A stretch of DNA of 64,000 bases from Desulfobacterales bacterium (GCA_963674755.2 CAXXVS010000002.1:640001-704000), one strand, 5' to 3'; positions 1 to 64,000 are shown, counted from the first letter of the stretch. The notes: generated by a model from the letters alone, not told the origin. Made by a program: numbers and translations.

Positions 1-6
1 GGGCGG

Positions 7-22
7 TGGCACACGTTTTGCC
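7..22 (+). promoter_or_regulatory. sigma54 (-24/-12) promoter of the corrinoid operon
   Basis: TGGCACA-CGTT-TTGCC; GG at 8-9 and GC at 20-21 (N10 spacing), near consensus TGGCACG-N4-TTGCW; about 55 nt upstream of the first CDS. Confidence 0.8.
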
Positions 23-75
23 TTGAGCGATTGTAAGCATAGTTGCGCTAGGGCCAAATAGGTCGCGGAGGCAGG

Positions 76-1707
76 GTGGTGAAAGACGCTTTTTCGGAAA
101 TTGGCATACCGATCATTTTGATCCCTTCAAAAACGGCCCTTGAATGCCTTAGGGAAACCGGAGCGGATTATGCCACGCCCTGCGGCGGCAGGGGACAATG
201 TGGAAAATGTAAGGTTCGCGCCTCCGGAAAAGATTTTGCGCCCATTACCGAGGAAGAGCGGCGTTTTCTGACAGACGCCGAGATCAACGCGGGCGTCCGG
301 CTGGCTTGTTATCTGCGCGGCAATGGCCCCTGCCGGATTCACTTGCCGAAGGATATTGATGACAACCTTCCCGCCTGGAATACCGGCGCCACATCTTCGC
401 AGGATGCCGCCTTGCCCATGGCACCCAATGACGCCCAGGGTGGCCTGGGGGTCGCTGTCGACCTGGGCACGACCAAGGTGCACGCGGAGTTGGTCGACCT
501 GAGCGATGGCCGCGTTCTGGCCGGTGCCACCGAGCTGAACGCGCAGCGTATTTTCGGTGCCGATATCATGAGCCGGCTTAAGGCGGCCTGTGACGGAAAA
601 CAGGCGGCCTTGCAGCAGAGGATCGCCGACCAGTTGAACCGCATGACCCGCCGAGCGTGCCGGGACGCCGGAATTCACGGCGAAGCTATTCGTTCCGTCT
701 GCATCGTCGGCAACACCGCCATGACCCACCTCCTGGCCGACCTGCCGGTCAGCCAGCTTGCACACGCTCCCTATCTGCCCTTCACCGTGGACGCGATGTC
801 CCAACCGGCGTCCAAAGCAGGCCTGACCGCTTGTCCCGCGGCCGAGCTCTACCTTCCGCCGGCGGTGGGCGGTTTCATCGGATCGGACCACCTGGCCATG
901 ATCGCCGCCACCCGGATTGAGCGCCGCCGGGGGACCACCCTGGGAATCGACATCGGCACCAATACCGAAATCGTCCTCAAGAAGGCGGGTTCTGACGAAC
1001 TGCTTTCGATCTCCTGCCCCTCCGGACCCGCCTTCGAGGGAGGGGAGATTTCCTGCGGGATGCTCGCGACCCCCGGCGCCATCGTGGATCTGGAACAAGC
1101 GCCGGGCGGCTTCGTGGTCCGGACCATCGCCGACGTGCCGCCCCAAGGCATTTGCGGTTCGGGCATGTTGCGGGCGCTGCAGGTGTTTCATCAGATGGGG
1201 CTGGTCAGTCCATCCGGTCGGATCCAGGTTGTGCCGCCATATGTCAGGCAGAACGGCCATGGGCGCTACATCGTGCTGGCGCCGGAGGGACCCGGTGGGC
1301 GCGGGCTGGTCCTCACCCAGGACGATATCAATGCCCTCCTGCTGGCCAAAGCCGCCATTGCCGCCGGCATCTTCGCGCTGCTCGATCATGAATCCCTAAC
1401 GGTCGCTTCCATCGATCAGCTGATCCTGGCCGGCAGTTTCGGGACGCACATCGACATCGACGCGGCGGTCGCCATCGGCATGCTGCCGCCGCTGCTTACG
1501 GAGCGGTTCATCAAAGCGGGCAACGCTGCAGCGGCCGGAGCGCGCGGGATTCTAATGTCGGGCGAATACAAAACACGGGTCGAACAAATCGCAGGAAAGA
1601 CCCGCCATCTCGAACTGCAGGGGCAGCGGCTTTTCCGTAAGCTGTTCGCCAAGGCGTTTTACATACCGGGGCTCTTCAAGGGGTGTTCGGGCAATCAGGC
1701 CCCCTGA
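76..1707 (+). CDS. ASKHA-domain reductive activator of corrinoid proteins (RACo/DUF4445) with N-terminal 2Fe-2S ferredoxin domain
   Basis: CGGRGQCGKC...RLAC 2Fe-2S motif; ASKHA motifs DLGTT, DIGTN, GPAFEG, GICGSG, LAGSFG, GNAA; GGAGG RBS. Confidence 0.92.
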   Translation: MVKDAFSEIGIPIILIPSKTALECLRETGADYATPCGGRGQCGKCKVRASGKDFAPITEEERRFLTDAEINAGVRLACYLRGNGPCRIHLPKDIDDNLPAWNTGATSSQDAALPMAPNDAQGGLGVAVDLGTTKVHAELVDLSDGRVLAGATELNAQRIFGADIMSRLKAACDGKQAALQQRIADQLNRMTRRACRDAGIHGEAIRSVCIVGNTAMTHLLADLPVSQLAHAPYLPFTVDAMSQPASKAGLTACPAAELYLPPAVGGFIGSDHLAMIAATRIERRRGTTLGIDIGTNTEIVLKKAGSDELLSISCPSGPAFEGGEISCGMLATPGAIVDLEQAPGGFVVRTIADVPPQGICGSGMLRALQVFHQMGLVSPSGRIQVVPPYVRQNGHGRYIVLAPEGPGGRGLVLTQDDINALLLAKAAIAAGIFALLDHESLTVASIDQLILAGSFGTHIDIDAAVAIGMLPPLLTERFIKAGNAAAAGARGILMSGEYKTRVEQIAGKTRHLELQGQRLFRKLFAKAFYIPGLFKGCSGNQAP

Positions 1708-1744
1708 GATCCATTCCATAAGACCATCGCAGAGGAGGACGCAC

Positions 1745-3379
1745 ATGTTAGTCATTGGAGAAAAAATCAACGGCACCCGTAGCGAGGTGGCCCAGGCCAT
1801 CCAGGCGCGGGACAGCCAGATGATCCAGCATCTGGCGCTCAGCCAGGTAGCCGCCGGGGCGGGCTACCTTGACGTCAATGCCGGCACCCATCCCAAACAG
1901 GAGCCGGAGGACATGGTCTGGCTGATCAACACGATCCAGGACGTGGTGGACGTCCCCCTGTGCCTGGACAGTGCCAACCCCGAGGCCTTGAAAGCCGGCC
2001 TGGCCGCGGTCAACAAGCCCCCCATGATCAACTCGTTGAGCGGCGAAAAGGCCCGCATCGAAGGCGTGCTGCCCCTGGCCTGTGAACACAAGACCCGTCT
2101 GATCGTACTGGCCCTGGACGACAACGGCATTCCGAAAACCGTCGAGGACCGCGTGGCCATCGTCGAGCGGCTGGTCAAAATGACCCGCCAGGGCGGACTG
2201 CCCGACGACTACCTTTATGTGGACCCGCTGGTCATCACCATCGCCACCGACAACGCCAGCGGGCGGACGGCGTTCGAAACCATCCGCCGGATCAAGGCGC
2301 GCTATCCGGAAATTCATTTTACCTGCGGCCTGAGCAATATTTCATTCGGGCAGCCGTCCCGCACGCTCATCAACCAGGCGTTTGCCGCCCTGGCCATCCA
2401 GGCGGGCCTGGACAGCGCCATCGTCGATCCTGAGGAAAAGGGCCTGCGCAACATCATTTATTCCGCCGAATTGGTGCTGGGCCTGGACCCCCACTGCAAG
2501 AACTACAACAAGGCGCACCGCAACGGCCTGGTCGGCGCGCCGACGCAAAAGGCGGGCGAACCGGCCCCCGCTGCTTCCGACAGCCAATTGGTCGGGGCGC
2601 TCAAGGGCCTTGTGAGCGCCATGGCCTCTGCCGGCATTCTCGACTTGTCCGCCGCGCCCGCCAGCGACGCCGCCCCCGCCCTAACCGGGTCTATACCCGC
2701 CGCGCAAGCCGCCCCGTCCCAGGCCTCCGCCGATGACGACCGGATCAAGGGCATGATCGAGGCCATGGTGGCCATGGACGAGGAAAAGGTCGACGCCATG
2801 GTCAAGGAATGGCTGGACGACGGCAAGGATCCCCTGAGGCTGCTGGACGCTTCCCGCGACGCCATGGTGGAAGTCGGCCGGCTCTTCGACGCCAAGGAAT
2901 ACTTCGTTCCGGAACTTATCCTGGCCGGGGAAATCCTGAGCGCCATTTCCACCGCCGTCAAGCCCTACCTGAAATCCGATGCGGGTGATTCCGCAAAGAA
3001 GGGCAGGGTGATCATCGCCACGGTGGAGGGCGACATCCATGATATCGGCAAGGATATCGTGGTCACCATGCTGGATATCAACGGCTACGACGTCCTCGAT
3101 CTCGGGGTGGACGTGCCCGTGGCCAAGGTGGTCGAGGCCGCCAAGGAATTCAAACCCCAGGTCATCGGTCTCAGCGGGTTTCTGACCCTGGCCTATGACC
3201 CCATGAAATTCACCATTACCGCCGTCAAGGAAGCCATGGGCAACGGCATCCATTACATGATCGGCGGCGGTCAGATGGACGATGAAGTGGCCAAATATGT
3301 CGGCGCGGACGCCTTTGGCAAGGACGCCATGGAGGCGGTCAAACTTTGCGACAAATGGATTCTGGGAGGGAACGCGTAA
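1745..3379 (+). CDS. Fusion of pterin-binding (AcsE/MetH-like) methyltransferase and B12-binding corrinoid protein
   Basis: N-terminal IGEKING, LDVNAG, LCLDS, INS, DPL, GLSNISFG pterin-binding barrel; Ala/Pro-rich linker; cap motif F..KEYFVPEL; DIHDIGKDIV (DxHxxG), LG.DV, SGFL, IGGG. Confidence 0.92.
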   Translation: MLVIGEKINGTRSEVAQAIQARDSQMIQHLALSQVAAGAGYLDVNAGTHPKQEPEDMVWLINTIQDVVDVPLCLDSANPEALKAGLAAVNKPPMINSLSGEKARIEGVLPLACEHKTRLIVLALDDNGIPKTVEDRVAIVERLVKMTRQGGLPDDYLYVDPLVITIATDNASGRTAFETIRRIKARYPEIHFTCGLSNISFGQPSRTLINQAFAALAIQAGLDSAIVDPEEKGLRNIIYSAELVLGLDPHCKNYNKAHRNGLVGAPTQKAGEPAPAASDSQLVGALKGLVSAMASAGILDLSAAPASDAAPALTGSIPAAQAAPSQASADDDRIKGMIEAMVAMDEEKVDAMVKEWLDDGKDPLRLLDASRDAMVEVGRLFDAKEYFVPELILAGEILSAISTAVKPYLKSDAGDSAKKGRVIIATVEGDIHDIGKDIVVTMLDINGYDVLDLGVDVPVAKVVEAAKEFKPQVIGLSGFLTLAYDPMKFTITAVKEAMGNGIHYMIGGGQMDDEVAKYVGADAFGKDAMEAVKLCDKWILGGNA

Positions 3380-4638
3380 TGGAAAATACCGGCCAAACCA
3401 CCAAAACTCCGGAACAAACCGCGTACGAGCAGCGGGAAAAACGGATCATGGACGCCATTCAGCTCAAAAAGCCGGACCGCATCCCGGTCACGGCCATGTT
3501 CTCTTTCTTCCCGGCCCGTTACAAGGGCATTCCGATTCGCACGACCATGTATGACCCCGATGTGATGTTCGACACCTGGGTGGAGACGCTGACCGCGTTC
3601 GCGCCCGATCTCTCGGAAAACCCCTTTCCCATGCGCCATCTGGGCAATCTCCTGGAAACCTTCGATTTCAAGATGCTCAAATGGGCCGGTCACGGGCTGG
3701 GCGACGACGTCTCCTACCAGTTCGTCGACGAGGAGTATATGAAGGCGGACGAATACGACGCCTTCCTCTATGACATGACCGATTACATGATGCACAAGTT
3801 CTGGCCCCGGGTATTCGGTGCCCTGGCGCCCTGCGCGAACCTGCCGCATTTCCACGATGTCATGTGCTACTACTTCGGGACGTTTTACGCGGCGCCCCTG
3901 TTTACCGATGAAATGGTCGCCATGGGCAAGATGCTGCGCAAGGCCGCCGGCCACACCAACACCATTCTCTCCTATGCCGGGAAATTCAGCCAGACCATGG
4001 CCCAGAAAGGGTTTCCGGCCAATTACGGGGCCGCCACCCAGGTGCCCTTCGATACCCTGGGCGACTTTTTGCGCGGCACCAAGGGGCTTATGCTGGACAT
4101 GCGCCGCCGTCCGGAGAAAGTCCTGGCGGCGGTGGACAAACTGCTGCCCATCATGATCCGCCTCGGGGTGAGCGGCGCCCAACGCACCGGCAACCCCCGG
4201 GTCTTCATCCCGCTCCACAAGGGTGTGGAAAGCTTTATGTCCGATGCCCAGTACCAGAAATTCTACTGGCCGGGTTTCAAGGCGCTGCTGGACGGGCTCA
4301 TCGACGAAGGGCTTTACCCGTGTCCGTTGGTGGAAGGGGCTTACGACGCCCGGGTCAAGTATCTGGCCCAGGTCCCCTCCGGCAAGGTTTGCTACCACTT
4401 CGAGAATTTCAACGCCCCCCTGCTCAAGGAAGAACTGGCCCATGTGGCCTGCGTGCGCGGCGGCATGCCCCTGCGGATTCTCTCCACCGGGACGCCCGAC
4501 GACGTCAAGGCCCAGTTGGATAAGGTTTTGGCGGAAATGGAGGACGTCCCCGGTTTTATGGTGGATGCATCCACCGGCCTCGATGAGGCCAGGCCCGAAT
4601 GCGTGCGGGCCATGTTCGACTACATGCATCAATTGTGA
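3379..4638 (+). CDS. Uroporphyrinogen decarboxylase (UroD/MtaA/CmuA superfamily) methyltransferase-like protein
   Basis: KKPDRIPV N-terminus, PFD..GDFLRGTKGLMLDM, FMS..QY.KFYWP, GTPDDVK; ATG overlaps the upstream TAA (TAATG). Confidence 0.85.
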   Translation: MENTGQTTKTPEQTAYEQREKRIMDAIQLKKPDRIPVTAMFSFFPARYKGIPIRTTMYDPDVMFDTWVETLTAFAPDLSENPFPMRHLGNLLETFDFKMLKWAGHGLGDDVSYQFVDEEYMKADEYDAFLYDMTDYMMHKFWPRVFGALAPCANLPHFHDVMCYYFGTFYAAPLFTDEMVAMGKMLRKAAGHTNTILSYAGKFSQTMAQKGFPANYGAATQVPFDTLGDFLRGTKGLMLDMRRRPEKVLAAVDKLLPIMIRLGVSGAQRTGNPRVFIPLHKGVESFMSDAQYQKFYWPGFKALLDGLIDEGLYPCPLVEGAYDARVKYLAQVPSGKVCYHFENFNAPLLKEELAHVACVRGGMPLRILSTGTPDDVKAQLDKVLAEMEDVPGFMVDASTGLDEARPECVRAMFDYMHQL

Positions 4639-4791
4639 ATTCCGCCCACCGGCCGGGGCGGGTTCGTCACCCGTCCGGCGGCCGGTGGGGGGATGCCGGG
4701 ATGATTGGCTGGTTCCGCGCCAGCATACAATCCCGCCCGTTGCGCAACGGGCACCTGGAGAATTCATCCACTCATTTTAAAGGAGAGCGCA

Positions 4792-6054
4792 ATGAATCAA
4801 GTGATCGAAAACACCAATCGCTGGCGGTTCCTCATTACCGGTGTCGTGGTCTCACTGGTGCTGGGCATGATCTACGCCTGGTCCATTTTCACCCTGCCGT
4901 TGGAAAACGCGTTCGGCTGGACGCGGGCCCAGACGTCCCTGACCTTCTCCATCTCCATCATCACGCTGTCCGTCGGGATGATTTTCGGCGGCCGCATCAT
5001 CGAGAAAAAGGGCGTGCGGTCCGTGTCGGTGGCGGGCGCGCTCATGGTGGCGGCGGGCTTCTTCCTGGCCTCCACCACCACCACCCTGATGATGCTTTAC
5101 CTTTCCTACGGGGTCCTGGTGGGCCTCGGCGTGGGCGCCGTGTACATCGGCCATATTTCCACCGTGGCCCACTGGTTTCCGGACCGCAAGGGCTTCGCCA
5201 TGGGGATCCTCACCATGGGCTTCGGCATGGGGGGTCTCATCCTGGGCGGCATCGCCGGCTATCTGATTGAATCCATGGGGTGGATCACGGCCTTCCGCGC
5301 CCTGGCGCTGATCAGCCTGGTCATCTGTGTTACCGGCGGCCTGCTGGCCCGATTTCCCGCGGAGGGCTGGAAACCGGCCGGCCTGGTGGCGCCCCAGCCG
5401 GGAGCAGCGCCAGCCGCCGCCCTGATCAACTTCGACTGGAACGAGATGATCAAAACCAAGGAATGGTGGCAGTGGTGGTTCTGGGATCTGTTCCTGTGCG
5501 CCTCCGGCCTGATGGTCATCGGACACATTGTCCCCCTGGCGGTGGAAAAGGGCGTGGACAAGACTGAAGCCATTTTCGCCATGGGCATCCTGTCGGTCTC
5601 CAACGGCTGCGGGCGTCTGCTCTTCGGGGCGCTCTGGGACCGGTTCGGCAAACGGCTGGCCATGACCGGCTCGGGCCTGGTGATGGGCATCGCCCTCTTC
5701 GGCGTGGTTCTGCTGACGAGCGCCATCGGCCAGTACGGCCTGTATTTCGCGGTGATCCTCACGGGGCTGGCCTACGGCGGCCTGGTCCCCATCAACAACA
5801 CCTTTATCCTTGAATCCTACGGCCCCAAGCATTCCGGCATCAATATCGGATTGGGGTCCACCCCCTTGATCATCGCCGTTCTGGCCGGTCCCTACCTGGG
5901 CAGCTACATCAAGATGAACAGCGGCTACGACACCACCATGATGATCGGCGGCGCCGTGGCCCTGGTCAGTTTCGTGATCGCGTTTTTTATTGGTGATGTC
6001 CAGAAGCGTCTCGGCGGACGGGGCGCGATGGCCGCCGCGCCCGCAGGGCGCTGA
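4792..6054 (+). CDS. MFS transporter, OFA (oxalate/formate antiporter)-like
   Basis: About 12 hydrophobic segments; YAWSIF, WFPDRKGFAMG, NGCGRLLFGALWDRFG; AAGGAG RBS before ATG 4792. Confidence 0.88.
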   Translation: MNQVIENTNRWRFLITGVVVSLVLGMIYAWSIFTLPLENAFGWTRAQTSLTFSISIITLSVGMIFGGRIIEKKGVRSVSVAGALMVAAGFFLASTTTTLMMLYLSYGVLVGLGVGAVYIGHISTVAHWFPDRKGFAMGILTMGFGMGGLILGGIAGYLIESMGWITAFRALALISLVICVTGGLLARFPAEGWKPAGLVAPQPGAAPAAALINFDWNEMIKTKEWWQWWFWDLFLCASGLMVIGHIVPLAVEKGVDKTEAIFAMGILSVSNGCGRLLFGALWDRFGKRLAMTGSGLVMGIALFGVVLLTSAIGQYGLYFAVILTGLAYGGLVPINNTFILESYGPKHSGINIGLGSTPLIIAVLAGPYLGSYIKMNSGYDTTMMIGGAVALVSFVIAFFIGDVQKRLGGRGAMAAAPAGR

Positions 6055-6204
6055 ATGCGGTTAAGCCTTTAATCATGCTCCCCCGGAGAGCAACGTCCCC
6101 TCTGCCCCGTCCTTCCGTTCAAGTGCGCCGGGGCGTTGCTCTCTTCTTTTCCGATCTGGTGTTGCCTCGAAAGTTTCCTGCCGGCTCGAGGCGGCCCATC
6201 CCCA

Positions 6205-9200
6205 TCATGTCTGGCCCGATCCGATTCCCATGGAACCTTTTTTCTGAATGCCCAGCCGCTTTATTTTGGAGTACAGGGTTTGCGGATTCAAACCGAGAAG
6301 CGCGGCGGCACCGTTTTTACCGCTGACTTTGCCCCCGCATCTTGCGAGTGCTTTCATGATGTATTGGCGCTCCATCTCCCGGAATGACAGGAAGACGCGC
6401 TCCTCCTGGACAGGGTCCGTCGTCCGGTAATCGGGGAAGATCAGTTCTTTATCCTTGGAGGAGATGACCGCCCGTTCCACCGCGTGTTTCAGTTCCCGCA
6501 CGTTGCCGGGCCACTGGTAGTTCGCCAGGGCCCTCAGCGACCGCTTATTGATGTTCTTGTAGTTCGTGCCGAACTTCTTATTGAACTGACGAACGAAATG
6601 GGAAACCAGCAGGGGAATATCTTCCCGGCGTTCGCGCAGGGGCGGAACGACGATCGGGTAGACGTTCAGCCGGTAGTAAAGATCGGATCGGAAGGCGCCC
6701 TTTTCCACGGCGCGGTCCAGCGGCTGGTTGGATGCCGCGATAAGCCGGAAATTGAGGTTGATGCGGGTTGTGCCGCCGACGCGTTCGCATGACCTTTCTT
6801 CCAGCACCCGCAACAACTTGCGCTGAATGTCAAGCGACAGGGAATTCACCTCGTCCAGGAAAAGGGTGCCGTTGTTGGCCAGTTCGAAACGGCCCCGGTG
6901 GGCGCGCAACGCATTGGTGAAGGCGCCCTTTTCATGGCCGAACAATTCGCTGGGAATCAGGTTTTCACTCAGCGAGGCGATGCTGACCGGGATAAACGGT
7001 CCGGCCGTGCGGTCGCTCAACTGATGAATGGCCTTGGCGACCAGTTCTTTACCGACCCCTGTTTCACCAAGGATCAGGACGGTGGTGTCGAAGTGCGCCA
7101 CGTCATTGATCCTAGCGACCACGTCTTGGATGGCTTGCGAAGCGCCAACAATGTTCTTGATTTGGCGTGCATTGGATGGTTCGCCCCGGTAGAAGAGCGC
7201 CTCTGCTTCCAATTGATCCTTCAATTCGGCGATCTCCTCATAAGCCCCGACATTGTCGAGGGCCACGGCCACCAGGGTGGAAATCGCCCTGAGCAGGGAC
7301 AAGATCCGTTCGGATACCGCGAAACCGCCGAGGTTTCTTTCGAGTAGAAAAACCCCCAGGATGCTTCCCTGGAGCGTGACCGGGTAGGCGATCCGCCAAC
7401 TGGTATCACTGTTGCCGGCACCCAGGGCAGGGCTGCCCGATACCTTGGACTGGACCGTTTTCTTTCCGGTTTTCATGACGCGGATGACGGATGCCATGGC
7501 GCCGCTCTCAGTCTCCATTTGAAAGCGGTCCGGTTCGATGTTGCGGCTGGCGATCATTTCGATCCCACGACCATTCTTCGGCACGAAAAAGCCGCCCCTT
7601 TCCGCGCCGGTCATTCGCATGGTCAAGGAGATCATCTTGTTGAGCAGCTCCCGCCGGCTGCGGATGGTGCCCAGGGTTTCACTGATTTCGATCATGGGAT
7701 CGAGCAGGTAGCCCTGGTGATCCTGTTTGGCAACGAGCGGTCTGAATTCTTCGGGGAATAGCTTCTCATTGACAAAACGCATCACCCCCCAGGCTTGGCG
7801 CAGCAGTTTTTCGGCCTGCTCGCGTTGGCCTGCCGGCATGAGCAAGCGGGCCATAAAAACTTCGCTGAACGCCAGATCCAGCCGGGCCCCGGACTGGTCG
7901 AGCAGTTCCATGCTCCGACGCAGGTCTTCCCGGGCTTGCGCAAGCGGCCCATTTCGTTTGACGGTCCGCTTGGCGCGGTAGTAGTAGCCCACGCCCTGCA
8001 TATAGAGATCCGGCCAGTGGATGACCCGTTCCACCTCGGAATCATAGTTCATCTCCGGGTGAACGAAGCCCGCGTCCTCCAGGGCGTCCATGTAGTCGAA
8101 ATTGATAGGGCCGCGATGATGCAGCATGCCAAGGGATTTGGCGTTGGCGTACGCCTCCTGCTGCATCTTGAGGCTCTCCTCGTATTTCCCCTGGCAGCTG
8201 AGGGTGTAAGCTTTTGCGGCGCACAGGGACCATTTGAGGTAGGCGTCCAGTTTATCCTGGGGGATGGCCAGCAACTCATCGATGATGGGTTCCGCTTCCG
8301 CGTCCCGGCGCGCGTCGTGCAGGGTGTTGATGGCGCGAACCTTGGCGTAGGCTTCAAGGTGATCCAGCTTCAGATCGACGGCCTTCTCCATGACGAAATT
8401 GATCAGACCGATCCCCCGGTTGGTTTGTCCGCATTTGCCGTAAATCCAGCCGAGCTGGGCGCAGGCCCGGAGAGAAGGTTCGTCGGGCGGCAGGGCCTCC
8501 AAATTGCCCAGGACGTTTTCATACCGCTCGATGGCGTCGGTCAAACGGCCCCGCCAGAACAGGAAATCCGTGGAAGACAGTGCCACATGCCGGACCAGGT
8601 TCGGCGAGTTGGAGCGGAGCGCCTTGTTCCAGGCCTTGTCGAAGTTGTCCGCGGCCTGTTCATAATCACCGAGTCCCTGGTAAACCCGGCCGAGACCCGC
8701 CAAAATCATGACTTCCCGATTGGGGTTGTTGTTGGCGTCCAACAGGGCAAGCGCGCTCGTCAGAAGCCGTTCCTGATCCCGCAGCGGGATGGCGCCCCCC
8801 TGAAAAAAACACAGCCCGATCACGCCGTCGGAATAGACGCGGTGGGCGCCATGGACGTCGGGTCGGCCCGGGCCGGAATCCACAACGAGCCGGTAGTATG
8901 CGACCGCGTCGTCCGGCAGGTTTTCGCCCAGGCAATACTCCGCAGCGCGAATCAGCACGGCGGTGTCCTTGGGCTCGATTCCCGATGTCTGGTAAAGATA
9001 GGCCAGCGCCATCCATAGGGAAGGACCCTCCCTGTATTCCGATTCGAACACGGAGAGCAGCCGTTCCGCCATGACGGTGGTTGTTTTTCTGCCAGACCAG
9101 CGCAGGATGTCGGGAATGGTTTCGGGATCGCGATAATGGTAATGTCCGATCCCAAGAGGGGCATAGACCTTCATGATTTTGGAATGAATCAACTGGTCGG

Positions 9201-9369
9201 CCAGTTGAAGGACCTTCACCGAGGGCGTTCCGGCCCCTTTGGCCCAGAGGTCGAGGGAGATCGGCGGAGGGATGAGGGCGGCGGCCAGGGCCAGGGCCTG
9301 CTCCTCAGGCGTCAACCGCTTCCAAGTCGTTGCACTGAATTTCAAAGGCGCTTCCTTCTTGTTGCTCAC
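6205..9369 (-). CDS. Large sigma54-dependent enhancer-binding protein (helical/TPR-like N-terminus, GAF, AAA+, Fis-HTH)
   Basis: [70 protein letters not shown]. Confidence 0.93.
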   Translation of the reverse strand: MSNKKEAPLKFSATTWKRLTPEEQALALAAALIPPPISLDLWAKGAGTPSVKVLQLADQLIHSKIMKVYAPLGIGHYHYRDPETIPDILRWSGRKTTTVMAERLLSVFESEYREGPSLWMALAYLYQTSGIEPKDTAVLIRAAEYCLGENLPDDAVAYYRLVVDSGPGRPDVHGAHRVYSDGVIGLCFFQGGAIPLRDQERLLTSALALLDANNNPNREVMILAGLGRVYQGLGDYEQAADNFDKAWNKALRSNSPNLVRHVALSSTDFLFWRGRLTDAIERYENVLGNLEALPPDEPSLRACAQLGWIYGKCGQTNRGIGLINFVMEKAVDLKLDHLEAYAKVRAINTLHDARRDAEAEPIIDELLAIPQDKLDAYLKWSLCAAKAYTLSCQGKYEESLKMQQEAYANAKSLGMLHHRGPINFDYMDALEDAGFVHPEMNYDSEVERVIHWPDLYMQGVGYYYRAKRTVKRNGPLAQAREDLRRSMELLDQSGARLDLAFSEVFMARLLMPAGQREQAEKLLRQAWGVMRFVNEKLFPEEFRPLVAKQDHQGYLLDPMIEISETLGTIRSRRELLNKMISLTMRMTGAERGGFFVPKNGRGIEMIASRNIEPDRFQMETESGAMASVIRVMKTGKKTVQSKVSGSPALGAGNSDTSWRIAYPVTLQGSILGVFLLERNLGGFAVSERILSLLRAISTLVAVALDNVGAYEEIAELKDQLEAEALFYRGEPSNARQIKNIVGASQAIQDVVARINDVAHFDTTVLILGETGVGKELVAKAIHQLSDRTAGPFIPVSIASLSENLIPSELFGHEKGAFTNALRAHRGRFELANNGTLFLDEVNSLSLDIQRKLLRVLEERSCERVGGTTRINLNFRLIAASNQPLDRAVEKGAFRSDLYYRLNVYPIVVPPLRERREDIPLLVSHFVRQFNKKFGTNYKNINKRSLRALANYQWPGNVRELKHAVERAVISSKDKELIFPDYRTTDPVQEERVFLSFREMERQYIMKALARCGGKVSGKNGAAALLGLNPQTLYSKIKRLGIQKKGSMGIGSGQT

Positions 9370-9612
9370 GCGCGGGTTGGACCACGATTCTTTGGAACCG
9401 GGCCATGTGGATTTATAAAATTATGTAATATAATAATTATTTTTACAATCATTCAAGCCTGCTCACCCGAATTGTTCGTCCCTGGCATCGTTCCCGAACT
9501 TGTCAGAAGCGCTCCGGGTATTGCTGGCATCGATTTAACTATTTGAAATTGAATGATTATTATAAAAATGCCACCGGCCTGGATTCCGGAAAAGACAAAT
9601 AACCGCCGCAGC

Positions 9613-9628
9613 TGGCACGCAGGTTGCC
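9613..9628 (+). promoter_or_regulatory. sigma54 (-24/-12) promoter of the DUF1638 gene
   Basis: TGGCACG-CAGG-TTGCC, GG-N10-GC, near-perfect consensus; about 75 nt upstream of ATG 9702. Confidence 0.85.
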
Positions 9629-9701
9629 ATCATTGGAAGGCGATGGTCGGAAACTTCAGGTATGGGGGGGCAAGCCCCCTTGGAAAAACATGGGACCCAC
9701 A

Positions 9702-10457
9702 ATGAACAAGACGAGCCAACATCCAATCCTTATTGGTTGTGAAACCATCATTACGGAAGCGCTCCCCTTTCTGGATCGGCCGATATCCTTTGAAGCGGTT
9801 GAGGCGGGGCTCCATGCCGACGCGGCGCGGCTGACGACCGCGCTTCGGGCCGCCGCCGCAAGGGCGGATGGCCGTTTCGATCCCATCATTCTTGGCTATG
9901 GCCTGTGCGCCAACGCCGTCGTGGGGATCAAAACCGAAAAGAGCACCCTGATCGTGCCCCGCGTGGATGACTGCATCGCCGCGATGCTGGGATCCTCGGC
10001 GACCTACCGTGCGGTTATGAAAGAAAATCCCGGCGCTTTTTTTCTTTCCCGCGGATGGATCATCAGCGGCATCACGCCCTTGGATGAATTCCGCCAATTG
10101 AGCGAACGCTACGGTGAAGCACGCGCGCGCCGGCTGCAAAAACAGATGTTCCGGCATTACCAACAGCTGGTTTATGTGGATACCAAGGGGGATGACGATT
10201 CCGGATACGAGGCGCAGGCCAGCGCGGTCGCCGGGCATATGGAATTGGCCTATCAGAAAATCAAGGGTACGGCTGATCTGATCAAGACTATGGTCCAGGG
10301 CCCCTGGGATGATCGTTTCATCGTCTGCCCGCCGGGCCGGGCCATTGCGTTGTCAGATTTCGCCCTTCCCGAAGCATCGCCGCAGGGCCTGCTTCGCGAC
10401 CGGCATGGCCACCGGAAGGCAGAAAATGGTGCAGGCCCAAAATGCCAACCCTCCTAA
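9702..10457 (+). CDS. DUF1638 domain protein (corrinoid-system associated)
   Basis: LIGC, GLH, ILGYGLCANAVVG, VPRVDDCI, FFLSRGW, GPWDDRF; start uncertain (9690 or 9702). Confidence 0.85.
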   Translation: MNKTSQHPILIGCETIITEALPFLDRPISFEAVEAGLHADAARLTTALRAAAARADGRFDPIILGYGLCANAVVGIKTEKSTLIVPRVDDCIAAMLGSSATYRAVMKENPGAFFLSRGWIISGITPLDEFRQLSERYGEARARRLQKQMFRHYQQLVYVDTKGDDDSGYEAQASAVAGHMELAYQKIKGTADLIKTMVQGPWDDRFIVCPPGRAIALSDFALPEASPQGLLRDRHGHRKAENGAGPKCQPS

Positions 10458-10483
10458 CCAAACAGATGGGCGGCGGTGCGCTG

Positions 10484-10850
10484 TCAGGCCTTTCTTTCAG
10501 CCGCCGGGCGGCCGAAAGGGATGCCCAGCTTGCGCATGCGGGAGCGCAGGGTATTGGGGTTGATGCCGATGATTTCCGCTGCTCCGCCCGGTCCGTGGAT
10601 CTTGCCGCCGGTATGCTGCAGAACCCAGGTAATGTAGCGGCGGCTCACGGTTTCCCAGGGTTCTAGCGGGGCAGTGGCAGGTGGTGCGGGCGGCGGCGGC
10701 GCTGAAGCGGGCCGCAGGCCTTCGAACCGCAGGGGCCACTGTGGCCCTGCTGCCGGATCAATTCCCGTTCCACTGCGTTCTCAAGTTCCCGCACATTGCC
10801 CGGCCAGGGATAGGCTTGCAGCCGCGTCAGGGCTTCTTCCGGCTCCGGTT
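10484..10850 (-). pseudogene. 3' remnant of a sigma54 enhancer-binding protein (AAA+ end plus HTH), frameshifted
   Basis: One frame reads [27 protein letters not shown]; after a frameshift near 10732 another reads YITWVLQHTGGKIHGPGGAAEIIGINPNTLRSRMRKLGI*; no upstream AAA+ sequence. Confidence 0.8.
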
Positions 10851-10860
10851 CTGTCGGTGA

Positions 10861-11009
10861 TGGGCCGAGTCCCCGAATGGGGATCAATCCACCTTTGGCG
10901 GACAAGCCGGTGTTTCCGCCCTTTGGAAATCTGCGCCGCAGCCCAGCTGCGCTTCCGGTTCCCAAATCACGGCGGCCTTGACTGCACCCAAAATCTGCCA
11001 TTTATGACA
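10861..11009 (-). repeat. Palindromic dispersed repeat, copy A
   Basis: Reverse complement shares CAAGGCCGCCGTGATTTG and TTGATCCCCATTCGGGGACTCGGCCCA with 23480-23645; end motif TGTCATAAATGG. Confidence 0.8.
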
Positions 11010-11090
11010 CCGCCTGCCATCGATAGGGGAACCACTGGGGAAACACCGACAGGGGCCGTATCCTCCTGCGGGTCCGTTGGCCGCGAACGG

Positions 11091-12140
11091 TCAGCGGTCC
11101 CAGGAGAAAAGAACGGCGCCCAGGCCCAGAAATAAACCGGTCATCATCACCAGCACGAGTATCTCAGGCATCACGTCGAGCAGGCCGGCCCCGTCGTTCA
11201 TGATCTTGCGGACCCCCCTCAGGAGGTGGGTGAGGGGAAAAATTTGGGCGAACTGCTTGACCCATCCGGGAGCGCCTTCGAGGGAGAACCAGACCTCGGA
11301 GAGGAACATCATGGGCCAAGAGATGAAATTGAGGATGCCGGTGGTAAATTCCTCGCTCGTCCCCCGGGCCGCCAATACCAGCCCCAGGGCGGTCAGGCTC
11401 AGGCTGCCCAGGAAAAACATGACGAAGATGCTGACCAGGGACCCTGCGACGTTGAAATGGAATATCAGGTCGCAGCCGAACCAGACCACGAGCAGGGTGA
11501 ACATCAACAGAAAAAGCCGCGAGAGCATCTGGGCGCTCAGGTATTCGAAGGCGGTCAGCGGGGTGGCTTTCAGCCGCCGCAAGGCGCCGTTTTTGCGGTA
11601 GCGCACGACGATGTAGCCCACCCCCCACAGGGCGCTGAACATCATGTTCATGGCCAGAATGCCCGGGAAAAGCCAGTCGATGTAACGGATCTCGGTACTG
11701 TGGATCTGCTCCCGTTGCAGGAGGGCCGGATCCGGTGGACCGCTGAGGCTGGCCTGGAAGATTTTTTCGGCCAGCTGCCCCTGGGGAGAGCTGTCGTTGA
11801 TCCAGTAGCGGTAGGGCGGTGATCCGGCGCGCACCACCAGGTCCACTTTGTGGTGGCGCAGTTTTGCCAGGGCTTCTTCCCGGGTGGCAAACCCCACGAA
11901 TTGCAAAAAACGTGTTTTTTTGAAGGCTTCGGGAAGCTTCAGCTCCGCCACCGGCAGGGGATTGCGCGTTGCGGGAAATACGCCGATCTTGTAGGCGGTG
12001 TATTCCTTGCCACCGAAGAGAATGCCGAACCCGGCCACCAGCAGAAAAGGGAACAGGAAGTTCCAGCCAAAGGAGGCCCGGTCGCGGAAGAACTCCCAGT
12101 TGCGGGCCTTGAACATGATCCATATGCGTTTGAAGCGCAT
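11091..12140 (-). CDS. ABC-2 type exporter permease
   Basis: RYIDWLFPGILAM, LRRLKATP, FPLTH; N-terminal TM plus C-terminal TM cluster. Confidence 0.9.
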   Translation of the reverse strand: MRFKRIWIMFKARNWEFFRDRASFGWNFLFPFLLVAGFGILFGGKEYTAYKIGVFPATRNPLPVAELKLPEAFKKTRFLQFVGFATREEALAKLRHHKVDLVVRAGSPPYRYWINDSSPQGQLAEKIFQASLSGPPDPALLQREQIHSTEIRYIDWLFPGILAMNMMFSALWGVGYIVVRYRKNGALRRLKATPLTAFEYLSAQMLSRLFLLMFTLLVVWFGCDLIFHFNVAGSLVSIFVMFFLGSLSLTALGLVLAARGTSEEFTTGILNFISWPMMFLSEVWFSLEGAPGWVKQFAQIFPLTHLLRGVRKIMNDGAGLLDVMPEILVLVMMTGLFLGLGAVLFSWDR

Positions 12141-12148
12141 TGGCTAAT

Positions 12149-13033
12149 CTAATCCCTTAAATGTCTTCCGGTCAGATTGAGAAAGACGTGTTCGAGGTTC
12201 GGCGAATTTACGGACATGTCGGACAAATCCACTTCGCAGGACAATAGCTGTTTGAGACAGGCATCGATATTGGATGTCTGGATGTGGACGGCCCCGTTGA
12301 TTTCTTTCAAATCGAGCGGCAGGGCCGTAGGCGGCTTTTTGAAACTGCGGCGGGGCAGAACCACGGTCACACCATGGCAATGGGTGCGGATCAGCGCCTC
12401 GGGGGCACCCCGGGCGATGATGCGGCCGTGGTCCATGATGGCCACCTCGTCGCAAAGGTGCTGGGCCTCTTCCATATAATGGGTGGTGAGAACGATGGTC
12501 TTGCCCGAGGCCTTGATGGTATTGACGATATGCCACAGGTTGTGCCGGGCCTGGGGGTCGAGACCGGTGGAAGGCTCATCCAGAAACACCAGGTGAGGGC
12601 GGTTCACAAGCGCCAGGGCCAGCAGAAAACGCTGGCGTTGACCACCGGAAAGCTTTTCATGGCGTTGGTGCTTGAACTCCTGCAGCTGGCATTGATCCAC
12701 CAGGACGTCCAGATCTTCCGTCTCTTCATAGAGCCCCTTGAAAATCTGCAGGGTTTCCCAGACGGTCAGCATGGCCAGCAGGGATGTGTTCTGAAATTGA
12801 ATGCCCACCTCGTTTTTGAATTGGTTCGTGCGGGCCCGCCCCCGGTAGAGAATGTCGCCCGAGGTGGATGCCAGGATATTTTCAATCACTTCGAGGGTGG
12901 TGGTCTTGCCGGCTCCGTTGGGTCCCAGCAGACCGAAGCAGATGCCCTGTCCGATGGCAAAGCTGATATCGTCCACTGCCGTCAGGGCGCCGTATTTTTT
13001 GACCAGATGCTGAACCTCGAGAAGGGGGGCCAT
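12149..13033 (-). CDS. ABC exporter ATP-binding protein
   Basis: GPNGAGKTT, LSGGQRQR, VFLDEP, TTHYMEEA. Confidence 0.93.
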   Translation of the reverse strand: MAPLLEVQHLVKKYGALTAVDDISFAIGQGICFGLLGPNGAGKTTTLEVIENILASTSGDILYRGRARTNQFKNEVGIQFQNTSLLAMLTVWETLQIFKGLYEETEDLDVLVDQCQLQEFKHQRHEKLSGGQRQRFLLALALVNRPHLVFLDEPSTGLDPQARHNLWHIVNTIKASGKTIVLTTHYMEEAQHLCDEVAIMDHGRIIARGAPEALIRTHCHGVTVVLPRRSFKKPPTALPLDLKEINGAVHIQTSNIDACLKQLLSCEVDLSDMSVNSPNLEHVFLNLTGRHLRD

Positions 13034-13203
13034 GGTTTCCTTTCCGGTTGGATTTTCCGTCTCCGCAATTTTGAACATTTCGGGAGATCTGGCAAGTCTA
13101 ATCCGCTATTTTGTGCGCTGCTGAGAAACATGGTATGAGGTGGTTCGGTTAAACCCCGGCGAAGCCGCTGTTGGCCCGGATCCATGATGCGGAGCGAAAT
13201 CGA

Positions 13204-13974
13204 ATGCGCTATTTATTGGCACTGGTGATGGTGTTTTCCCTGCTGGGCGTCTGCCAGGCCGAGCTGCGCATTCTGGGCGAAGTATCCCCTCCGGGTGAAT
13301 ACCTGGATGCGGGCGGCCGGCCGGCCGGCGTGACCGTCGCGCTGGTCAGGGAATTGCTATGCCGTCTGAAGGTTCGGGCCACCATCCAGATCCTGCCCTG
13401 GAAGCGGGCCTACCAGATGGGGCTCGATGAACACGACGTGGTCCTTATGGAGACCACCCGCACGCCGGAGCGCGAAAACCGCTTTAAATGGGTTGGCCCC
13501 ATTTTGATTGTGAAGCGAATTGTTTACGGCATGGATACCTATGACAAGCCGTTGAAAACGATCGCGGATTTGCGGCAGGGCGGCACCATTTGCGTGCTGC
13601 GGGGCAGTTCCAATGAACGTTACCTGCAGTCCCTGGACATCACCCGGATGAATGCCGTGACGGTGCCGGCCCAGTGTCTCAAAATGCTGGCGGCCGATCG
13701 TGTGCCGCTTTTCTACACTTGCGAAATCGGCATGGATGGTCTGCTGAAGGAGCAGGGCCTGGCCGCCGACCGGGTTAAAGCCCTGCTCGACCTCAAAAAA
13801 GAATATCTCTACCTGGCCTTTTCCAAGGATGTCAGTGATGCCTGCATCCGTCGCTGGCGGGACGCACTGGAAACAGCCAAACGCGATGGCACGGTAGCGC
13901 ACATCTACCAAGGCGTTTATTCCCCTGGAACCATAAGGGAGATTTGTCGGCCCGGCGATCCCCTGGCGCATTAA
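13204..13974 (+). CDS. Periplasmic substrate-binding protein (family 3-like)
   Basis: Signal peptide; PWKRA, RTPERENRFKWVGP, YLAFSKD. Confidence 0.8.
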   Translation: MRYLLALVMVFSLLGVCQAELRILGEVSPPGEYLDAGGRPAGVTVALVRELLCRLKVRATIQILPWKRAYQMGLDEHDVVLMETTRTPERENRFKWVGPILIVKRIVYGMDTYDKPLKTIADLRQGGTICVLRGSSNERYLQSLDITRMNAVTVPAQCLKMLAADRVPLFYTCEIGMDGLLKEQGLAADRVKALLDLKKEYLYLAFSKDVSDACIRRWRDALETAKRDGTVAHIYQGVYSPGTIREICRPGDPLAH

Positions 13975-14120
13975 TGAGGCCTTATCAAGGCCTGGCTCCC
14001 GCCGCAAAGCAAATTGAAGCTGCCTTTCCTGACGTCTGCTTACACATTGCCCTTGACGGCGATCCGAGGTTTGTGAATCTAATCTTCTCCCTTTTTTCAT
14101 CGGGAGCCTGGTATACGCGC

Positions 14121-14972
14121 ATGAGTCCACGCAATCGAATTTTCCTGCTGATTATGATCATGTCCGCGATCGTGGTGACGGTCGAATCCATCACGATTGG
14201 CCTTCTCTATCAAACCGCCTTCGAACAGGAGCGGCTGCGTCTTGTGGAGACCGCCAAGAGTCAGGCCCGGCTCATCGAAGCGGTGGCGCGCTTCGATGAG
14301 GTATACAGTGCGGATTTTCCTTCGGGTGCCCGGCAAGCCACGCTCAACCAAATTCAAGACGCCCATTCCCGATATCAGGGCTTTGGCGAAACGGGAGAAT
14401 TCACGCTCTCGAAAAAGGAAAACAACCAGATCGTGTTCCTCTTGAATCATCGCCATTACGATCTCAACCATCCCCAACCGGTCCCCTGGGATTCCAAGCT
14501 GGCCGAACCCATGCGGCTGGCATTGTCGGGAAAGTCGGGAACCATCGTGGGGCTCGATTATCGGGGGGTGCGCGTCCTGGCCGCCCATGAGCCCGTGGAG
14601 GAACTGAATCTGGGAATCGTGGCCAAGATCGATCTTTCCGAGATCCGGGCGCCGTTCATACGAGCCGGCTTACTCAGCACCCTGATTGCGGTTATTGCGA
14701 TTGTCATCGGCGCGGCGGTCTTCATCAAAATTACGGAGCCGATTCTCGAAAAGCTGCGTCAGGCCGTAATGGTGTTGGAAAGGGCATTGAAAGAGGTGAA
14801 AACGCTGCGGGGGATCGTCCCCATCTGCTCCTTCTGCAAGAAGATTCGCAACGACAAGGGCTATTGGGACCAGGTGGAAGTTTATGTCAAGGAACACACC
14901 GAAGCCGATTTCAGCCATGGCATCTGCCCGGCCTGTATGCAACAGCACTACCCGGATCTGATGGACCAATAA
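14121..14972 (+). CDS. Membrane sensor protein (Cache-like domain) with C-terminal CxxC...CxxC domain
   Basis: Two TMs flanking FGETGEF...GLDYRGVRVLAAHEP; C-terminal PICSFCKKIRNDKGYW...FSHGICPAC. Confidence 0.75.
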   Translation: MSPRNRIFLLIMIMSAIVVTVESITIGLLYQTAFEQERLRLVETAKSQARLIEAVARFDEVYSADFPSGARQATLNQIQDAHSRYQGFGETGEFTLSKKENNQIVFLLNHRHYDLNHPQPVPWDSKLAEPMRLALSGKSGTIVGLDYRGVRVLAAHEPVEELNLGIVAKIDLSEIRAPFIRAGLLSTLIAVIAIVIGAAVFIKITEPILEKLRQAVMVLERALKEVKTLRGIVPICSFCKKIRNDKGYWDQVEVYVKEHTEADFSHGICPACMQQHYPDLMDQ

Positions 14973-15220
14973 ACACCGTGACGCTAGCGGGCGCAGAGGC
15001 GGGAGGCATGATCTGCTTTGATGGGGTGTCCCCCGAGGTGGCCCTGTCGGCGGCGCGGACCAAATGGATCAGCGAGGGTCCCGACCGCATGCCAACCCGG
15101 TTGAAACCGGCCGGCCAATACGCAAGGAAAGCTCTGCGAGGAGCATGCGCCGGGCGTTTATCCCATCTTTGAAAATGAGGTTTGAAATATCCCCTTGCGG
15201 GAATCCGGAAGGCCCTGATC

Positions 15221-15646
15221 ATGACAACCGACCGCGCAAAACAGATTGAAGCGTATATCCGGCAGGACCCCTTTGCCCAACGACTGGGGGCTAGCGTTGA
15301 AATCCTCGCGCCAGGCCACAGCCGCGTTACCCTGGCCATAACCGAGGACATGGCCAATTTCCATGGCATGACCCACGGCGGGGTGGTTTTCGCCCTGGGG
15401 GACATGGCATTTGCCGCAGCCAGCAATTCCCGCGGCCAGACCGCGGTCGCCTTGAATGTGGCCATCAATTTCCTGAAAGCCACCCGCCCCGGCGATCGGC
15501 TGGTGGCTGAAGCGCGGGAACAGCATGCGGCCGGACCGACGGCGCTATATGACATCACCATTCGGGACGCGATCACGGGTGATCTGGTGGCCCGAAGCCA
15601 GGACCTGGTCTATCGCAAGAAGGACTGGTTCGTGCCCGAAGCCTGA
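15221..15646 (+). CDS. PaaI-family hotdog-fold thioesterase
   Basis: NFHGMTHGGVVFALGDMAFAAASNS. Confidence 0.88.
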   Translation: MTTDRAKQIEAYIRQDPFAQRLGASVEILAPGHSRVTLAITEDMANFHGMTHGGVVFALGDMAFAAASNSRGQTAVALNVAINFLKATRPGDRLVAEAREQHAAGPTALYDITIRDAITGDLVARSQDLVYRKKDWFVPEA

Positions 15647-15842
15647 CGGCCGACCGCTGCACGGCCCGGCCGCGGGGCGAGGGCGGCGGGTGCTCCGGGA
15701 AGAATTGAAAACGCTATGGTTTCGTTAGGTTCCGCTTTACCAGGCCGGCCCGTCTTGTTATGATCCGGGCAAGCCGTGCCGTTTTGTCCGGGACGGCGCC
15801 ATCGGCATCGCCAAGCCAACCAGCGGCCACCACGGGTATTCT

Positions 15843-17234
15843 ATGAAGCAATTGGAATGGATTTTCATACAGCTTCTGCCGTCTGTGGGCTTCATCCTGG
15901 CCCTGGTCCTCCTTTCCCACATCCTCAAACAGCGGCGCTCGCCCACCAGCACCATCGCCTGGCTCATGGCCGTCATTTTCATCCCTTACATCGGTGTGCC
16001 GCTGTATATTCTTTTCGGCGGTCGCAAGATGGCCCGCAAGATGGCCTCCAAGCGCATGCTGCCCCAAACCTCATCGATCCAGCACGCCGGTCCGGGGCTC
16101 GAGCATCAACTGGCCTCCCTGGTCTATCGGGGAGGATTTCCCCCCACCCGGCGCAACCGCATCAAGTTGCTGCTATCGGGCGAGGATGCCTTCCACGAAA
16201 TGATGCGTCTGATCGAAAGCGCCGAATATGCCATCTATGTGGCCACCTTCATCCTGGGTAAGGGGCCCACGGGCCGGCAAATCATCGATACCCTGGCACG
16301 GCGGGCGGCCGAGGGCCTCCAGGTCTATCTCCTGCTGGACGCCCTGGGGTCGGTCAAAATCAACCGCCGTTTTCTGGCCCCTTTGCACCGGGCCGGCGGC
16401 CGGAGCGCTTTTTTCATGCCCATGTTCAACCTGCCTTTCAGGGGGCGGGCCAACCTGCGCAACCATCGCAAAATGGTGATCGTCGATCGAAGATCCGCCA
16501 TCGTGGGCGGGATGAATCTGGCCCATCAGTATATGGGACCCCGCCGGACCCGGGACCGCTGGCATGACATCTCCATGTGCGTGACAGGACCGGCTGCGAG
16601 CCAGGCCTTTGAAATCTTCCGCTCGGACTGGGAATTCGCGGCCAACGAACATATCACCAACCCGACCCCTTTCAGCGCCCTCATGGACATCACCGCCACA
16701 ACCGCCCTGCAATTCATGGCCAGCGGACCGGACGTGGAAAACGACGCCCTGCGGGAAGCCCTGCTGATCAGTCTTTTTCGGGCCCACCACCGGGTCTGGA
16801 TCGTAACGCCCTATTTCGTTCCTGATGATTTTCTTCTGGAAGGCCTGTGCATGGCGGCCCATCGGGGGGTGGACTTGCGTTTGATCATCCCCGAGCACTC
16901 CAATCACCGTCTGGCGGATTGGGCCCGGGAAGGTTATCTGTCGCAGCTGCAGGAGGCTGGCGCCCGGATTCATCTCTACATGCCCCGCATGCTGCACGCC
17001 AAAGCCCTCATTATCGACAACAGCGTCGCCCTGGTTGGTTCGGGCAATATGGATATGCGCAGCCTGCTGCTGAATTATGAGGTGGGGTTGTGCATTTATT
17101 CGGTTGACATCATCCGCCAGCTGGAAAAGTGGATGACGGGCCTGATGAAGGCCTGCCGGGAACGCCAGCCCCATCAAAGCCCCACTCTGACCCTGATCGA
17201 AGGCGTCAGCCGGTTGTTTGCCCCCCTGCTGTAG
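15843..17234 (+). CDS. cls: Cardiolipin synthase (phospholipase D family)
   Basis: Two N-terminal TMs; two HKD motifs NHRKMVIVD and LHAKALIID; TPYFVP; GSGNMDMRS. Confidence 0.9.
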   Translation: MKQLEWIFIQLLPSVGFILALVLLSHILKQRRSPTSTIAWLMAVIFIPYIGVPLYILFGGRKMARKMASKRMLPQTSSIQHAGPGLEHQLASLVYRGGFPPTRRNRIKLLLSGEDAFHEMMRLIESAEYAIYVATFILGKGPTGRQIIDTLARRAAEGLQVYLLLDALGSVKINRRFLAPLHRAGGRSAFFMPMFNLPFRGRANLRNHRKMVIVDRRSAIVGGMNLAHQYMGPRRTRDRWHDISMCVTGPAASQAFEIFRSDWEFAANEHITNPTPFSALMDITATTALQFMASGPDVENDALREALLISLFRAHHRVWIVTPYFVPDDFLLEGLCMAAHRGVDLRLIIPEHSNHRLADWAREGYLSQLQEAGARIHLYMPRMLHAKALIIDNSVALVGSGNMDMRSLLLNYEVGLCIYSVDIIRQLEKWMTGLMKACRERQPHQSPTLTLIEGVSRLFAPLL

Positions 17235-17481
17235 ATAGGGCCGGGATTGGGTCGCAGCGAAACATCAACGCGATCCCCTGGCCGGCGTCCCTCGTCGGAG
17301 GAGAGCTGCCCATCGGCTTGAATTCAAAAAAATCACGCTGAAAAAAGAGTTGAAAATAGACGCCGGCCATCCCGGGACAGCGGAGAACATGGGGAACGAC
17401 CGTCCCCGGATCGGGATCGGGCACGGCGGCGGGCCGCGGTGCCGTTGATCCCGATTCGAGAAGCGGGCTTAGGATGGGGGG

Positions 17482-17658
17482 TTAGACGACATCGCTCCCA
17501 GCCCGGCCGGGACGCTTGATCACCATCTGGTTTTGGCAATAGGGGCAGAAGACGATGGCGCAGTTGTGCTCATCGATGCAGGCTTCCGGAGGCAAGGACA
17601 ATACATAGGGGCCCTTGCCCTCATAGGAGCAGGTTTCGGTTGTGCAATAGTAGTCCAT
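17482..17658 (-). CDS. Small Cys-rich (zinc-ribbon-like) protein, 58 aa
   Basis: MDYYCTTETC...FCPYC; AAGAGGAG RBS; directly downstream of slyD. Confidence 0.7.
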   Translation of the reverse strand: MDYYCTTETCSYEGKGPYVLSLPPEACIDEHNCAIVFCPYCQNQMVIKRPGRAGSDVV

Positions 17659-17692
17659 GCTAAGCAATTCTCCTCTTGAATGGGACGGTCCG

Positions 17693-18223
17693 TCAGTGGC
17701 AGCCGCATCCGGAGTCATTCGACCCGCAGCCGCCCTCCGGCGCTCCGGAGGAGCAGTCGCAGTCGCAACCGCAGCCGGCGCTTTGGGTGGGAGCTTCGCT
17801 GATGCCGACCACTTCGATGTCGAAGGTCAATGATTGCCCCGCCAGGGGGTGATTGAGATCGACGGTAACACCTTCCTCATCCACGGCGATGATCCGGGCC
17901 GGAATCTGTTGGCCGTCCTGGGTGGTCAGTCCCACGGTCTGTCCCACCTGGGGATCCATTTCAGCCGGAATGTCGCTTCTTGCAAAGGTATGCTTGCGAT
18001 CCTCATCCACGTCACCGTAGGCCTCCTGGGGGGACAGGGTGAAGGTTTTCTTTTCGTTCAAGGCCATGCCCAGGAGGGCTTTCTCGAAGCCTGCGATCAA
18101 CTGGCCGGCGCCCATTTGAATTTCGAGGGGCGCACGGCCTTCGCTGCTGTCGAAGACCTGACCGTCCTGGAGCGTCCCTTTGTAATCCACACTGACATAC
18201 AAACCGTCACTGACTTTGTTCAT
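17693..18223 (-). CDS. slyD: FKBP-type peptidyl-prolyl isomerase, SlyD-like
   Basis: YKGTLQDGQVFDSS, LIAGFEKAL, AYG, VDLNHPLAG; Cys-rich tail. Confidence 0.9.
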   Translation of the reverse strand: MNKVSDGLYVSVDYKGTLQDGQVFDSSEGRAPLEIQMGAGQLIAGFEKALLGMALNEKKTFTLSPQEAYGDVDEDRKHTFARSDIPAEMDPQVGQTVGLTTQDGQQIPARIIAVDEEGVTVDLNHPLAGQSLTFDIEVVGISEAPTQSAGCGCDCDCSSGAPEGGCGSNDSGCGCH

Positions 18224-18476
18224 GCAATCTCCTTTTACAAAATAATGATGAGAAAACCGTTAGCGGTTCCGAACAACATAAAGATAAATAATTGTAAGTC
18301 AAGACAAATAGTTAGATGTGAAGGCCGCACTTGCGGCATTAGGCGCCGGGTGTCGCCGTCTCCGGGTCAGATGGTCTGCCACCGATATTCGGAGGGGGAA
18401 TGGCCAGCGGATGGGATGAAAGGGATGCGGGAGGGGAGCGCATGGAGGGCCGGGAGGCACGCATCGGCGTTTGCCA

Positions 18477-19565
18477 TCAGTCGGCTTCCGTCTCATCCAG
18501 ATAGTGATGAAACGCGCTCATGGCCGTGATGTCATCCAACTGCGCCACCTTGCGGCGAAACGCGATGGCCTCCTGGAAATCCGGCTTAGCCATCAGGAGA
18601 TGCTCCTTGCGCGTGCCGGAGGCGTTGATGTTGATGGCCGGCCAAATCCGCTGCTCGGCACAGGCCCGGCTGAGCACCAGATCCATGTTGCCGGTGCCCT
18701 TGAACTCCTGAAAGATGACATCGTCCATGCGGCTTCCGGTATCCACCAGGATCGTGGCCACCACGGTCAGGGAGCCGCCCTTTTCGATATTGCGGGCCAT
18801 GCCGAAAATGCGGCGGGGCACGGTCAGGGCATTGGCGGCCAGTCCCCCGGATAATGTCCGGCCGTGGCTCTGGGTCTGACTGTTGAACGCCCGGGACATG
18901 CGGGTCAGCGAATCGATCAGCACCACGACATCCTTGCCGGTTTCGGCGCTGCGGCTGGCCGTGTTCATGGCGAGCCGGGTCATGCGCATGTGCTGCATGA
19001 CACTCTGGTCGGCGGAAGAGGACAGTACGCAGGCCCCCGGCAGGGCCCGCTTGAAATCGGTCACTTCCTCGGGGCGCTCGTCCACCAGCAGGATAAAAAG
19101 CTCGGCCTCGGGGTGATGGTGTTGGATCGAGGTGGCGATGTGTTTCAAGATAGTCGTTTTCCCGGATTTGGGCGGTGAGACGATCAAACCGCGCTGCCCT
19201 CTTCCGATGGGGACAAACATATCCAGGGCCTTTCCCACCCGGTCGTCCGGTCCCTGGCATATCTTAAATGATTCTGATGGATTGATGCTGATGAGCTCCT
19301 GCAATGATTTAAGTTTTGAATAGGACGCGAGGGGCAGTCCGTTAACGGTTTCGATGCGGGACAGCTTCAAATTCTTGTTTTTGCCGTTGCCCTTGACGCC
19401 GACCCCCTCGATGAGAACGCCTTCCAGCAGGTTGGCCTGTTTGATCAGATAGGCCGGCACAAAGGGGTCGGCAGGCGCAGCCTCAAAATTGTTTTCGATG
19501 GTGCGCAGAAAACCGAACCCTTTATCCAGTATTTCCAAATAACCCTGAACAGGCTTCAATGGCAT
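18477..19565 (-). CDS. rho: Transcription termination factor Rho, short form (362 aa)
   Basis: [62 protein letters not shown]. Confidence 0.88.
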
Positions 19566-19790
19566 CCTCTCCTATGATTCCCGTTGGCTTGGTTGATGAC
19601 AAGGAGCGCTGTCAAAAACCATGCGGTATGTGTACAGAACGTGTCCCGGGTGCCTCTTTCGCCGGCGCCGGCTGATGATAGCCCGGCAGTGGTTTGCACA
19701 GGACGGTAAGAATGCCGTCGGCCGCCCCGCTTGGGGCCGCCTTTTCAATGATCCGACCCCATTGGCATAGGTGCGGAATGTCTCTTGCGG

Positions 19791-20957
19791 TCATCCGCAG
19801 ACGGTCGGAGGGCGGTCCGCCGGGCGCTGCTTGAGCTGTGCCAGGGATTCCAGCAGGGCGTCATAGTGGTCGATCATGTTGTCCCAGGCGTAACATCCCA
19901 TGGCTTGGGCGAGCTGAGCGCGCAGCGCGTGGTACTCATTGAACCGCACCAGCAAACGGCGCAGTCGGGCGATCAGGTCTTCCTGATCCTGATACAAAAC
20001 ATGGGGGTGGAAGCTCTCCGGGATGACTTCCGGATAGGCCAACCGTTGCGGCAGCAAGGGGAAACACCCGAACCGCACGGCTTCGACAACGGAAATACCG
20101 AAGTTTTCCTGCTGGGCGGTGCTGACAACGACGGCTCCCTGTTTGAGCCAGTCGACATACGCCGCCCGGGAGGTCACGTGCCCGTACTGCAGAATTCTGG
20201 TGCCGAAGCGCTTGCGGGCATGAATAAAGACCTTGGGTACGGTTTGGCAGTTTTCGCCCAGAAGTGCAAGGCGAAAATCCACGCCCTGGTCGGCAACGGC
20301 TTCCAGGGCGTTGAAAAATAGTTCGGGATTCTTGTCGAATTCCCAGCGGTGATTCCAGATAATCAAGGGGGCCTGCGTCCTATTGCCTTCGGGCAGCGGG
20401 TGATCGTTGGCCGGAATGCGGCAGCCGGGATAGAGAACATCGGCTTTGGACCGGATGGCGTTGACGACCCATTTCGGGCGGTGCTCCGGCATCATCTTTA
20501 AAAATACCGGCAGGCCGTCGAAAAACGCTTCGCAATGGGTGCGCGAGTTGAATCGGATGCGATCGGCGGCCAGGGCTGTCGTGATGTCCGTGAAGCCGAA
20601 CTGATAATCCATTTGTTCGCCTGGTGCCAGGGGATAGGTGAGCTGATTTTCATGGAAATAGACCAGGACCGGCGGGCAGCCCTGGCCGGCCAGGGCTTTG
20701 AAATCCGTCAGGCTCAACAGGTCGGTGACAATCAGCCCGTCGTAGCGGTCAAGCGGAGGCGCTTTTTTGATAAAGTGCAGGGCCGCCCCCCGCATGCGCC
20801 ATTTCCAGAAGCGGGCCGGCAGGGTCACCAGATCGATGGCATGGCGCGAGTGGGCAATCAGGCCGTCGGCGAAGTCCTTATGGGATCCGCCGTAGAAGGA
20901 CTCCAGAAATAGAAAGCGTTTTTGACGGGCCAAAGGAACTCCTCGAGTGGTCTGCAA
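19791..20957 (-). CDS. DUF3524-domain GT-B glycosyltransferase (GTDC1-like)
   Basis: LESFYGGSH, LPARFWKWRMRG, YFHENQLTYP, WNHRWEFDKNP, ENFGISVVEA; start uncertain. Confidence 0.85.
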   Translation of the reverse strand: MQTTRGVPLARQKRFLFLESFYGGSHKDFADGLIAHSRHAIDLVTLPARFWKWRMRGAALHFIKKAPPLDRYDGLIVTDLLSLTDFKALAGQGCPPVLVYFHENQLTYPLAPGEQMDYQFGFTDITTALAADRIRFNSRTHCEAFFDGLPVFLKMMPEHRPKWVVNAIRSKADVLYPGCRIPANDHPLPEGNRTQAPLIIWNHRWEFDKNPELFFNALEAVADQGVDFRLALLGENCQTVPKVFIHARKRFGTRILQYGHVTSRAAYVDWLKQGAVVVSTAQQENFGISVVEAVRFGCFPLLPQRLAYPEVIPESFHPHVLYQDQEDLIARLRRLLVRFNEYHALRAQLAQAMGCYAWDNMIDHYDALLESLAQLKQRPADRPPTVCG

Positions 20958-20989
20958 TACAACGGTTGTGCAGGATTGTCAGAAGGTTT

Positions 20990-21172
20990 CTGTCCATAAA
21001 TGGTCGCTCTTGGCTTTTCCGGCAAGGCCCGCACACATTTTCCCGCTTAGCGGAACTTCCCGGAGGGTCGATTCCGACTGGTGGGTGTCAACCGGAGGAA
21101 TCGTCCGCTATGTTGAGGATTGAAAACAAGCGCGGACGCCGCCGGAGGTCAAAAGTTGCCGTTTACGGGTGG
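20990..21172 (+). repeat. Palindromic dispersed repeat, copy B (diverged)
   Basis: Ends TGTCCATAAATGG... and ...CCGTTTACGGGTGG form an imperfect inverted repeat; internal CAAGGCC, ACTTCCCG, CCGGAGG, GAGGATT, AAGCGCG are collinear with copy C. Confidence 0.6.
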
Positions 21173-21271
21173 TGTCCTGCGACGCGGACTTCATAGCATC
21201 ACGAAAAAGCTATTGACAGGAAAAATAAAATCGATAATGAATGGGATCGTTATCAACGCCGGGAGAACCCC

Positions 21272-21352
21272 ATGCCCTTATTCGGCATCAGCACAGCAAT
21301 GGTTGCAGGACGCTTCTTTTTTAGCTTTAGAGGCGTTCATCCGGCGTCGTAA
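21272..21352 (+). CDS. Phe-rich attenuator leader peptide MPLFGISTAMVAGRFFFSFRGVHPAS (pheL-like)
   Basis: GGGAGA RBS; 5 Phe codons, 4 clustered at 21314-21328; upstream of a terminator and aroF-pheA. Confidence 0.85.
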   Translation: MPLFGISTAMVAGRFFFSFRGVHPAS

Positions 21353-21409
21353 CCCTTAAAATTACGCCCCGGGTGGACATCAGGATCCACTCGGGGTTTA
21401 AATACCTGC

Positions 21410-21444
21410 AAGCCCCGAGATGAAAATCTCGGGGCTTTTTTTTT
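21410..21444 (+). terminator. Intrinsic terminator of the phe attenuator
   Basis: AAGCCCCGAGAT-GAAA-ATCTCGGGGCTT followed by a T run. Confidence 0.92.
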
Positions 21445-21481
21445 GCAGGTTTTGATTAACTCTCCAATAGAGGATGAAGGC

Positions 21482-22324
21482 ATGAAGAACTTGAAACTGG
21501 CCTCGCGTGAAAGGGAGGAACGAACGGTTATCCAAGTCGGCGATGTGGCTTTCGGCCGGGATTTTGTCGTCATGGCGGGCCCCTGCAGTGTCGAAAGCGA
21601 AATGCAGACCCTGGAAGCCGCCCGGGCCGTCAAGGCGGCCGGCGCCGATATTCTGCGGGGCGGCGCTTTTAAACCGCGAACCTCGCCGTATTCCTTTCAA
21701 GGGCTGGGATTGCAGGGGCTCAAAATCCTGGACAAAGCCCGCCGGGAGACCGGACTGCCCATTGTCACCGAGGTGCTCGACCCGCGGGATGTTTCCTGGG
21801 TGGCCGAGTTTGCCGATATTTTGCAGATCGGCACCCGCAACATGCAGAACTTTTCCCTGCTCAAGGAGGTGGGCACCACGCAACTGCCGGTCCTGCTCAA
21901 ACGGGGGATGTTTTCCACCCTGGAGGAATGGCTCAACTGTGCGGAATACATCCTGAGTGAAGGCAATCCCAATGTCATCCTTTGCGAGCGGGGGATCCGG
22001 ACTTTTGAAAACTATACCCGCAACACCCTGGATCTCAGTGCGGTTCCGGCCATCAAAGAACTGACCCATTTGCCCATCGTGATCGACCCCACCCACAGCA
22101 CGGGCCGGCTCAGCCTGATTCCCCCCATGAGCCTGGCGGCCGTGGCGGCCGGGGCCGACGGCCTGCTGATCGAGGTCCACCATGATCCTGCCCAGGCGCT
22201 TTGTGATGCCGACCAGGCCTTAACCCCCCGGCACTTTGAGACGCTCATGCGGCAATTACGGCCGCTGCATGGGTTTATGCGAACGTTGGCCGATGAAACC
22301 GCAAAGACCGCCGCGACGGCCTAA
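21482..22324 (+). CDS. aroF: DAHP synthase (3-deoxy-7-phosphoheptulonate synthase), type I-beta
   Basis: [54 protein letters not shown]. Confidence 0.93.
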
Positions 22325-22364
22325 CCGGCCGAAGCCATACGGCATGCAATGATGAGGAGACCCC

Positions 22365-23429
22365 ATGAAACTAGATGAAATTCGGTACAAGATCGATCGG
22401 ATCGACCGCGAACTCCTGGTGCTGTTGCAGGAGCGCATGGGACTGGCCCTGCGTTCGAAGAAGTTCAAAGAAGTCGTCAGCGATCCCGGACGGGAAGAGG
22501 ACCTGCTGGCCCGCGCGGAGCGCCTGAATCTGGATTTGGTGGAACGTTCTTTTACGCGTCAGCTGCTCCAGACGATCATTCAGGAGAGCAAGCGGCTCCA
22601 GGAAGAGGACCGCAGACTGGTCGCTTTCCAGGGGGAGCACGGCGCCTATGGCGAAGTGGCATCGCGCCAACTGGTTTCCAACGGCGCCTATATTCCCTGC
22701 CTGGAATTCGTGGATGTCTTCCGCGGGGTGGAAGCGGGTGATCTCGACCTGGGGGTGGTTCCGGTGGAAAATTCGCTGGAGGGGGCGGTAACCCAGGTCA
22801 ACGATCTGCTTACGACAACCCGCCTGAAGGTCATCGGCGAAATCAAAGTGCCGGTCAAACACTGCCTGCTGGCCACGCGGGGCACCGACTATCGGGAGAT
22901 CCGCGTGGTTTATTCACATCCCCAGGCCCTGGCTCAATGCCGGGGGTTTCTGATGCGCAACAAACTGGAACCCCACCCTTTTTACGACACGGCCGGCGCC
23001 GCCAAAATGCTGGCCCGGGAGAGCCCCAAGGCCTCGGCAGCCATTGCCAGCCGGCTGAGCGCCGAACTCTACGACCTGGATATCATCAAGGAAGGCATTG
23101 AAGACGGCTCCTCCAACTCCACCCGTTTTTTGCTTCTGTCACGGGACTCCTATCCTGGTAAAGGGGATAAGACCTCGATCATTTTTGCCGTCCCCCATGA
23201 AGCCGGTCAGCTATACGACGTATTGCGTCTGTTTGCCGAGGCCGATATCAACCTGACGCGCATCGCCTCCATGCCCCGGCGATCCGATCCCGGCAATTAC
23301 AGCTTCTTTCTCGATTTCGAGGGAGCCCTGCAGGATGAAAAGGTCGCGAACGTGATGGCCAGGATGGAGGAGCTGGCCATCGGTATGAAAGTGCTGGGGA
23401 GCTACCCGGCGGACAGCTCATCCCAATAG
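22365..23429 (+). CDS. pheA: Bifunctional chorismate mutase / prephenate dehydratase
   Basis: LDEIRYKIDRID CM domain; AFQGEHGAY, PVENSLEG, SHPQALAQC, NSTRF, INLTRIAS, LGSY. Confidence 0.94.
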   Translation: MKLDEIRYKIDRIDRELLVLLQERMGLALRSKKFKEVVSDPGREEDLLARAERLNLDLVERSFTRQLLQTIIQESKRLQEEDRRLVAFQGEHGAYGEVASRQLVSNGAYIPCLEFVDVFRGVEAGDLDLGVVPVENSLEGAVTQVNDLLTTTRLKVIGEIKVPVKHCLLATRGTDYREIRVVYSHPQALAQCRGFLMRNKLEPHPFYDTAGAAKMLARESPKASAAIASRLSAELYDLDIIKEGIEDGSSNSTRFLLLSRDSYPGKGDKTSIIFAVPHEAGQLYDVLRLFAEADINLTRIASMPRRSDPGNYSFFLDFEGALQDEKVANVMARMEELAIGMKVLGSYPADSSSQ

Positions 23430-23467
23430 GGGAAGGTGAGGCGGTTTTTTGGCCGGCGATCACATCG

Positions 23468-23691
23468 CCCTCCGCCGGCCAAGGCCGCCGTGATTTGTTC
23501 CGCATTGCGGGACTTCCCGCCTGATTCAACCCCGCTGGGGGTGGAAGCCGGAGGCGTGGACCGGTTACGGCGAGGATTCCCGAAGCGCGAGAACGCCGGC
23601 TTGCCCGCCAGAGGTGGCTTGATCCCCATTCGGGGACTCGGCCCACCGGCGGCGGGCCGGGGCCGCAAGATGCCATTTATGGATGGGCACT
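23468..23691 (+). repeat. Palindromic dispersed repeat, copy C
   Basis: Blocks identical to the reverse complement of copy A; right end TGCCATTTATGGATGGGCACT. Confidence 0.8.
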
Positions 23692-23758
23692 GACGGATGT
23701 TTGGACCTTGAAGAAATACTCGCCGGGACGTGGCAGGGCCCACCGCCCGGCGCTCAGG

Positions 23759-24979
23759 TCAGGTGGGACGATGTCCGGCCGTGTTGGATTCGCCGGGAGA
23801 TGCTTCGGCCGCCTTGTCGCCGGCGTTTTCCGGCAGGGTGGGGGACCGGGGCGTCAACAGCGATTTAAATTGCCCGGGATCCTCCCGGTAGATGCGGATC
23901 GCCGATAAGAGTCCCAGTTCGTCGACCACGGCAATCCCCCGGTCCAGAAACCGGTATTTCTCGAATTGCTTGCGTTCGGCGAAGGCGCGCTCGATATCGG
24001 CGCTTGCATCGCCTTCCAAAAAACGGTCCAGTACCCCGGGGAGCAGCGCGCTGACCAGTCCTCCCACGGCGGCTTCTTCGACAGCCATCCACTCCTCGAC
24101 CACCGCTTCGATATCGGCCCGTGAGTCCGGCGGGCAGCGGCTCAGCCGGTTCTTGATCGCTTCTTCCGTCGTCCCCCGCAGGCTGATATGCAGGGTTTCT
24201 TCGATCGGTGCGATGAAGACGTTGAGCGGGTTGGCGGCACTGTCACGCCAAATCGTATAGGGATTGTGCTCGAAGGAATAGAGGGCGCCGTCGTTGATAA
24301 CAAGATAAGACGAGTAGGAGCCGATTTCGCCGAGATAGACCCGATTGTCCAGCTTGATCCTGACGCTGTGGTTTGTATTTGCCGCATCAAAAAAAGCATA
24401 TTCTTCGGTATAGACATCGGCAATGTTGTGCACCAGATAGGCCGTTATACCCTCTCTCCAGGGAAGTTCCGGCGTTGCCGGAGGGCTTCTCAGGGTAGCG
24501 ATGGTCCGATAAGGATTGGGCAGGGCGGTCGCCTGCAGCACATAGTCCACCACCGACCGGCAGTAGCTTTCAAAAAGGGTGGCATAGGCATCCTGGTTTT
24601 CCGGCACCACCATCAGGTGTTGGGTCGCGTCGACCAGGCGCCATCGAAGCGCTTCACTGTTCAGCTCGGTTCGAATCTTCCCCAGGAGCGCTTCATTCTG
24701 GCTGATGAAATCCCGGTTCTCGCGGCTGAGGTCCGCGTCGATGTCCTGGCCGGTCTGGCGGAACTCAACCAGCGGCCCCTTGCGATCCTCCATCTGGATG
24801 AAATCCAGCAGCATGGCATAATTCGGTGATGCTTCGGGCGGGTTGCCGGCGAGGGCCGCTGCTGTCCGCACGAGCAAGACGGCAATCAAGGCCGCCCAAA
24901 AGGGCAGGTGCCCTGCGGGGGAGCGCCTGTGCCCGTGTCCGACGGTTGAAAAGGTTGCATGTGAAAAGACGATCATCAT
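23759..24979 (-). CDS. Hypothetical exported protein
   Basis: Long ORF with a hydrophobic signal-like segment (FWAALIAVLLVRTAAALA); no family recognised; start uncertain. Confidence 0.65.
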   Translation of the reverse strand: MMIVFSHATFSTVGHGHRRSPAGHLPFWAALIAVLLVRTAAALAGNPPEASPNYAMLLDFIQMEDRKGPLVEFRQTGQDIDADLSRENRDFISQNEALLGKIRTELNSEALRWRLVDATQHLMVVPENQDAYATLFESYCRSVVDYVLQATALPNPYRTIATLRSPPATPELPWREGITAYLVHNIADVYTEEYAFFDAANTNHSVRIKLDNRVYLGEIGSYSSYLVINDGALYSFEHNPYTIWRDSAANPLNVFIAPIEETLHISLRGTTEEAIKNRLSRCPPDSRADIEAVVEEWMAVEEAAVGGLVSALLPGVLDRFLEGDASADIERAFAERKQFEKYRFLDRGIAVVDELGLLSAIRIYREDPGQFKSLLTPRSPTLPENAGDKAAEASPGESNTAGHRPT

Positions 24980-25522
24980 ATTGCCTTCAGGGAGCGGCGG
25001 TGCCGGATTTCGGAGTGGATCCGATCGTTTTAGGTTAAAGGAAAGCAATAAACAGGCCAGGGTCCGCTGCAAGTGTTCTTTTGCGTTTGATGTTATGGCA
25101 AAACCTAAAAAAATAAATAATATCAATAAGTAAAAATGTAAAAAGAATGCTGTGCGCACGTTCTGGCGCCAAGGAGAAGACCGTGTGCGCTGATTGAGAC
25201 AAATCTTTAAAAGTGATTTTGACGGACTACGTCATATCGCTGTCGAAAATTGTCAGTTTAGCGCGGCGCCGGGCCGCGATTGATCGGAGGCCTGGCGTGA
25301 CCAAAAAGGCGGGGGCGATGTCGATCGTATCCGGACAGCTTGAACCCGGCCGCCGATGCGCTTACGGTCGACATGCCGGACATGGGGAGACAGCGGGTGA
25401 TCATTATGGTAATGTCCCGCTCCGATTACGGACGATTTGTAAAAAGCAATAACGGCGTTACGCTTTATCCCTCGTGGTCTCACGGGTGAAAATCCTTTGA
25501 CCAACGGTACGGAATGTAACCG

Positions 25523-26617
25523 ATGACCATAAGACTATTGGAAATGACCTATCCGGACCTGACAGAGACCCTTGCCGAGCGCTATGGCAAAGGCCCTTTC
25601 CTGGCCGGAGCCCTTTACCGGTCATTTTATAAAGAACTCAATCCCCACGCCTGGCAGGCGCCCGCCATCCAGGCCTCGCCGGGGCTTGGGGAATGCCTGC
25701 AGCAGACGATGGCCTTTGAGCCCGGGGAGGTCGTGGATGAGGTCGACCAGGAGGGCGTCATCAAATTTGTCACCGCCTTGCAGGACGGTCATCGGATCGA
25801 ATCCGTGATCCTGCCCATGGAAACCCATTTGACCATCTGTGTTTCCAGTCAGGCCGGGTGCCGCATGGGATGCCGGTTTTGCGAAACAGGCCGCCTGGGC
25901 CTCCTGCGGCAGCTTACCGTAGAGGAAATCGTCGGACAGGTCTATCAGGCCCGTAGACGGTTTGGCGCCCGGATTCGCAATGTGGTGTTCATGGGGATGG
26001 GCGAACCGTTCGATAATTTTGATGCGGTGCTCCAGGCGGTTCGCGTTTTAAGCGACCAGCGCGGTCTTGACATTGCCCAGCGCTATATTACCGTTTCGAC
26101 GGCCGGACACATCGCGGGGATCGAAAAGCTGGCCTCCCTGGACATGCCGCATCTCAAACTGGCGGTTTCGCTCAACGCCCCCAATGATGCGCTTCGCTCG
26201 CAATTGATGCCCATCAATCGGACGACCAACCTGGCACAGCTTCAGGCCAGCCTCATGCGCTTTCCACTAAAAAAAGGCCATGAACTGATGATTGCCTATG
26301 TGCTGATCCCCGGCGTGAATGACACTGTGGAATGCGTCCAACAACTGGCGCGCTGGTTGGTGCCCCTGAAAGCCAAGGTCAATTTGATTCCCTTCAATCC
26401 CGGTACCCGGAGCCCCTATCGGTCGCCGACCGAAGCGGAACTGGCGCGTTTCCGCCGGCAACTGATCGATCTGGCGGTGAACGTCCAGAAACGGGCCTCC
26501 CGGGGCCGTGATCTCATGGCAGCCTGCGGACAGCTGGGAAAGGCCTGCGAGAAGCGAATTGTCCCTGCCGGCGAGGGGAAATCCACCACAGGAAGCAGGA
26601 CATGCCATGGACGCTGA
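25523..26617 (+). CDS. rlmN: 23S rRNA m2A2503 methyltransferase RlmN (radical SAM)
   Basis: CVSSQAGCRMGCRFC, NVVFMGMGEP, SLNA, VNLIPFN, AACGQL. Confidence 0.9.
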   Translation: MTIRLLEMTYPDLTETLAERYGKGPFLAGALYRSFYKELNPHAWQAPAIQASPGLGECLQQTMAFEPGEVVDEVDQEGVIKFVTALQDGHRIESVILPMETHLTICVSSQAGCRMGCRFCETGRLGLLRQLTVEEIVGQVYQARRRFGARIRNVVFMGMGEPFDNFDAVLQAVRVLSDQRGLDIAQRYITVSTAGHIAGIEKLASLDMPHLKLAVSLNAPNDALRSQLMPINRTTNLAQLQASLMRFPLKKGHELMIAYVLIPGVNDTVECVQQLARWLVPLKAKVNLIPFNPGTRSPYRSPTEAELARFRRQLIDLAVNVQKRASRGRDLMAACGQLGKACEKRIVPAGEGKSTTGSRTCHGR

Positions 26618-27095
26618 TACGCCCAAGAGCCGGACCCGGCAAAAGAATGAAGATCGCGCCTTGCAGCGCCTGGGAGAGCAGCTTTTAACACTGTCGTCGG
26701 AGCAACTGGCCTCCCTCGATATGCCCGAAACCCTTCGGCAGGCGATCGGTGCATGCCGCCGCATGAAATCCCATGGCGCCCGGCGCCGCCAGCAGCAATA
26801 CATCGGCGTGTTGATGCGCAACGTCGATGCGGATACGATTCGTACCGGACTCGAACGGATCCGGGGCGGGGCGGTGCCCCAGGCCCGGATCTTCAGAAAG
26901 CTGGAGACCTGGCGGGATGCTTTGCGGGAAGGCGATGAAACGATTCTGGAGGAAGTCCTCGACCAGTGCCCGGATGCCGATCGACGGCATCTGACAGAAC
27001 TCATGCGAAACGCCCGGCCGGAGGTTGGCGCCGACAAAGCCACCAAGGCGTCCCGCATGCTGTTTCGCTATCTGCGGGAGATCTACAATGATTGA
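26607..27095 (+). CDS. yjgA: Ribosome biogenesis factor YjgA/DarP (DUF615)
   Basis: KSRTRQK...LQRLGEQL, RRRQQQYIGVLMR, LETWRDAL, LFRYLRE. Confidence 0.88.
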   Translation: MDADTPKSRTRQKNEDRALQRLGEQLLTLSSEQLASLDMPETLRQAIGACRRMKSHGARRRQQQYIGVLMRNVDADTIRTGLERIRGGAVPQARIFRKLETWRDALREGDETILEEVLDQCPDADRRHLTELMRNARPEVGADKATKASRMLFRYLREIYND

Positions 27096-27591
27096 TCTTT
27101 TAAAACGTTTTGTCAGCAACACCGTCGGTGCGGAAAAGGATAACCACACGGCGGACGATTATAAACTCAGCCTGGCGACCTGTGCGCTTCTCGTGGAAAT
27201 GGCCCGTATCGACGAATCTTTTACCGACCAGGAAACCGCTGCTATTCTGCATATCCTGAAAACCCAATACGGGGTTTCCGAGGAGCACGCCAAAGCCCTC
27301 GTGGCGGAGGCGGAGAAGGAATTGGAGAAGAGTGTCGATCTCTGGCAGTTCGCCCGCCTGATAAACGACCATTATTCCCGCGCGGAGAAAATCGGTATTA
27401 TCGAAACCTTATGGCAGGTGGTTTTCGTCGACGGCCAAATGGACCAGTACGAGGACTATCTGATGCATAAGATGGCCAACTTGCTGCGCCTGACCCACAA
27501 AGAGCTCATGGATGCCAAGCTGAAAATCCTGCACGGCGACCCCCGTTCAAAGACACCGGGCCAAGGTGCCCGGGGTGGCGAACCGCATTGA
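27088..27591 (+). CDS. TerB-family (tellurite resistance-like) protein
   Basis: ALLVEMARID, DLWQFARLIN, LWQVVFVDG...YE...ANLL. Confidence 0.85.
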   Translation: MIDLLKRFVSNTVGAEKDNHTADDYKLSLATCALLVEMARIDESFTDQETAAILHILKTQYGVSEEHAKALVAEAEKELEKSVDLWQFARLINDHYSRAEKIGIIETLWQVVFVDGQMDQYEDYLMHKMANLLRLTHKELMDAKLKILHGDPRSKTPGQGARGGEPH

Positions 27592-28001
27592 AAAAGCCTA
27601 AAGTCAGCGGCAAACCGGCCGATAAGCATGGAGAAGCGCACGACGGTCGCCCGGCGGGCGGAAATTGTTTTCGATGCCGGCCTATCGCAGCATCAGCGCT
27701 TGATTTTATTTTAAAATTGAGGGATAATTACGACTATCATGTCTTTACGGCGCAGCGTGCATTTAGGGCTTGCATATCCTGCCCATCTGATATAGAGGCA
27801 AGCCGGCAAATAAATGTGGCGCTGGCCCATAACAATCCAGCAATCCATCCCGCGTAGGCGGGATTTTTACAATGAATACCTCCCGCCTGGCCGGCACGGT
27901 CGGCGAGAGGGTCGCGAGCTTCGATAAACCCCCGAAAAGGCTAACGCTGCCGGAACAATCCCGCTCGCATTCTGCAACCTCTCTCTGGAACGACAAGGAC
28001 A

Positions 28002-28160
28002 ATGGACGAAGCGAAAAAAAAGCAGTTGGAAGCCAAATTGCGTCAAATGTTTCTCAATGCCAGCCAACCTCAGGAAGAAGACCGACCGACCTCCCATAAG
28101 CCCCGGAATATCCGCGTTATCCGTCGCCGCAAGGGCGAACCCGATATGCAAATCGCCTGA
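28002..28160 (+). CDS. Small hypothetical protein, 52 aa (below the ORF-track cutoff)
   Basis: AAGGAC RBS; MDEAKKKQLEAKLRQMFLNASQPQEEDRPTSHKPRNIRVIRRRKGEPDMQIA. Confidence 0.65.
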   Translation: MDEAKKKQLEAKLRQMFLNASQPQEEDRPTSHKPRNIRVIRRRKGEPDMQIA

Positions 28161-28422
28161 TATCGGCGTTCATCATTAGCTGCTGTCCGATTGCCGCTCC
28201 GCGGGGCGGTTTATCAATGATACGGTATCGATCAGGCTGCTATCTGTGAGCCGGCTTGGTTTCCTTTCCCTATGGCCGATATGCCCTGGGTTTTAGGGGA
28301 GGCCTTGGCACTGCTGACGATCGCGGAGGGGCGATGCAACCGTTAAGGCTGGGCCGCGCAGTTGGCCGTCCGTTAAGGATGGTATATCGTTTTGACGGAC
28401 CAGCGTTGGACATGGCAGGACT

Positions 28423-30009
28423 ATGAAAAAGCGTTTCCAGAACGAAATCGATCGCCGCCGCACCTTCGGCATCATCAGCCATCCGGATGCCGGTAAAACC
28501 ACGTTGACCGAAAAGCTGCTGCTGTTCGGGGGCGCGATTCAGCAGGCTGGTGCGGTCAGAGCCCGCAAGGCCGCCCGGCATGCCACCAGCGACTGGATGT
28601 CCATCGAAAAAGAGCGCGGCATCTCGGTGACCAGTTCGGTCATGAAGTTCAACTATCGCGATTTCGAGATCAACCTGCTGGACACGCCGGGCCATCAGGA
28701 TTTCTCCGAGGATACCTACCGCGTCCTGACGGCCGTGGACAGTGCCCTCATGGTGATCGACAGCGCCAAAGGGGTGGAGCCGCAGACCGAAAAGCTGATG
28801 GAAGTCTGCCGCATGCGCAATACGCCCATCATCACCTTTATCAACAAGTTGGACCGGGAAGGCATGGCGCCCCTCGATCTTCTCGACGAAATCGAGAACA
28901 AGCTGCAAATCGAATGCACCCCCTTGTCATGGCCCATCGGCATGGGCAAGACCTTCAAAGGGGTCTATAACCTCTACCGCCGTGAACTCCACCTGTTCGA
29001 GCCCGGCCAGGAAACCGTCGGGAAACCCGGGGTCGTGGTCAAGGATCTGGCGGATCCCATCCTGGACGACCTTCTGGGGAGCCAGGCCGACACCCTGCGG
29101 GACGACATCGCCCTGCTGGAGGGGGCGGTGGACCCTTTCGAGACGTCCCACTTTCTCAACGGCAGCCAGACGCCGGTGTTCTTCGGCAGTGCCATCAACA
29201 ATTTCGGGGTCAAGGAAATGCTGGACGCCTTCGTGGAACTAGCGCCCCATCCCGGCCCCCGCAAGGCGGTTTCCCGCGAGGTATCGCCCTATGAGGACGA
29301 TTTCGCCGGCTTTGCATTTAAAATACAGGCCAATATGAATCCGGCCCATCGGGACCGGATCGCCTTCGTGCGGATTTGCGCCGGAAAGTTTACCCGGGGG
29401 ATGAAGGTTATCCACCACCGCATCGGCAAAGAAGTAACCCTGGCCAACGCCACCATATTCATGGCCCAGGACCGCGCCAACGTCGAGGAGGCCTTCCCCG
29501 GCGATATCATCGGCATCTATAACCACGGTACCATCAAGATCGGCGATACCTTTTCCGCCGGAGAACCGCTAAAATTTCTGGGCATCCCCAATTTTGCGCC
29601 GGAACATTTCCGCCGCGTACAGCTCAAAAACCCTTTGAAGACCAAGCAGCTCAACAAGGGCTTGATCCAACTGGCCGAGGAGGGCGCGGTGCAGGTGTTC
29701 CGGCCCATCATGGGCAGTGATTACATCATCGGCGCAGTGGGCGTTCTGCAATTCGACGTGACCATGGCCCGCCTCAAGGCCGAATACAGCGTGGATGCGG
29801 TGTATGAACCGGTGGATTATGCCGTGGCCCGCTGGGTGGATTGCGAAGATCGCAAGAAGCTGGCCGAGTTCGAAAAGAAGAATATGGCCAATCTCGCCCG
29901 GGATGCCGAAGGCTGTCTGTCCTACCTGGCGCCCAGTGAATGGAAGCTGGGATTCTGTATGGAACAATGGCCGGAAATCGCTTTTTACAAAACCCGCGAC
30001 GTGCGGTGA
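28423..30009 (+). CDS. prfC: Peptide chain release factor 3
   Basis: [55 protein letters not shown]. Confidence 0.97.
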
Positions 30010-30091
30010 GAACAGGCGCTTGGCGTCAACCGGGCGGAAATCGGCCGACCGTGATGGGCTAGCCGCCACAGGGGGCCTCCCCCGGCAGCGG

Positions 30092-31270
30092 TTAAGAAGG
30101 CGGATGGGCGATAGGCCGCTCGGAATTGATGAGGTCGATATTCTCCTGTTCCATCGTGTTGATCTTTTCGATATTCAGACGCAGCACCTCCTGCATGCGG
30201 CTATCGGAGAAGCGGTGGTAGCTTAAATTCGGCACCGCCTCAAACCCCCGGCGGATTTTATGATCCCCGCCGATGCCGGGATCGAAGATATTGATCCGGT
30301 TGGCAATGGCCCATTCGATGGGGCGGTAGTAGCAGGCATTGAAATGCAGGGCGTGGACGGGTTCCGCCGCCCCCCAGTAGCGGCCGTACATGCGATCCCC
30401 CTTAATCAGCAGAAACGACATCCCGACCGGCAGAGGGTCATCTGCGCGATCACGGTAGGCCGCCATCAACAAGATGCGGTGGCGGTAGCGGCGGTAGAGG
30501 CGCCGGAAGAAATCTTCGGTCAGATATTTGCAGCCCCAGGGACCGAATTGGTCGTTGGTGGCGGCATACAGGCGGTACATGAGCGGGAACAGATCCTCTG
30601 CGATGGCCTCGCCTGTCAGGGGGACCAGACGAATGGCCTGCTGTTGCATGGCCTTTCTCTCACGGTGGATGTTGCGCCGCTGGTTCGATTTGAAAATCGC
30701 CAGATAGTCGTCGAAGGTGCGGTAGCCCTGATTGCGCCAGGCAAAGCTTTGGTGGGTCCAACTCAGGAAGCCGTGGGGTTCGAGCAGCTGCCCCCATTCC
30801 GGGTCAACATAATTGAAGCTGCAGCCTCCCAGACGGTAGCGCTGTATCAGGGCCTCGATGGCCGCCAGCATGTGTGCGGTGATCCGGCGGGGATCCTCAT
30901 CGGGGCCCATCAGAAAACGATAGCCGATGGTCGGCGAAAAGGGGCTCATGCCCACCAGTTTGGGATAGTAGGCGATCTCCAACCGGCGGGCCACATCCGC
31001 CCAGGCGTGATCGAATACGAATTCGCCCGCGCTGTGGCCCTTGATGTACAGAGGGGCGGCCGCCACCAGATCGGTGCCCTGCCAGAGGGTCAGGTGGTGG
31101 GGCAGCCAGCCCTTCTCCGGACTGACGCTGCCCGAGGCCTCCAGCAGGTGCAGCCATTCCCATTCCAGAAACGGGGTCGCAAGCGGGCCGGCCAGGGCAT
31201 CCCAGGCCGATGCGTCCACCTGTGCCATTTGCTGGATCCATCGTATTTCAAGTGCGCTTTCCTGAGGCAC
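30092..31270 (-). CDS. GNAT/FemAB-like N-acetyltransferase (DUF482 type)
   Basis: PLYIKGHSAGEFVFDHAWA, YYPKL, YGRYWG, LHFNACYY, HKIRRGF. Confidence 0.88.
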   Translation of the reverse strand: MPQESALEIRWIQQMAQVDASAWDALAGPLATPFLEWEWLHLLEASGSVSPEKGWLPHHLTLWQGTDLVAAAPLYIKGHSAGEFVFDHAWADVARRLEIAYYPKLVGMSPFSPTIGYRFLMGPDEDPRRITAHMLAAIEALIQRYRLGGCSFNYVDPEWGQLLEPHGFLSWTHQSFAWRNQGYRTFDDYLAIFKSNQRRNIHRERKAMQQQAIRLVPLTGEAIAEDLFPLMYRLYAATNDQFGPWGCKYLTEDFFRRLYRRYRHRILLMAAYRDRADDPLPVGMSFLLIKGDRMYGRYWGAAEPVHALHFNACYYRPIEWAIANRINIFDPGIGGDHKIRRGFEAVPNLSYHRFSDSRMQEVLRLNIEKINTMEQENIDLINSERPIAHPPS

Positions 31271-31579
31271 CGCGAATGTCTCCCCCTTCGATCGGCCGGC
31301 ACGCTAAGAAAATGGTCGCTGGCCATGGCCGGTCTGTCCATGGGGCCGGGCCCGCTGAATACCGTCGATCGATTGGGGAATGATAAGCCCTGCGGCCGGG
31401 GTTGTCACCCATCCCAACGGAGGGGTATCGCCCTGGCCTTCCATTCCCAATACGCCGGCCGGCCAGGCATTTTTGACAGTTGCAGTTTAAAGGGGCTATA
31501 GGAAGCGGCACAACGGCAAGCGCGGCGGATGGCGGCCGCTGCGGTTAAAGCATCGGTACATACCTGAAAGGGGGGATAA

Positions 31580-32044
31580 ATGGGGGAAGAACTGGTTTAT
31601 CCACTAACCTTCAGCGGCGTTCGCCCCGGGGAAGAGCAGATCGTCATCGATCTGATCGGTCAGGCCGGGCTGACGATCGAAGACCTGGATCCACACAAGC
31701 TGGTCCATTTCATCGTGGCCCGGAGAGGCGCTGTCATTGTGGGTGTGGTGGGGCTGGAGCCGGCCGGGCGGGAGGCCCTCGTGCGTTCTCTGGTCGTCAT
31801 CGAGACCCAGCGCCGGCAGGCGGTTGCCACCCGGCTGGTGGCGGCCATCGAAAAATATGCACGCTCCCACGGCATTGAGGCCCTTTACCTGCTGACCATG
31901 GATGCCGCGGCCTTTTTTGGCAAACAGGGTTATCAGCCCTTTGATCGCCTAAACGCGCCCGCCGGCCTTCAGGCCACCGGAGAATTCCGCGCCCTATGCC
32001 CGGCAACCGCCCAATGTCTGTGCAAGCGCCTCACGCCCACATAG
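31580..32044 (+). CDS. GNAT acetyltransferase, ArsN2-like
   Basis: VGVVGLE, ALVRSLVV, LYLLT, EFRALCPATA. Confidence 0.8.
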   Translation: MGEELVYPLTFSGVRPGEEQIVIDLIGQAGLTIEDLDPHKLVHFIVARRGAVIVGVVGLEPAGREALVRSLVVIETQRRQAVATRLVAAIEKYARSHGIEALYLLTMDAAAFFGKQGYQPFDRLNAPAGLQATGEFRALCPATAQCLCKRLTPT

Positions 32045-32077
32045 GAAACGGGGTGGAACTTGTGAAGCGATCGGATC

Positions 32078-32404
32078 CTAGGGGATGCACGGCACGATAT
32101 CGCACTCGAGTTTGTTGACCAGGTCGATGGAAGTGTCCAGGGCAGCATTGATTTTGAAAAGCTGGATTTTAAGGGTCTTCAGGCTGGCCGGGGTCGACTT
32201 GATGGCCGCCTCGCCGGCCAGCCAGTCTTGCAGGCCCTTGGCCTTGCCGCTCAGTTCGTTCAGCCGTTCGGCAAAGGCTCCCACCTCTGTAGCCCACTGG
32301 GCCCGTTCTTCGGCCGGGAATTCGATCGGGGTGCCGTTCAATCCGTCGACCAGTTTTTCGATGCCATACTCTTTCGGATCGGCAATGATTTCATATTCCG
32401 TCAT
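32078..32404 (-). CDS. Hypothetical helical protein, 108 aa
   Basis: AAGGGAGG RBS before MTEYEII; ends CDIVPCIP. Confidence 0.7.
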   Translation of the reverse strand: MTEYEIIADPKEYGIEKLVDGLNGTPIEFPAEERAQWATEVGAFAERLNELSGKAKGLQDWLAGEAAIKSTPASLKTLKIQLFKINAALDTSIDLVNKLECDIVPCIP

Positions 32405-32537
32405 CTTTTTTCCTCCCTTGTGAGTGTTGCTAAAATCATCCTGCGCATCTTTCGGAAGCTTGTGTAAGCTAACACATGATGGACCGCCTGTCATGGCCCC
32501 CGGGATGCGAATATTGCCGCCACGGTTGAATGAATCT

Positions 32538-33671
32538 TCATTCATCCGATTCCGGCAGGGCCGGTCTTGCGGGCGTCAACGACTTCTCTTCGCGCCCGAG
32601 GGAAGCGTCGGGCGGTCCGGTTGCCGGCAGTATATCCTGGAAAGCGATGCCGTAGATATCCCAGATGGTGGTGAATAGCGCCGCCACGATGGGGCCGATG
32701 ATAAACCCCACGAAGCCAAACATCATGATGCCGCCCAGGGTGCCGAAAAAAATCAGCAGTTCGTGCATCTGGGTGTCCTTGCCCACCAGCTTGGGGCGCA
32801 GGAAATTGTCGATGCTGCCCACCGCCGCCCCGCAGAACACGGCCAGGCCGATGGCCTGGGGCCAGAGCCCCTTGGCGCCCAGAATGATCGCGGCCGGGAC
32901 CCAGACCAGGGCGGTGCCGATGCCCGGCAGGACGGACAACAACACCATGATCACGCCCCAGAAGACGGCGCTGGGGATGCCCACCACCGCGAAGGCGATC
33001 CCGGCCAGCCCCCCCTGGAGCAGTCCGATCACCGCCGTTCCCTTGAGGGTGGCCCGGGCCACGGAAGTAAAGCGGTCCAGCATGCGCCGCTCGTCCGCGT
33101 CCTCCAGGGGCAGGTAGTAGAGAATCTTCTGGATCAGTTTTTCACCGTCCATCAAAAAAAAGAACATGGTGTAGAGCATGACCAGGGTCATGAACAGGAA
33201 GTTGACCGTACCCAGGGTGACCGCCTGGAGGTTTTCGATGAGAAAACTGCTGATTTTGCCCACCATTTCGCCGGTCTTCTGGAAGATCAGCTCCCGGTAG
33301 GGCAGGAGCTGTTCATAGAACGGGAGGGCCTGCAGCTTGGAGAACAGGGTGGCCGGTGAAGTGACTTGCTCCTGAACCCAGGGTTTCACCGAATCCCCCA
33401 CCTTGATGGCCTGGGTGGTGACGACCCCCATCATTCCGGCCAGGGGCAGTAAGACGAAAAGGATAATGACCAGCAGGGTGGCCAGGGAGGCCAGGGCGCG
33501 TCGGCCGCCGAACCAGCCTGTCAGGCGGCGGTAGAAGGGCGCCACCAGGGCGCTGAACAGTCCGGCCAGGAAGATCGCCATCAGAAAAGACCGGATCATG
33601 GACAAAAAGACCGCGGAGATGAAAATCACCACGAGGAGCAGGACGGATTTGTTCAGGATACTGTGCGGCAT
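32538..33671 (-). CDS. AI-2E family transporter
   Basis: Multiple TMs; FFFLMDG, GTALVWVP, IDNFLRP, GFIIGP. Confidence 0.9.
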   Translation of the reverse strand: MPHSILNKSVLLLVVIFISAVFLSMIRSFLMAIFLAGLFSALVAPFYRRLTGWFGGRRALASLATLLVIILFVLLPLAGMMGVVTTQAIKVGDSVKPWVQEQVTSPATLFSKLQALPFYEQLLPYRELIFQKTGEMVGKISSFLIENLQAVTLGTVNFLFMTLVMLYTMFFFLMDGEKLIQKILYYLPLEDADERRMLDRFTSVARATLKGTAVIGLLQGGLAGIAFAVVGIPSAVFWGVIMVLLSVLPGIGTALVWVPAAIILGAKGLWPQAIGLAVFCGAAVGSIDNFLRPKLVGKDTQMHELLIFFGTLGGIMMFGFVGFIIGPIVAALFTTIWDIYGIAFQDILPATGPPDASLGREEKSLTPARPALPESDE

Positions 33672-33840
33672 CGTGTGGAATCCTTCGTGGGGTTTGCAAG
33701 ATATGGCCTAATCGCGTCGCCGTGCGGCCCGATATCATGGGGAGCACCCATGGGCGTGTTGCCCGAGCCCTTCAGACCGTGTCCGGGAGGGTATGGTTGC
33801 CCAAGTCGGCCGGATGCGATAGTAACAGCAAAATTGAAAA

Positions 33841-34611
33841 ATGGAAATGACACAGATCGAGCACGAAACCGGAAAATCCATCGCGCGCATCTCCGCCCCA
33901 CAGGATCAGCGCCCCAAAATGCCGAAATGCGATCCCTTTATCTATGCCGTACATCCCGCCCGCCTGCCCCCCGCTTTGCATGAGCGCTGGGGAGACGATG
34001 CCTGGCGGCCGGTGCCGGCCCTGTCCGTGGCGCATTTTCGACCGGAAAGCAGCGGCCACCGGCCCCGTACCCAGGCCAAGCTGGTGTGGGACGCATCCTG
34101 TATCTACGGCATCTTCAGGGTAGCGGACCGCTTCATCCGTTGCGTGCACACCGCTTTCCAGGCCCCGGTCTGCCAAGACAGTTGTGTGGAGTTTTTCGTG
34201 CAGCCCAGTCCGGACAAGGGCTACTTCAACTTCGAATTCAACTGCGGCGGAGCGCTGCTGGCTTCCTACATCACGGATTACAGGCGTACGTCGGACGGGT
34301 TTGCGGGCTGGCAGCCGCTGACCCCGGAGGAGGGAGGCCGCATCGCGGTGCAGTCCACCCTTGGGCCCGTGGTGGAACCGGAAATTACCGAAGCCCGGAC
34401 CTGGCAGCTTGCTTTCCGGATACCCCTGGATGTCATGTCCCATTACACCGGTCCTCTATGTGTGGCGGCCGGCGATGTCTGGCGGGCCAATTTCTACAAG
34501 TGCGGCGATGCGACCTCCCATCCCCACTGGGCGGCCTGGCATCCGGTGGACGCCCTGAATTTTCACCTGCCGCACTGCTTCGGGCGGCTGATGTTCGAGG
34601 GCGGGCCTTGA
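33841..34611 (+). CDS. Carbohydrate-binding family 9-like protein
   Basis: DSCVEFF, YFNFEFNCGG, WRANFYKCGD, NFHLP..FG; start may be 33919. Confidence 0.8.
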   Translation: MEMTQIEHETGKSIARISAPQDQRPKMPKCDPFIYAVHPARLPPALHERWGDDAWRPVPALSVAHFRPESSGHRPRTQAKLVWDASCIYGIFRVADRFIRCVHTAFQAPVCQDSCVEFFVQPSPDKGYFNFEFNCGGALLASYITDYRRTSDGFAGWQPLTPEEGGRIAVQSTLGPVVEPEITEARTWQLAFRIPLDVMSHYTGPLCVAAGDVWRANFYKCGDATSHPHWAAWHPVDALNFHLPHCFGRLMFEGGP

Positions 34612-34721
34612 CATCATAAGGGCCTGGGCCGGCAGGACACCGTGAAAAGAGAATATGTAGGAACAGCAGGGTCTTCGAAATCGCGATCGAAATCGAAGCA
34701 TCACAAGCGCTCGGAAAGACA

Positions 34722-36542
34722 ATGCCAATGACACCGCTTCAATTCCTTCAGACGGTTTTCGGCTACGATTCCTTTCGCGAACATCAGGAGGAGGTGATCG
34801 ATCACCTGCTGACCGGTTCGGACGCCTTCGTGCTCATGCCCACGGGCAGCGGCAAATCCCTATGCTACCAGATCCCGTCGATGGTCCGCGATGGGGTAGG
34901 GGTGGTGATCTCGCCCCTGATCGCCCTGATGCACGACCAGGTCACGGCCCTGCGGGAAAACGGTGTGCGGGCCGATTGCCTGAACTCCAGCCTGCCGCCG
35001 CGGGAGGCCGCCCAGGTGGAGGCCCGGGTGCGCCAGGGCACCACCGATATCCTCTACGTGGCTCCCGAAAGGCTGCTGACGCCCCGCTGCCTGCGGCTGC
35101 TGGGCGAGACAACCGTGGCCCTGTTCGCCATCGACGAGGCCCACTGCGTCTCCCAGTGGGGCCACGACTTCCGGCCGGAGTATCTCAGGATCGTCGAGGT
35201 CACGCGTCGTTTCCCGGGCGTGCCCCGCATCGCGCTTACCGCCACCGCCGATGCGGTCACCCGGCGGGAGATCGTGGCGAAGTTGGATCTGGAGGCGGCC
35301 CGCGCCTTTATCTCCAGCTTCGACCGCCCCAATATCTGCTACCGGGTGCGTTTGAAGGACAACGGCAAGCGCCAGCTTTTGCGGTTCATCCGTGAGGCGC
35401 ATCCCAACGAGACCGGCATCGTCTACTGCCGCAGCCGCAAGCGCGTAGAGGAGATCGCCGCCTGGCTCAACCGGGAAGGGATCGCGGCCGTGGCCTATCA
35501 TGCCGGTCTGCCGGCGGAAGAGCGTACCACGGCCCAGCAGCGCTTCGCCCGGGAGGAGGCCCTCGTGGTCGTGGCCACCATCGCCTTCGGCCTGGGGATC
35601 GACCGGCCCGACGTGCGCTTCGTGGCCCATTTCGACGTACCCATGAGCATGGAGGCCTACTACCAGGAGACCGGCCGGGCCGGCCGGGACGGCGAACCGG
35701 CCGAGGCCCTCATGCTCTACTCCCTGGCCGACGTGATCGCCGCCCGCCAGATGCTGCTGCGCTCCGAAGGGGACGACACTTTCAAGTTCATCCAGCAGCG
35801 CAAGTTGGACGCCCTCCTGGGGTATTGCGAAACCACCGCCTGCCGCCGCCAGGTGCTGTTGCGCTATTTCGGTGAAACCCGGGATGAGGCCTGCGGCAAC
35901 TGCGGCACTTGCAAGGACGGCGACATGAAGATCTGGGACGGCACGGTAGCCGCCCAGAAGGCCCTTTCCGCGGTCTATCGCACCGGGCAGCGTTTCGGGG
36001 CCCAGTATCTCATCAACGTGCTGCTGGGCCAGACCGATGAGCGTATGCAGCGCTTCGGACACGACCGGATCAAGACCTTCGGCGTGGGCCAGGACCTATC
36101 CGCCAAGCAGTGGCGTTCGGTCTTCCGCCAGTTGATCGCTCTGGGATATCTGACGGTGGAGATGGATCGTCGGGCCGGTTTCGTCCTCACGGAGAAAAGC
36201 CGGCCGGTGCTGCGGGGCCAAGAAACCGTCCCATTGCGGGAAGATCCCGCCCCTCCGCGACGGAGCCCCCGCAGCAGGCCCGGGGTCGCCGAGCTGATGG
36301 AAGACACCCCGGCGGCCGGCCTCTGGGAGCATCTCCGTGCCCTGCGGCGCGAGATCGCCCAGGCGCATGAAGTGCCGGCCTACGTCATCTTCCACGACAA
36401 GACCCTCAAGGAGATGGCCCTGTTGCGCCCCACCACCCGCGAGGCTTTGCTGGCGGTCACCGGGGTAGGGGAGACCAAAGCCGACCGCTACGGGGACCAG
36501 TTCATCGACGCCATCATGGAATGGGAAACCCGGGCGGGTTGA
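34722..36542 (+). CDS. recQ: ATP-dependent DNA helicase RecQ
   Basis: MPTGSGKSLCYQ, DEAHCVSQWGHDFRPEY, QETGRAGRDG, Zn/RQC and HRDC regions. Confidence 0.96.
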   Translation: MPMTPLQFLQTVFGYDSFREHQEEVIDHLLTGSDAFVLMPTGSGKSLCYQIPSMVRDGVGVVISPLIALMHDQVTALRENGVRADCLNSSLPPREAAQVEARVRQGTTDILYVAPERLLTPRCLRLLGETTVALFAIDEAHCVSQWGHDFRPEYLRIVEVTRRFPGVPRIALTATADAVTRREIVAKLDLEAARAFISSFDRPNICYRVRLKDNGKRQLLRFIREAHPNETGIVYCRSRKRVEEIAAWLNREGIAAVAYHAGLPAEERTTAQQRFAREEALVVVATIAFGLGIDRPDVRFVAHFDVPMSMEAYYQETGRAGRDGEPAEALMLYSLADVIAARQMLLRSEGDDTFKFIQQRKLDALLGYCETTACRRQVLLRYFGETRDEACGNCGTCKDGDMKIWDGTVAAQKALSAVYRTGQRFGAQYLINVLLGQTDERMQRFGHDRIKTFGVGQDLSAKQWRSVFRQLIALGYLTVEMDRRAGFVLTEKSRPVLRGQETVPLREDPAPPRRSPRSRPGVAELMEDTPAAGLWEHLRALRREIAQAHEVPAYVIFHDKTLKEMALLRPTTREALLAVTGVGETKADRYGDQFIDAIMEWETRAG

Positions 36543-36770
36543 AAACACGGCCGGCGCTGCCGGCTGTCCCCATCAAGCGACTTCTCCATCATGGTCCGCC
36601 AATCCGCTATAGGCGCGCCGCAGGCCGGCTCCTTTCGTCATACAGGTGATAATCCTCCGGTATTGTTGACAAATGCCGAATTCCGTGCCAAAAATTAAAA
36701 AACACGCTTGGTGCCGCGCATTCCATCGGCAGGCCCTACGTTCCGGAAATCACCGACAACGAGGTCAACC

Positions 36771-37085
36771 ATGGCTCAACGCAACACGCTTCCCCATGCT
36801 TCGCGATCCCGCAACATCCCCAAAGACAGCCGTCGTTTCCATCGCATCCACTGCTCCGAAGAGACCCATTTCATCACCCGCCAGCGGCTGCACGAAGGGG
36901 TGATCAAAAATTTCAGTCGGGGCGGCACCTACATCGAAGTGGATGGATCGTTCTTTGCCGGTCAGGAAATCACCGTGGCCGGGCCTTTCGCAGACGGCTG
37001 GAAGGAATGCAAGCAGAGGGGCGCCATCGTGCGCTGCGACGGGAGAGGTATCGGTATCAAGTTCGCTTCGCCGGCGGCGGCCTGA
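36771..37085 (+). CDS. PilZ-domain protein
   Basis: RRFHR (RxxxR), NFSRGG, GIGIKF; GAGG RBS. Confidence 0.8.
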   Translation: MAQRNTLPHASRSRNIPKDSRRFHRIHCSEETHFITRQRLHEGVIKNFSRGGTYIEVDGSFFAGQEITVAGPFADGWKECKQRGAIVRCDGRGIGIKFASPAAA

Positions 37086-37216
37086 GCCTTCCATGGGGCT
37101 TCCCAGGGGTATTCTTTCCGACGCATTAGGGCTTAAGAACGCTGTAAATCCTTAAAACGACGTTCCCGATACGGATCGCGTCTTCGATGCCAATGGGGTG
37201 AGTGCCAACGCGTCCA

Positions 37217-39343
37217 CTAGCGTCGTAAAATGCGCGTCGCGTTGGCCACGGCCAGCAGGGCCGTTCCCATATCCGCAAACACCGCCTCCCACATGGTGGC
37301 CATTCCGAAAGCCCCGAAAGCGATAAAAACGCCCTTCACCGCCAAGGCCAGGACGATGTTCTGCCATACAATGGCCCGGGTCTGTTTGGCGATGGCTACC
37401 GCTTCGGCCATTTTGACGGGGGTGTCCTTCATCAGAACCACATCGGCGGTTTCAACGGCGGCATCGCTGCCTAGGGCGCCCATGGCCAGGCCCACGTCGG
37501 CCCGGGCGATGACCGGCGCGTCGTTGATGCCGTCGCCCACAAAGGCGATCTTGCCATGGGGGTGGGATTGCGCGAAGTGTTCCAGGGCGGCCACCTTGTC
37601 TTCCGGCAGGAGGTCGGCCTGGAAGCTGTCCAGCGACAGCGTGTCGGCCACGGCCCGGGCGGCGCAGGCGTTGTCGCCGGTGAGCATGGCGATATGCGCG
37701 ACGCCCTGGTCGCGCAGGGCCTGCACGGCTTGACGGGCATCCGGCCGGATTTGATCGCCAATGGTGATGAAGCCGGCGTAGCGTCCGTCCACGACGATAT
37801 GGGCCACCGTATTGTCGAAGGTGCAGCGGTCGTGGGCCACGGATTCGCGGTGCAGGAGATGATCGTTGCCCACCAGAATATCCCGGTCCTTATAGCGGGC
37901 CGCCACGCCCTGTCCGGCAAGGTCGCGATGTCCGACGATTTGGGAGGAGTCCAATCGGCCGCCCCGCTTTTCGAAGGCCGTCACGATGGCGGCGGCAATA
38001 GGGTGGTCCGAGTGGGTTTCGGCCGCCGCCGCGAATTCCAATAGCGCTTCTTCGGAAACACCGTTGCCGCTGACCACGTCAGCGACTTCGAAGACCCCCC
38101 GGGTGAGGGTGCCGGTCTTGTCGAAGACTACCGTCTTGACCGCCGCCAGGACGTCGATATAGGTCGAGCCCTTCACCAGGATGCCCTTGCGCGAGGCCTT
38201 GCCGATACCGCCGAAGTAGCCCAGGGGGATGCTGATCACCAGAGCGCAGGGGCAGGAGATCACCAGGAGCACCAGGGCCCGGTAGATCCAGTCGCGAAAG
38301 GCATCACCCATCAGAAGCGGCGGAAGAAAAGCGACGGCCGCAGCGATGAGCACCACGGCGGGAGTGTAATAGCGGGCAAAGGTGGTGACGAATTTCTCGG
38401 TGCGCGCCTTGCGGGCGCTGGCGTTCTCCACCAGATTCATGATTCGGGCGATGGAGGATTCCCTGAAGGGACGCGTCACCGCGACGGTCAGGGCGCCGTT
38501 CAGGCAGATCTGGCCGGCCATGACCGCATCGCCGGTGCGGACCGATACGGGCACGGACTCGCCGGTCAGGGCCGCGGTGTCGATCTGGGAGCGACCTTCC
38601 AGCACTTGGCCGTCGAGGGGGATCTTCTGGCCCGGCTTGACCACGATGGTATCCCCCACCTGGACGGTTTCCGGAGCCACCGTGCGCAGCCCTTCCAGGG
38701 TCTTTACGTGAGCCTGGTCGGGCTTGGCGGCCAACAGGGCCCGGATCGAGCGGCGCGAATGGGAGACAGCCCGGTCCTGCAACAATTCGCCCACCTTGAA
38801 GAAGATCATGACCCCCACGGCTTCGGCATAGGCCTGGATGGCGATGGCCCCGCCCGTGGCGATCACCATCAGGACATTCTCGTCGAAGAAATCCCCCCGT
38901 TTGACGGTCCGCCAGGCGCCTGACAAAACATTGCCGCCCGCCATGAGATAGGCGGCCAAAACGACGAGCAATTCCCACGAAAGAGGGCCGGTGTGGCCCA
39001 GGCGGTCGCCGTAAACGAGAATCCATATGAAAAGAACGCCCGCCGCGGTCAGGAGAAAGCCTTCTTTTTTGCGATTGAGGCCCGCGGCACCATCGGCGGG
39101 AGCCGTCGTGGGCGCTGACGCGTCCGGGTCCACCAATTCCACATCCGGATCGATGGCGTGGGCGGCCTGCCGCACAGTTTCCGGGTCGTCGGCCCTTACC
39201 AGAAGGATTTGGTTGACGAAGTCCACCGCAGCGTCTTCCACGCCGGCGGTTTTTTTGAGACCGTCTTCGAGCTTGGCCGCACAGGCCGCGCAGTCGAGGT
39301 TTTTCAGGTGGAATTTTGTCAACGGGGGGGCTGCGGTCGTCAT
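37217..39343 (-). CDS. cadA: Heavy-metal (Zn/Cd/Pb) P1B-type ATPase
   Basis: LDCAAC HMA motif, TGES, SCPCAL, DKTGT, HP, GDGINDAP, EAVFAD. Confidence 0.93.
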   Translation of the reverse strand: MTTAAPPLTKFHLKNLDCAACAAKLEDGLKKTAGVEDAAVDFVNQILLVRADDPETVRQAAHAIDPDVELVDPDASAPTTAPADGAAGLNRKKEGFLLTAAGVLFIWILVYGDRLGHTGPLSWELLVVLAAYLMAGGNVLSGAWRTVKRGDFFDENVLMVIATGGAIAIQAYAEAVGVMIFFKVGELLQDRAVSHSRRSIRALLAAKPDQAHVKTLEGLRTVAPETVQVGDTIVVKPGQKIPLDGQVLEGRSQIDTAALTGESVPVSVRTGDAVMAGQICLNGALTVAVTRPFRESSIARIMNLVENASARKARTEKFVTTFARYYTPAVVLIAAAVAFLPPLLMGDAFRDWIYRALVLLVISCPCALVISIPLGYFGGIGKASRKGILVKGSTYIDVLAAVKTVVFDKTGTLTRGVFEVADVVSGNGVSEEALLEFAAAAETHSDHPIAAAIVTAFEKRGGRLDSSQIVGHRDLAGQGVAARYKDRDILVGNDHLLHRESVAHDRCTFDNTVAHIVVDGRYAGFITIGDQIRPDARQAVQALRDQGVAHIAMLTGDNACAARAVADTLSLDSFQADLLPEDKVAALEHFAQSHPHGKIAFVGDGINDAPVIARADVGLAMGALGSDAAVETADVVLMKDTPVKMAEAVAIAKQTRAIVWQNIVLALAVKGVFIAFGAFGMATMWEAVFADMGTALLAVANATRILRR

Positions 39344-39362
39344 CGTCGCTCCTGCATTCGGT

Positions 39363-39749
39363 TCAGGCTTCCAGAACGTGTTCCATTCCGAGATTGAGCA
39401 GGTTGCGGATGTGTTCGTCGTCCAGGGCGTAGTAGATCACCTTGCCCTCCCGACGGGCTTTGATCACCCGGGCCTGCTTGAGGTTTTTCAATTGGTGGGA
39501 GACCGCCGGCTGCTTCATCCGGAGCAGGGCGCAGAGGTCGCAGACGCACATCTCCGATTCGCTCAGGGCCCACAGAATCCCGATGCGCGTGCCGTCGCCG
39601 AACAGTTTGAAAAGGTCCGCAAGCGCATAGAGCCGGACCGGATCGGGCATGGCCTGCCGCACAGCCCGAATGAGGTTGTGATGGATGCCTTTGACGGCGC
39701 AGGTCTCGATGGCCTCCCGGGCCGGGGAATGTTGGGTGGTTTCGCTCAT
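39363..39749 (-). CDS. ArsR/SmtB-family metal-responsive repressor (CadC-like)
   Basis: FKLFGDGTR, EMCVCDL, AVSHQL, YALDDEH...EH. Confidence 0.92.
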   Translation of the reverse strand: MSETTQHSPAREAIETCAVKGIHHNLIRAVRQAMPDPVRLYALADLFKLFGDGTRIGILWALSESEMCVCDLCALLRMKQPAVSHQLKNLKQARVIKARREGKVIYYALDDEHIRNLLNLGMEHVLEA

Positions 39750-39776
39750 AGGGCCCCTGTCTGTGAAAGGTAAAAA

Positions 39777-39818
39777 ATTAATATATGAACATATATTAAT
39801 ATGAGTAGGCGGTGTCAA
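39777..39818 (-). promoter_or_regulatory. ArsR/SmtB operator overlapping a sigma70 promoter
   Basis: Perfect 11-2-11 inverted repeat ATTAATATATG-AA-CATATATTAAT (39777-39800); minus-strand TTGACA at 39818-39813. Confidence 0.8.
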
Positions 39819-39944
39819 GCAAATTAGCGCCTGACGTGGAAAATCGATCGGTTGCCGTTAGGCGGAAGGGGCCAGGCTTGAAAGGGCCGCAAACACCCCG
39901 GTGCGCAAGTTTAGGCTGGAGTTGATCGGGGGAAAAGAGGCCGC

Positions 39945-40709
39945 TTAGCCCAGGATCAGACGCTGGGGATCGCAGACGTCCCGCAGCACGCGCAGTTCTT
40001 CGGCCGAAGGGGGCGCCAGGGGTACGCAGCGCGTTGCGTCAATGCTAAAGCCCGTGTTGGCAACCACATCGGCCGCCGCTACGCCGGGATAGAGGGCTTG
40101 CAGAAACATGCGGTGGCTCTGGGGATCGAACCCCATGACGGCCAGATTGGTAATGACCATTGCGGGGCCGCCGCGGCAGAGGCCTTGTTTGTGACGGGAA
40201 TCGCCGCCATCGAGCCACCCGGGGCTGGTCAGGTAGTCCAGCCGGGAGACGAACTTGCGCTTTTCGTGCTGCATGAAAATGATGGTGCGGTCCACGAAGG
40301 AGGCCACGTCGGCGGCACCTCCGCTGCCGGAAAAGCGTACCTTGGGGCGCGCATAGTCTCCGATCACGGTGGAGTTCAGGTTGCCGTAGGGGTCGATCTG
40401 GGCGGCCCCCAGGATGCCCACCACGCGCTTTCCGGTGGTGCGGTTCTGCATGGTCGCGAAACTGTCCAGCAGGCTGCCGTTGACGGCCGTGCGATACATG
40501 ACGCGCGGGTCTCCCACGGCCAGGGGGAGTTCCGCCAGGCGGGAGTCGATGGCCCCGGTCTCAAAGAAGATGACGCTTTCCGGCGCGCTGATGTGCTTGG
40601 CCGCCATGGCGGCCAGCATGGAAATGCCGGTGCCGCAGAATACGATGTCGTCGTTGCGGATGGTCCGCGAGGCCGCGATGGCCATCATTTCCTTGGGGGT
40701 GTAGTTCAT
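39945..40709 (-). CDS. Family I CoA-transferase beta subunit (glutaconate/3-oxoadipate type)
   Basis: FFETG (candidate catalytic Glu), LGAAQIDPYGNLNST, GSGGA, TSPG, DP. Confidence 0.88.
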   Translation of the reverse strand: MNYTPKEMMAIAASRTIRNDDIVFCGTGISMLAAMAAKHISAPESVIFFETGAIDSRLAELPLAVGDPRVMYRTAVNGSLLDSFATMQNRTTGKRVVGILGAAQIDPYGNLNSTVIGDYARPKVRFSGSGGAADVASFVDRTIIFMQHEKRKFVSRLDYLTSPGWLDGGDSRHKQGLCRGGPAMVITNLAVMGFDPQSHRMFLQALYPGVAAADVVANTGFSIDATRCVPLAPPSAEELRVLRDVCDPQRLILG

Positions 40710-40723
40710 GGTCGTCTTATCTT

Positions 40724-41689
40724 TTAGCGCCGGTCCAGGTTGCGGGCATAGCCGGTTTCAGGGTTGGCCAGGATGGCCTCGAGCCCATCGGGAGCGGCCC
40801 GTTCGAGAAAGGCGGCGTGATCCGCCGTGCCCCGGATGTGGCTTTCGACATAATCCGCATAGGCGGCATCCTCGGCCGACAATTCGGCATAGTGTTTGAG
40901 AAAAACCGGATCGTAGTCGTAATGGCCGTAGCAGGCCGTGGGATAGGCTCCGTAGGGCACCGGCACCACGGCATCCACGATAAAGGGCGGGATGCAGTTC
41001 AAATCGGCGTTTTCGCGCAGGACTTCGGATGCCACGAGTTCCTCGCAGGTGATGATCACGTGGGCCGAAGCCTTGGCCTGCTCCACGTCCACGAAGGGCA
41101 GTCCTCGTATCCGGGCGGTTCCCTGGCGGTCGGCCTGCTGGACGTGGATGATGGCCACATCCGTGTGGATGGCCGGCACCAGCACCACCTTCCGGACATC
41201 GGTGTGGCCGGTGAAGGGGTTGTCCATGACGCACAATTTCTGGTCCGGGACCCGGGGCTCGGATTGGCGGTATTCCGGCGGGAAACCCCACTTGGCCACG
41301 ATGTCGCTGCCCAGTCCGGAGCGGGTCGGCAGGAAGGGGACGCCCATGGCGCCGGCCAGGAAGCGCAGGGACATCTGGTAGTTGGAATAGTCTTCCACCG
41401 CCAGGGTTCCCGCCTGAACCGCCTTCCGGAAGCGAAGACAGGTGGAGGCGAAACGGCCACTGCCGCCGTAGGCGATCTCCAGTCTTTGGACGCAGCCGCC
41501 CCCGATCAGCTCATCCACCCCCTGGCCGTTGGAATGGGCATAGAGATGAAGGCCTTGGCGGCCCTGGCGGATGATTTCGTAGACGGCGGCCATGGGGTTG
41601 CGGTTGATGGTGAAGCCGCCGATGGAGATGTGGCTGCCGTCCGTGACAAAGCGTTGGACAGCCTCCCTGAGGGACATGGTTTTGTCCAT
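40724..41689 (-). CDS. Family I CoA-transferase alpha subunit
   Basis: IGGF...RNPM, AGAMGVPFLP, GSD, IHVQQAD, GAYPTAC. Confidence 0.88.
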   Translation of the reverse strand: MDKTMSLREAVQRFVTDGSHISIGGFTINRNPMAAVYEIIRQGRQGLHLYAHSNGQGVDELIGGGCVQRLEIAYGGSGRFASTCLRFRKAVQAGTLAVEDYSNYQMSLRFLAGAMGVPFLPTRSGLGSDIVAKWGFPPEYRQSEPRVPDQKLCVMDNPFTGHTDVRKVVLVPAIHTDVAIIHVQQADRQGTARIRGLPFVDVEQAKASAHVIITCEELVASEVLRENADLNCIPPFIVDAVVPVPYGAYPTACYGHYDYDPVFLKHYAELSAEDAAYADYVESHIRGTADHAAFLERAAPDGLEAILANPETGYARNLDRR

Positions 41690-41876
41690 GGATGAGCGCC
41701 TCGCGTGCAAGTAATCCGCGCACCCTACCACTGCCGGCGCGCGGACTCAAGCGCGTTCAGCAATCAGGGCTGGTTGGAGACGTCCCTCTGGACGGCAGCG
41801 ACGTGACCGTCGATGCCGTTTTATGCCTTAAGTGAAGGGGATGGGCACGGATTGAAGCTTTAAAGGAAGGAACACC

Positions 41877-42017
41877 ATGGACATCAACCTGCCCGCCGAC
41901 TTCCCGGCCAAATATCACAAGGCCGTCCTTCGCGCCGCCGGCATGTGCACGGTCAAGCGCCACCTCGAAAACCCGCGCGCTTTCGATCTCAGGATCCGCA
42001 ACGGCCATCCGGATTAA
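41877..42017 (+). pseudogene. C-terminal fragment of an OsmC-family protein (46 aa)
   Basis: MDINLPADFPAKYHKAVLRAAGMCTVKRHLENP resembles the OsmC C-terminus; AAGGAAGG RBS. Confidence 0.6.
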
Positions 42018-42169
42018 CGCTTTCGATATAGCCCAAGCGCAAAAAGATGATCTTCCTTGCCGCAATATCAATCGGGGTGCGCGCTTCTATGGCGCCTGGC
42101 AGCGGGTCAACCATAAAATCCGGGAAACGGGCATCGAAGGGTCCACAGGAAGAGCACAATTCGCCCCCG

Positions 42170-45100
42170 CTATGTCTGAGTCGGAGGATTCTCGGGCCGG
42201 CCTTCCCATTTGATGATTTTCAGGTCCATCACAAAGATGGCATAGAGCACCGGCACCAACAGCAACTCGATAAAGGTGGCCAGGGACAGCCCGCCGATTT
42301 GGGCATAGCACAACGGCTGCCACAGCGGACCGCCGTGGATGGCCAGGGGGATCAGGGCCAGTACCGTGGCCCCCACCGTGATCATGATAGGCCGCAGGCG
42401 GATGATGCCGGCTTCCAGCAGGGATTCGCGCAGGGGCTCGCCTTCCTCGCTTTTTTGCTCGATGAAATCGAACAGCACGATCACGTGGCTCACGATCACG
42501 CCCACCAGACTGGCGATGCCCAGGAAGGCCATGAAGCCGAAAGGTTCGTTCATGAAGTCCAGGGCGGTCAGGGCGCCCACTGCGCCGTAAGGCACCGCGG
42601 CGAACACCAGAAGCGGCTTGACCGCGTTGTTGAATTGGATCACCAGGGCCAGGAAGATGAGGCCCATTGAAATGGCGAGCACGATAGAGAGGTTTCGGAA
42701 GCCCTTGGTCTGCTTGGCCTGCTCGCCGCCGATCACCATCTTGTAGCCGGGCGGCAGGGCCTTCTCAAATGCTTCCAGCTTGGGCAGGGCTGCCGCCATC
42801 ACCTCGGAGGCCAAGGCGCCGGGCACCGGGTAGCCCAGTACCTTCATGGTCCGGAAATGCTCCAGCCGGTTGATCCGGCCGGTTTGCATTTGATGGGCGA
42901 TTTGGGAGATGTCCAGCAGGGGCACCTTCTGGGTGCCTTGCGAGGAATAGATATACAGGTTGCGGATGCTGGAGAGGCGGGCCCTTTCTTCAGGCAGGAG
43001 GCGCACCAGCACGGGGATCTGCTTGTCCCCCTCAAGCAGGGTGGTCACCTGGATGCCGTTCATGGCGGCGGTGGAGGAGGCCGCCACGTCCTGGTTGGTG
43101 ACACCGGCCTGGTTGGCCCGGTCGGGATCGACCAGCAGCTTGACCTCAAAGCTCGCGGGACCCCAATCTTCGTGTATCCGGGCAGCCTGGGGCACGGCCT
43201 TGAGAATGTCGACGACCTGGCTGGCCAGGCGCCGCAGGGTCCTGATCTCTTCTTTACTCATCTGGGAGCTGATTTCCGAGCGGCCCGAAAGACGGATCTC
43301 GATGGGCACTTCCACCGGGTTGGTCTGCAACTGCCGCACGTTTATCCGGGCCCCGGCGATTTCGGCCGAAAGCCTTTTTTGCAAGGGCGCCACCAGAAGC
43401 GGGGTCTCCTCCTTTTCCTGCACCTCCACGATGAGTTGGGCGTAATTGATCTGGTGCAGCTGCGGCGTGAGCGAGAACCAGAAACGCGGGCTGCCGCCGC
43501 CCACAAACGTGGTTATGGATTTCAGTATCTGACGCGGCTGGCCCTTGCGGTCCGGATGCGCCCTGCCGTAGCGCGCGATCTCATCCTCCACCAGGGCGGC
43601 GGCCCTTTGGGCGGTCCGATCGCTGGAAGACAGGGGCGCGTTATTGGGCAGCCACACGTCGATGTAAAAGAGATATTGGATGTCGTCCGGGAAAAAGGCC
43701 ACTTTGAGCTGCCTGGCCTCCCAGACGCCGAAGATCAGAAAGGCCAGCGAGCAGACGAACACCATCCAGCGGTGCTTGATGGCGGCGGCGCCCACCCGGT
43801 AGTAAACGCCGCTGAAGCCTTTTCGGGTGCGCTCTTCAATGGAAGGCTCCGGTTTTTGGGATGGACGCAGGACGTAATAGCCCAGCAGCGGCAGGAAGGT
43901 CATGGAGACCAGGCGCGAGGCGATCAGGGTGCACGCCATGACAATGGGCAGGCTGTGAAGGAAAGTGCCTGTATTGCCTTGCAGGAGCAGAAAGGGCAGA
44001 TAGGCCACGATGTTGGTGATCGTGGCGAACATGATGGCCTTGGCCAGTTTGGTGGGCCCCAGCCAGGAGGCGAGAGACGGCGGGTGGCCGGCGGCCAAGT
44101 CCCGCTTGATGGCGTCGCCGGCCACAATCGGATCGTCCACCAATAAGCCCAAAGCGATGATAAGGGTGGCGATGGAGACCTGCTGGAGATCGATGCCCAG
44201 CATGTAGATCATGGCAAAGGTCATGGCCAGGGTGATGGGGATGCATGCCGCCATGAGCAGAGCCGAGCGCCACTCCCAAAAGCCGAGCAACGCCACGATC
44301 ACCACCAGAATGATGGCCTCATACAGGGCGGTCATGAACAGGTCGATGTTTTCCCTGACCTGTTGCGGCTGATTGGAGGTCTTGGCGATGATCAGATCAT
44401 CGGGCAGGCGCTGCTTCAGTTGGTTCAAGGCCCGGTCGATGGCCTTCCCGAACTGGTTGATCTGTTCATTCTTGTGCATCTGGATGGCCAGGGTGATGGC
44501 CCGGGTGCGGATCCAGTTGCCGCTGGGGTCTTTCCTGGAGAAATAGTTCAGAAAGCGGGGCGGGCTCTGGTAGGAAGCGTAAATGTCCACCAGGTCGCGT
44601 AAATAAACCGGGATGCCGCTGGAGGTGGCGGTGATGATCACATCACCGATTTCCCGGGCGTTTTTGAACTGACCCGAGGGATCGATGGTGATATCGGTGT
44701 CATCGATTTGAAGCACCCCGCCGGGCAGCGTAATGTTGCGCGCGTTCAGGATGCTCTTGATCTTGTCGGGCTGCACCCCGTAAGACGCCAGCTTCTCCTG
44801 GGAATAGGCCAGATAGACCTGCTGGGGCAGTACCCCTGAGCGGTCCACTTTGGCGACCTGGGGTACGCCCTGCACGGTACGCTCGATCAGGTCGGTGATA
44901 TCATCCAGTTCCTGATAGGTGTATTTATCCCCGGCAATTTGAGTGAGCCTGGTCGCGGTTGTGCTTAGGTCTCTTATCGCGATGGACGGCCAGGCATCGG
45001 GGTGAATCCCGGACAGGCCCAGCCGGTCCCGGGCATACTTGTCCGCAAAAGCCAGCACGGCCTGCTCGCCGGCCCGGGTTTCCATATCCAGCCCCACGAA

Positions 45101-45826
45101 GCCAGGCCCTTGAATGGGGCGGACATCGCGGCCGATGCCTTTCGCCCTGAGGCCCCCCGCCAGCAGATCCCGCAACTTGAGCGGAATGGTGGGATCGACC
45201 GCGCGCGCCAAAGGCGTCACCACGGCCATGCGCGAATTCAAGCGTCCGGCCGGAATCCCTGTGCGGATCGCTTCGATGGCCCTGTTGATATCACGGGCCC
45301 GTAGGGCGATCTCCACCGGGCCTTCTTTCGGACTGGCCACAGTGAGCATCAGGGCGGCGGTTTCGCCGAATCCGCTGTTGAACTGGATGGGGCCGGCCCC
45401 TTGGGGCAGGTTGGCATTAAGGGCGTTCAATTTGAGGTTGATGTCATTGAACGCTATTTCCGTCTCCGTGACATCATCGCCCAGCTGAATCTGAAGTACA
45501 GCCAGACCGGGCAGGGTGAAAGACTTGATACCGTATGTGTCGGCGGCGGGTTTGTGGATGGCCGAACTGGTGGCGACGGTGGCCTCCACCGGCCGGGTGA
45601 CCAGTTGCTCCACTTTTTCAGCGCTGACCCCGGGCCAGGGGATAACCGCGGTGGCAACCTTCACGGGTATGACGGGATCCTTCAGTTTGGGGATGTGGGC
45701 ATAGCCGTAAAACCCGGCCAGGAACACGGCCAGCAACAAAACACAGGAGACGTGCCGGTTCACGGTGAAGAACCGGGCGGCATTGTGCTTTTCCTGAATC
45801 AGTTCGGCTTCGCTTCGGTATGCCAC
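42170..45826 (-). CDS. RND efflux permease (AcrB/AcrD/AcrF family), unusually long
   Basis: WPGVSAEKVEQLVT, ALGLLVDD, two TM bundles, RLRPIMIT, PVLY; GTG start at 45826 inferred. Confidence 0.9.
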   Translation of the reverse strand: MAYRSEAELIQEKHNAARFFTVNRHVSCVLLLAVFLAGFYGYAHIPKLKDPVIPVKVATAVIPWPGVSAEKVEQLVTRPVEATVATSSAIHKPAADTYGIKSFTLPGLAVLQIQLGDDVTETEIAFNDINLKLNALNANLPQGAGPIQFNSGFGETAALMLTVASPKEGPVEIALRARDINRAIEAIRTGIPAGRLNSRMAVVTPLARAVDPTIPLKLRDLLAGGLRAKGIGRDVRPIQGPGFVGLDMETRAGEQAVLAFADKYARDRLGLSGIHPDAWPSIAIRDLSTTATRLTQIAGDKYTYQELDDITDLIERTVQGVPQVAKVDRSGVLPQQVYLAYSQEKLASYGVQPDKIKSILNARNITLPGGVLQIDDTDITIDPSGQFKNAREIGDVIITATSSGIPVYLRDLVDIYASYQSPPRFLNYFSRKDPSGNWIRTRAITLAIQMHKNEQINQFGKAIDRALNQLKQRLPDDLIIAKTSNQPQQVRENIDLFMTALYEAIILVVIVALLGFWEWRSALLMAACIPITLAMTFAMIYMLGIDLQQVSIATLIIALGLLVDDPIVAGDAIKRDLAAGHPPSLASWLGPTKLAKAIMFATITNIVAYLPFLLLQGNTGTFLHSLPIVMACTLIASRLVSMTFLPLLGYYVLRPSQKPEPSIEERTRKGFSGVYYRVGAAAIKHRWMVFVCSLAFLIFGVWEARQLKVAFFPDDIQYLFYIDVWLPNNAPLSSSDRTAQRAAALVEDEIARYGRAHPDRKGQPRQILKSITTFVGGGSPRFWFSLTPQLHQINYAQLIVEVQEKEETPLLVAPLQKRLSAEIAGARINVRQLQTNPVEVPIEIRLSGRSEISSQMSKEEIRTLRRLASQVVDILKAVPQAARIHEDWGPASFEVKLLVDPDRANQAGVTNQDVAASSTAAMNGIQVTTLLEGDKQIPVLVRLLPEERARLSSIRNLYIYSSQGTQKVPLLDISQIAHQMQTGRINRLEHFRTMKVLGYPVPGALASEVMAAALPKLEAFEKALPPGYKMVIGGEQAKQTKGFRNLSIVLAISMGLIFLALVIQFNNAVKPLLVFAAVPYGAVGALTALDFMNEPFGFMAFLGIASLVGVIVSHVIVLFDFIEQKSEEGEPLRESLLEAGIIRLRPIMITVGATVLALIPLAIHGGPLWQPLCYAQIGGLSLATFIELLLVPVLYAIFVMDLKIIKWEGRPENPPTQT

Positions 45827-45842
45827 CTTACCATCCCGGCGC

Positions 45843-46967
45843 CTATGGAATGACGCGCACCTTTTCACCGTCGGCGACCATGCTGGCGCCTGTCACAATA
45901 ACGCGCTCACCAAGGGCTACCCCATGGGTGACCGCGATCATATTGCCGGCCACTTGGCCCAGGCCCACGTCCCGGAGCCGCGCCACCTGGTTCCCTCCCT
46001 GATCCTGCACGACATAGACGGCATAGCCGTCGGGATCGCTTTGGGAACTCACCACCGCGGCGATGGGTATCATCATGAGGGCGGGCAGGGGCGCCCGCGA
46101 GCCTAAATCCAGAGAAGCGATCATACCGGGCTTGAGCCGGTTCTGCGGATTGGGGATGGTGAGTTCCACCTCGAAAACCCGCACCTGGGTGTTGGCCGCC
46201 GGGGAGATCGCCGTGATTTTGCCCTCGAAAGGGGTGTTGGGAATGGACTCGGTGACCACGGCCAATGGTTCGCCCATTTTCAGATCTTTGAGGATGAGGC
46301 CCGGCACACCGAACACGGCCTTCACCGAAGTCACATCGGAGAGCACAAAACCCACCGCCCCGATGCCCACCAGATCGCCTACTTCGATGTTGCGCTGCAG
46401 GATGACGCCCGGGCCGGGGGCTTTCAAGTCGCAATACCCCAGGTTGATGTTGGCGTCCTTGAGCTGGGCTCGGGCGCCATCCACCTGGGCCTGGGCCACC
46501 CCCAGCTCCTGCACGGCGGAATCATAGTCCGGCTTGGTGAGGCTCTGACTGGCGTAAAGGGCTTCAGCCCGGGCGAAGTCTTGCTGAGCTTTTTTAAGCG
46601 ATGCCAGGGCGGAGGCCAGCTGGGCCTGGGCCTCCCGCACTTTCTGCTGGTAGGTGCCGGGGTCCACCCTGGCCAGCACGGTGTTCGGGCTTACCTCGTC
46701 GCCCTGTTGCAGGTTCCGCCGACGGCCGTCCGCGCCCTTTTTCTGCTGAATGCTTTTGATGTAGCCGCCTGCTTGAAAGGCCAGGTTGACCTGGCTGTAA
46801 GGGGCTATGTTGGCCGAGTAGCGCAGTGCGTCTTTCAGGGAACGTTCGGTCACCGTAGCGACCCGCACGGGGCGCAAGGGGATTTCATAGCTCTCCTGGC
46901 GCTCGCAGCCTGCTAGGAGCAGCACGCCGATCAACAGCGCGCTTGACAGTATGGTGATGGCCCTCAT
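45843..46967 (-). CDS. RND periplasmic adaptor (membrane fusion lipoprotein)
   Basis: Lipobox LLAGC, LAFQAGGYI, coiled-coil hairpin, LKPGM, G.RVIV.G. Confidence 0.9.
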   Translation of the reverse strand: MRAITILSSALLIGVLLLAGCERQESYEIPLRPVRVATVTERSLKDALRYSANIAPYSQVNLAFQAGGYIKSIQQKKGADGRRRNLQQGDEVSPNTVLARVDPGTYQQKVREAQAQLASALASLKKAQQDFARAEALYASQSLTKPDYDSAVQELGVAQAQVDGARAQLKDANINLGYCDLKAPGPGVILQRNIEVGDLVGIGAVGFVLSDVTSVKAVFGVPGLILKDLKMGEPLAVVTESIPNTPFEGKITAISPAANTQVRVFEVELTIPNPQNRLKPGMIASLDLGSRAPLPALMMIPIAAVVSSQSDPDGYAVYVVQDQGGNQVARLRDVGLGQVAGNMIAVTHGVALGERVIVTGASMVADGEKVRVIP

Positions 46968-48308
46968 TTACGCCTCTCCCAACGCGTTTTCGAAGGCCGC
47001 CTTGGTTTTCCAAAACCCCAGCAGGGCGTCCTCATATTGCCGGTTGGCCTCCATCACATCGGTTTCCGCCTGCAAGAGGTTTTCCAAAAGAACCGTCTTC
47101 TGCCCGAACTGCTGCAGGGCGATCCGCAGCTTTTCACGGGCCGTCGCCCTGGACAAGGCGGCCACTTTCAAGCGGGCCCTGGCCTCATTCAACTTGCGGC
47201 CGATCTTGTTGACCTGGAGGATCACATGGTCCTGGGTCTCCTTGACATTGTTCTTAGCCGTTTGGATATCCCTGCTTCGGGCGGCCAGCTCACTTTGCTT
47301 GCGTCCCCAGTCGTAAAATTCCCATCGCAGCAAGAGGCCTATTGTGGCCACGTCATTGGGTAGCAACTCCACGTTGTACAGCTTGTCGTAGTTGGCTTTG
47401 AACCACAGGTCGGGGATGTATTCGGATTTTTTGATGCGGCGGTTGTGCTCGGCATAACGCAGCTTGAGTTGACTCTCCTTTATCTCCGGACGCTGCGCCA
47501 AAGCCAGGGCCTGGGCTGCCTCCAGATCGACCTCATAGTCGGTGCGGGGCGGTACCTGGATCACGTTGAAGGGGGTGGTAATGTCGCGCCCCATCAGGTT
47601 GTTGAGCTGCTCCTTGACATCGGCCAGATCGTTTTTGTGGGTCAGCGCCTGAAGTTCAGCCTTGGCCAGGCGGGTTTTCACTTCCAGTTGCTCCGATTTA
47701 AGCACGGTCTGCTCCTGAAGGTAGCGCTCCGTCAGTGCATCCAACTCGCGGTAGAAGATGATGGACTCTTCGATGGCCGCCAGCGCGCTTTGCTTTTGCA
47801 GCACTTGATAGTAGGCGTCTTTAACCTCCTTGGCGACGGATTGCTGCTTGGCCCGTAATTCCTCCGCGGCCATTTCTTTTTTTATACGGCGCTGCTCCAC
47901 CGAAAGGTCGATGCGGTAGAGTTGCGAAAGCGGCTGGCTCAGGGTGGCTGAAAGCGCCGTGGTGAAACCGATTTGGGTATCGACCTCGACATTTTCCGGC
48001 GGTACCGGGCCGATTTCCTTATAGGTGCCCCAGGTGCCTCTGCTGAATTCGTAGGATTGCCGGGTGAGATTATAGGATTCCAAGCCGTTGAAATGGAGAG
48101 AGGGGAAGAATCTGGTGGTTGCCGCATCGATGGCGTCGGCGGCTTTTTGCACCTCCAATCCGGCGTTTTGCACCCCGAGATTGTTTTGATAAGCCAGCTC
48201 CAGGGCCTGGTCAAGCGAGAGCATAGCGGCCTGACCGGCATGCGATGCATGGCTGACGGCACAAGAGATCGTCAGCAATAGGAATAAAATGGCCGCCAAT
48301 CGAACCAT
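46968..48308 (-). CDS. TolC-family outer membrane efflux protein
   Basis: LSLDQALELAYQNN, AYYQVL, RPE, YIP, DWG, LENLLQAE; AGGAGG RBS before ATG 48308. Confidence 0.88.
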   Translation of the reverse strand: MVRLAAILFLLLTISCAVSHASHAGQAAMLSLDQALELAYQNNLGVQNAGLEVQKAADAIDAATTRFFPSLHFNGLESYNLTRQSYEFSRGTWGTYKEIGPVPPENVEVDTQIGFTTALSATLSQPLSQLYRIDLSVEQRRIKKEMAAEELRAKQQSVAKEVKDAYYQVLQKQSALAAIEESIIFYRELDALTERYLQEQTVLKSEQLEVKTRLAKAELQALTHKNDLADVKEQLNNLMGRDITTPFNVIQVPPRTDYEVDLEAAQALALAQRPEIKESQLKLRYAEHNRRIKKSEYIPDLWFKANYDKLYNVELLPNDVATIGLLLRWEFYDWGRKQSELAARSRDIQTAKNNVKETQDHVILQVNKIGRKLNEARARLKVAALSRATAREKLRIALQQFGQKTVLLENLLQAETDVMEANRQYEDALLGFWKTKAAFENALGEA

Positions 48309-48917
48309 GCCCCCTCCTACGGAACCCGTGCTTTCAGTCATTGCCGCGTGTCGCCGGCATCGCTTGCGGATGCCTCGCGCCGCACCGTTTCCGAGTGCGG
48401 TGTCGAAGATGATTTCTCCTGAATCGGAAAACGGGCAAGGGGGCGCAGGGCTTTGGTGGACCGGCATTGCTGTGGATAACACGGACCGCCGGCATCGCGC
48501 TAAGGCGTGGCAGAAGATGTGGTCGCCCGGTTCCCGTGCGCAAGGTTGGGCTGGATAGTGTGGCGGGAGCGAAAATCGTCTTTCCGGTTTCGCGATCCCA
48601 CCCGAAACCAACCCTTTCCCTCCTTTTCAGTTTCATCGATACCAAAGAAGGGCGATTTGGTAAAGCCTCCGTCTTGCTTACGAGGTCCCGGCGGTCGCAG
48701 ACTGACGCGTTGATATGCGTAAAAGTTGAATTTTAGGGCTGCGCCGCGCATCGCCCGGCGTTTTGCCCGGGACTTGATCGCTTAGAGAAAACGCATCCAT
48801 GCGCGTCACGGACGATACGTCACGACGACATTGGCGATCATTCCCCCCTACAATGTTTTCGCAGTCGGCCTGACAGGTTGGGACTGTTCGGCACCTTGGC
48901 CCGAGGCGATGCGATTT

Positions 48918-49610
48918 CTATGGTTTTTTCATCATGACGTTCGCGATGTAATCATAGAGTTCCTTGACCTTGGCCGGCGGCAGGGAGGATTCCGGAAAGG
49001 CGGGCATGGGGGCCGCCGGATGGTTCAGCCAGAATTGCAGGGTTACCTGATTGGCCAGCAGGGGGGAGTTTAGAAGCGGTTTGCTGGGATCGATCGCGTT
49101 GCCCCCGCTGGGGTGGCAGGCGGCACAGCTCACCGCATAGATATCCTGCCCCGCCCGGTACTGGGGGGGGCCCTCGATCGTATCGCCGCCGAAGGTCAAT
49201 TGACCGCCGAAATATCCCAGAACCACCACCGCCATGACGCACAGCAGATAAAGCGGCATCACCCTTGCCGAAGCCGCGCCGAATTTACGCCCCAGATAGA
49301 TGCTCAGCGCGAGCAGCACCAACAGGACGAAGGCGGTGACCAGTTTGATCTTGATCGGAAGAATCCAGCCCCCGGCGTAAAAATGCTGCCAATCCATCAG
49401 CCCCAGGATTATGGTCGGGAAAAGCCAGATAAATGCCAGGATAAGGCAGCTTTGCGGCACCAGGGCAAGCTTCTGGCGTCGAAAGATGAGCGCAATCGCC
49501 GCAAAAATAAAGGCGCCGACGATCAACCCGATCGGCATGTGCACTTCCGTGGGATGGACGGGATGATGATAGCCGATCTTACTCAAAAGGTCGTAAAAGG
49601 CGTTGATCAT
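48918..49610 (-). CDS. Integral membrane (DUF2231-like) protein fused to a monoheme cytochrome c
   Basis: HPTEVHMPIG, 4 TMs, GYFGGQL, then CAACH...MPAF. Confidence 0.8.
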   Translation of the reverse strand: MINAFYDLLSKIGYHHPVHPTEVHMPIGLIVGAFIFAAIALIFRRQKLALVPQSCLILAFIWLFPTIILGLMDWQHFYAGGWILPIKIKLVTAFVLLVLLALSIYLGRKFGAASARVMPLYLLCVMAVVVLGYFGGQLTFGGDTIEGPPQYRAGQDIYAVSCAACHPSGGNAIDPSKPLLNSPLLANQVTLQFWLNHPAAPMPAFPESSLPPAKVKELYDYIANVMMKKP

Positions 49611-49649
49611 GGTTCCGACTCCTTCAATCTATCGTGCCGATTTCAGTTT

Positions 49650-50483
49650 TCAATAGGCCGAGTGCATGAAACCGCTTTGTTTGTTGACGTTGATTTTGTC
49701 CACCAGAGAATTCTCCCGGGTGACGATCCGAACCTCAAAATAGGTTCCCTTGTCGGTTATCTTGCCCACTTTGAGATTGGGGTTGTGCATGCCCTCCAGG
49801 AAGGCCTGCACCCGCTGCCGGGCGCCATCTTTGTCCAGAGGGGCCGACGGCCGGCCGTGATAGGGGCCGCCGTAACCGGGATATCCTGGCGGAGCGCCGT
49901 AGCCGGGTCCCATCATCCCCGGCCCCATGCCGTAGCCGCCTCCCATCATTCCCGGTCCCATGCCATAGCCGCGTCCCATCATCCCCGGCCCCATGCCATA
50001 GCCGCGCCCCATCATCCCCGGCCCCATACCATAACCGGGCCCCATCATGCCGGGCCCCATACCGTAGCCGGGCGCGCCGTAGCCGGGCGGCGTCTGCGGT
50101 GAACGCGCGCCGCCCTGGGCCCAGCGCGGAAGCTCTTTGTTGAGGTATGCGAACAGATCCTTGGCCTGGCCCTCCGAGACCAGCGACTCGGTGATCGGCG
50201 GCATCGGCCCCATGGATCCGTCGGGCAGGGTGGGATGACGGATAAAAGTGAGAAACGAGGAGAAGTCTTTCAATTGCGGAGACCCCACCAGGGGCATGGC
50301 GGGGTAGAAGCGGTTTGCCCCGTTTGGGTGGCACATGGCGCAACGCGCCGCAAACAGTGCCGCTGCACTATCTGCGGAATCAGGTGTACCGGTGGGGACC
50401 GGTGGGTTGCTGTCGTCGGCCGGGGCGTGCACAGCCAAAACCGCCAGCAATAAGCACAAACTGATGAATATCGTAGGTCTCAT
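49650..50483 (-). CDS. Exported monoheme cytochrome c with Gly/Met-rich repeats and a small C-terminal domain
   Basis: Signal peptide, CAMCH...MPP, (GYGMGPGMMGx)5, C-terminal NPNLKVGKI...I.T.E.SLVDKI.VNK.SG. Confidence 0.8.
   Translation of the reverse strand: MRPTIFISLCLLLAVLAVHAPADDSNPPVPTGTPDSADSAAALFAARCAMCHPNGANRFYPAMPLVGSPQLKDFSSFLTFIRHPTLPDGSMGPMPPITESLVSEGQAKDLFAYLNKELPRWAQGGARSPQTPPGYGAPGYGMGPGMMGPGYGMGPGMMGRGYGMGPGMMGRGYGMGPGMMGGGYGMGPGMMGPGYGAPPGYPGYGGPYHGRPSAPLDKDGARQRVQAFLEGMHNPNLKVGKITDKGTYFEVRIVTRENSLVDKINVNKQSGFMHSAY
49905..50069 (-). repeat. Five 33-bp coding tandem repeats (GYGMGPGMMGx)
   Basis: Directly visible; synonymous variation between units. Confidence 0.9.
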
Positions 50484-50743
50484 CTACTACCTCAGTCAGG
50501 TGGCCGGTTACCAGTATGCCAAATGAAAATGGAATGGATATCGATTTGTGCCCGGGGTCATTTCCGGTTGGCTGGTGTCCGCTTGATAGGAGAGGCGCGC
50601 GTCGGGCATCCAGCCGCGTTGATAGAACTTCACCCGGGGGTGGGTATGGTCTGTGGCCATTCGCCTTGCATTCCGGTCGCCGGCAACGTTTTCCCGGTCC
50701 AGGCAACAAACCCAAAAGTCATTAATTTTATATGCCTACCCGA

Positions 50744-50760
50744 TTGCAAGCCAGGCACCA
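50744..50760 (-). promoter_or_regulatory. Possible sigma54 promoter for the leftward cytochrome genes
   Basis: Minus-strand TGGTGCC-TGGC-TTGCA, GG-N10-GC; imperfect -24 element. Confidence 0.4.
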
Positions 50761-51154
50761 ATGGGGTGTATCATGGGTTTGAGGGGTTGATCCAACGTAT
50801 TTCCGCTGCGCTCCTACGCACCGTCGACCGGACGTGCAGCGCCTGCATCAGCTTTGTATCGGTGCCGGTTGGCAGCCGACGGTTCCTGCGAGCAGAGGCG
50901 CCACCGGCCATTCAACCGGACAAAAACGTTCCGTTTTCCCCCGTGGAATACATATCGCGTGCCGGTCGAATGGGGTGCGCACCGTATAGGCCGATCCGCC
51001 TTTTTCTTCTACAAGGCTCGACATGGAGGAAACATTTGCTCACGGAGCGACGCTCGAATGGGCGCCGTCCATCCTCACCCGTCCAGGGGGGCAGGCGGTC
51101 CCCCAGGCAGCCCATCATAATGCGTTCTTCACCCTATCGAAAGGAAGGATATTC

Positions 51155-51511
51155 ATGAAGAAAACAGCCCTTCTGCTTTGCCTGTTGATCGCGGGTGCCG
51201 GTTGGATTGCCGCCACCAGTTGGGCGGACAGTCTTCTCGAACAGGGGAAACAGGTCTACGATACCAACTGCGTGCTGTGCCATGGCCAGAACGGCAAGGG
51301 CGACGGGATCGCCGCCGCGGCGCTCAATCCCAAACCGGCCAACTACACCAAAGAATCCTTCTGGACGAGCGACGCTGCCAAGAATATTCCCTCAACCATC
51401 AAGCACGGCAAGGGCCAAATGCCGCCTTTTGCCCTGGATGAGGCCTCCATCAAGGCTGTGATCTACTACATCGAGCATACCTTCAAACCGGCCGATGCCC
51501 CCAAGCCGTGA
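51155..51511 (+). CDS. Periplasmic monoheme cytochrome c
   Basis: AAGGAAGG RBS, signal peptide, CVLCHG..GKGDG, P.PAN, MPPF. Confidence 0.9.
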   Translation: MKKTALLLCLLIAGAGWIAATSWADSLLEQGKQVYDTNCVLCHGQNGKGDGIAAAALNPKPANYTKESFWTSDAAKNIPSTIKHGKGQMPPFALDEASIKAVIYYIEHTFKPADAPKP

Positions 51512-51749
51512 CCACCAGCGGCAATACACGGCGGCAGGCCGGGAGATCGCACTCCGGCGGAATGAAACCGTTCTGCGCATGAAGCAGCCCCATTTCCCTC
51601 CTGAATCCGGCTACCCGTTCATTCCATCGTGCCACGTTGGGCCCTGACGGCAGGGTCGTTGCAGAAGAATAACCGATCCTGCCGGCAGGTCTGTTTTCAT
51701 CATCCAATCCACTGAACGCCGCGAGGCGCAACATGAAAGGAGCGATGCA

Positions 51750-53081
51750 ATGTACCGGCATGGATTCAAACCAACCTTAATGGTCCTGACGCTATCCATG
51801 GGGATGTTTTTTTTATCCAGGGCAACCGTCCTGGCGCTTCCCAGCTATGCCCGCCAGACAGGGATGTCCTGCAATTTATGCCATACCGCTTTCCCGGAGG
51901 TCACTTCCTTTGGAAGAACGTTCAAGGCCAGCGGCTACACGCTTTCCCAAATGAAAAAAATCCAGTCTCCCGAAACCGCCAGCCTGGCACCCCTGGAACT
52001 CAACGACACCCTGCCGCTCTCGGCCATGATCCAGGTCGCCGACACCAGTACCGACAAATCCCAACCCGGCACCCAGAACAACGATGTGCAGTTTCCCCAG
52101 CAGCTCAGCCTGTTTCTGGCCGGTGAAATTACGCCCCACATCGGCAGCTTCCTGCAGGTGACATACACCCAGGTCGACGACAATATAACCATGGACAACA
52201 CCGACCTGCGTTTTGCGGACCAGACGCAGCTTGGCGGCAAGCCCCTGGTCTACGGATTGACCCTCAACAACAACCCCACCGTGGAAGACCTCTGGAACTC
52301 CACCCCGGCCTGGGGCTTTCCCTACGCCGGGCCGGATGTGGCCCCGGCCCCGGCCGCCGGTGCCGTTATCGACGGTGCCCTGGCCCAGGAGGTCGCCGGC
52401 CTGGGCGGCTATGCCTTCTGGGACAACAGTTACTACGCGGCGGTGGCCTTCTACCGCTCGGCCCAGATCGGCGGGACATCGCCGCCGGACGATACCAGCA
52501 CAGACACGGTTGACAATACGGTGCCCTACTGGCGGCTGGCCTGGCAGCACACCATGCCGGACAGTTATTTCGAGCTTGGCACCTATGGTCTCTATGCCGA
52601 GCTATATCCCGACGGCATACACGGCAACACGGACCGCTACACGGACTACGGGTTCGATGCGTCCTACGGCAAACGCTTCGGTAACGACCACTTGAGCCTG
52701 CACGCCACCTATATCTATGAAGATCAAAACCTGAAGGCCTCCGCCCCCCTGGACACGGATCACCATTTGAATACCTACCGCCTGGACGCCAGTTATTACC
52801 TGAACGGCATCGTGGGGCTGACGGCCGCTTTTTTCAACATCGACGGCGATTCCAATCCGTCGGTGTATTCGCCGTCGCCGCTGGACGGGAGCCGCAACGG
52901 CAAACCGGACAGCCAGGGCTGGATCGGCCAGATCAGCTATTTTCCCTGGCAGAATGTGCGCCTCTCGGCCCAATACACCTGGTATACCAAATTCAATGGG
53001 GCCAGCAACAACTACGACGGCTTCGGACGGGATGCGAGCGATAACAACACGCTGTATCTGCTCGCCTGGCTGATGTGGTAG
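51750..53081 (+). CDS. Cyc2-like outer-membrane porin-cytochrome c fusion
   Basis: Signal peptide, then ALPSYARQTGMSCNLCHTAFPEVTSFGRTFKASGY; single CxxCH; beta-strand-rich body; aromatic C-terminus DNNTLYLLAWLMW. Confidence 0.85.
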   Translation: MYRHGFKPTLMVLTLSMGMFFLSRATVLALPSYARQTGMSCNLCHTAFPEVTSFGRTFKASGYTLSQMKKIQSPETASLAPLELNDTLPLSAMIQVADTSTDKSQPGTQNNDVQFPQQLSLFLAGEITPHIGSFLQVTYTQVDDNITMDNTDLRFADQTQLGGKPLVYGLTLNNNPTVEDLWNSTPAWGFPYAGPDVAPAPAAGAVIDGALAQEVAGLGGYAFWDNSYYAAVAFYRSAQIGGTSPPDDTSTDTVDNTVPYWRLAWQHTMPDSYFELGTYGLYAELYPDGIHGNTDRYTDYGFDASYGKRFGNDHLSLHATYIYEDQNLKASAPLDTDHHLNTYRLDASYYLNGIVGLTAAFFNIDGDSNPSVYSPSPLDGSRNGKPDSQGWIGQISYFPWQNVRLSAQYTWYTKFNGASNNYDGFGRDASDNNTLYLLAWLMW

Positions 53082-53144
53082 CCGATAAACGAAACCCGAA
53101 CCGGCGGAAGCTGCGAACCGGAAAATCCGGAAGGAACCGCGAGA

Positions 53145-53807
53145 ATGAATGGCAAAACCGTAAGGCTGTTGATTTTGGCACTGGGGTTCTTTTGGCTGGC
53201 ACCGCTCAACATCCAAGCGGCTGAGGGGGCCGAACCGCCTGCCGGCGGCGCCGAGAGCACCTCCATTGAAGCGCTGCGCCATGAGGTCGAGATGTTGAAG
53301 CAAACGGTGCGTCGGTTGGAGGAGGTGATTTCCGAGATGGAAAAGCAGCCCTCTCATCCGAAGGCACCCCTGGAGAGTACCACGCCGAGGCCGGTCGACA
53401 AGACAGCGCCCGCAGCGGTCCCGGCCGTCCAGGAAGCCACCGGGCCACCAGCGGCGGCTGCGGCAGAACCATCGGCGCTTCCTGACACCGGCCGCGGCAG
53501 CTCATCCGCAACGGTCCCGGCCGCCCAGGAAGCCACCGAAACGCCCGCGGCGGCCGCTGCCGTGACAGCGACTCCCGGCAATACCGCCAACAGCGCGCCC
53601 TCCCTTTCTCAGCAGTGGCGCAGCATCGAACGCGGCATGGGCGCTGAACAGATCGAGGCGCTTTTGGGAGCGCCGCAACAAAAATTTTCGGTGGGTGGGA
53701 ATACCGTCTGGTACTACCAGTATCCGAACAACCGAAGGGGATCGGTCACGTTCTCTGGAGACAGGCAGGTCTCCGGCTGGCAAAAACCCCCCTTTGGCGG
53801 CTTTTAA
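53145..53807 (+). CDS. Exported protein with coiled coil, Ala/Pro linker and SmpA/BamE-like C-terminal domain
   Basis: Signal peptide; GMGAEQIEALLGAP...VWYY; duplicated VPA.QEAT segment. Confidence 0.65.
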   Translation: MNGKTVRLLILALGFFWLAPLNIQAAEGAEPPAGGAESTSIEALRHEVEMLKQTVRRLEEVISEMEKQPSHPKAPLESTTPRPVDKTAPAAVPAVQEATGPPAAAAAEPSALPDTGRGSSSATVPAAQEATETPAAAAAVTATPGNTANSAPSLSQQWRSIERGMGAEQIEALLGAPQQKFSVGGNTVWYYQYPNNRRGSVTFSGDRQVSGWQKPPFGGF

Positions 53808-54086
53808 TTCTTCGCCGCTTGCGGCGTTCGATGGCCTTTATCGATACCCCGCTGCTTTGCGACGGGGTCGTTCATCGCTTCTGCGGTTTGTAATGGCCCA
53901 ATCCGGAAGATGACCGGATGCTGTGGCAGGCCAACACCGGCCGCGTAGCGCGGGACAGCCGTCCACAAGACCCGCAACCCTTCCACGGATGCGGGACACC
54001 TGAGGGATAGGTCTTTCAACAATCCTTGAAATGGCCGGAACCGAAGCCATCGCAAATCGGAAGTAAAAAAGGGGAGCAAGCCGCTT

Positions 54087-54818
54087 ATGAACTCCGACGG
54101 GGCGGGAGATATGCCGCATCAACAAATCGCATCAGAGATCGATCAACACGCTCGCAAGGTACAGGTGATTGAATTAGCCGTTTTCCTGTTCCTGATCGTA
54201 CCGCCCATGGCGACCTCGTTTTTGATCAGTGGCCAATCGAATCTGGGATTTAAGACCGGCGCCACTTTTTCCATCCTGAACGATCTGGGCCTGGTCAGTC
54301 TCATCTTCTACTTTATCTGGCGCAACAGGGAATCTCTGCACAGCATCGGATTGACCCGGCGAAACTTCCCCAAGGAAGTTCTCTGGGGTCTGGTGCTGTT
54401 TCTTCCGATCATGTATGCCACCAATCTGCTGAGCGGCGTCCTGCATGGGGCCGGTTTTTCAGCACCAACCAAACTGCCTTCCTTCCTTGTCGCCAAGGGC
54501 CATGCGGGACTGTTGCTGGCGGTGGTTATGGTCATCGTCGTGGCCTTCGTGGAGGAGACCATTTTCCGCGGCTACCTCATTCGGCGGTTTAAATCCGCTA
54601 CCCAACACCCGTGGGTCGCCGTGCTTTTTTCGTCGCTGGTCTTTTCCCTCGGACATGGCTACGAAGGCATGTCGGGGGTGATCAGTATTTTTTGCCTGGG
54701 GGCGGTGCTGGCCGTTATCTACCTGTGGCGTAAAAGTCTTGTGGCACCGATGGTCATCCATTTCTGCATCGATTTCAGCAGCATTGTATTGGCGGCCTGG
54801 CTGATGATGGGCACATGA
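54087..54818 (+). CDS. CPBP (CAAX/Abi) intramembrane metalloprotease
   Basis: EETIFRGY, FSLGHGY, PMVIHF. Confidence 0.88.
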   Translation: MNSDGAGDMPHQQIASEIDQHARKVQVIELAVFLFLIVPPMATSFLISGQSNLGFKTGATFSILNDLGLVSLIFYFIWRNRESLHSIGLTRRNFPKEVLWGLVLFLPIMYATNLLSGVLHGAGFSAPTKLPSFLVAKGHAGLLLAVVMVIVVAFVEETIFRGYLIRRFKSATQHPWVAVLFSSLVFSLGHGYEGMSGVISIFCLGAVLAVIYLWRKSLVAPMVIHFCIDFSSIVLAAWLMMGT

Positions 54819-54968
54819 TGTTTTGCAGAACGTCAATTTATCTACCCTGGAATTCTCTGAATGAAAATCGAGAAAGATACGGCCCAAGGCCATTATCGAC
54901 CGCGCGGGGTGGGGCGCCGGCGTTGGAAAAGCGGCGACCGCCATCACGTCGTTATCAAGGAGAAAGAC

Positions 54969-55457
54969 ATGTTGAATTCAATAATGATCGACAGTGTAGC
55001 GAAGCGAAGTTTTCGGCGATGGGCTCTTTATTTAGCTTCGGCCGCCCTTGTTCTGCTGGTTGCCGGCTGTGCGACCATGGGCACGCCTCGTCCGGCACCG
55101 GTCACCGTTCCCCAGATTGTTGCCATGGCCAAAGCAGGCGTTTCGGCCGATGACATCATTGCCCAGATTCAGGCGTCCGGAACCGTTTATCGGCTCAAGG
55201 CAAGTCAACTGGCGAAATTGGAGCAAGAAGGCGTTCCGGCCAAAGTAATCAACTACATGCAGGAGACCTACCTGATGGCGGTCAAGCGCGACACCCGCTA
55301 TCAGGACGATCAATTCTGGACCAATGATAACGATTATCTGTATGGCGGCGATCCCTACGGTTGGGGCGACGACGGCGGCTTTGGCGGCGGGGATGACGAG
55401 GGCGGAGGGGATGACGAGGGTGGCGGGGATGACGATGATGGCGGCGACGCCCGCTAG
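54969..55457 (+). CDS. Hypothetical lipoprotein with an acidic Gly/Asp tail
   Basis: AAGGAG RBS; lipobox LVAGC; MAKAGVSADDII; GGGDDE repeats. Confidence 0.7.
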   Translation: MLNSIMIDSVAKRSFRRWALYLASAALVLLVAGCATMGTPRPAPVTVPQIVAMAKAGVSADDIIAQIQASGTVYRLKASQLAKLEQEGVPAKVINYMQETYLMAVKRDTRYQDDQFWTNDNDYLYGGDPYGWGDDGGFGGGDDEGGGDDEGGGDDDDGGDAR

Positions 55458-55615
55458 GTGATCCGGCACGGTCGGCCACGTTGCATGGTTTTGCAAAAGA
55501 AACGCAAAATCGCGGCCGGCATTATTTGCATTTGTTTGAATTGTCATTCGGGGGGAATCCTTTAGTCTTCAGGGCAGGAGAGGATCATTCACTGCCCAAC
55601 CGAAAGGAGCCCGAC

Positions 55616-56812
55616 ATGACAACCCTACGCTTGCTGACGACAACCGCTGTTTTCGGACTGATCGCACTGTTGGCCACGGTCGGTGGCACCGGCCTGCTAG
55701 CGGCCGCCGAGAGGAATCATGAAGCGACCGCTCGCATCCTTCCGGAACGGCCTGCGGTGGAGGTGGTGTTCGTGCTGGACACCACCGGCAGCATGGGAGG
55801 CCTGATCGCCGCGGCCAAAGACAAGATCTGGTCCATCGCCAATACCCTGGCAACGGCCGACCCGGCGCCCCGTATCAGGATGGGACTGATCGGCTACCGC
55901 GATCGGGGCGACGCCTACGTCACCACCAGCACACCGCTTTCGGACGACCTGGATGCGGTCTGCACCCAGTTGATGCGGTTTCAGGCCGACGGCGGGGGCG
56001 ACGGGCCGGAGAGCGTCAACCAGGCTCTCTACGAGGCCGTCACCGGGCCGGATTGGAGCCGGGATGTCAAGACCTATCGGGTTGTCTTCCTGGTGGGCGA
56101 TGCGCCGCCCCACATGGACTACCAGGACGATATCCGCTACGCCGAGAGCTGCCGCCTGGCCACCGAACGGGATATCGTGATCAATACCATCCAGTGCGGC
56201 GCCATGGCTGAGACCACCCCCGTATGGCGCCAGATCGCAGGCCTGGCCGAGGGGCGTTTTTTTCAGGTTGCCCAGGCGGGCAGTGCCGTGCTTTACGACA
56301 CCCCCTATGACGACCGCATTGCCGCGCTTTCGGCGGAGTTGGACGCCACCCGGATCTATTACGGCGACAAGACCCAGATGGCCGCCGCCGAGACGCGCAA
56401 GCGGGAGGCCGATGCGATCTACGAGTCCGCGGCCCCCGCCGCCGTGGCCAAACGGACCATTTTCAACGCCAGTGGTGCCGGATCGAAAAACTTTTTAGGC
56501 TCCCAGGAACTGGTGGCGGACGTCGCCGCCGGGCGGGTCGACCTGGCCACCGTCGAAAAGGAGTCCCTGCCGGATAACTTGCAGGCCATGCGCCCCAAAG
56601 AGCGCCAGGCCTATGTTGCCCAAAAGGCGGTCGAACGCCAGGCGCTCCAGGACCGGATCGCAACACTGGGCCAACAGCGGCAGGCCTTCATCGAAGCCAA
56701 GGTCAGGGAAGAGGGCGGCGGGGAGAAGAGCCTGGATGCCCAGCTTTACCGCTGCATCAAGACCCAGGCGGCGGACAAGGCGATTCGGTATACGGGCGGG
56801 CCGGCCTACTAA
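55616..56812 (+). CDS. Exported VWA-domain protein
   Basis: AAAGGAG RBS, signal peptide, MIDAS-type LDTTGSM, YRD, GGGDGPE, VGDAPPH. Confidence 0.88.
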   Translation: MTTLRLLTTTAVFGLIALLATVGGTGLLAAAERNHEATARILPERPAVEVVFVLDTTGSMGGLIAAAKDKIWSIANTLATADPAPRIRMGLIGYRDRGDAYVTTSTPLSDDLDAVCTQLMRFQADGGGDGPESVNQALYEAVTGPDWSRDVKTYRVVFLVGDAPPHMDYQDDIRYAESCRLATERDIVINTIQCGAMAETTPVWRQIAGLAEGRFFQVAQAGSAVLYDTPYDDRIAALSAELDATRIYYGDKTQMAAAETRKREADAIYESAAPAAVAKRTIFNASGAGSKNFLGSQELVADVAAGRVDLATVEKESLPDNLQAMRPKERQAYVAQKAVERQALQDRIATLGQQRQAFIEAKVREEGGGEKSLDAQLYRCIKTQAADKAIRYTGGPAY

Positions 56813-56953
56813 AACCCGAACCTAAGCCCCAAAAAGGGTCCGCCTTTTCAAGGGAGGGGGGGGACCCTTATATGTTGGATTGTTTCCAATAGAAAGGCCG
56901 TGGCGCGACTCAAGGCCCGCACCGAAAGCCGGCCTTGGGCACCGGCCCCCTGG

Positions 56954-57607
56954 TCATGCCGAAACCGGAACGACGTAGAACAGCACGGCAATGAAATGGA
57001 AGATGCTGCCGGCCAGGACGAAAAGGTGCCACACCGCATGGTTGTAGTTCATCTTATCCCGGACATAGAAGAAAATGCCCAATGTGTAGGCCAACCCCCC
57101 CAGGGCGAGAAACAGGATGCCGCCGGCCGCCACCGAGTGGATCAACGGTTTGACGGCCGCCACGACCGACCAGCCCATTCCGACGTACAACATCAGTGAA
57201 ACGGTTTTCCCCTGCTTCGCCGGCATGAACTGCAGCACGATGCCGAGCACCGCCAACCCCCAGACCACCCCGAAAAGCCCCCATCCCCAGGGGCCGCGCA
57301 GGCTGACCAGGGTAAAGGGCGTATAGGTTCCGGCGATCAGCAGGTAGATGGCGGAATGATCCAGGTTCTGGAGAAACCCCTTCAGGCGTTGCTTCTGGAT
57401 ACTGTGGTAAAGGGTGGAGGCCGTGTAAAGCAGGATCAACGTCGCGCCGTAAACACTGACGCTGACGACACGCCAGACATCGCCATAGCGGTCTGCAAAT
57501 CTGATGAGGATACACAGGGCGGCAATGGCCAGCAAAATGCCGATGCCATGGGTGATGCTGTTGGCAATCTCTTCCCCGGGGCTATAGCGGTTGAAGCTCT
57601 TTTCCAT
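56954..57607 (-). CDS. Hemolysin III / PAQR-family membrane protein
   Basis: EEIANSITHG, STLYH, LDHSAIYLLIAGTYTPF, HAVWHLFVL. Confidence 0.93.
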   Translation of the reverse strand: MEKSFNRYSPGEEIANSITHGIGILLAIAALCILIRFADRYGDVWRVVSVSVYGATLILLYTASTLYHSIQKQRLKGFLQNLDHSAIYLLIAGTYTPFTLVSLRGPWGWGLFGVVWGLAVLGIVLQFMPAKQGKTVSLMLYVGMGWSVVAAVKPLIHSVAAGGILFLALGGLAYTLGIFFYVRDKMNYNHAVWHLFVLAGSIFHFIAVLFYVVPVSA

Positions 57608-57849
57608 GGATGTATTCCATTATCTACAAATAAAATTGGTGCCGGTTGAAAATACGTTGGGAATCCTATTCCGCTATGCTCTTGGAGCTCAATAGAAATC
57701 CTTGGCGTTACACTTCTTTTACGAGTTGGATGAAAATGACAGGCACTCGAATGATGCGAAAGAAAATTCGCTGGGCACCTGGAAGATTGTTCGTGATCAC
57801 AGCAAGGACGAGGGTGAGAGCGGTCACCAAGGAGAGGAAGGTGATGTAT

Positions 57850-57965
57850 TTTGGCTGAAGGATTACATTGAGCCTCTCGACATCACCGTTACATTCGTTG
57901 CCGAGATGCTGGGTGTATCGCGGAAGGCCGTCTCGGCAATCGTGAATGAGCGCAAATCCATTTGG
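57850..57965 (+). pseudogene. HigA-family antitoxin HTH fragment
   Basis: DYIEPLDITVTFVAEMLGVSRKAVSAIVNERKSI; lacks the usual HPGE start and MALRL continuation. Confidence 0.6.
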
Positions 57966-58007
57966 GCATCATCAAACATCGGAACGGCTGTTCCCTATAA
58001 CGCTTTA

Positions 58008-58442
58008 TTAAACCGCAGCCTCTAGCGAGGCTTTTTCATACGCTTCGTCGAGGCGTGCGGTGACATAGCCCACGAGATCGTCATCCCATGCCTCGATATC
58101 GAAACAATGGGCATCTTCACCCAGCAAGCCTTCCGGCACGAAATCCCCGATCTCATCCGGATCGGAGATCATCTCGCCGAAAAAGCAGACCGAGAGCCAG
58201 CGCTCACTCGGATCGTCATCGATGATATCGATCATGGCAAACAAGGGGCGCTGGTTCTGCCGGCGGTGTTTGGCCCGCAAAGAGTAGGAGACGCCGGGCC
58301 GGGCGACGAATTCGAAAATCAGGTCGGTTTTGCGGGTCAGGTGATCCCGCAGATAATGAAAGACTTTTTTGGTCTGTTGGGCGTTGTCGGTCCATTGGGC
58401 CAGAAGGGCATCCAATTCGGTATCAGCGTTGATGGCATCCAT
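58008..58442 (-). CDS. Hypothetical acidic protein, 144 aa
   Basis: GGGGAG RBS; RPGVSYSLR, DIIDDDPSERWLSVCF, PEGLLGED. Confidence 0.75.
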   Translation of the reverse strand: MDAINADTELDALLAQWTDNAQQTKKVFHYLRDHLTRKTDLIFEFVARPGVSYSLRAKHRRQNQRPLFAMIDIIDDDPSERWLSVCFFGEMISDPDEIGDFVPEGLLGEDAHCFDIEAWDDDLVGYVTARLDEAYEKASLEAAV

Positions 58443-58744
58443 GCTGTTGCTCCCCGGGTAGAATGGCTTATAATGAGAAATATCTCTAAACAGCGACTCC
58501 TTATAGCCGGGAAAGAACGGAGCGTCAAGCCTTCCAAGATCGTCATCAAAGAAAAAGGACGATGCGGACTTATCAAATAGAAAAACATGGCAATCGCATC
58601 AATTAGGGTTGAATATACATAAAAATATGACCTCTGGGGAATGGTGGTTTGAGGTCCGGAAGAGAGTAGGTATGCCGTATTTTTGCAGGGGAGCTGGTAC
58701 TTGTCTCTCGTGGCTAAGCTATATTTATATATGAATGTCCCTAG

Positions 58745-58999
58745 CCCGGTGGTGAATTTGGCGTAATTCACGAATTTTACATTGCTCCTGAAATGCGGTC
58801 TAATGGATTAGGCAATCATTTGATTGAAAAAGCTAAAAAAATTGCCATTGATATGGGTTGGAAAAGGCTGGAGGTTGGAGCACCGCCATATCCTGAATGG
58901 GAAAGAACTAAAAGCTTCTATCTCAAAGAAGGTTTTGTTGAAATTGGCCCAAGATTAAAATGGATTGCCGAACAAAGCGTTTTAGAATCGACGCACTAA
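58745..58999 (+). pseudogene. 5'-truncated GNAT acetyltransferase (AT-rich)
   Basis: GGEFGVIHEFYIAPEMRSNGLG...FYLKEGF; in-frame TAG at 58742-58744 immediately upstream. Confidence 0.7.
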
Positions 59000-59030
59000 A
59001 AACGTGTGCGTCGCAACTCAAACGTTCAGC
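58967..59030 (+). mobile_element. attC-like integron cassette recombination site (degenerate)
   Basis: GCCGAAC...GTTCAGC ends with an internal CGACGCAC/GTGCGTCG inverted repeat; lies between the GNAT end and the next ATG. Confidence 0.5.
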
Positions 59031-59040
59031 GAGGAACAAA

Positions 59041-59367
59041 ATGAATGCGGTAATATATGAAGCATTGCTCGACACGATCAGCGCCCCGATCGTCTTTGTC
59101 GATAACGATCACGTTATTCGCTACCTGAACAAGGCGGCAAAAGTAAGGTATTATGAAAAGAGAGGATACGCGGACCTGATCGGCAAGTCATTGTTCGAGT
59201 GCCACAATGCGGAATCCGAGACGTTGACGAAGAAAATTTACAACAGGCTTGTGGAAGGGGAAAACGAGGTTTTCCTGAAAGTGAGCGATGACAACCAAAA
59301 GATCACGGTCATCGCCGTTCGCGACGCAGCCGGGAAGCTGATCGGCTACTATGAACGCTTTGAGTGA
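59041..59367 (+). CDS. Stand-alone PAS-domain protein
   Basis: GAGG RBS; IVFVDNDHVIRYLN, LIGKSLFECH, VRDAAGKLIGYYE. Confidence 0.82.
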   Translation: MNAVIYEALLDTISAPIVFVDNDHVIRYLNKAAKVRYYEKRGYADLIGKSLFECHNAESETLTKKIYNRLVEGENEVFLKVSDDNQKITVIAVRDAAGKLIGYYERFE

Positions 59368-59717
59368 AACATTGCACCCGCGGCCGCACGGCGACCCAGG
59401 CATCATCCCGGTGAGCTTTCCCGAACCCAACGGCCCCGGCATCGAAGAAACATCGGCTTTTCTCACCACCGCATTGCGTTCCGGTAAGTTTATCGGCCTC
59501 AGGTTCGCCTGCTATCATCCCCGCCTGGATCCCGGTTTCAAGGCGGCTTCAGCCGTGGTGGGCCTGTTGCGTTCGGCATTAAGCGATTCCACCGAACTAT
59601 AGGTTTCGACAGGGTTACACACCATGCGGGTATTTGATAAAACGCAAGCCAAACGGATGCGGTCCATGCACCGACCGGTTTTTGAACAACCCGCATCACA
59701 AAGGGGCAGGTGACGGG

Positions 59718-62114
59718 ATGATGGAAAAATCCTCGACGGAAAGATTGCGGGAACGCATCAGGGAACTGGAGCTGTCGCTTGCGCATTGCCGCCGCGAGCG
59801 GGATGCCCTGCACGACAGCGAAGAACGCCTCAACATGGTGCTCGACGCCACGGGAGAGGGCGAGTGGGATTGGAACGCCCAGACAGGGGAGGTGCATTTC
59901 AGCACGCGCTACTGCCAAATGCTGGGCTATGAGCAGGGAGACCTCCCGCCGCGCTATGCGGCATGGGCCGATCTCCTGCACCCGGATGACAGACAGGCCT
60001 CGGAGAACGCGGTGCGCGCCCATCTTGAGGGCCGGACGGAAGCCTTCCGAATGGAGTTCCGCCTGAGAACCAAATCCGGCGGTTGGAAATGGATTTTGGG
60101 GCGGGGCAAGATAATCGAGCTGGACGAACAGGGCAACCCGCTGCGTATTCTCGGAACCCACCAGGACATTTCCCGCCGCAAGACAATGGAGCATGCCCTT
60201 AAACTCACGCAATCGGTGATCGACAGGGCTTCCTTCGGCTGTTACTGGATTAGCAGCGACAGCACGATAACCTACGTCAATGCCCAGGCCTGCCTCTGGC
60301 TCGGCTATGAGCGCGATGAGCTGCTGGGGAAATCCGTGGCGTTAATCGACCCGGACTATCCCGATCTGGTGTGGCGCGATTACTGGACGCAGCTGCTGGC
60401 AAACAAGGTTATGGTATTTGAAACCACGCACATGCGCAAGGACGGCACGACGTTCCCCGTGGAGATCACGAGCAACCACGTCATCTTCGAGGGACAGGAA
60501 TACAGTTGCGCATACGTGCGCGATCTGCGGGAGACCAAAAAGGCGGAGAAGGACCTGCGCGAAAGCGAGCAGCGGCTGCGCCAGGCCGTCCGGGTGGCTG
60601 AAATCGGCATATTCGACCATGACCATCTGGCCGGCAGCGTTTACTGGTCGCCCCGCCTGCGCGAAATCCACGGGCTGGAGCCCCATGAGCCCATCGGCAT
60701 GGAATTGTTCGGCATGCTCGTCCACCCTGAGGATCGGGAGCAAATCCTATCGGATATCAAGAAAGCCCACGATCCCGAGGGAGACGGTTTCTGGGATGTG
60801 GATTATCGGATCGTTCGCCGGGACGGGACCCAGCGCTGGCTGACCGCGCGCTCGCAAACCTTTTTCGAAGGAACGGGAAAGAACCGCCGGCCCGTGTATA
60901 CCGTGGGCGCGATGCGCGACGTCACCCGCTACAAACGGGACGCGATGGAACGCGAACGGTTGCAGGACCAACTGCTTCAGGCCCAAAAAATGGAATCGGT
61001 CGGGCGGCTGGCGGGCGGCGTGGCCCATGACTTCAACAACATGCTGGCCATCATCATCGGCCACGCGGATATGTTGATGCAGGAAATCCCCGAGAGCGCC
61101 CCGCACTACGAAGACCTTGTCAAAATAGAGGGGGCCGCGCAACATTCGGCGAATCTCACAAGGCAGCTATTGGCGTTTGCCCGCAAGCAGACCATCGCCC
61201 CACGACCGCTCGACTTGAACGAGGCCACCGAAAAAGCCCTCAAGATGCTGCTGCGCCTTATCGGAGAGGATATCGATGTCGCATGGAAGCCCGGGGCCGG
61301 GCTGTGGACGGTCAATGCCGACCCGTCCCAGATCGACCAGGTCCTGACCAACCTGCTGGTCAACGCCCGGGACGCCGTTGCCGAAAACGGCCAAATCACC
61401 ATAGAGACCGGCAACGTTCAATTCGATGCGCCATACTGCGAGCTGAACCCAGGGCACCAACCGGGCCGTTTCGTCATGCTGTCGGTGAACGACAACGGCT
61501 GCGGCATGGACCGCGAGACCCTGGACCATTTGTTCGAGCCGTTTTTCACCACGAATACCAACGGCCTGGGAACCGGTTTGGGCTTGGCCACGGTTTACGG
61601 GATCGTCAAGCAGAATGACGGCTTCATCAATGTCCACAGCCAATTGGGCCGCGGCACCACATTCAAGATCTATCTGCCCCGGCACGGGGACGCGGGAACG
61701 CCCCCTCCCGTTGAGGAGCGGCAAACGGCCTTGACGGGCGGCACGGAAACGATTCTGCTGGTGGAGGATGACGCGATGGTTCTCAACCTCAACCGCACCC
61801 TGCTCGAACGCATGGGCTACCAGGTCCTTGCGTCCTCCACCCCGACCAAGGCCGTCCGCAAGGCTAAGGATCACGCCGGTAAGATCCATCTGCTCATCAC
61901 CGACATTGTAATGCCGGAGATGAACGGGAAGGAATTGTCCGACCGGATTAAAGGCTTTCTCCCGGATCTCAAATGCCTGTTCATTTCTGGCTATCCCGCC
62001 GATATCATTGCCAGCCAGGGCGTCCTGCAGGAAGGGATCCAATTTCTGCAAAAACCCGCCACCCTCAAGGACCTCGCGGACAAGGTGCGGGAGGTGCTCA
62101 ACGGCAAGGGGTGA
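59718..62114 (+). CDS. Hybrid sensor histidine kinase (3 PAS/PAC, HisKA, HATPase, receiver)
   Basis: [55 protein letters not shown]. Confidence 0.94.
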
Positions 62115-62239
62115 GGCGGTCCGCTAAAGAAGGGCGGCCAACCGTCCGGCGGAGACCGCCCTCATCGGTTTCAGGGTCAAACCGGCCCTGAACAACCGCT
62201 GACGGCGGATCGGTGCGTTTTCGATGATCCCGTCTTCGT

Positions 62240-62800
62240 TTAAGGATTGGGCGATTTTAGATCATTTGAAATATCGGGATAGAGCTTCTCGGCGCATTCC
62301 GGGCAGATTCCGTGGGAGAAGCGGGCCTCGGAATGGGCGCTGATGTACGCTTCGACCATGTGCCAGTAGCCCCGGTCGTCCCTGATTTTCTTGCACGAAG
62401 CGCAGATGGGGAGGATGCCCTCCAGGGCCCTCACCTCACTTAACGCCGCGCGGAGATCTTGTATCAGCAGATCCTTCTCCCGCTCGGCCTGTTCCTTGAA
62501 CAGGACGCATTGCTTGAGCGGTTTGTACAGCAAGTGGTAGAGGGTGGGGAAAACCAGCGCGGGCAAAAGCAGCGCGTCGCAGAGGGCCGCCAGGTATTCG
62601 GGCATGTGGGGCAGATGTTGGAACACGACCATGATCAGGAGCTCGATAAGAAAAATCGTGAAGGTAATCGCGGCCAGCAGCCCGTAAGGCTCAAGGCGAA
62701 TTGGAAAGGGTTGCGGTGGCGCGGATCGGCCGCCCGGATGAGCCGGGGGGGACAAGTCCCGATGGTTATCCATTTCAGCGCTGATGTCGGAATCGTGCAT
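62240..62800 (-). CDS. Two-TM membrane protein with C-terminal CxxC...CxxC domain
   Basis: Two TMs, coiled coil, PICASCKKIRDDRGYW...FSHGICPEC; start uncertain. Confidence 0.75.
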   Translation of the reverse strand: MHDSDISAEMDNHRDLSPPAHPGGRSAPPQPFPIRLEPYGLLAAITFTIFLIELLIMVVFQHLPHMPEYLAALCDALLLPALVFPTLYHLLYKPLKQCVLFKEQAEREKDLLIQDLRAALSEVRALEGILPICASCKKIRDDRGYWHMVEAYISAHSEARFSHGICPECAEKLYPDISNDLKSPNP

Positions 62801-63006
62801 GGTCTGTCAGACAACCTCCCTGTGACAAGCAAATAAAAATAGCCCTTTTCCGTTAACCGGCCGTAAAAAGCAAGCCTGATACGGGTTGCAAAAGGCCTTT
62901 GTCCGCAATCCCCACAAGCGGATCAAACGCAAAAGGCCGGCAACCCCCGATTTTGAGGGCGCCGGCCCAGCCAACCACCGATTAAGCGGCCGGCCATTTC
63001 TTTTGA

Positions 63007-63139
63007 TCAGGCTGCGGCCTCGATCTCCGCGATCTCTCCCTCAGTGAGCACGCGATCGATGTCGAGCAGAATCTTGACCGTGCCGTCCATGTTGGCCATG
63101 CCCAGAATATATCGGGTGTCCACCTTGGCTCCGAATCCT
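63007..63139 (-). pseudogene. cheW: CheW C-terminal remnant
   Basis: GFGAKVDTRYILGMANMDGTVKILLDIDRVLTEGEIAEIEAAA*; begins about 15 nt after the MCP stop, so the N-terminal part is missing. Confidence 0.75.
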
Positions 63140-63152
63140 AGTTGCGTTTCGG

Positions 63153-64000
63153 CTAAAAGTCGCTTGCCAGCATGGCAGTTGCCTCATTCGCAAATGACGC
63201 CTTGGGCGCCTTGGCCTTCGGGGGCTTTTTCCCCGTGATTGACGCTCTCCCGGAGGAGCCCTCCACAATCTCCACAAGTTCGTTCACCACGCTTTTCATG
63301 TGCTCGGCCTGTGCGCTCATCTCTTCCGACGCCGAAGCGGATTCCTCGGCCGTGGCGGCGTTGCCTTGAACCACCTTGTCCATTTCACTCACGGCGGTGT
63401 TGATCTGCTCGACGCCCTGAGCCTGTTCACCGGAGGCGGCGGCTATTTCGGCCACCAGATCCCCCACCTTGGCGGTGGATGAGCCGATTTTGCCGAATGC
63501 CTCGTTGGTGCTTTTGACGATATCGACGCCGTTCTGAACGCGCCGGGTGGTGCCTTCAATAAGATCCGACGTATTTTTGGCAGCCTCGGCTGCGCGCATG
63601 GCAAGGTTGCGGACCTCGTCGGCCACGACCGCAAACCCGGCCCCGGCCTCACCAGCCCGCGCCGCCTCGACGGCCGCGTTCAGGGCCAGCAGATTGGTCT
63701 GGAAGGCTACGTCATCGATCGTTTTCACGATTTTTTGGGTCTCGTCACTGGCCTTGGCGATGTTGTCCATTGACCGGGTCAGTTCCGACATTTGCGACGT
63801 GCCTTCCGACACCACCTTATTGGTCTCCCGCATCAGGGTGTCGGCCTGACGCGCGTTGTCGCTGTTTTGACGGGTCATGGAGGACATCTCTTCAAGCGAG
63901 GAGGAGGTTTCCTCGATGCCGGCCGCCTGTTCGGAGGAGCCCTCCGCCAGGGACTGACTGGCCGAGGAGACCTGCACCGAGGCGGAGGCCACCTGATCGG
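63153..64000 (-). CDS. Methyl-accepting chemotaxis protein (partial; 5' end outside the window)
   Basis: [40 protein letters not shown]. Confidence 0.95.

Follow-up and report, generated by a model that had tools for sequence, protein, structure and literature searches.

The window analysed here is a stretch of 64,000 nucleotides from a Desulfobacterales bacterium (GCA_963674755.2, CAXXVS010000002.1:640001-704000), and between positions 48,918 and 53,807 it carries a group of cytochrome genes that raises the question of whether a sulfate reducer has a path for electrons across its envelope and, if so, in which direction the electrons would flow. An earlier note had read this region as a Cyc2-like porin-cytochrome accompanied by three monoheme cytochromes, together a candidate electron conduit in an anaerobe.

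Organization of the locus

The four heme-c open reading frames, named below by their start positions, were confirmed at the positions given in the earlier note. Every one of them has a Shine-Dalgarno-like site and a single CxxCH; a signal-like hydrophobic stretch begins three of the proteins, and the fourth (49610) has four transmembrane stretches. The features of the locus are:

48918..49610, minus strand: inner-membrane DUF2231 domain (four TM helices) with a C-terminal class I cytochrome c (Pfam, alignment, model)
49650..50483, minus strand: exported monoheme cytochrome c with a Gly/Met-rich repeat and a small C-terminal domain
49896..50070, no strand: 33-bp tandem repeat, 5.3 copies (Tandem Repeats Finder score 245)
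51155..51511, plus strand: periplasmic monoheme class I cytochrome c, 118 aa (PF13442, PF00034)
51750..53081, plus strand: Cyc2-family fused monoheme cytochrome-porin, 443 aa (motif, AlphaFold2, Foldseek)
53145..53807, plus strand: exported coiled-coil and BamE-like protein, directly 3' of Cyc2 (PF04355, E 2e-4)
54087..54818, plus strand: CAAX/CPBP intramembrane protease (PF02517, E 1e-22)

The four cytochrome genes are adjacent, as had been claimed, but they form two divergent units and not one string, with 50483 and 49610 on the minus strand and 51155, 51750 and 53145 on the plus strand. A contig from a second study (run X3) covers positions 47095-52833 with 59 differences and without gaps, which shows that the locus is no artefact of assembly; run X1 is identical to the locus and may be its source. 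A scan of the locus for promoters and terminators gave results at roughly chance level, and its GC content showed no island signal. The same interval holds the BamE-like gene, which had been left undescribed; its product is a non-heme protein whose PF04355 match is below the curated cut-off. Among 80 related loci, 11 have a gene of this kind 3' of Cyc2, and these 11 are spread over Desulfobacterota, Binatia, Gammaproteobacteria and Bacteroidota; it was not found beside Cyc2 in L005, G266 or G386.

The cytochrome-porin and the periplasmic cytochrome

The family motif, the single CxxCH, the length and the predicted barrel confirm that the product of 51750-53081 is a true Cyc2-family cytochrome-porin. 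Its heme region reads ALPSYARQT-GMS-CNLCH-TAF-PEV, in which ALPSYARQT corresponds to the AXPXFAR[Q/K][T/Y] motif found just 5' of CXXCH in this family; the change from F to Y also occurs in 23 of the 89 rows of the comparison set. The lone CXXCH is N-terminal and follows the signal peptide, and the 443 residues lie above the family minimum of 365. The protein is composed of a signal peptide (residues 1-28, hydrophobic N-terminus 10-30), a heme domain (approx. 29-65, with CNLCH at 41-45) and a barrel (approx. 90-443), for which AlphaFold2 predicted 16 long strands (pLDDT 84, pTM 0.83). A Foldseek search with this model returned porins (E 1e-10 to 1e-7; TM approx. 0.5 for OprO/OprP), in agreement with the barrel that the earlier note expected. 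The PXL position, four residues past CXXCH and with a Leu at least 90% conserved in 103 homologs, is PEV here, while Met93, 99% conserved, is a candidate sixth ligand of the heme. The barrel is acidic, with 39 D/E versus 15 K/R, and has conserved Asp/Glu residues. Searches of Pfam, NCBIfam and PDB sequences with this protein gave no family and no match.

The closeness to classical, validated iron oxidases that had been suggested was not supported. For six Cyt572-type proteins, all with a YPGFARKYNF type of motif, the BLAST alignments did not extend beyond the N-terminal 42-88 residues (E 1e-4 to 1e-6, 89-sequence set), and a close relationship with Cyt572 (Cluster 3 type) was rejected given the lack of full-length similarity, a rejection that applies to Cyt572 and not to the whole of Cluster 3. 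The nearest named homologs, which align over the full length with 30-42% identity, are from Caballeronia, Ralstonia, Paraburkholderia, Ideonella, Methylocystis, Acidiphilium and a lichen-associated Polymorphobacter, hosts that are mostly heterotrophs not known as iron oxidisers. Since its relatives belong to Acidobacteria, Binatia and Burkholderiales, a place on the Cluster 2 side is suggested indirectly for the protein, with a comparison set that has no canonical AfCyc2 or Cluster 1 sequence; Burkholderiales, Hyphomicrobiales and Acidiphilium are listed around AfCyc2 (PMC10654088). The clade is common among heterotrophs of soil and bacteria that associate with plants.

Cytochrome 51155 matches PF13442 (E 1e-12) and PF00034 (E 5e-11); its heme site is CVLCH and its predicted distal ligand is the Met of GQMPP. 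It had been described as a soluble cytochrome c, and a cytochrome c it is, but it has a signal peptide and is therefore periplasmic.

A conserved unit of three cytochromes

A chain of four cytochromes had been envisaged, whose synteny was to be compared across genomes. In this comparison the conserved unit is three cytochromes and not four, i.e., Cyc2, cytochrome 51155 and the DUF2231-cytochrome c, which occur together, in several gene orders, in the six of six dsrA-bearing genomes that have this type of Cyc2: the host (G000), a congener (G004), G266, G386, G405 and G406. A homolog of cytochrome 51155 directly adjoins Cyc2 in all six, and the DUF2231-cytochrome c gene is within approx. 2 kb of Cyc2 in five of them and approx. 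9 kb away in G406. The genes of G266 and G386 are arranged as a co-directional string (cytochrome c, Cyc2, DUF2231-cytochrome c), whereas those of the host are divergent. When compared with the congener G004, dN/dS was 0.11 for Cyc2, 0.16 for cytochrome 51155 and 0.17 for the DUF2231 domain, values that indicate purifying selection on the module genes. The CAAX/CPBP protease gene is a recurrent neighbour of the module (G000, G004, L002 and G266; four of six module genomes).

The fourth gene, 50483, is found only in this species: it is present in the second-study contig and a homolog is absent at the corresponding place in G004, G266, G386 and L005. The heme domain of its product resembles the one in the DUF2231 fusion (hhalign versus the fusion alignment, 99.5%, E 4e-22), and the 33-bp repeat encodes its GYGMGPGMMG repeats. 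This cytochrome is a local add-on, accessory to the module.

The DUF2231-cytochrome c copies near Cyc2 belong to one subclade, while their Cyc2 partners form two lineages, a single clade being rejected by the AU test (p=0.005); the pairing therefore arose twice or survived a swap of the barrel. This Cyc2 is patchy, present in 1 of 12 congeners and 4 of 401 genomes of the order. Among relatives of the same Cyc2 clade outside Desulfobacterota, 38 of 80 loci have Rieske and cytochrome b genes beside Cyc2 and 9 of the 80 have ACIII, so that another inner-membrane partner takes the slot of the DUF2231-cytochrome c. In the literature found on Cyc2 in Desulfobacterota and on DOMON with oxidases, drawn mostly from outside subscription journals, this module is undescribed, which does not amount to its absence from print.

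The DUF2231-cytochrome c fusion

The four-helix protein with histidines fused to a cytochrome c, as 49610 had been described, is a DUF2231 domain (PF09990, E 2e-9) in a fusion of 230 residues (model pLDDT 90.5), and with it the outer membrane-periplasm-inner membrane layout is supported. In the alignment, the conserved residues of DUF2231 (H16, H19, H24, D73, W74 and K89) are all on the predicted periplasmic face. A di-heme membrane cytochrome b of the b561 or bc type was rejected, given that the conserved histidines 16, 19, 24 and 76 are on this face only. Foldseek found nothing at E <=0.001 for the fusion, its best rows being OmcF/c6, matched to the heme domain; VIA-align returned only generic four-helix bundles (Z <=13.8, the background that the tool states for helical bundles), and an Atlas search gave no usable match for the DUF2231 part. 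Since its cytoplasmic face lacks histidines and its fold matches do not exceed background, a redox role for DUF2231 is suggested by its neighbours only. A literature search for DUF2231 and cytochrome found nothing relevant.

Of 401 genomes, 83 encode homologs of DUF2231, with or without the cytochrome c, and almost all of these lack this Cyc2. The best four matches to the fusion in this sample are the four genomes that have this Cyc2. The Cyc2-linked copies fall within one subclade with 100/100 support (7 of 32 tree rows), and sister copies in G291, G372 and G266-C20 adjoin an exported rubrerythrin and not Cyc2. For 17 of 23 matches to A-type oxidase subunit I, a stand-alone DUF2231 gene is found 1-2 kb upstream, and the operons inspected have the order DUF2231-DOMON-SCO-cox. 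This evidence ties DUF2231 to oxygen-reducing chains.

Respiration of the host

The region had been considered that of an anaerobe, a description that does not agree with the gene content, since five oxygen reductases (a cbb3-like oxidase, a bo3 and three bd oxidases) are encoded along with Nar and qNor. Together with dsrA, these genes indicate a sulfate reducer that is not a strict anaerobe. The bo3-type cyoB is present in 12 of 401 genomes of the order versus four of the four with this Cyc2, and also in G405 and G406; in G266, cyoABCDE precedes the module at a distance of 2.5 kb. The count is restricted to this Cyc2 type and leaves aside more distant Cyc2-like genes. Fisher's p for this association (5e-7, or 2e-5 with G000 and G004 counted once) is overstated because kin are not independent, and the association may merely mark a common oxygen-exposed niche. 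A ccoN-like gene is found in six of six module genomes, a weak co-occurrence since ccoN is in 153 of 401 genomes, none over the curated cut-off. Nitrate as a general acceptor was rejected, narG being present in three of the five module genomes searched (G406 lay outside this search). Ubiquinone synthesis as the explanation for bo3 was not supported: the UbiB-like matches were below the cut-off and the gene in G000 is outside any ubi cluster. A porin-multiheme conduit of the MtrAB, MtoAB or PioAB type was also rejected, given that the locus encodes only monoheme proteins and that no match to the MtrB/PioB-type porin (PF11854) was detected in G000.

Direction and substrate of the putative chain

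We tentatively favour, as possible and short of probable, a three-step wire directed inward, from dissolved Fe(II) to the oxygen-reducing enzymes of the cell. Fe2+ would enter the acidic pore of Cyc2, a predicted barrel with a periplasmic heme domain, and reduce its heme; cytochrome 51155 would then shuttle the electron to the membrane-anchored DUF2231-cytochrome c, which would hand it to the cbb3-like oxidase and may also connect the pools of cytochrome and quinone. The predicted His/Met ligation of the small cytochromes is usually of high potential. For this organotrophic host the purpose would likely be to remove oxygen or defend against it, or to gain additional energy where oxic and anoxic zones meet, and not to grow on iron. 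Dissolved Fe(II) is scarce in sulfidic habitats, and this counts against it as the substrate. Every assayed Cyc2 in the literature consulted oxidised Fe(II); published potentials of Cyc2 range from +208 to -130 mV, so the direction is not readable from the family. A broader proposal, in which DUF2231 is a minimal quinone-cytochrome c oxidoreductase that replaces complex III, the three proteins are the smallest complete trans-envelope wire, and bo3-bearing sulfate reducers gained it at least twice and can thereby oxidise Fe(II), with O2 or nitrate as acceptor, at redox interfaces in sediments and around roots, is in our opinion rather unlikely as a whole.

The wire could instead run outward, with DUF2231 oxidising menaquinol and the cytochromes passing electrons to Cyc2, which would dispose of them by reducing soluble Fe(III) chelates or further small acceptors outside the cell. 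A donor from quinol to the periplasm would fit the position of DUF2231 at the head of oxidase operons and beside exported rubrerythrins, and the invariant Asp and Lys on its periplasmic face, which presumably recall the quinol site of NrfH/CymA; the transfer from menaquinol to a His/Met cytochrome c is downhill, and the lack of an MtrB/PioB-type porin match in G000 also speaks for this direction. However, no Cyc2 is reported as a reductase in the literature found, and this Cyc2 co-occurs with oxygen reductases and not with a recognisable metal-reduction set; we regard outward flow as unlikely.

A comparably low likelihood is given to a wire with a substrate other than iron, which would oxidise or sense a small reductant or metal (humic quinols, Cu, Mn or sulfur species) in defence against oxidative stress. 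The Gly/Met repeats of 50483, which we take to resemble Cu-binding repeats, would agree with it, as does the wide occurrence of the clade noted above; Keffer et al. 2021 (10.1101/228056 / PMC8406198) caution that a large part of Clusters 2 and 3 lacks verification. Against it, the acidic barrel with its conserved Asp/Glu fits a cation substrate, and the assayed proteins mentioned above all oxidise Fe(II).

It is improbable that no chain is shared, i.e., that Cyc2 and the cytochrome c came by gene transfer into an island for a microaerobic lifestyle while the DUF2231-cytochrome c serves oxidases or rubrerythrin by itself. In favour of this reading are the patchy Cyc2, the variable gene order, the 9 kb gap in G406, the commonness of DUF2231 without Cyc2 and a frameshift past approx. 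residue 183 of the G004 fusion (perhaps an assembly error, because narG and cyoB of G004 are also frameshifted); against it stand co-location in six of six genomes of two Cyc2 lineages with one DUF2231-cytochrome c subclade, the tight co-directional strings of G266 and G386, and purifying selection.

Comparison with known systems

The Cyc2 of A. ferrooxidans (Cluster 2) and Cyc2PV-1 of Mariprofundus (Cluster 1) (10.1101/228056 / PMC8406198) share with the protein described here the signal peptide, AxPx(F/Y)ARQT, a single CxxCH, a 16-strand OprO/P-like barrel (here predicted) and an adjacent periplasmic cytochrome c. In contrast, the present protein has Tyr for Phe and PEV for PxL, belongs to a soil and wetland clade and is hosted by a sulfate reducer, and its membrane partner is the DUF2231-cytochrome c instead of rusticyanin/aa3, bc1 or ACIII. 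Cyt572 of Leptospirillum (Cluster 3) has the same family architecture and heme-motif region; it differs in its ARKY type of motif and its 516-548 residues in the mature form. The Cyc2 of 'Ca. Mariimomonas ferrooxydans' (10.64898/2026.03.26.714105) comes from an anoxic-sediment lineage in an order with Dsr-Apr-Sat and oxidised Fe(II) in E. coli; it is of Cluster 3 type, from Nitrospirota, and the accessible part of that report mentions no DUF2231 partner. A Cyc2 in an anaerobe, as such, is thus already known.

Desulfovibrio vulgaris offers a sulfate reducer in which a monoheme cytochrome c (c553) feeds a heme-copper oxygen reductase, the cc(o/b)o3 oxidase, in oxygen protection (PMC4383621); unlike here, neither an outer-membrane input nor DUF2231 is mentioned in the part of that work available. 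The clusters of Acidobacteria and Binatia with Rieske/cytochrome b or ACIII (L003-L080) contain a Cyc2 of the same clade (45-58% identity) and encode together, as here, a periplasmic carrier and an inner-membrane partner; they have a multi-subunit quinone complex where this locus has a single protein of 230 residues.

Cyc2 serves as a marker of iron oxidisers, and here it is found in sulfate reducers. The three-gene unit is small enough to be rebuilt in E. coli or in liposomes, so the roles of Cyc2 outside the classical iron oxidisers, and that of DUF2231, become testable. If the inward model is true, sulfate reducers at oxic-anoxic interfaces would contribute to the oxidative part of the iron cycle.

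Organization of the cytochrome locus

All four heme c genes that the earlier note had placed in this region were found; they belong to two divergent gene units, in which every gene is preceded by a ribosome-binding-like site.

Genes of the cytochrome locus (window positions)
50483-49650, minus strand: exported monoheme cytochrome c, first gene of the minus unit
49610-48918, minus strand: inner-membrane DUF2231-cytochrome c fusion, second in the minus unit
51155-51511, plus strand: periplasmic monoheme cytochrome c, first gene of the plus unit
51750-53081, plus strand: Cyc2-family cytochrome-porin, middle of the plus unit
53145-53807, plus strand: exported non-heme BamE-like protein, last of the plus unit, after Cyc2

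A contig from a second study spans 47095-52833 without a gap and with 59 differences, and the three core genes show dN/dS values of 0.11-0.17 relative to the congener G004; the locus is genuine, and purifying selection acts on it. An RND efflux system (AcrB-type, MFP and outer-membrane factor; 42170-48290) adjoins the module and is absent from the corresponding place in G004. An ArsR-like regulator and a heavy-metal P-type ATPase-like gene, both judged by N-terminal sequence alone, lie at 37217-39818. An element of approx. 60 bp 3' of the BamE-like gene (53813-53875) matches many unrelated contigs in sequencing runs, and is likely a small dispersed repeat.

Identity and placement of Cyc2

Keffer et al. 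(10.1101/228056) recognise Cyc2 by AXPXFAR[Q/K][T/Y] ahead of CXXCH, a PXL motif, a 16-strand barrel and a length of no less than 365 residues. The protein studied here has 443 residues and the motif string ALPSYARQT-GMS-CNLCH-TAF-PEV, and AlphaFold2 with 103 homologs predicts a barrel for it (pLDDT 84, 16 long strands). Foldseek returned porins, OprO/OprP among them; the barrel carries 39 acidic versus 15 basic residues, and Met93, conserved at 99%, is a candidate distal heme ligand. It is the only Cyc2 copy in the host genome (G000); the family is large, with 6030 matches among 7999 candidates scored.

Most of the 80 nearest genome loci belong to Acidobacteria; Binatia, Gammaproteobacteria, Bacteroidota and Gemmatimonadota are represented as well. 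Named plasmid homologs, 30-42% identical over the full length, come from Caballeronia, Ralstonia, Paraburkholderia, Ideonella, Methylocystis, Acidiphilium, Polymorphobacter and A. ferrooxidans. The A. ferrooxidans plasmid (L111:2588-8186) carries this non-canonical homolog with a cytochrome c, next to a transposase, two U32 peptidase genes and SCP2; the peptidase pair with SCP2 is presumably ubiUVT-like. PMC10654088 places Burkholderiales, Hyphomicrobiales and Acidiphilium around AfCyc2, and PMC11412304 describes Cluster 2 genes in heterotrophic Leptothrix/Sphaerotilus; on this indirect evidence the protein likely falls on the Cluster 2 side. Counting against this, PMC10654088 also names Acidobacteria beside Cyc572. 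Six Cyt572-type proteins, retrieved with an N-terminal peptide from the available text of PMC13741234, align with it over 42-88 residues only.

Distribution of the module

The Cyc2 gene occurs in one of 12 congeners. Full-length close matches were found in four of 401 genomes of the order (G000, G004, G266 and G386) and distant N-terminal matches, several of ARKY type, in 13 more; the closest-loci search added two dsrA-bearing genomes, G405 and G406. In all six, a monoheme cytochrome c adjoins Cyc2 and a DUF2231-cytochrome c is also encoded. G266 and G386 have a co-directional run of cytochrome c, Cyc2 and DUF2231-cytochrome c. In G000, G004 and G405 the DUF2231 gene is transcribed divergently, and in G406 it lies approx. 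9 kb away, apparently on the same contig as judged by equal length. Three of the four cytochromes recur together; the fourth (50483), with a heme domain related to the one in the DUF2231 fusion, was found in this species only.

The Cyc2 partners are split, G266 and G386 grouping with the proteobacterial plasmid type and the remainder with a soil clade; a single clade was rejected (p-AU 0.005, LG+G4) in a test that used 30 of 83 rows and followed an initial tree. A BamE-like gene lies 3' of Cyc2 in 11 of 80 related loci, and was not found beside Cyc2 in G405, G266 or G386. By rough single-linkage clusters, with Pfam names from representatives, Rieske and cytochrome b are near Cyc2 in 38 of the 80 closest loci and ACIII in nine; some redox partner occurs in 54 of the 66 with at least 3.5 kb downstream.

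Two Binatia loci (L003:6482-11427, L007:8356-13277) encode, in a single row, Cyc2, a BamE-like protein, cytochrome c, an Fe-S flavoprotein, Rieske, cytochrome b and a pentaheme cytochrome, resembling an anammox-like bc complex. Distant ARKY-type porin-cytochromes of other Desulfobacterales (L102:7013-10816, L103:7061-10922, L105:2580-7860, L106:1540-8860, L109:3877-5247) neighbour diheme cytochromes, cupredoxin-like proteins or an octaheme/cytochrome b set.

Respiration of the host and the link to oxygen

The host genome, 97% complete, has dsrA above cut-off, dsrB, and a gene that from its sequence we take to be dsrD-like. It encodes three COX1-family enzymes (a cbb3-like oxidase, bo3 as cyoABCDE, and a qNor adjoining narGHJI), three bd oxidases and a cytochrome b/Rieske locus; at C1:279355-289569, ACIII-type genes lead straight into the cbb3-like operon. 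C1:1043033-1047253 encodes, in succession, cytochrome b, a protein with a Rieske match and an octaheme protein of 807 residues. MtrB was not found in this genome. A ccoN-like gene occurs in 153 of the 401 genomes, always under the TIGR00780 cut-off. Database protein names suggest relatives of a Desulfobacterales/Desulfosarcinaceae-like kind. Sequencing runs containing part of the window include rhizosphere and marine sediment metagenomes, one of which (X9) was aligned to it.

The bo3-type cyoB is present in 12 of the 401 genomes (10 above cut-off, two split), including all four with this Cyc2 (Fisher p 5e-7, inflated by kinship and shared niche). Of the 10 members of the genus sampled, G000 and G004 alone carry it; cyo operons also occur in G405 and G406, and in G266 cyo is 2.5 kb from the module. 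Two carriers of distant ARKY-type genes, G271 and G293, also have bo3.

DUF2231(-cytochrome) homologs occur in 83 of the 401 genomes, the best four matches being the four Cyc2 genomes. In a tree of 32 top matches, five Cyc2-linked copies form one 100/100 subclade with unlinked copies of G291 and G372, which adjoin an exported rubrerythrin. A rubrerythrin with an N-terminal signal-like sequence is directly upstream of DUF2231-cytochrome c at L144:6612-8227, L145:6861-8383 and L146:7406-8928, and approx. 3 kb away in G405 (L005:898-1539); membrane-fed periplasmic peroxide defence is possible. The DUF2231 part was modelled as a bundle of four helices (pLDDT 90.5); going by the positive-inside rule, its conserved His, Asp and Lys would gather on the periplasmic side; fold searches with this model gave no informative match. 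Two further DUF2231 genes of the host (C3:370391-371371, C3:1187616-1188467) comprise one fused to three rubredoxin-like repeats, apparently of opposite membrane orientation, and one with a different fused cytochrome c.

A stand-alone DUF2231 gene precedes A-type oxidase subunit I matches by 1-2 kb in 17 of 23 cases, and the gene order in the four such operons inspected is DUF2231-DOMON-SCO-coxI-III-IV-II-ctaB.

DUF2231-headed A-type cytochrome c oxidase operons, Desulfobacterales
L172:5006-8733
L173:4926-8586
L175:5000-8675
L176:4829-8384

Their DUF2231, DOMON and SCO head is a candidate cytochrome c-free electron input; in D. vulgaris, cytochrome c553 feeds a comparable oxidase (PMC4383621, in part). 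DUF2231 is thus found repeatedly with a heme carrier where O2-reducing chains begin.

Proposed electron route

Cyc2 in non-classical hosts is already known: a lineage carrying Dsr genes has a Cluster 3 Cyc2 that, expressed in E. coli, oxidised Fe(II) (10.64898/2026.03.26.714105), and homologs occur in 22 MAGs spanning 12 phyla (excerpt of PMC9769843). In PMC9426519 and PMC12400630, cyc2 is mentioned as a marker only. Our literature search found no printed description of Cyc2 with cytochrome c and DUF2231-cytochrome c in sulfate reducers, or of its tie to bo3.

As the likeliest of several readings, we tentatively propose that Fe(II) would give an electron to the Cyc2 heme, which would pass it to the cytochrome at 51155, then to DUF2231-cytochrome c and a cbb3-like oxidase, with the quinone pool also linked. 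Since reported Cyc2 potentials range from +208 to -130 mV (the latter in part of PMC13692758), sequence does not fix the direction. Outward flow to soluble Fe(III) is conceivable but improbable. Equally doubtful is a substrate other than iron, and mere co-location of the genes seems less likely still. The inward chain from Fe(II) would serve O2 defence or provide additional energy.
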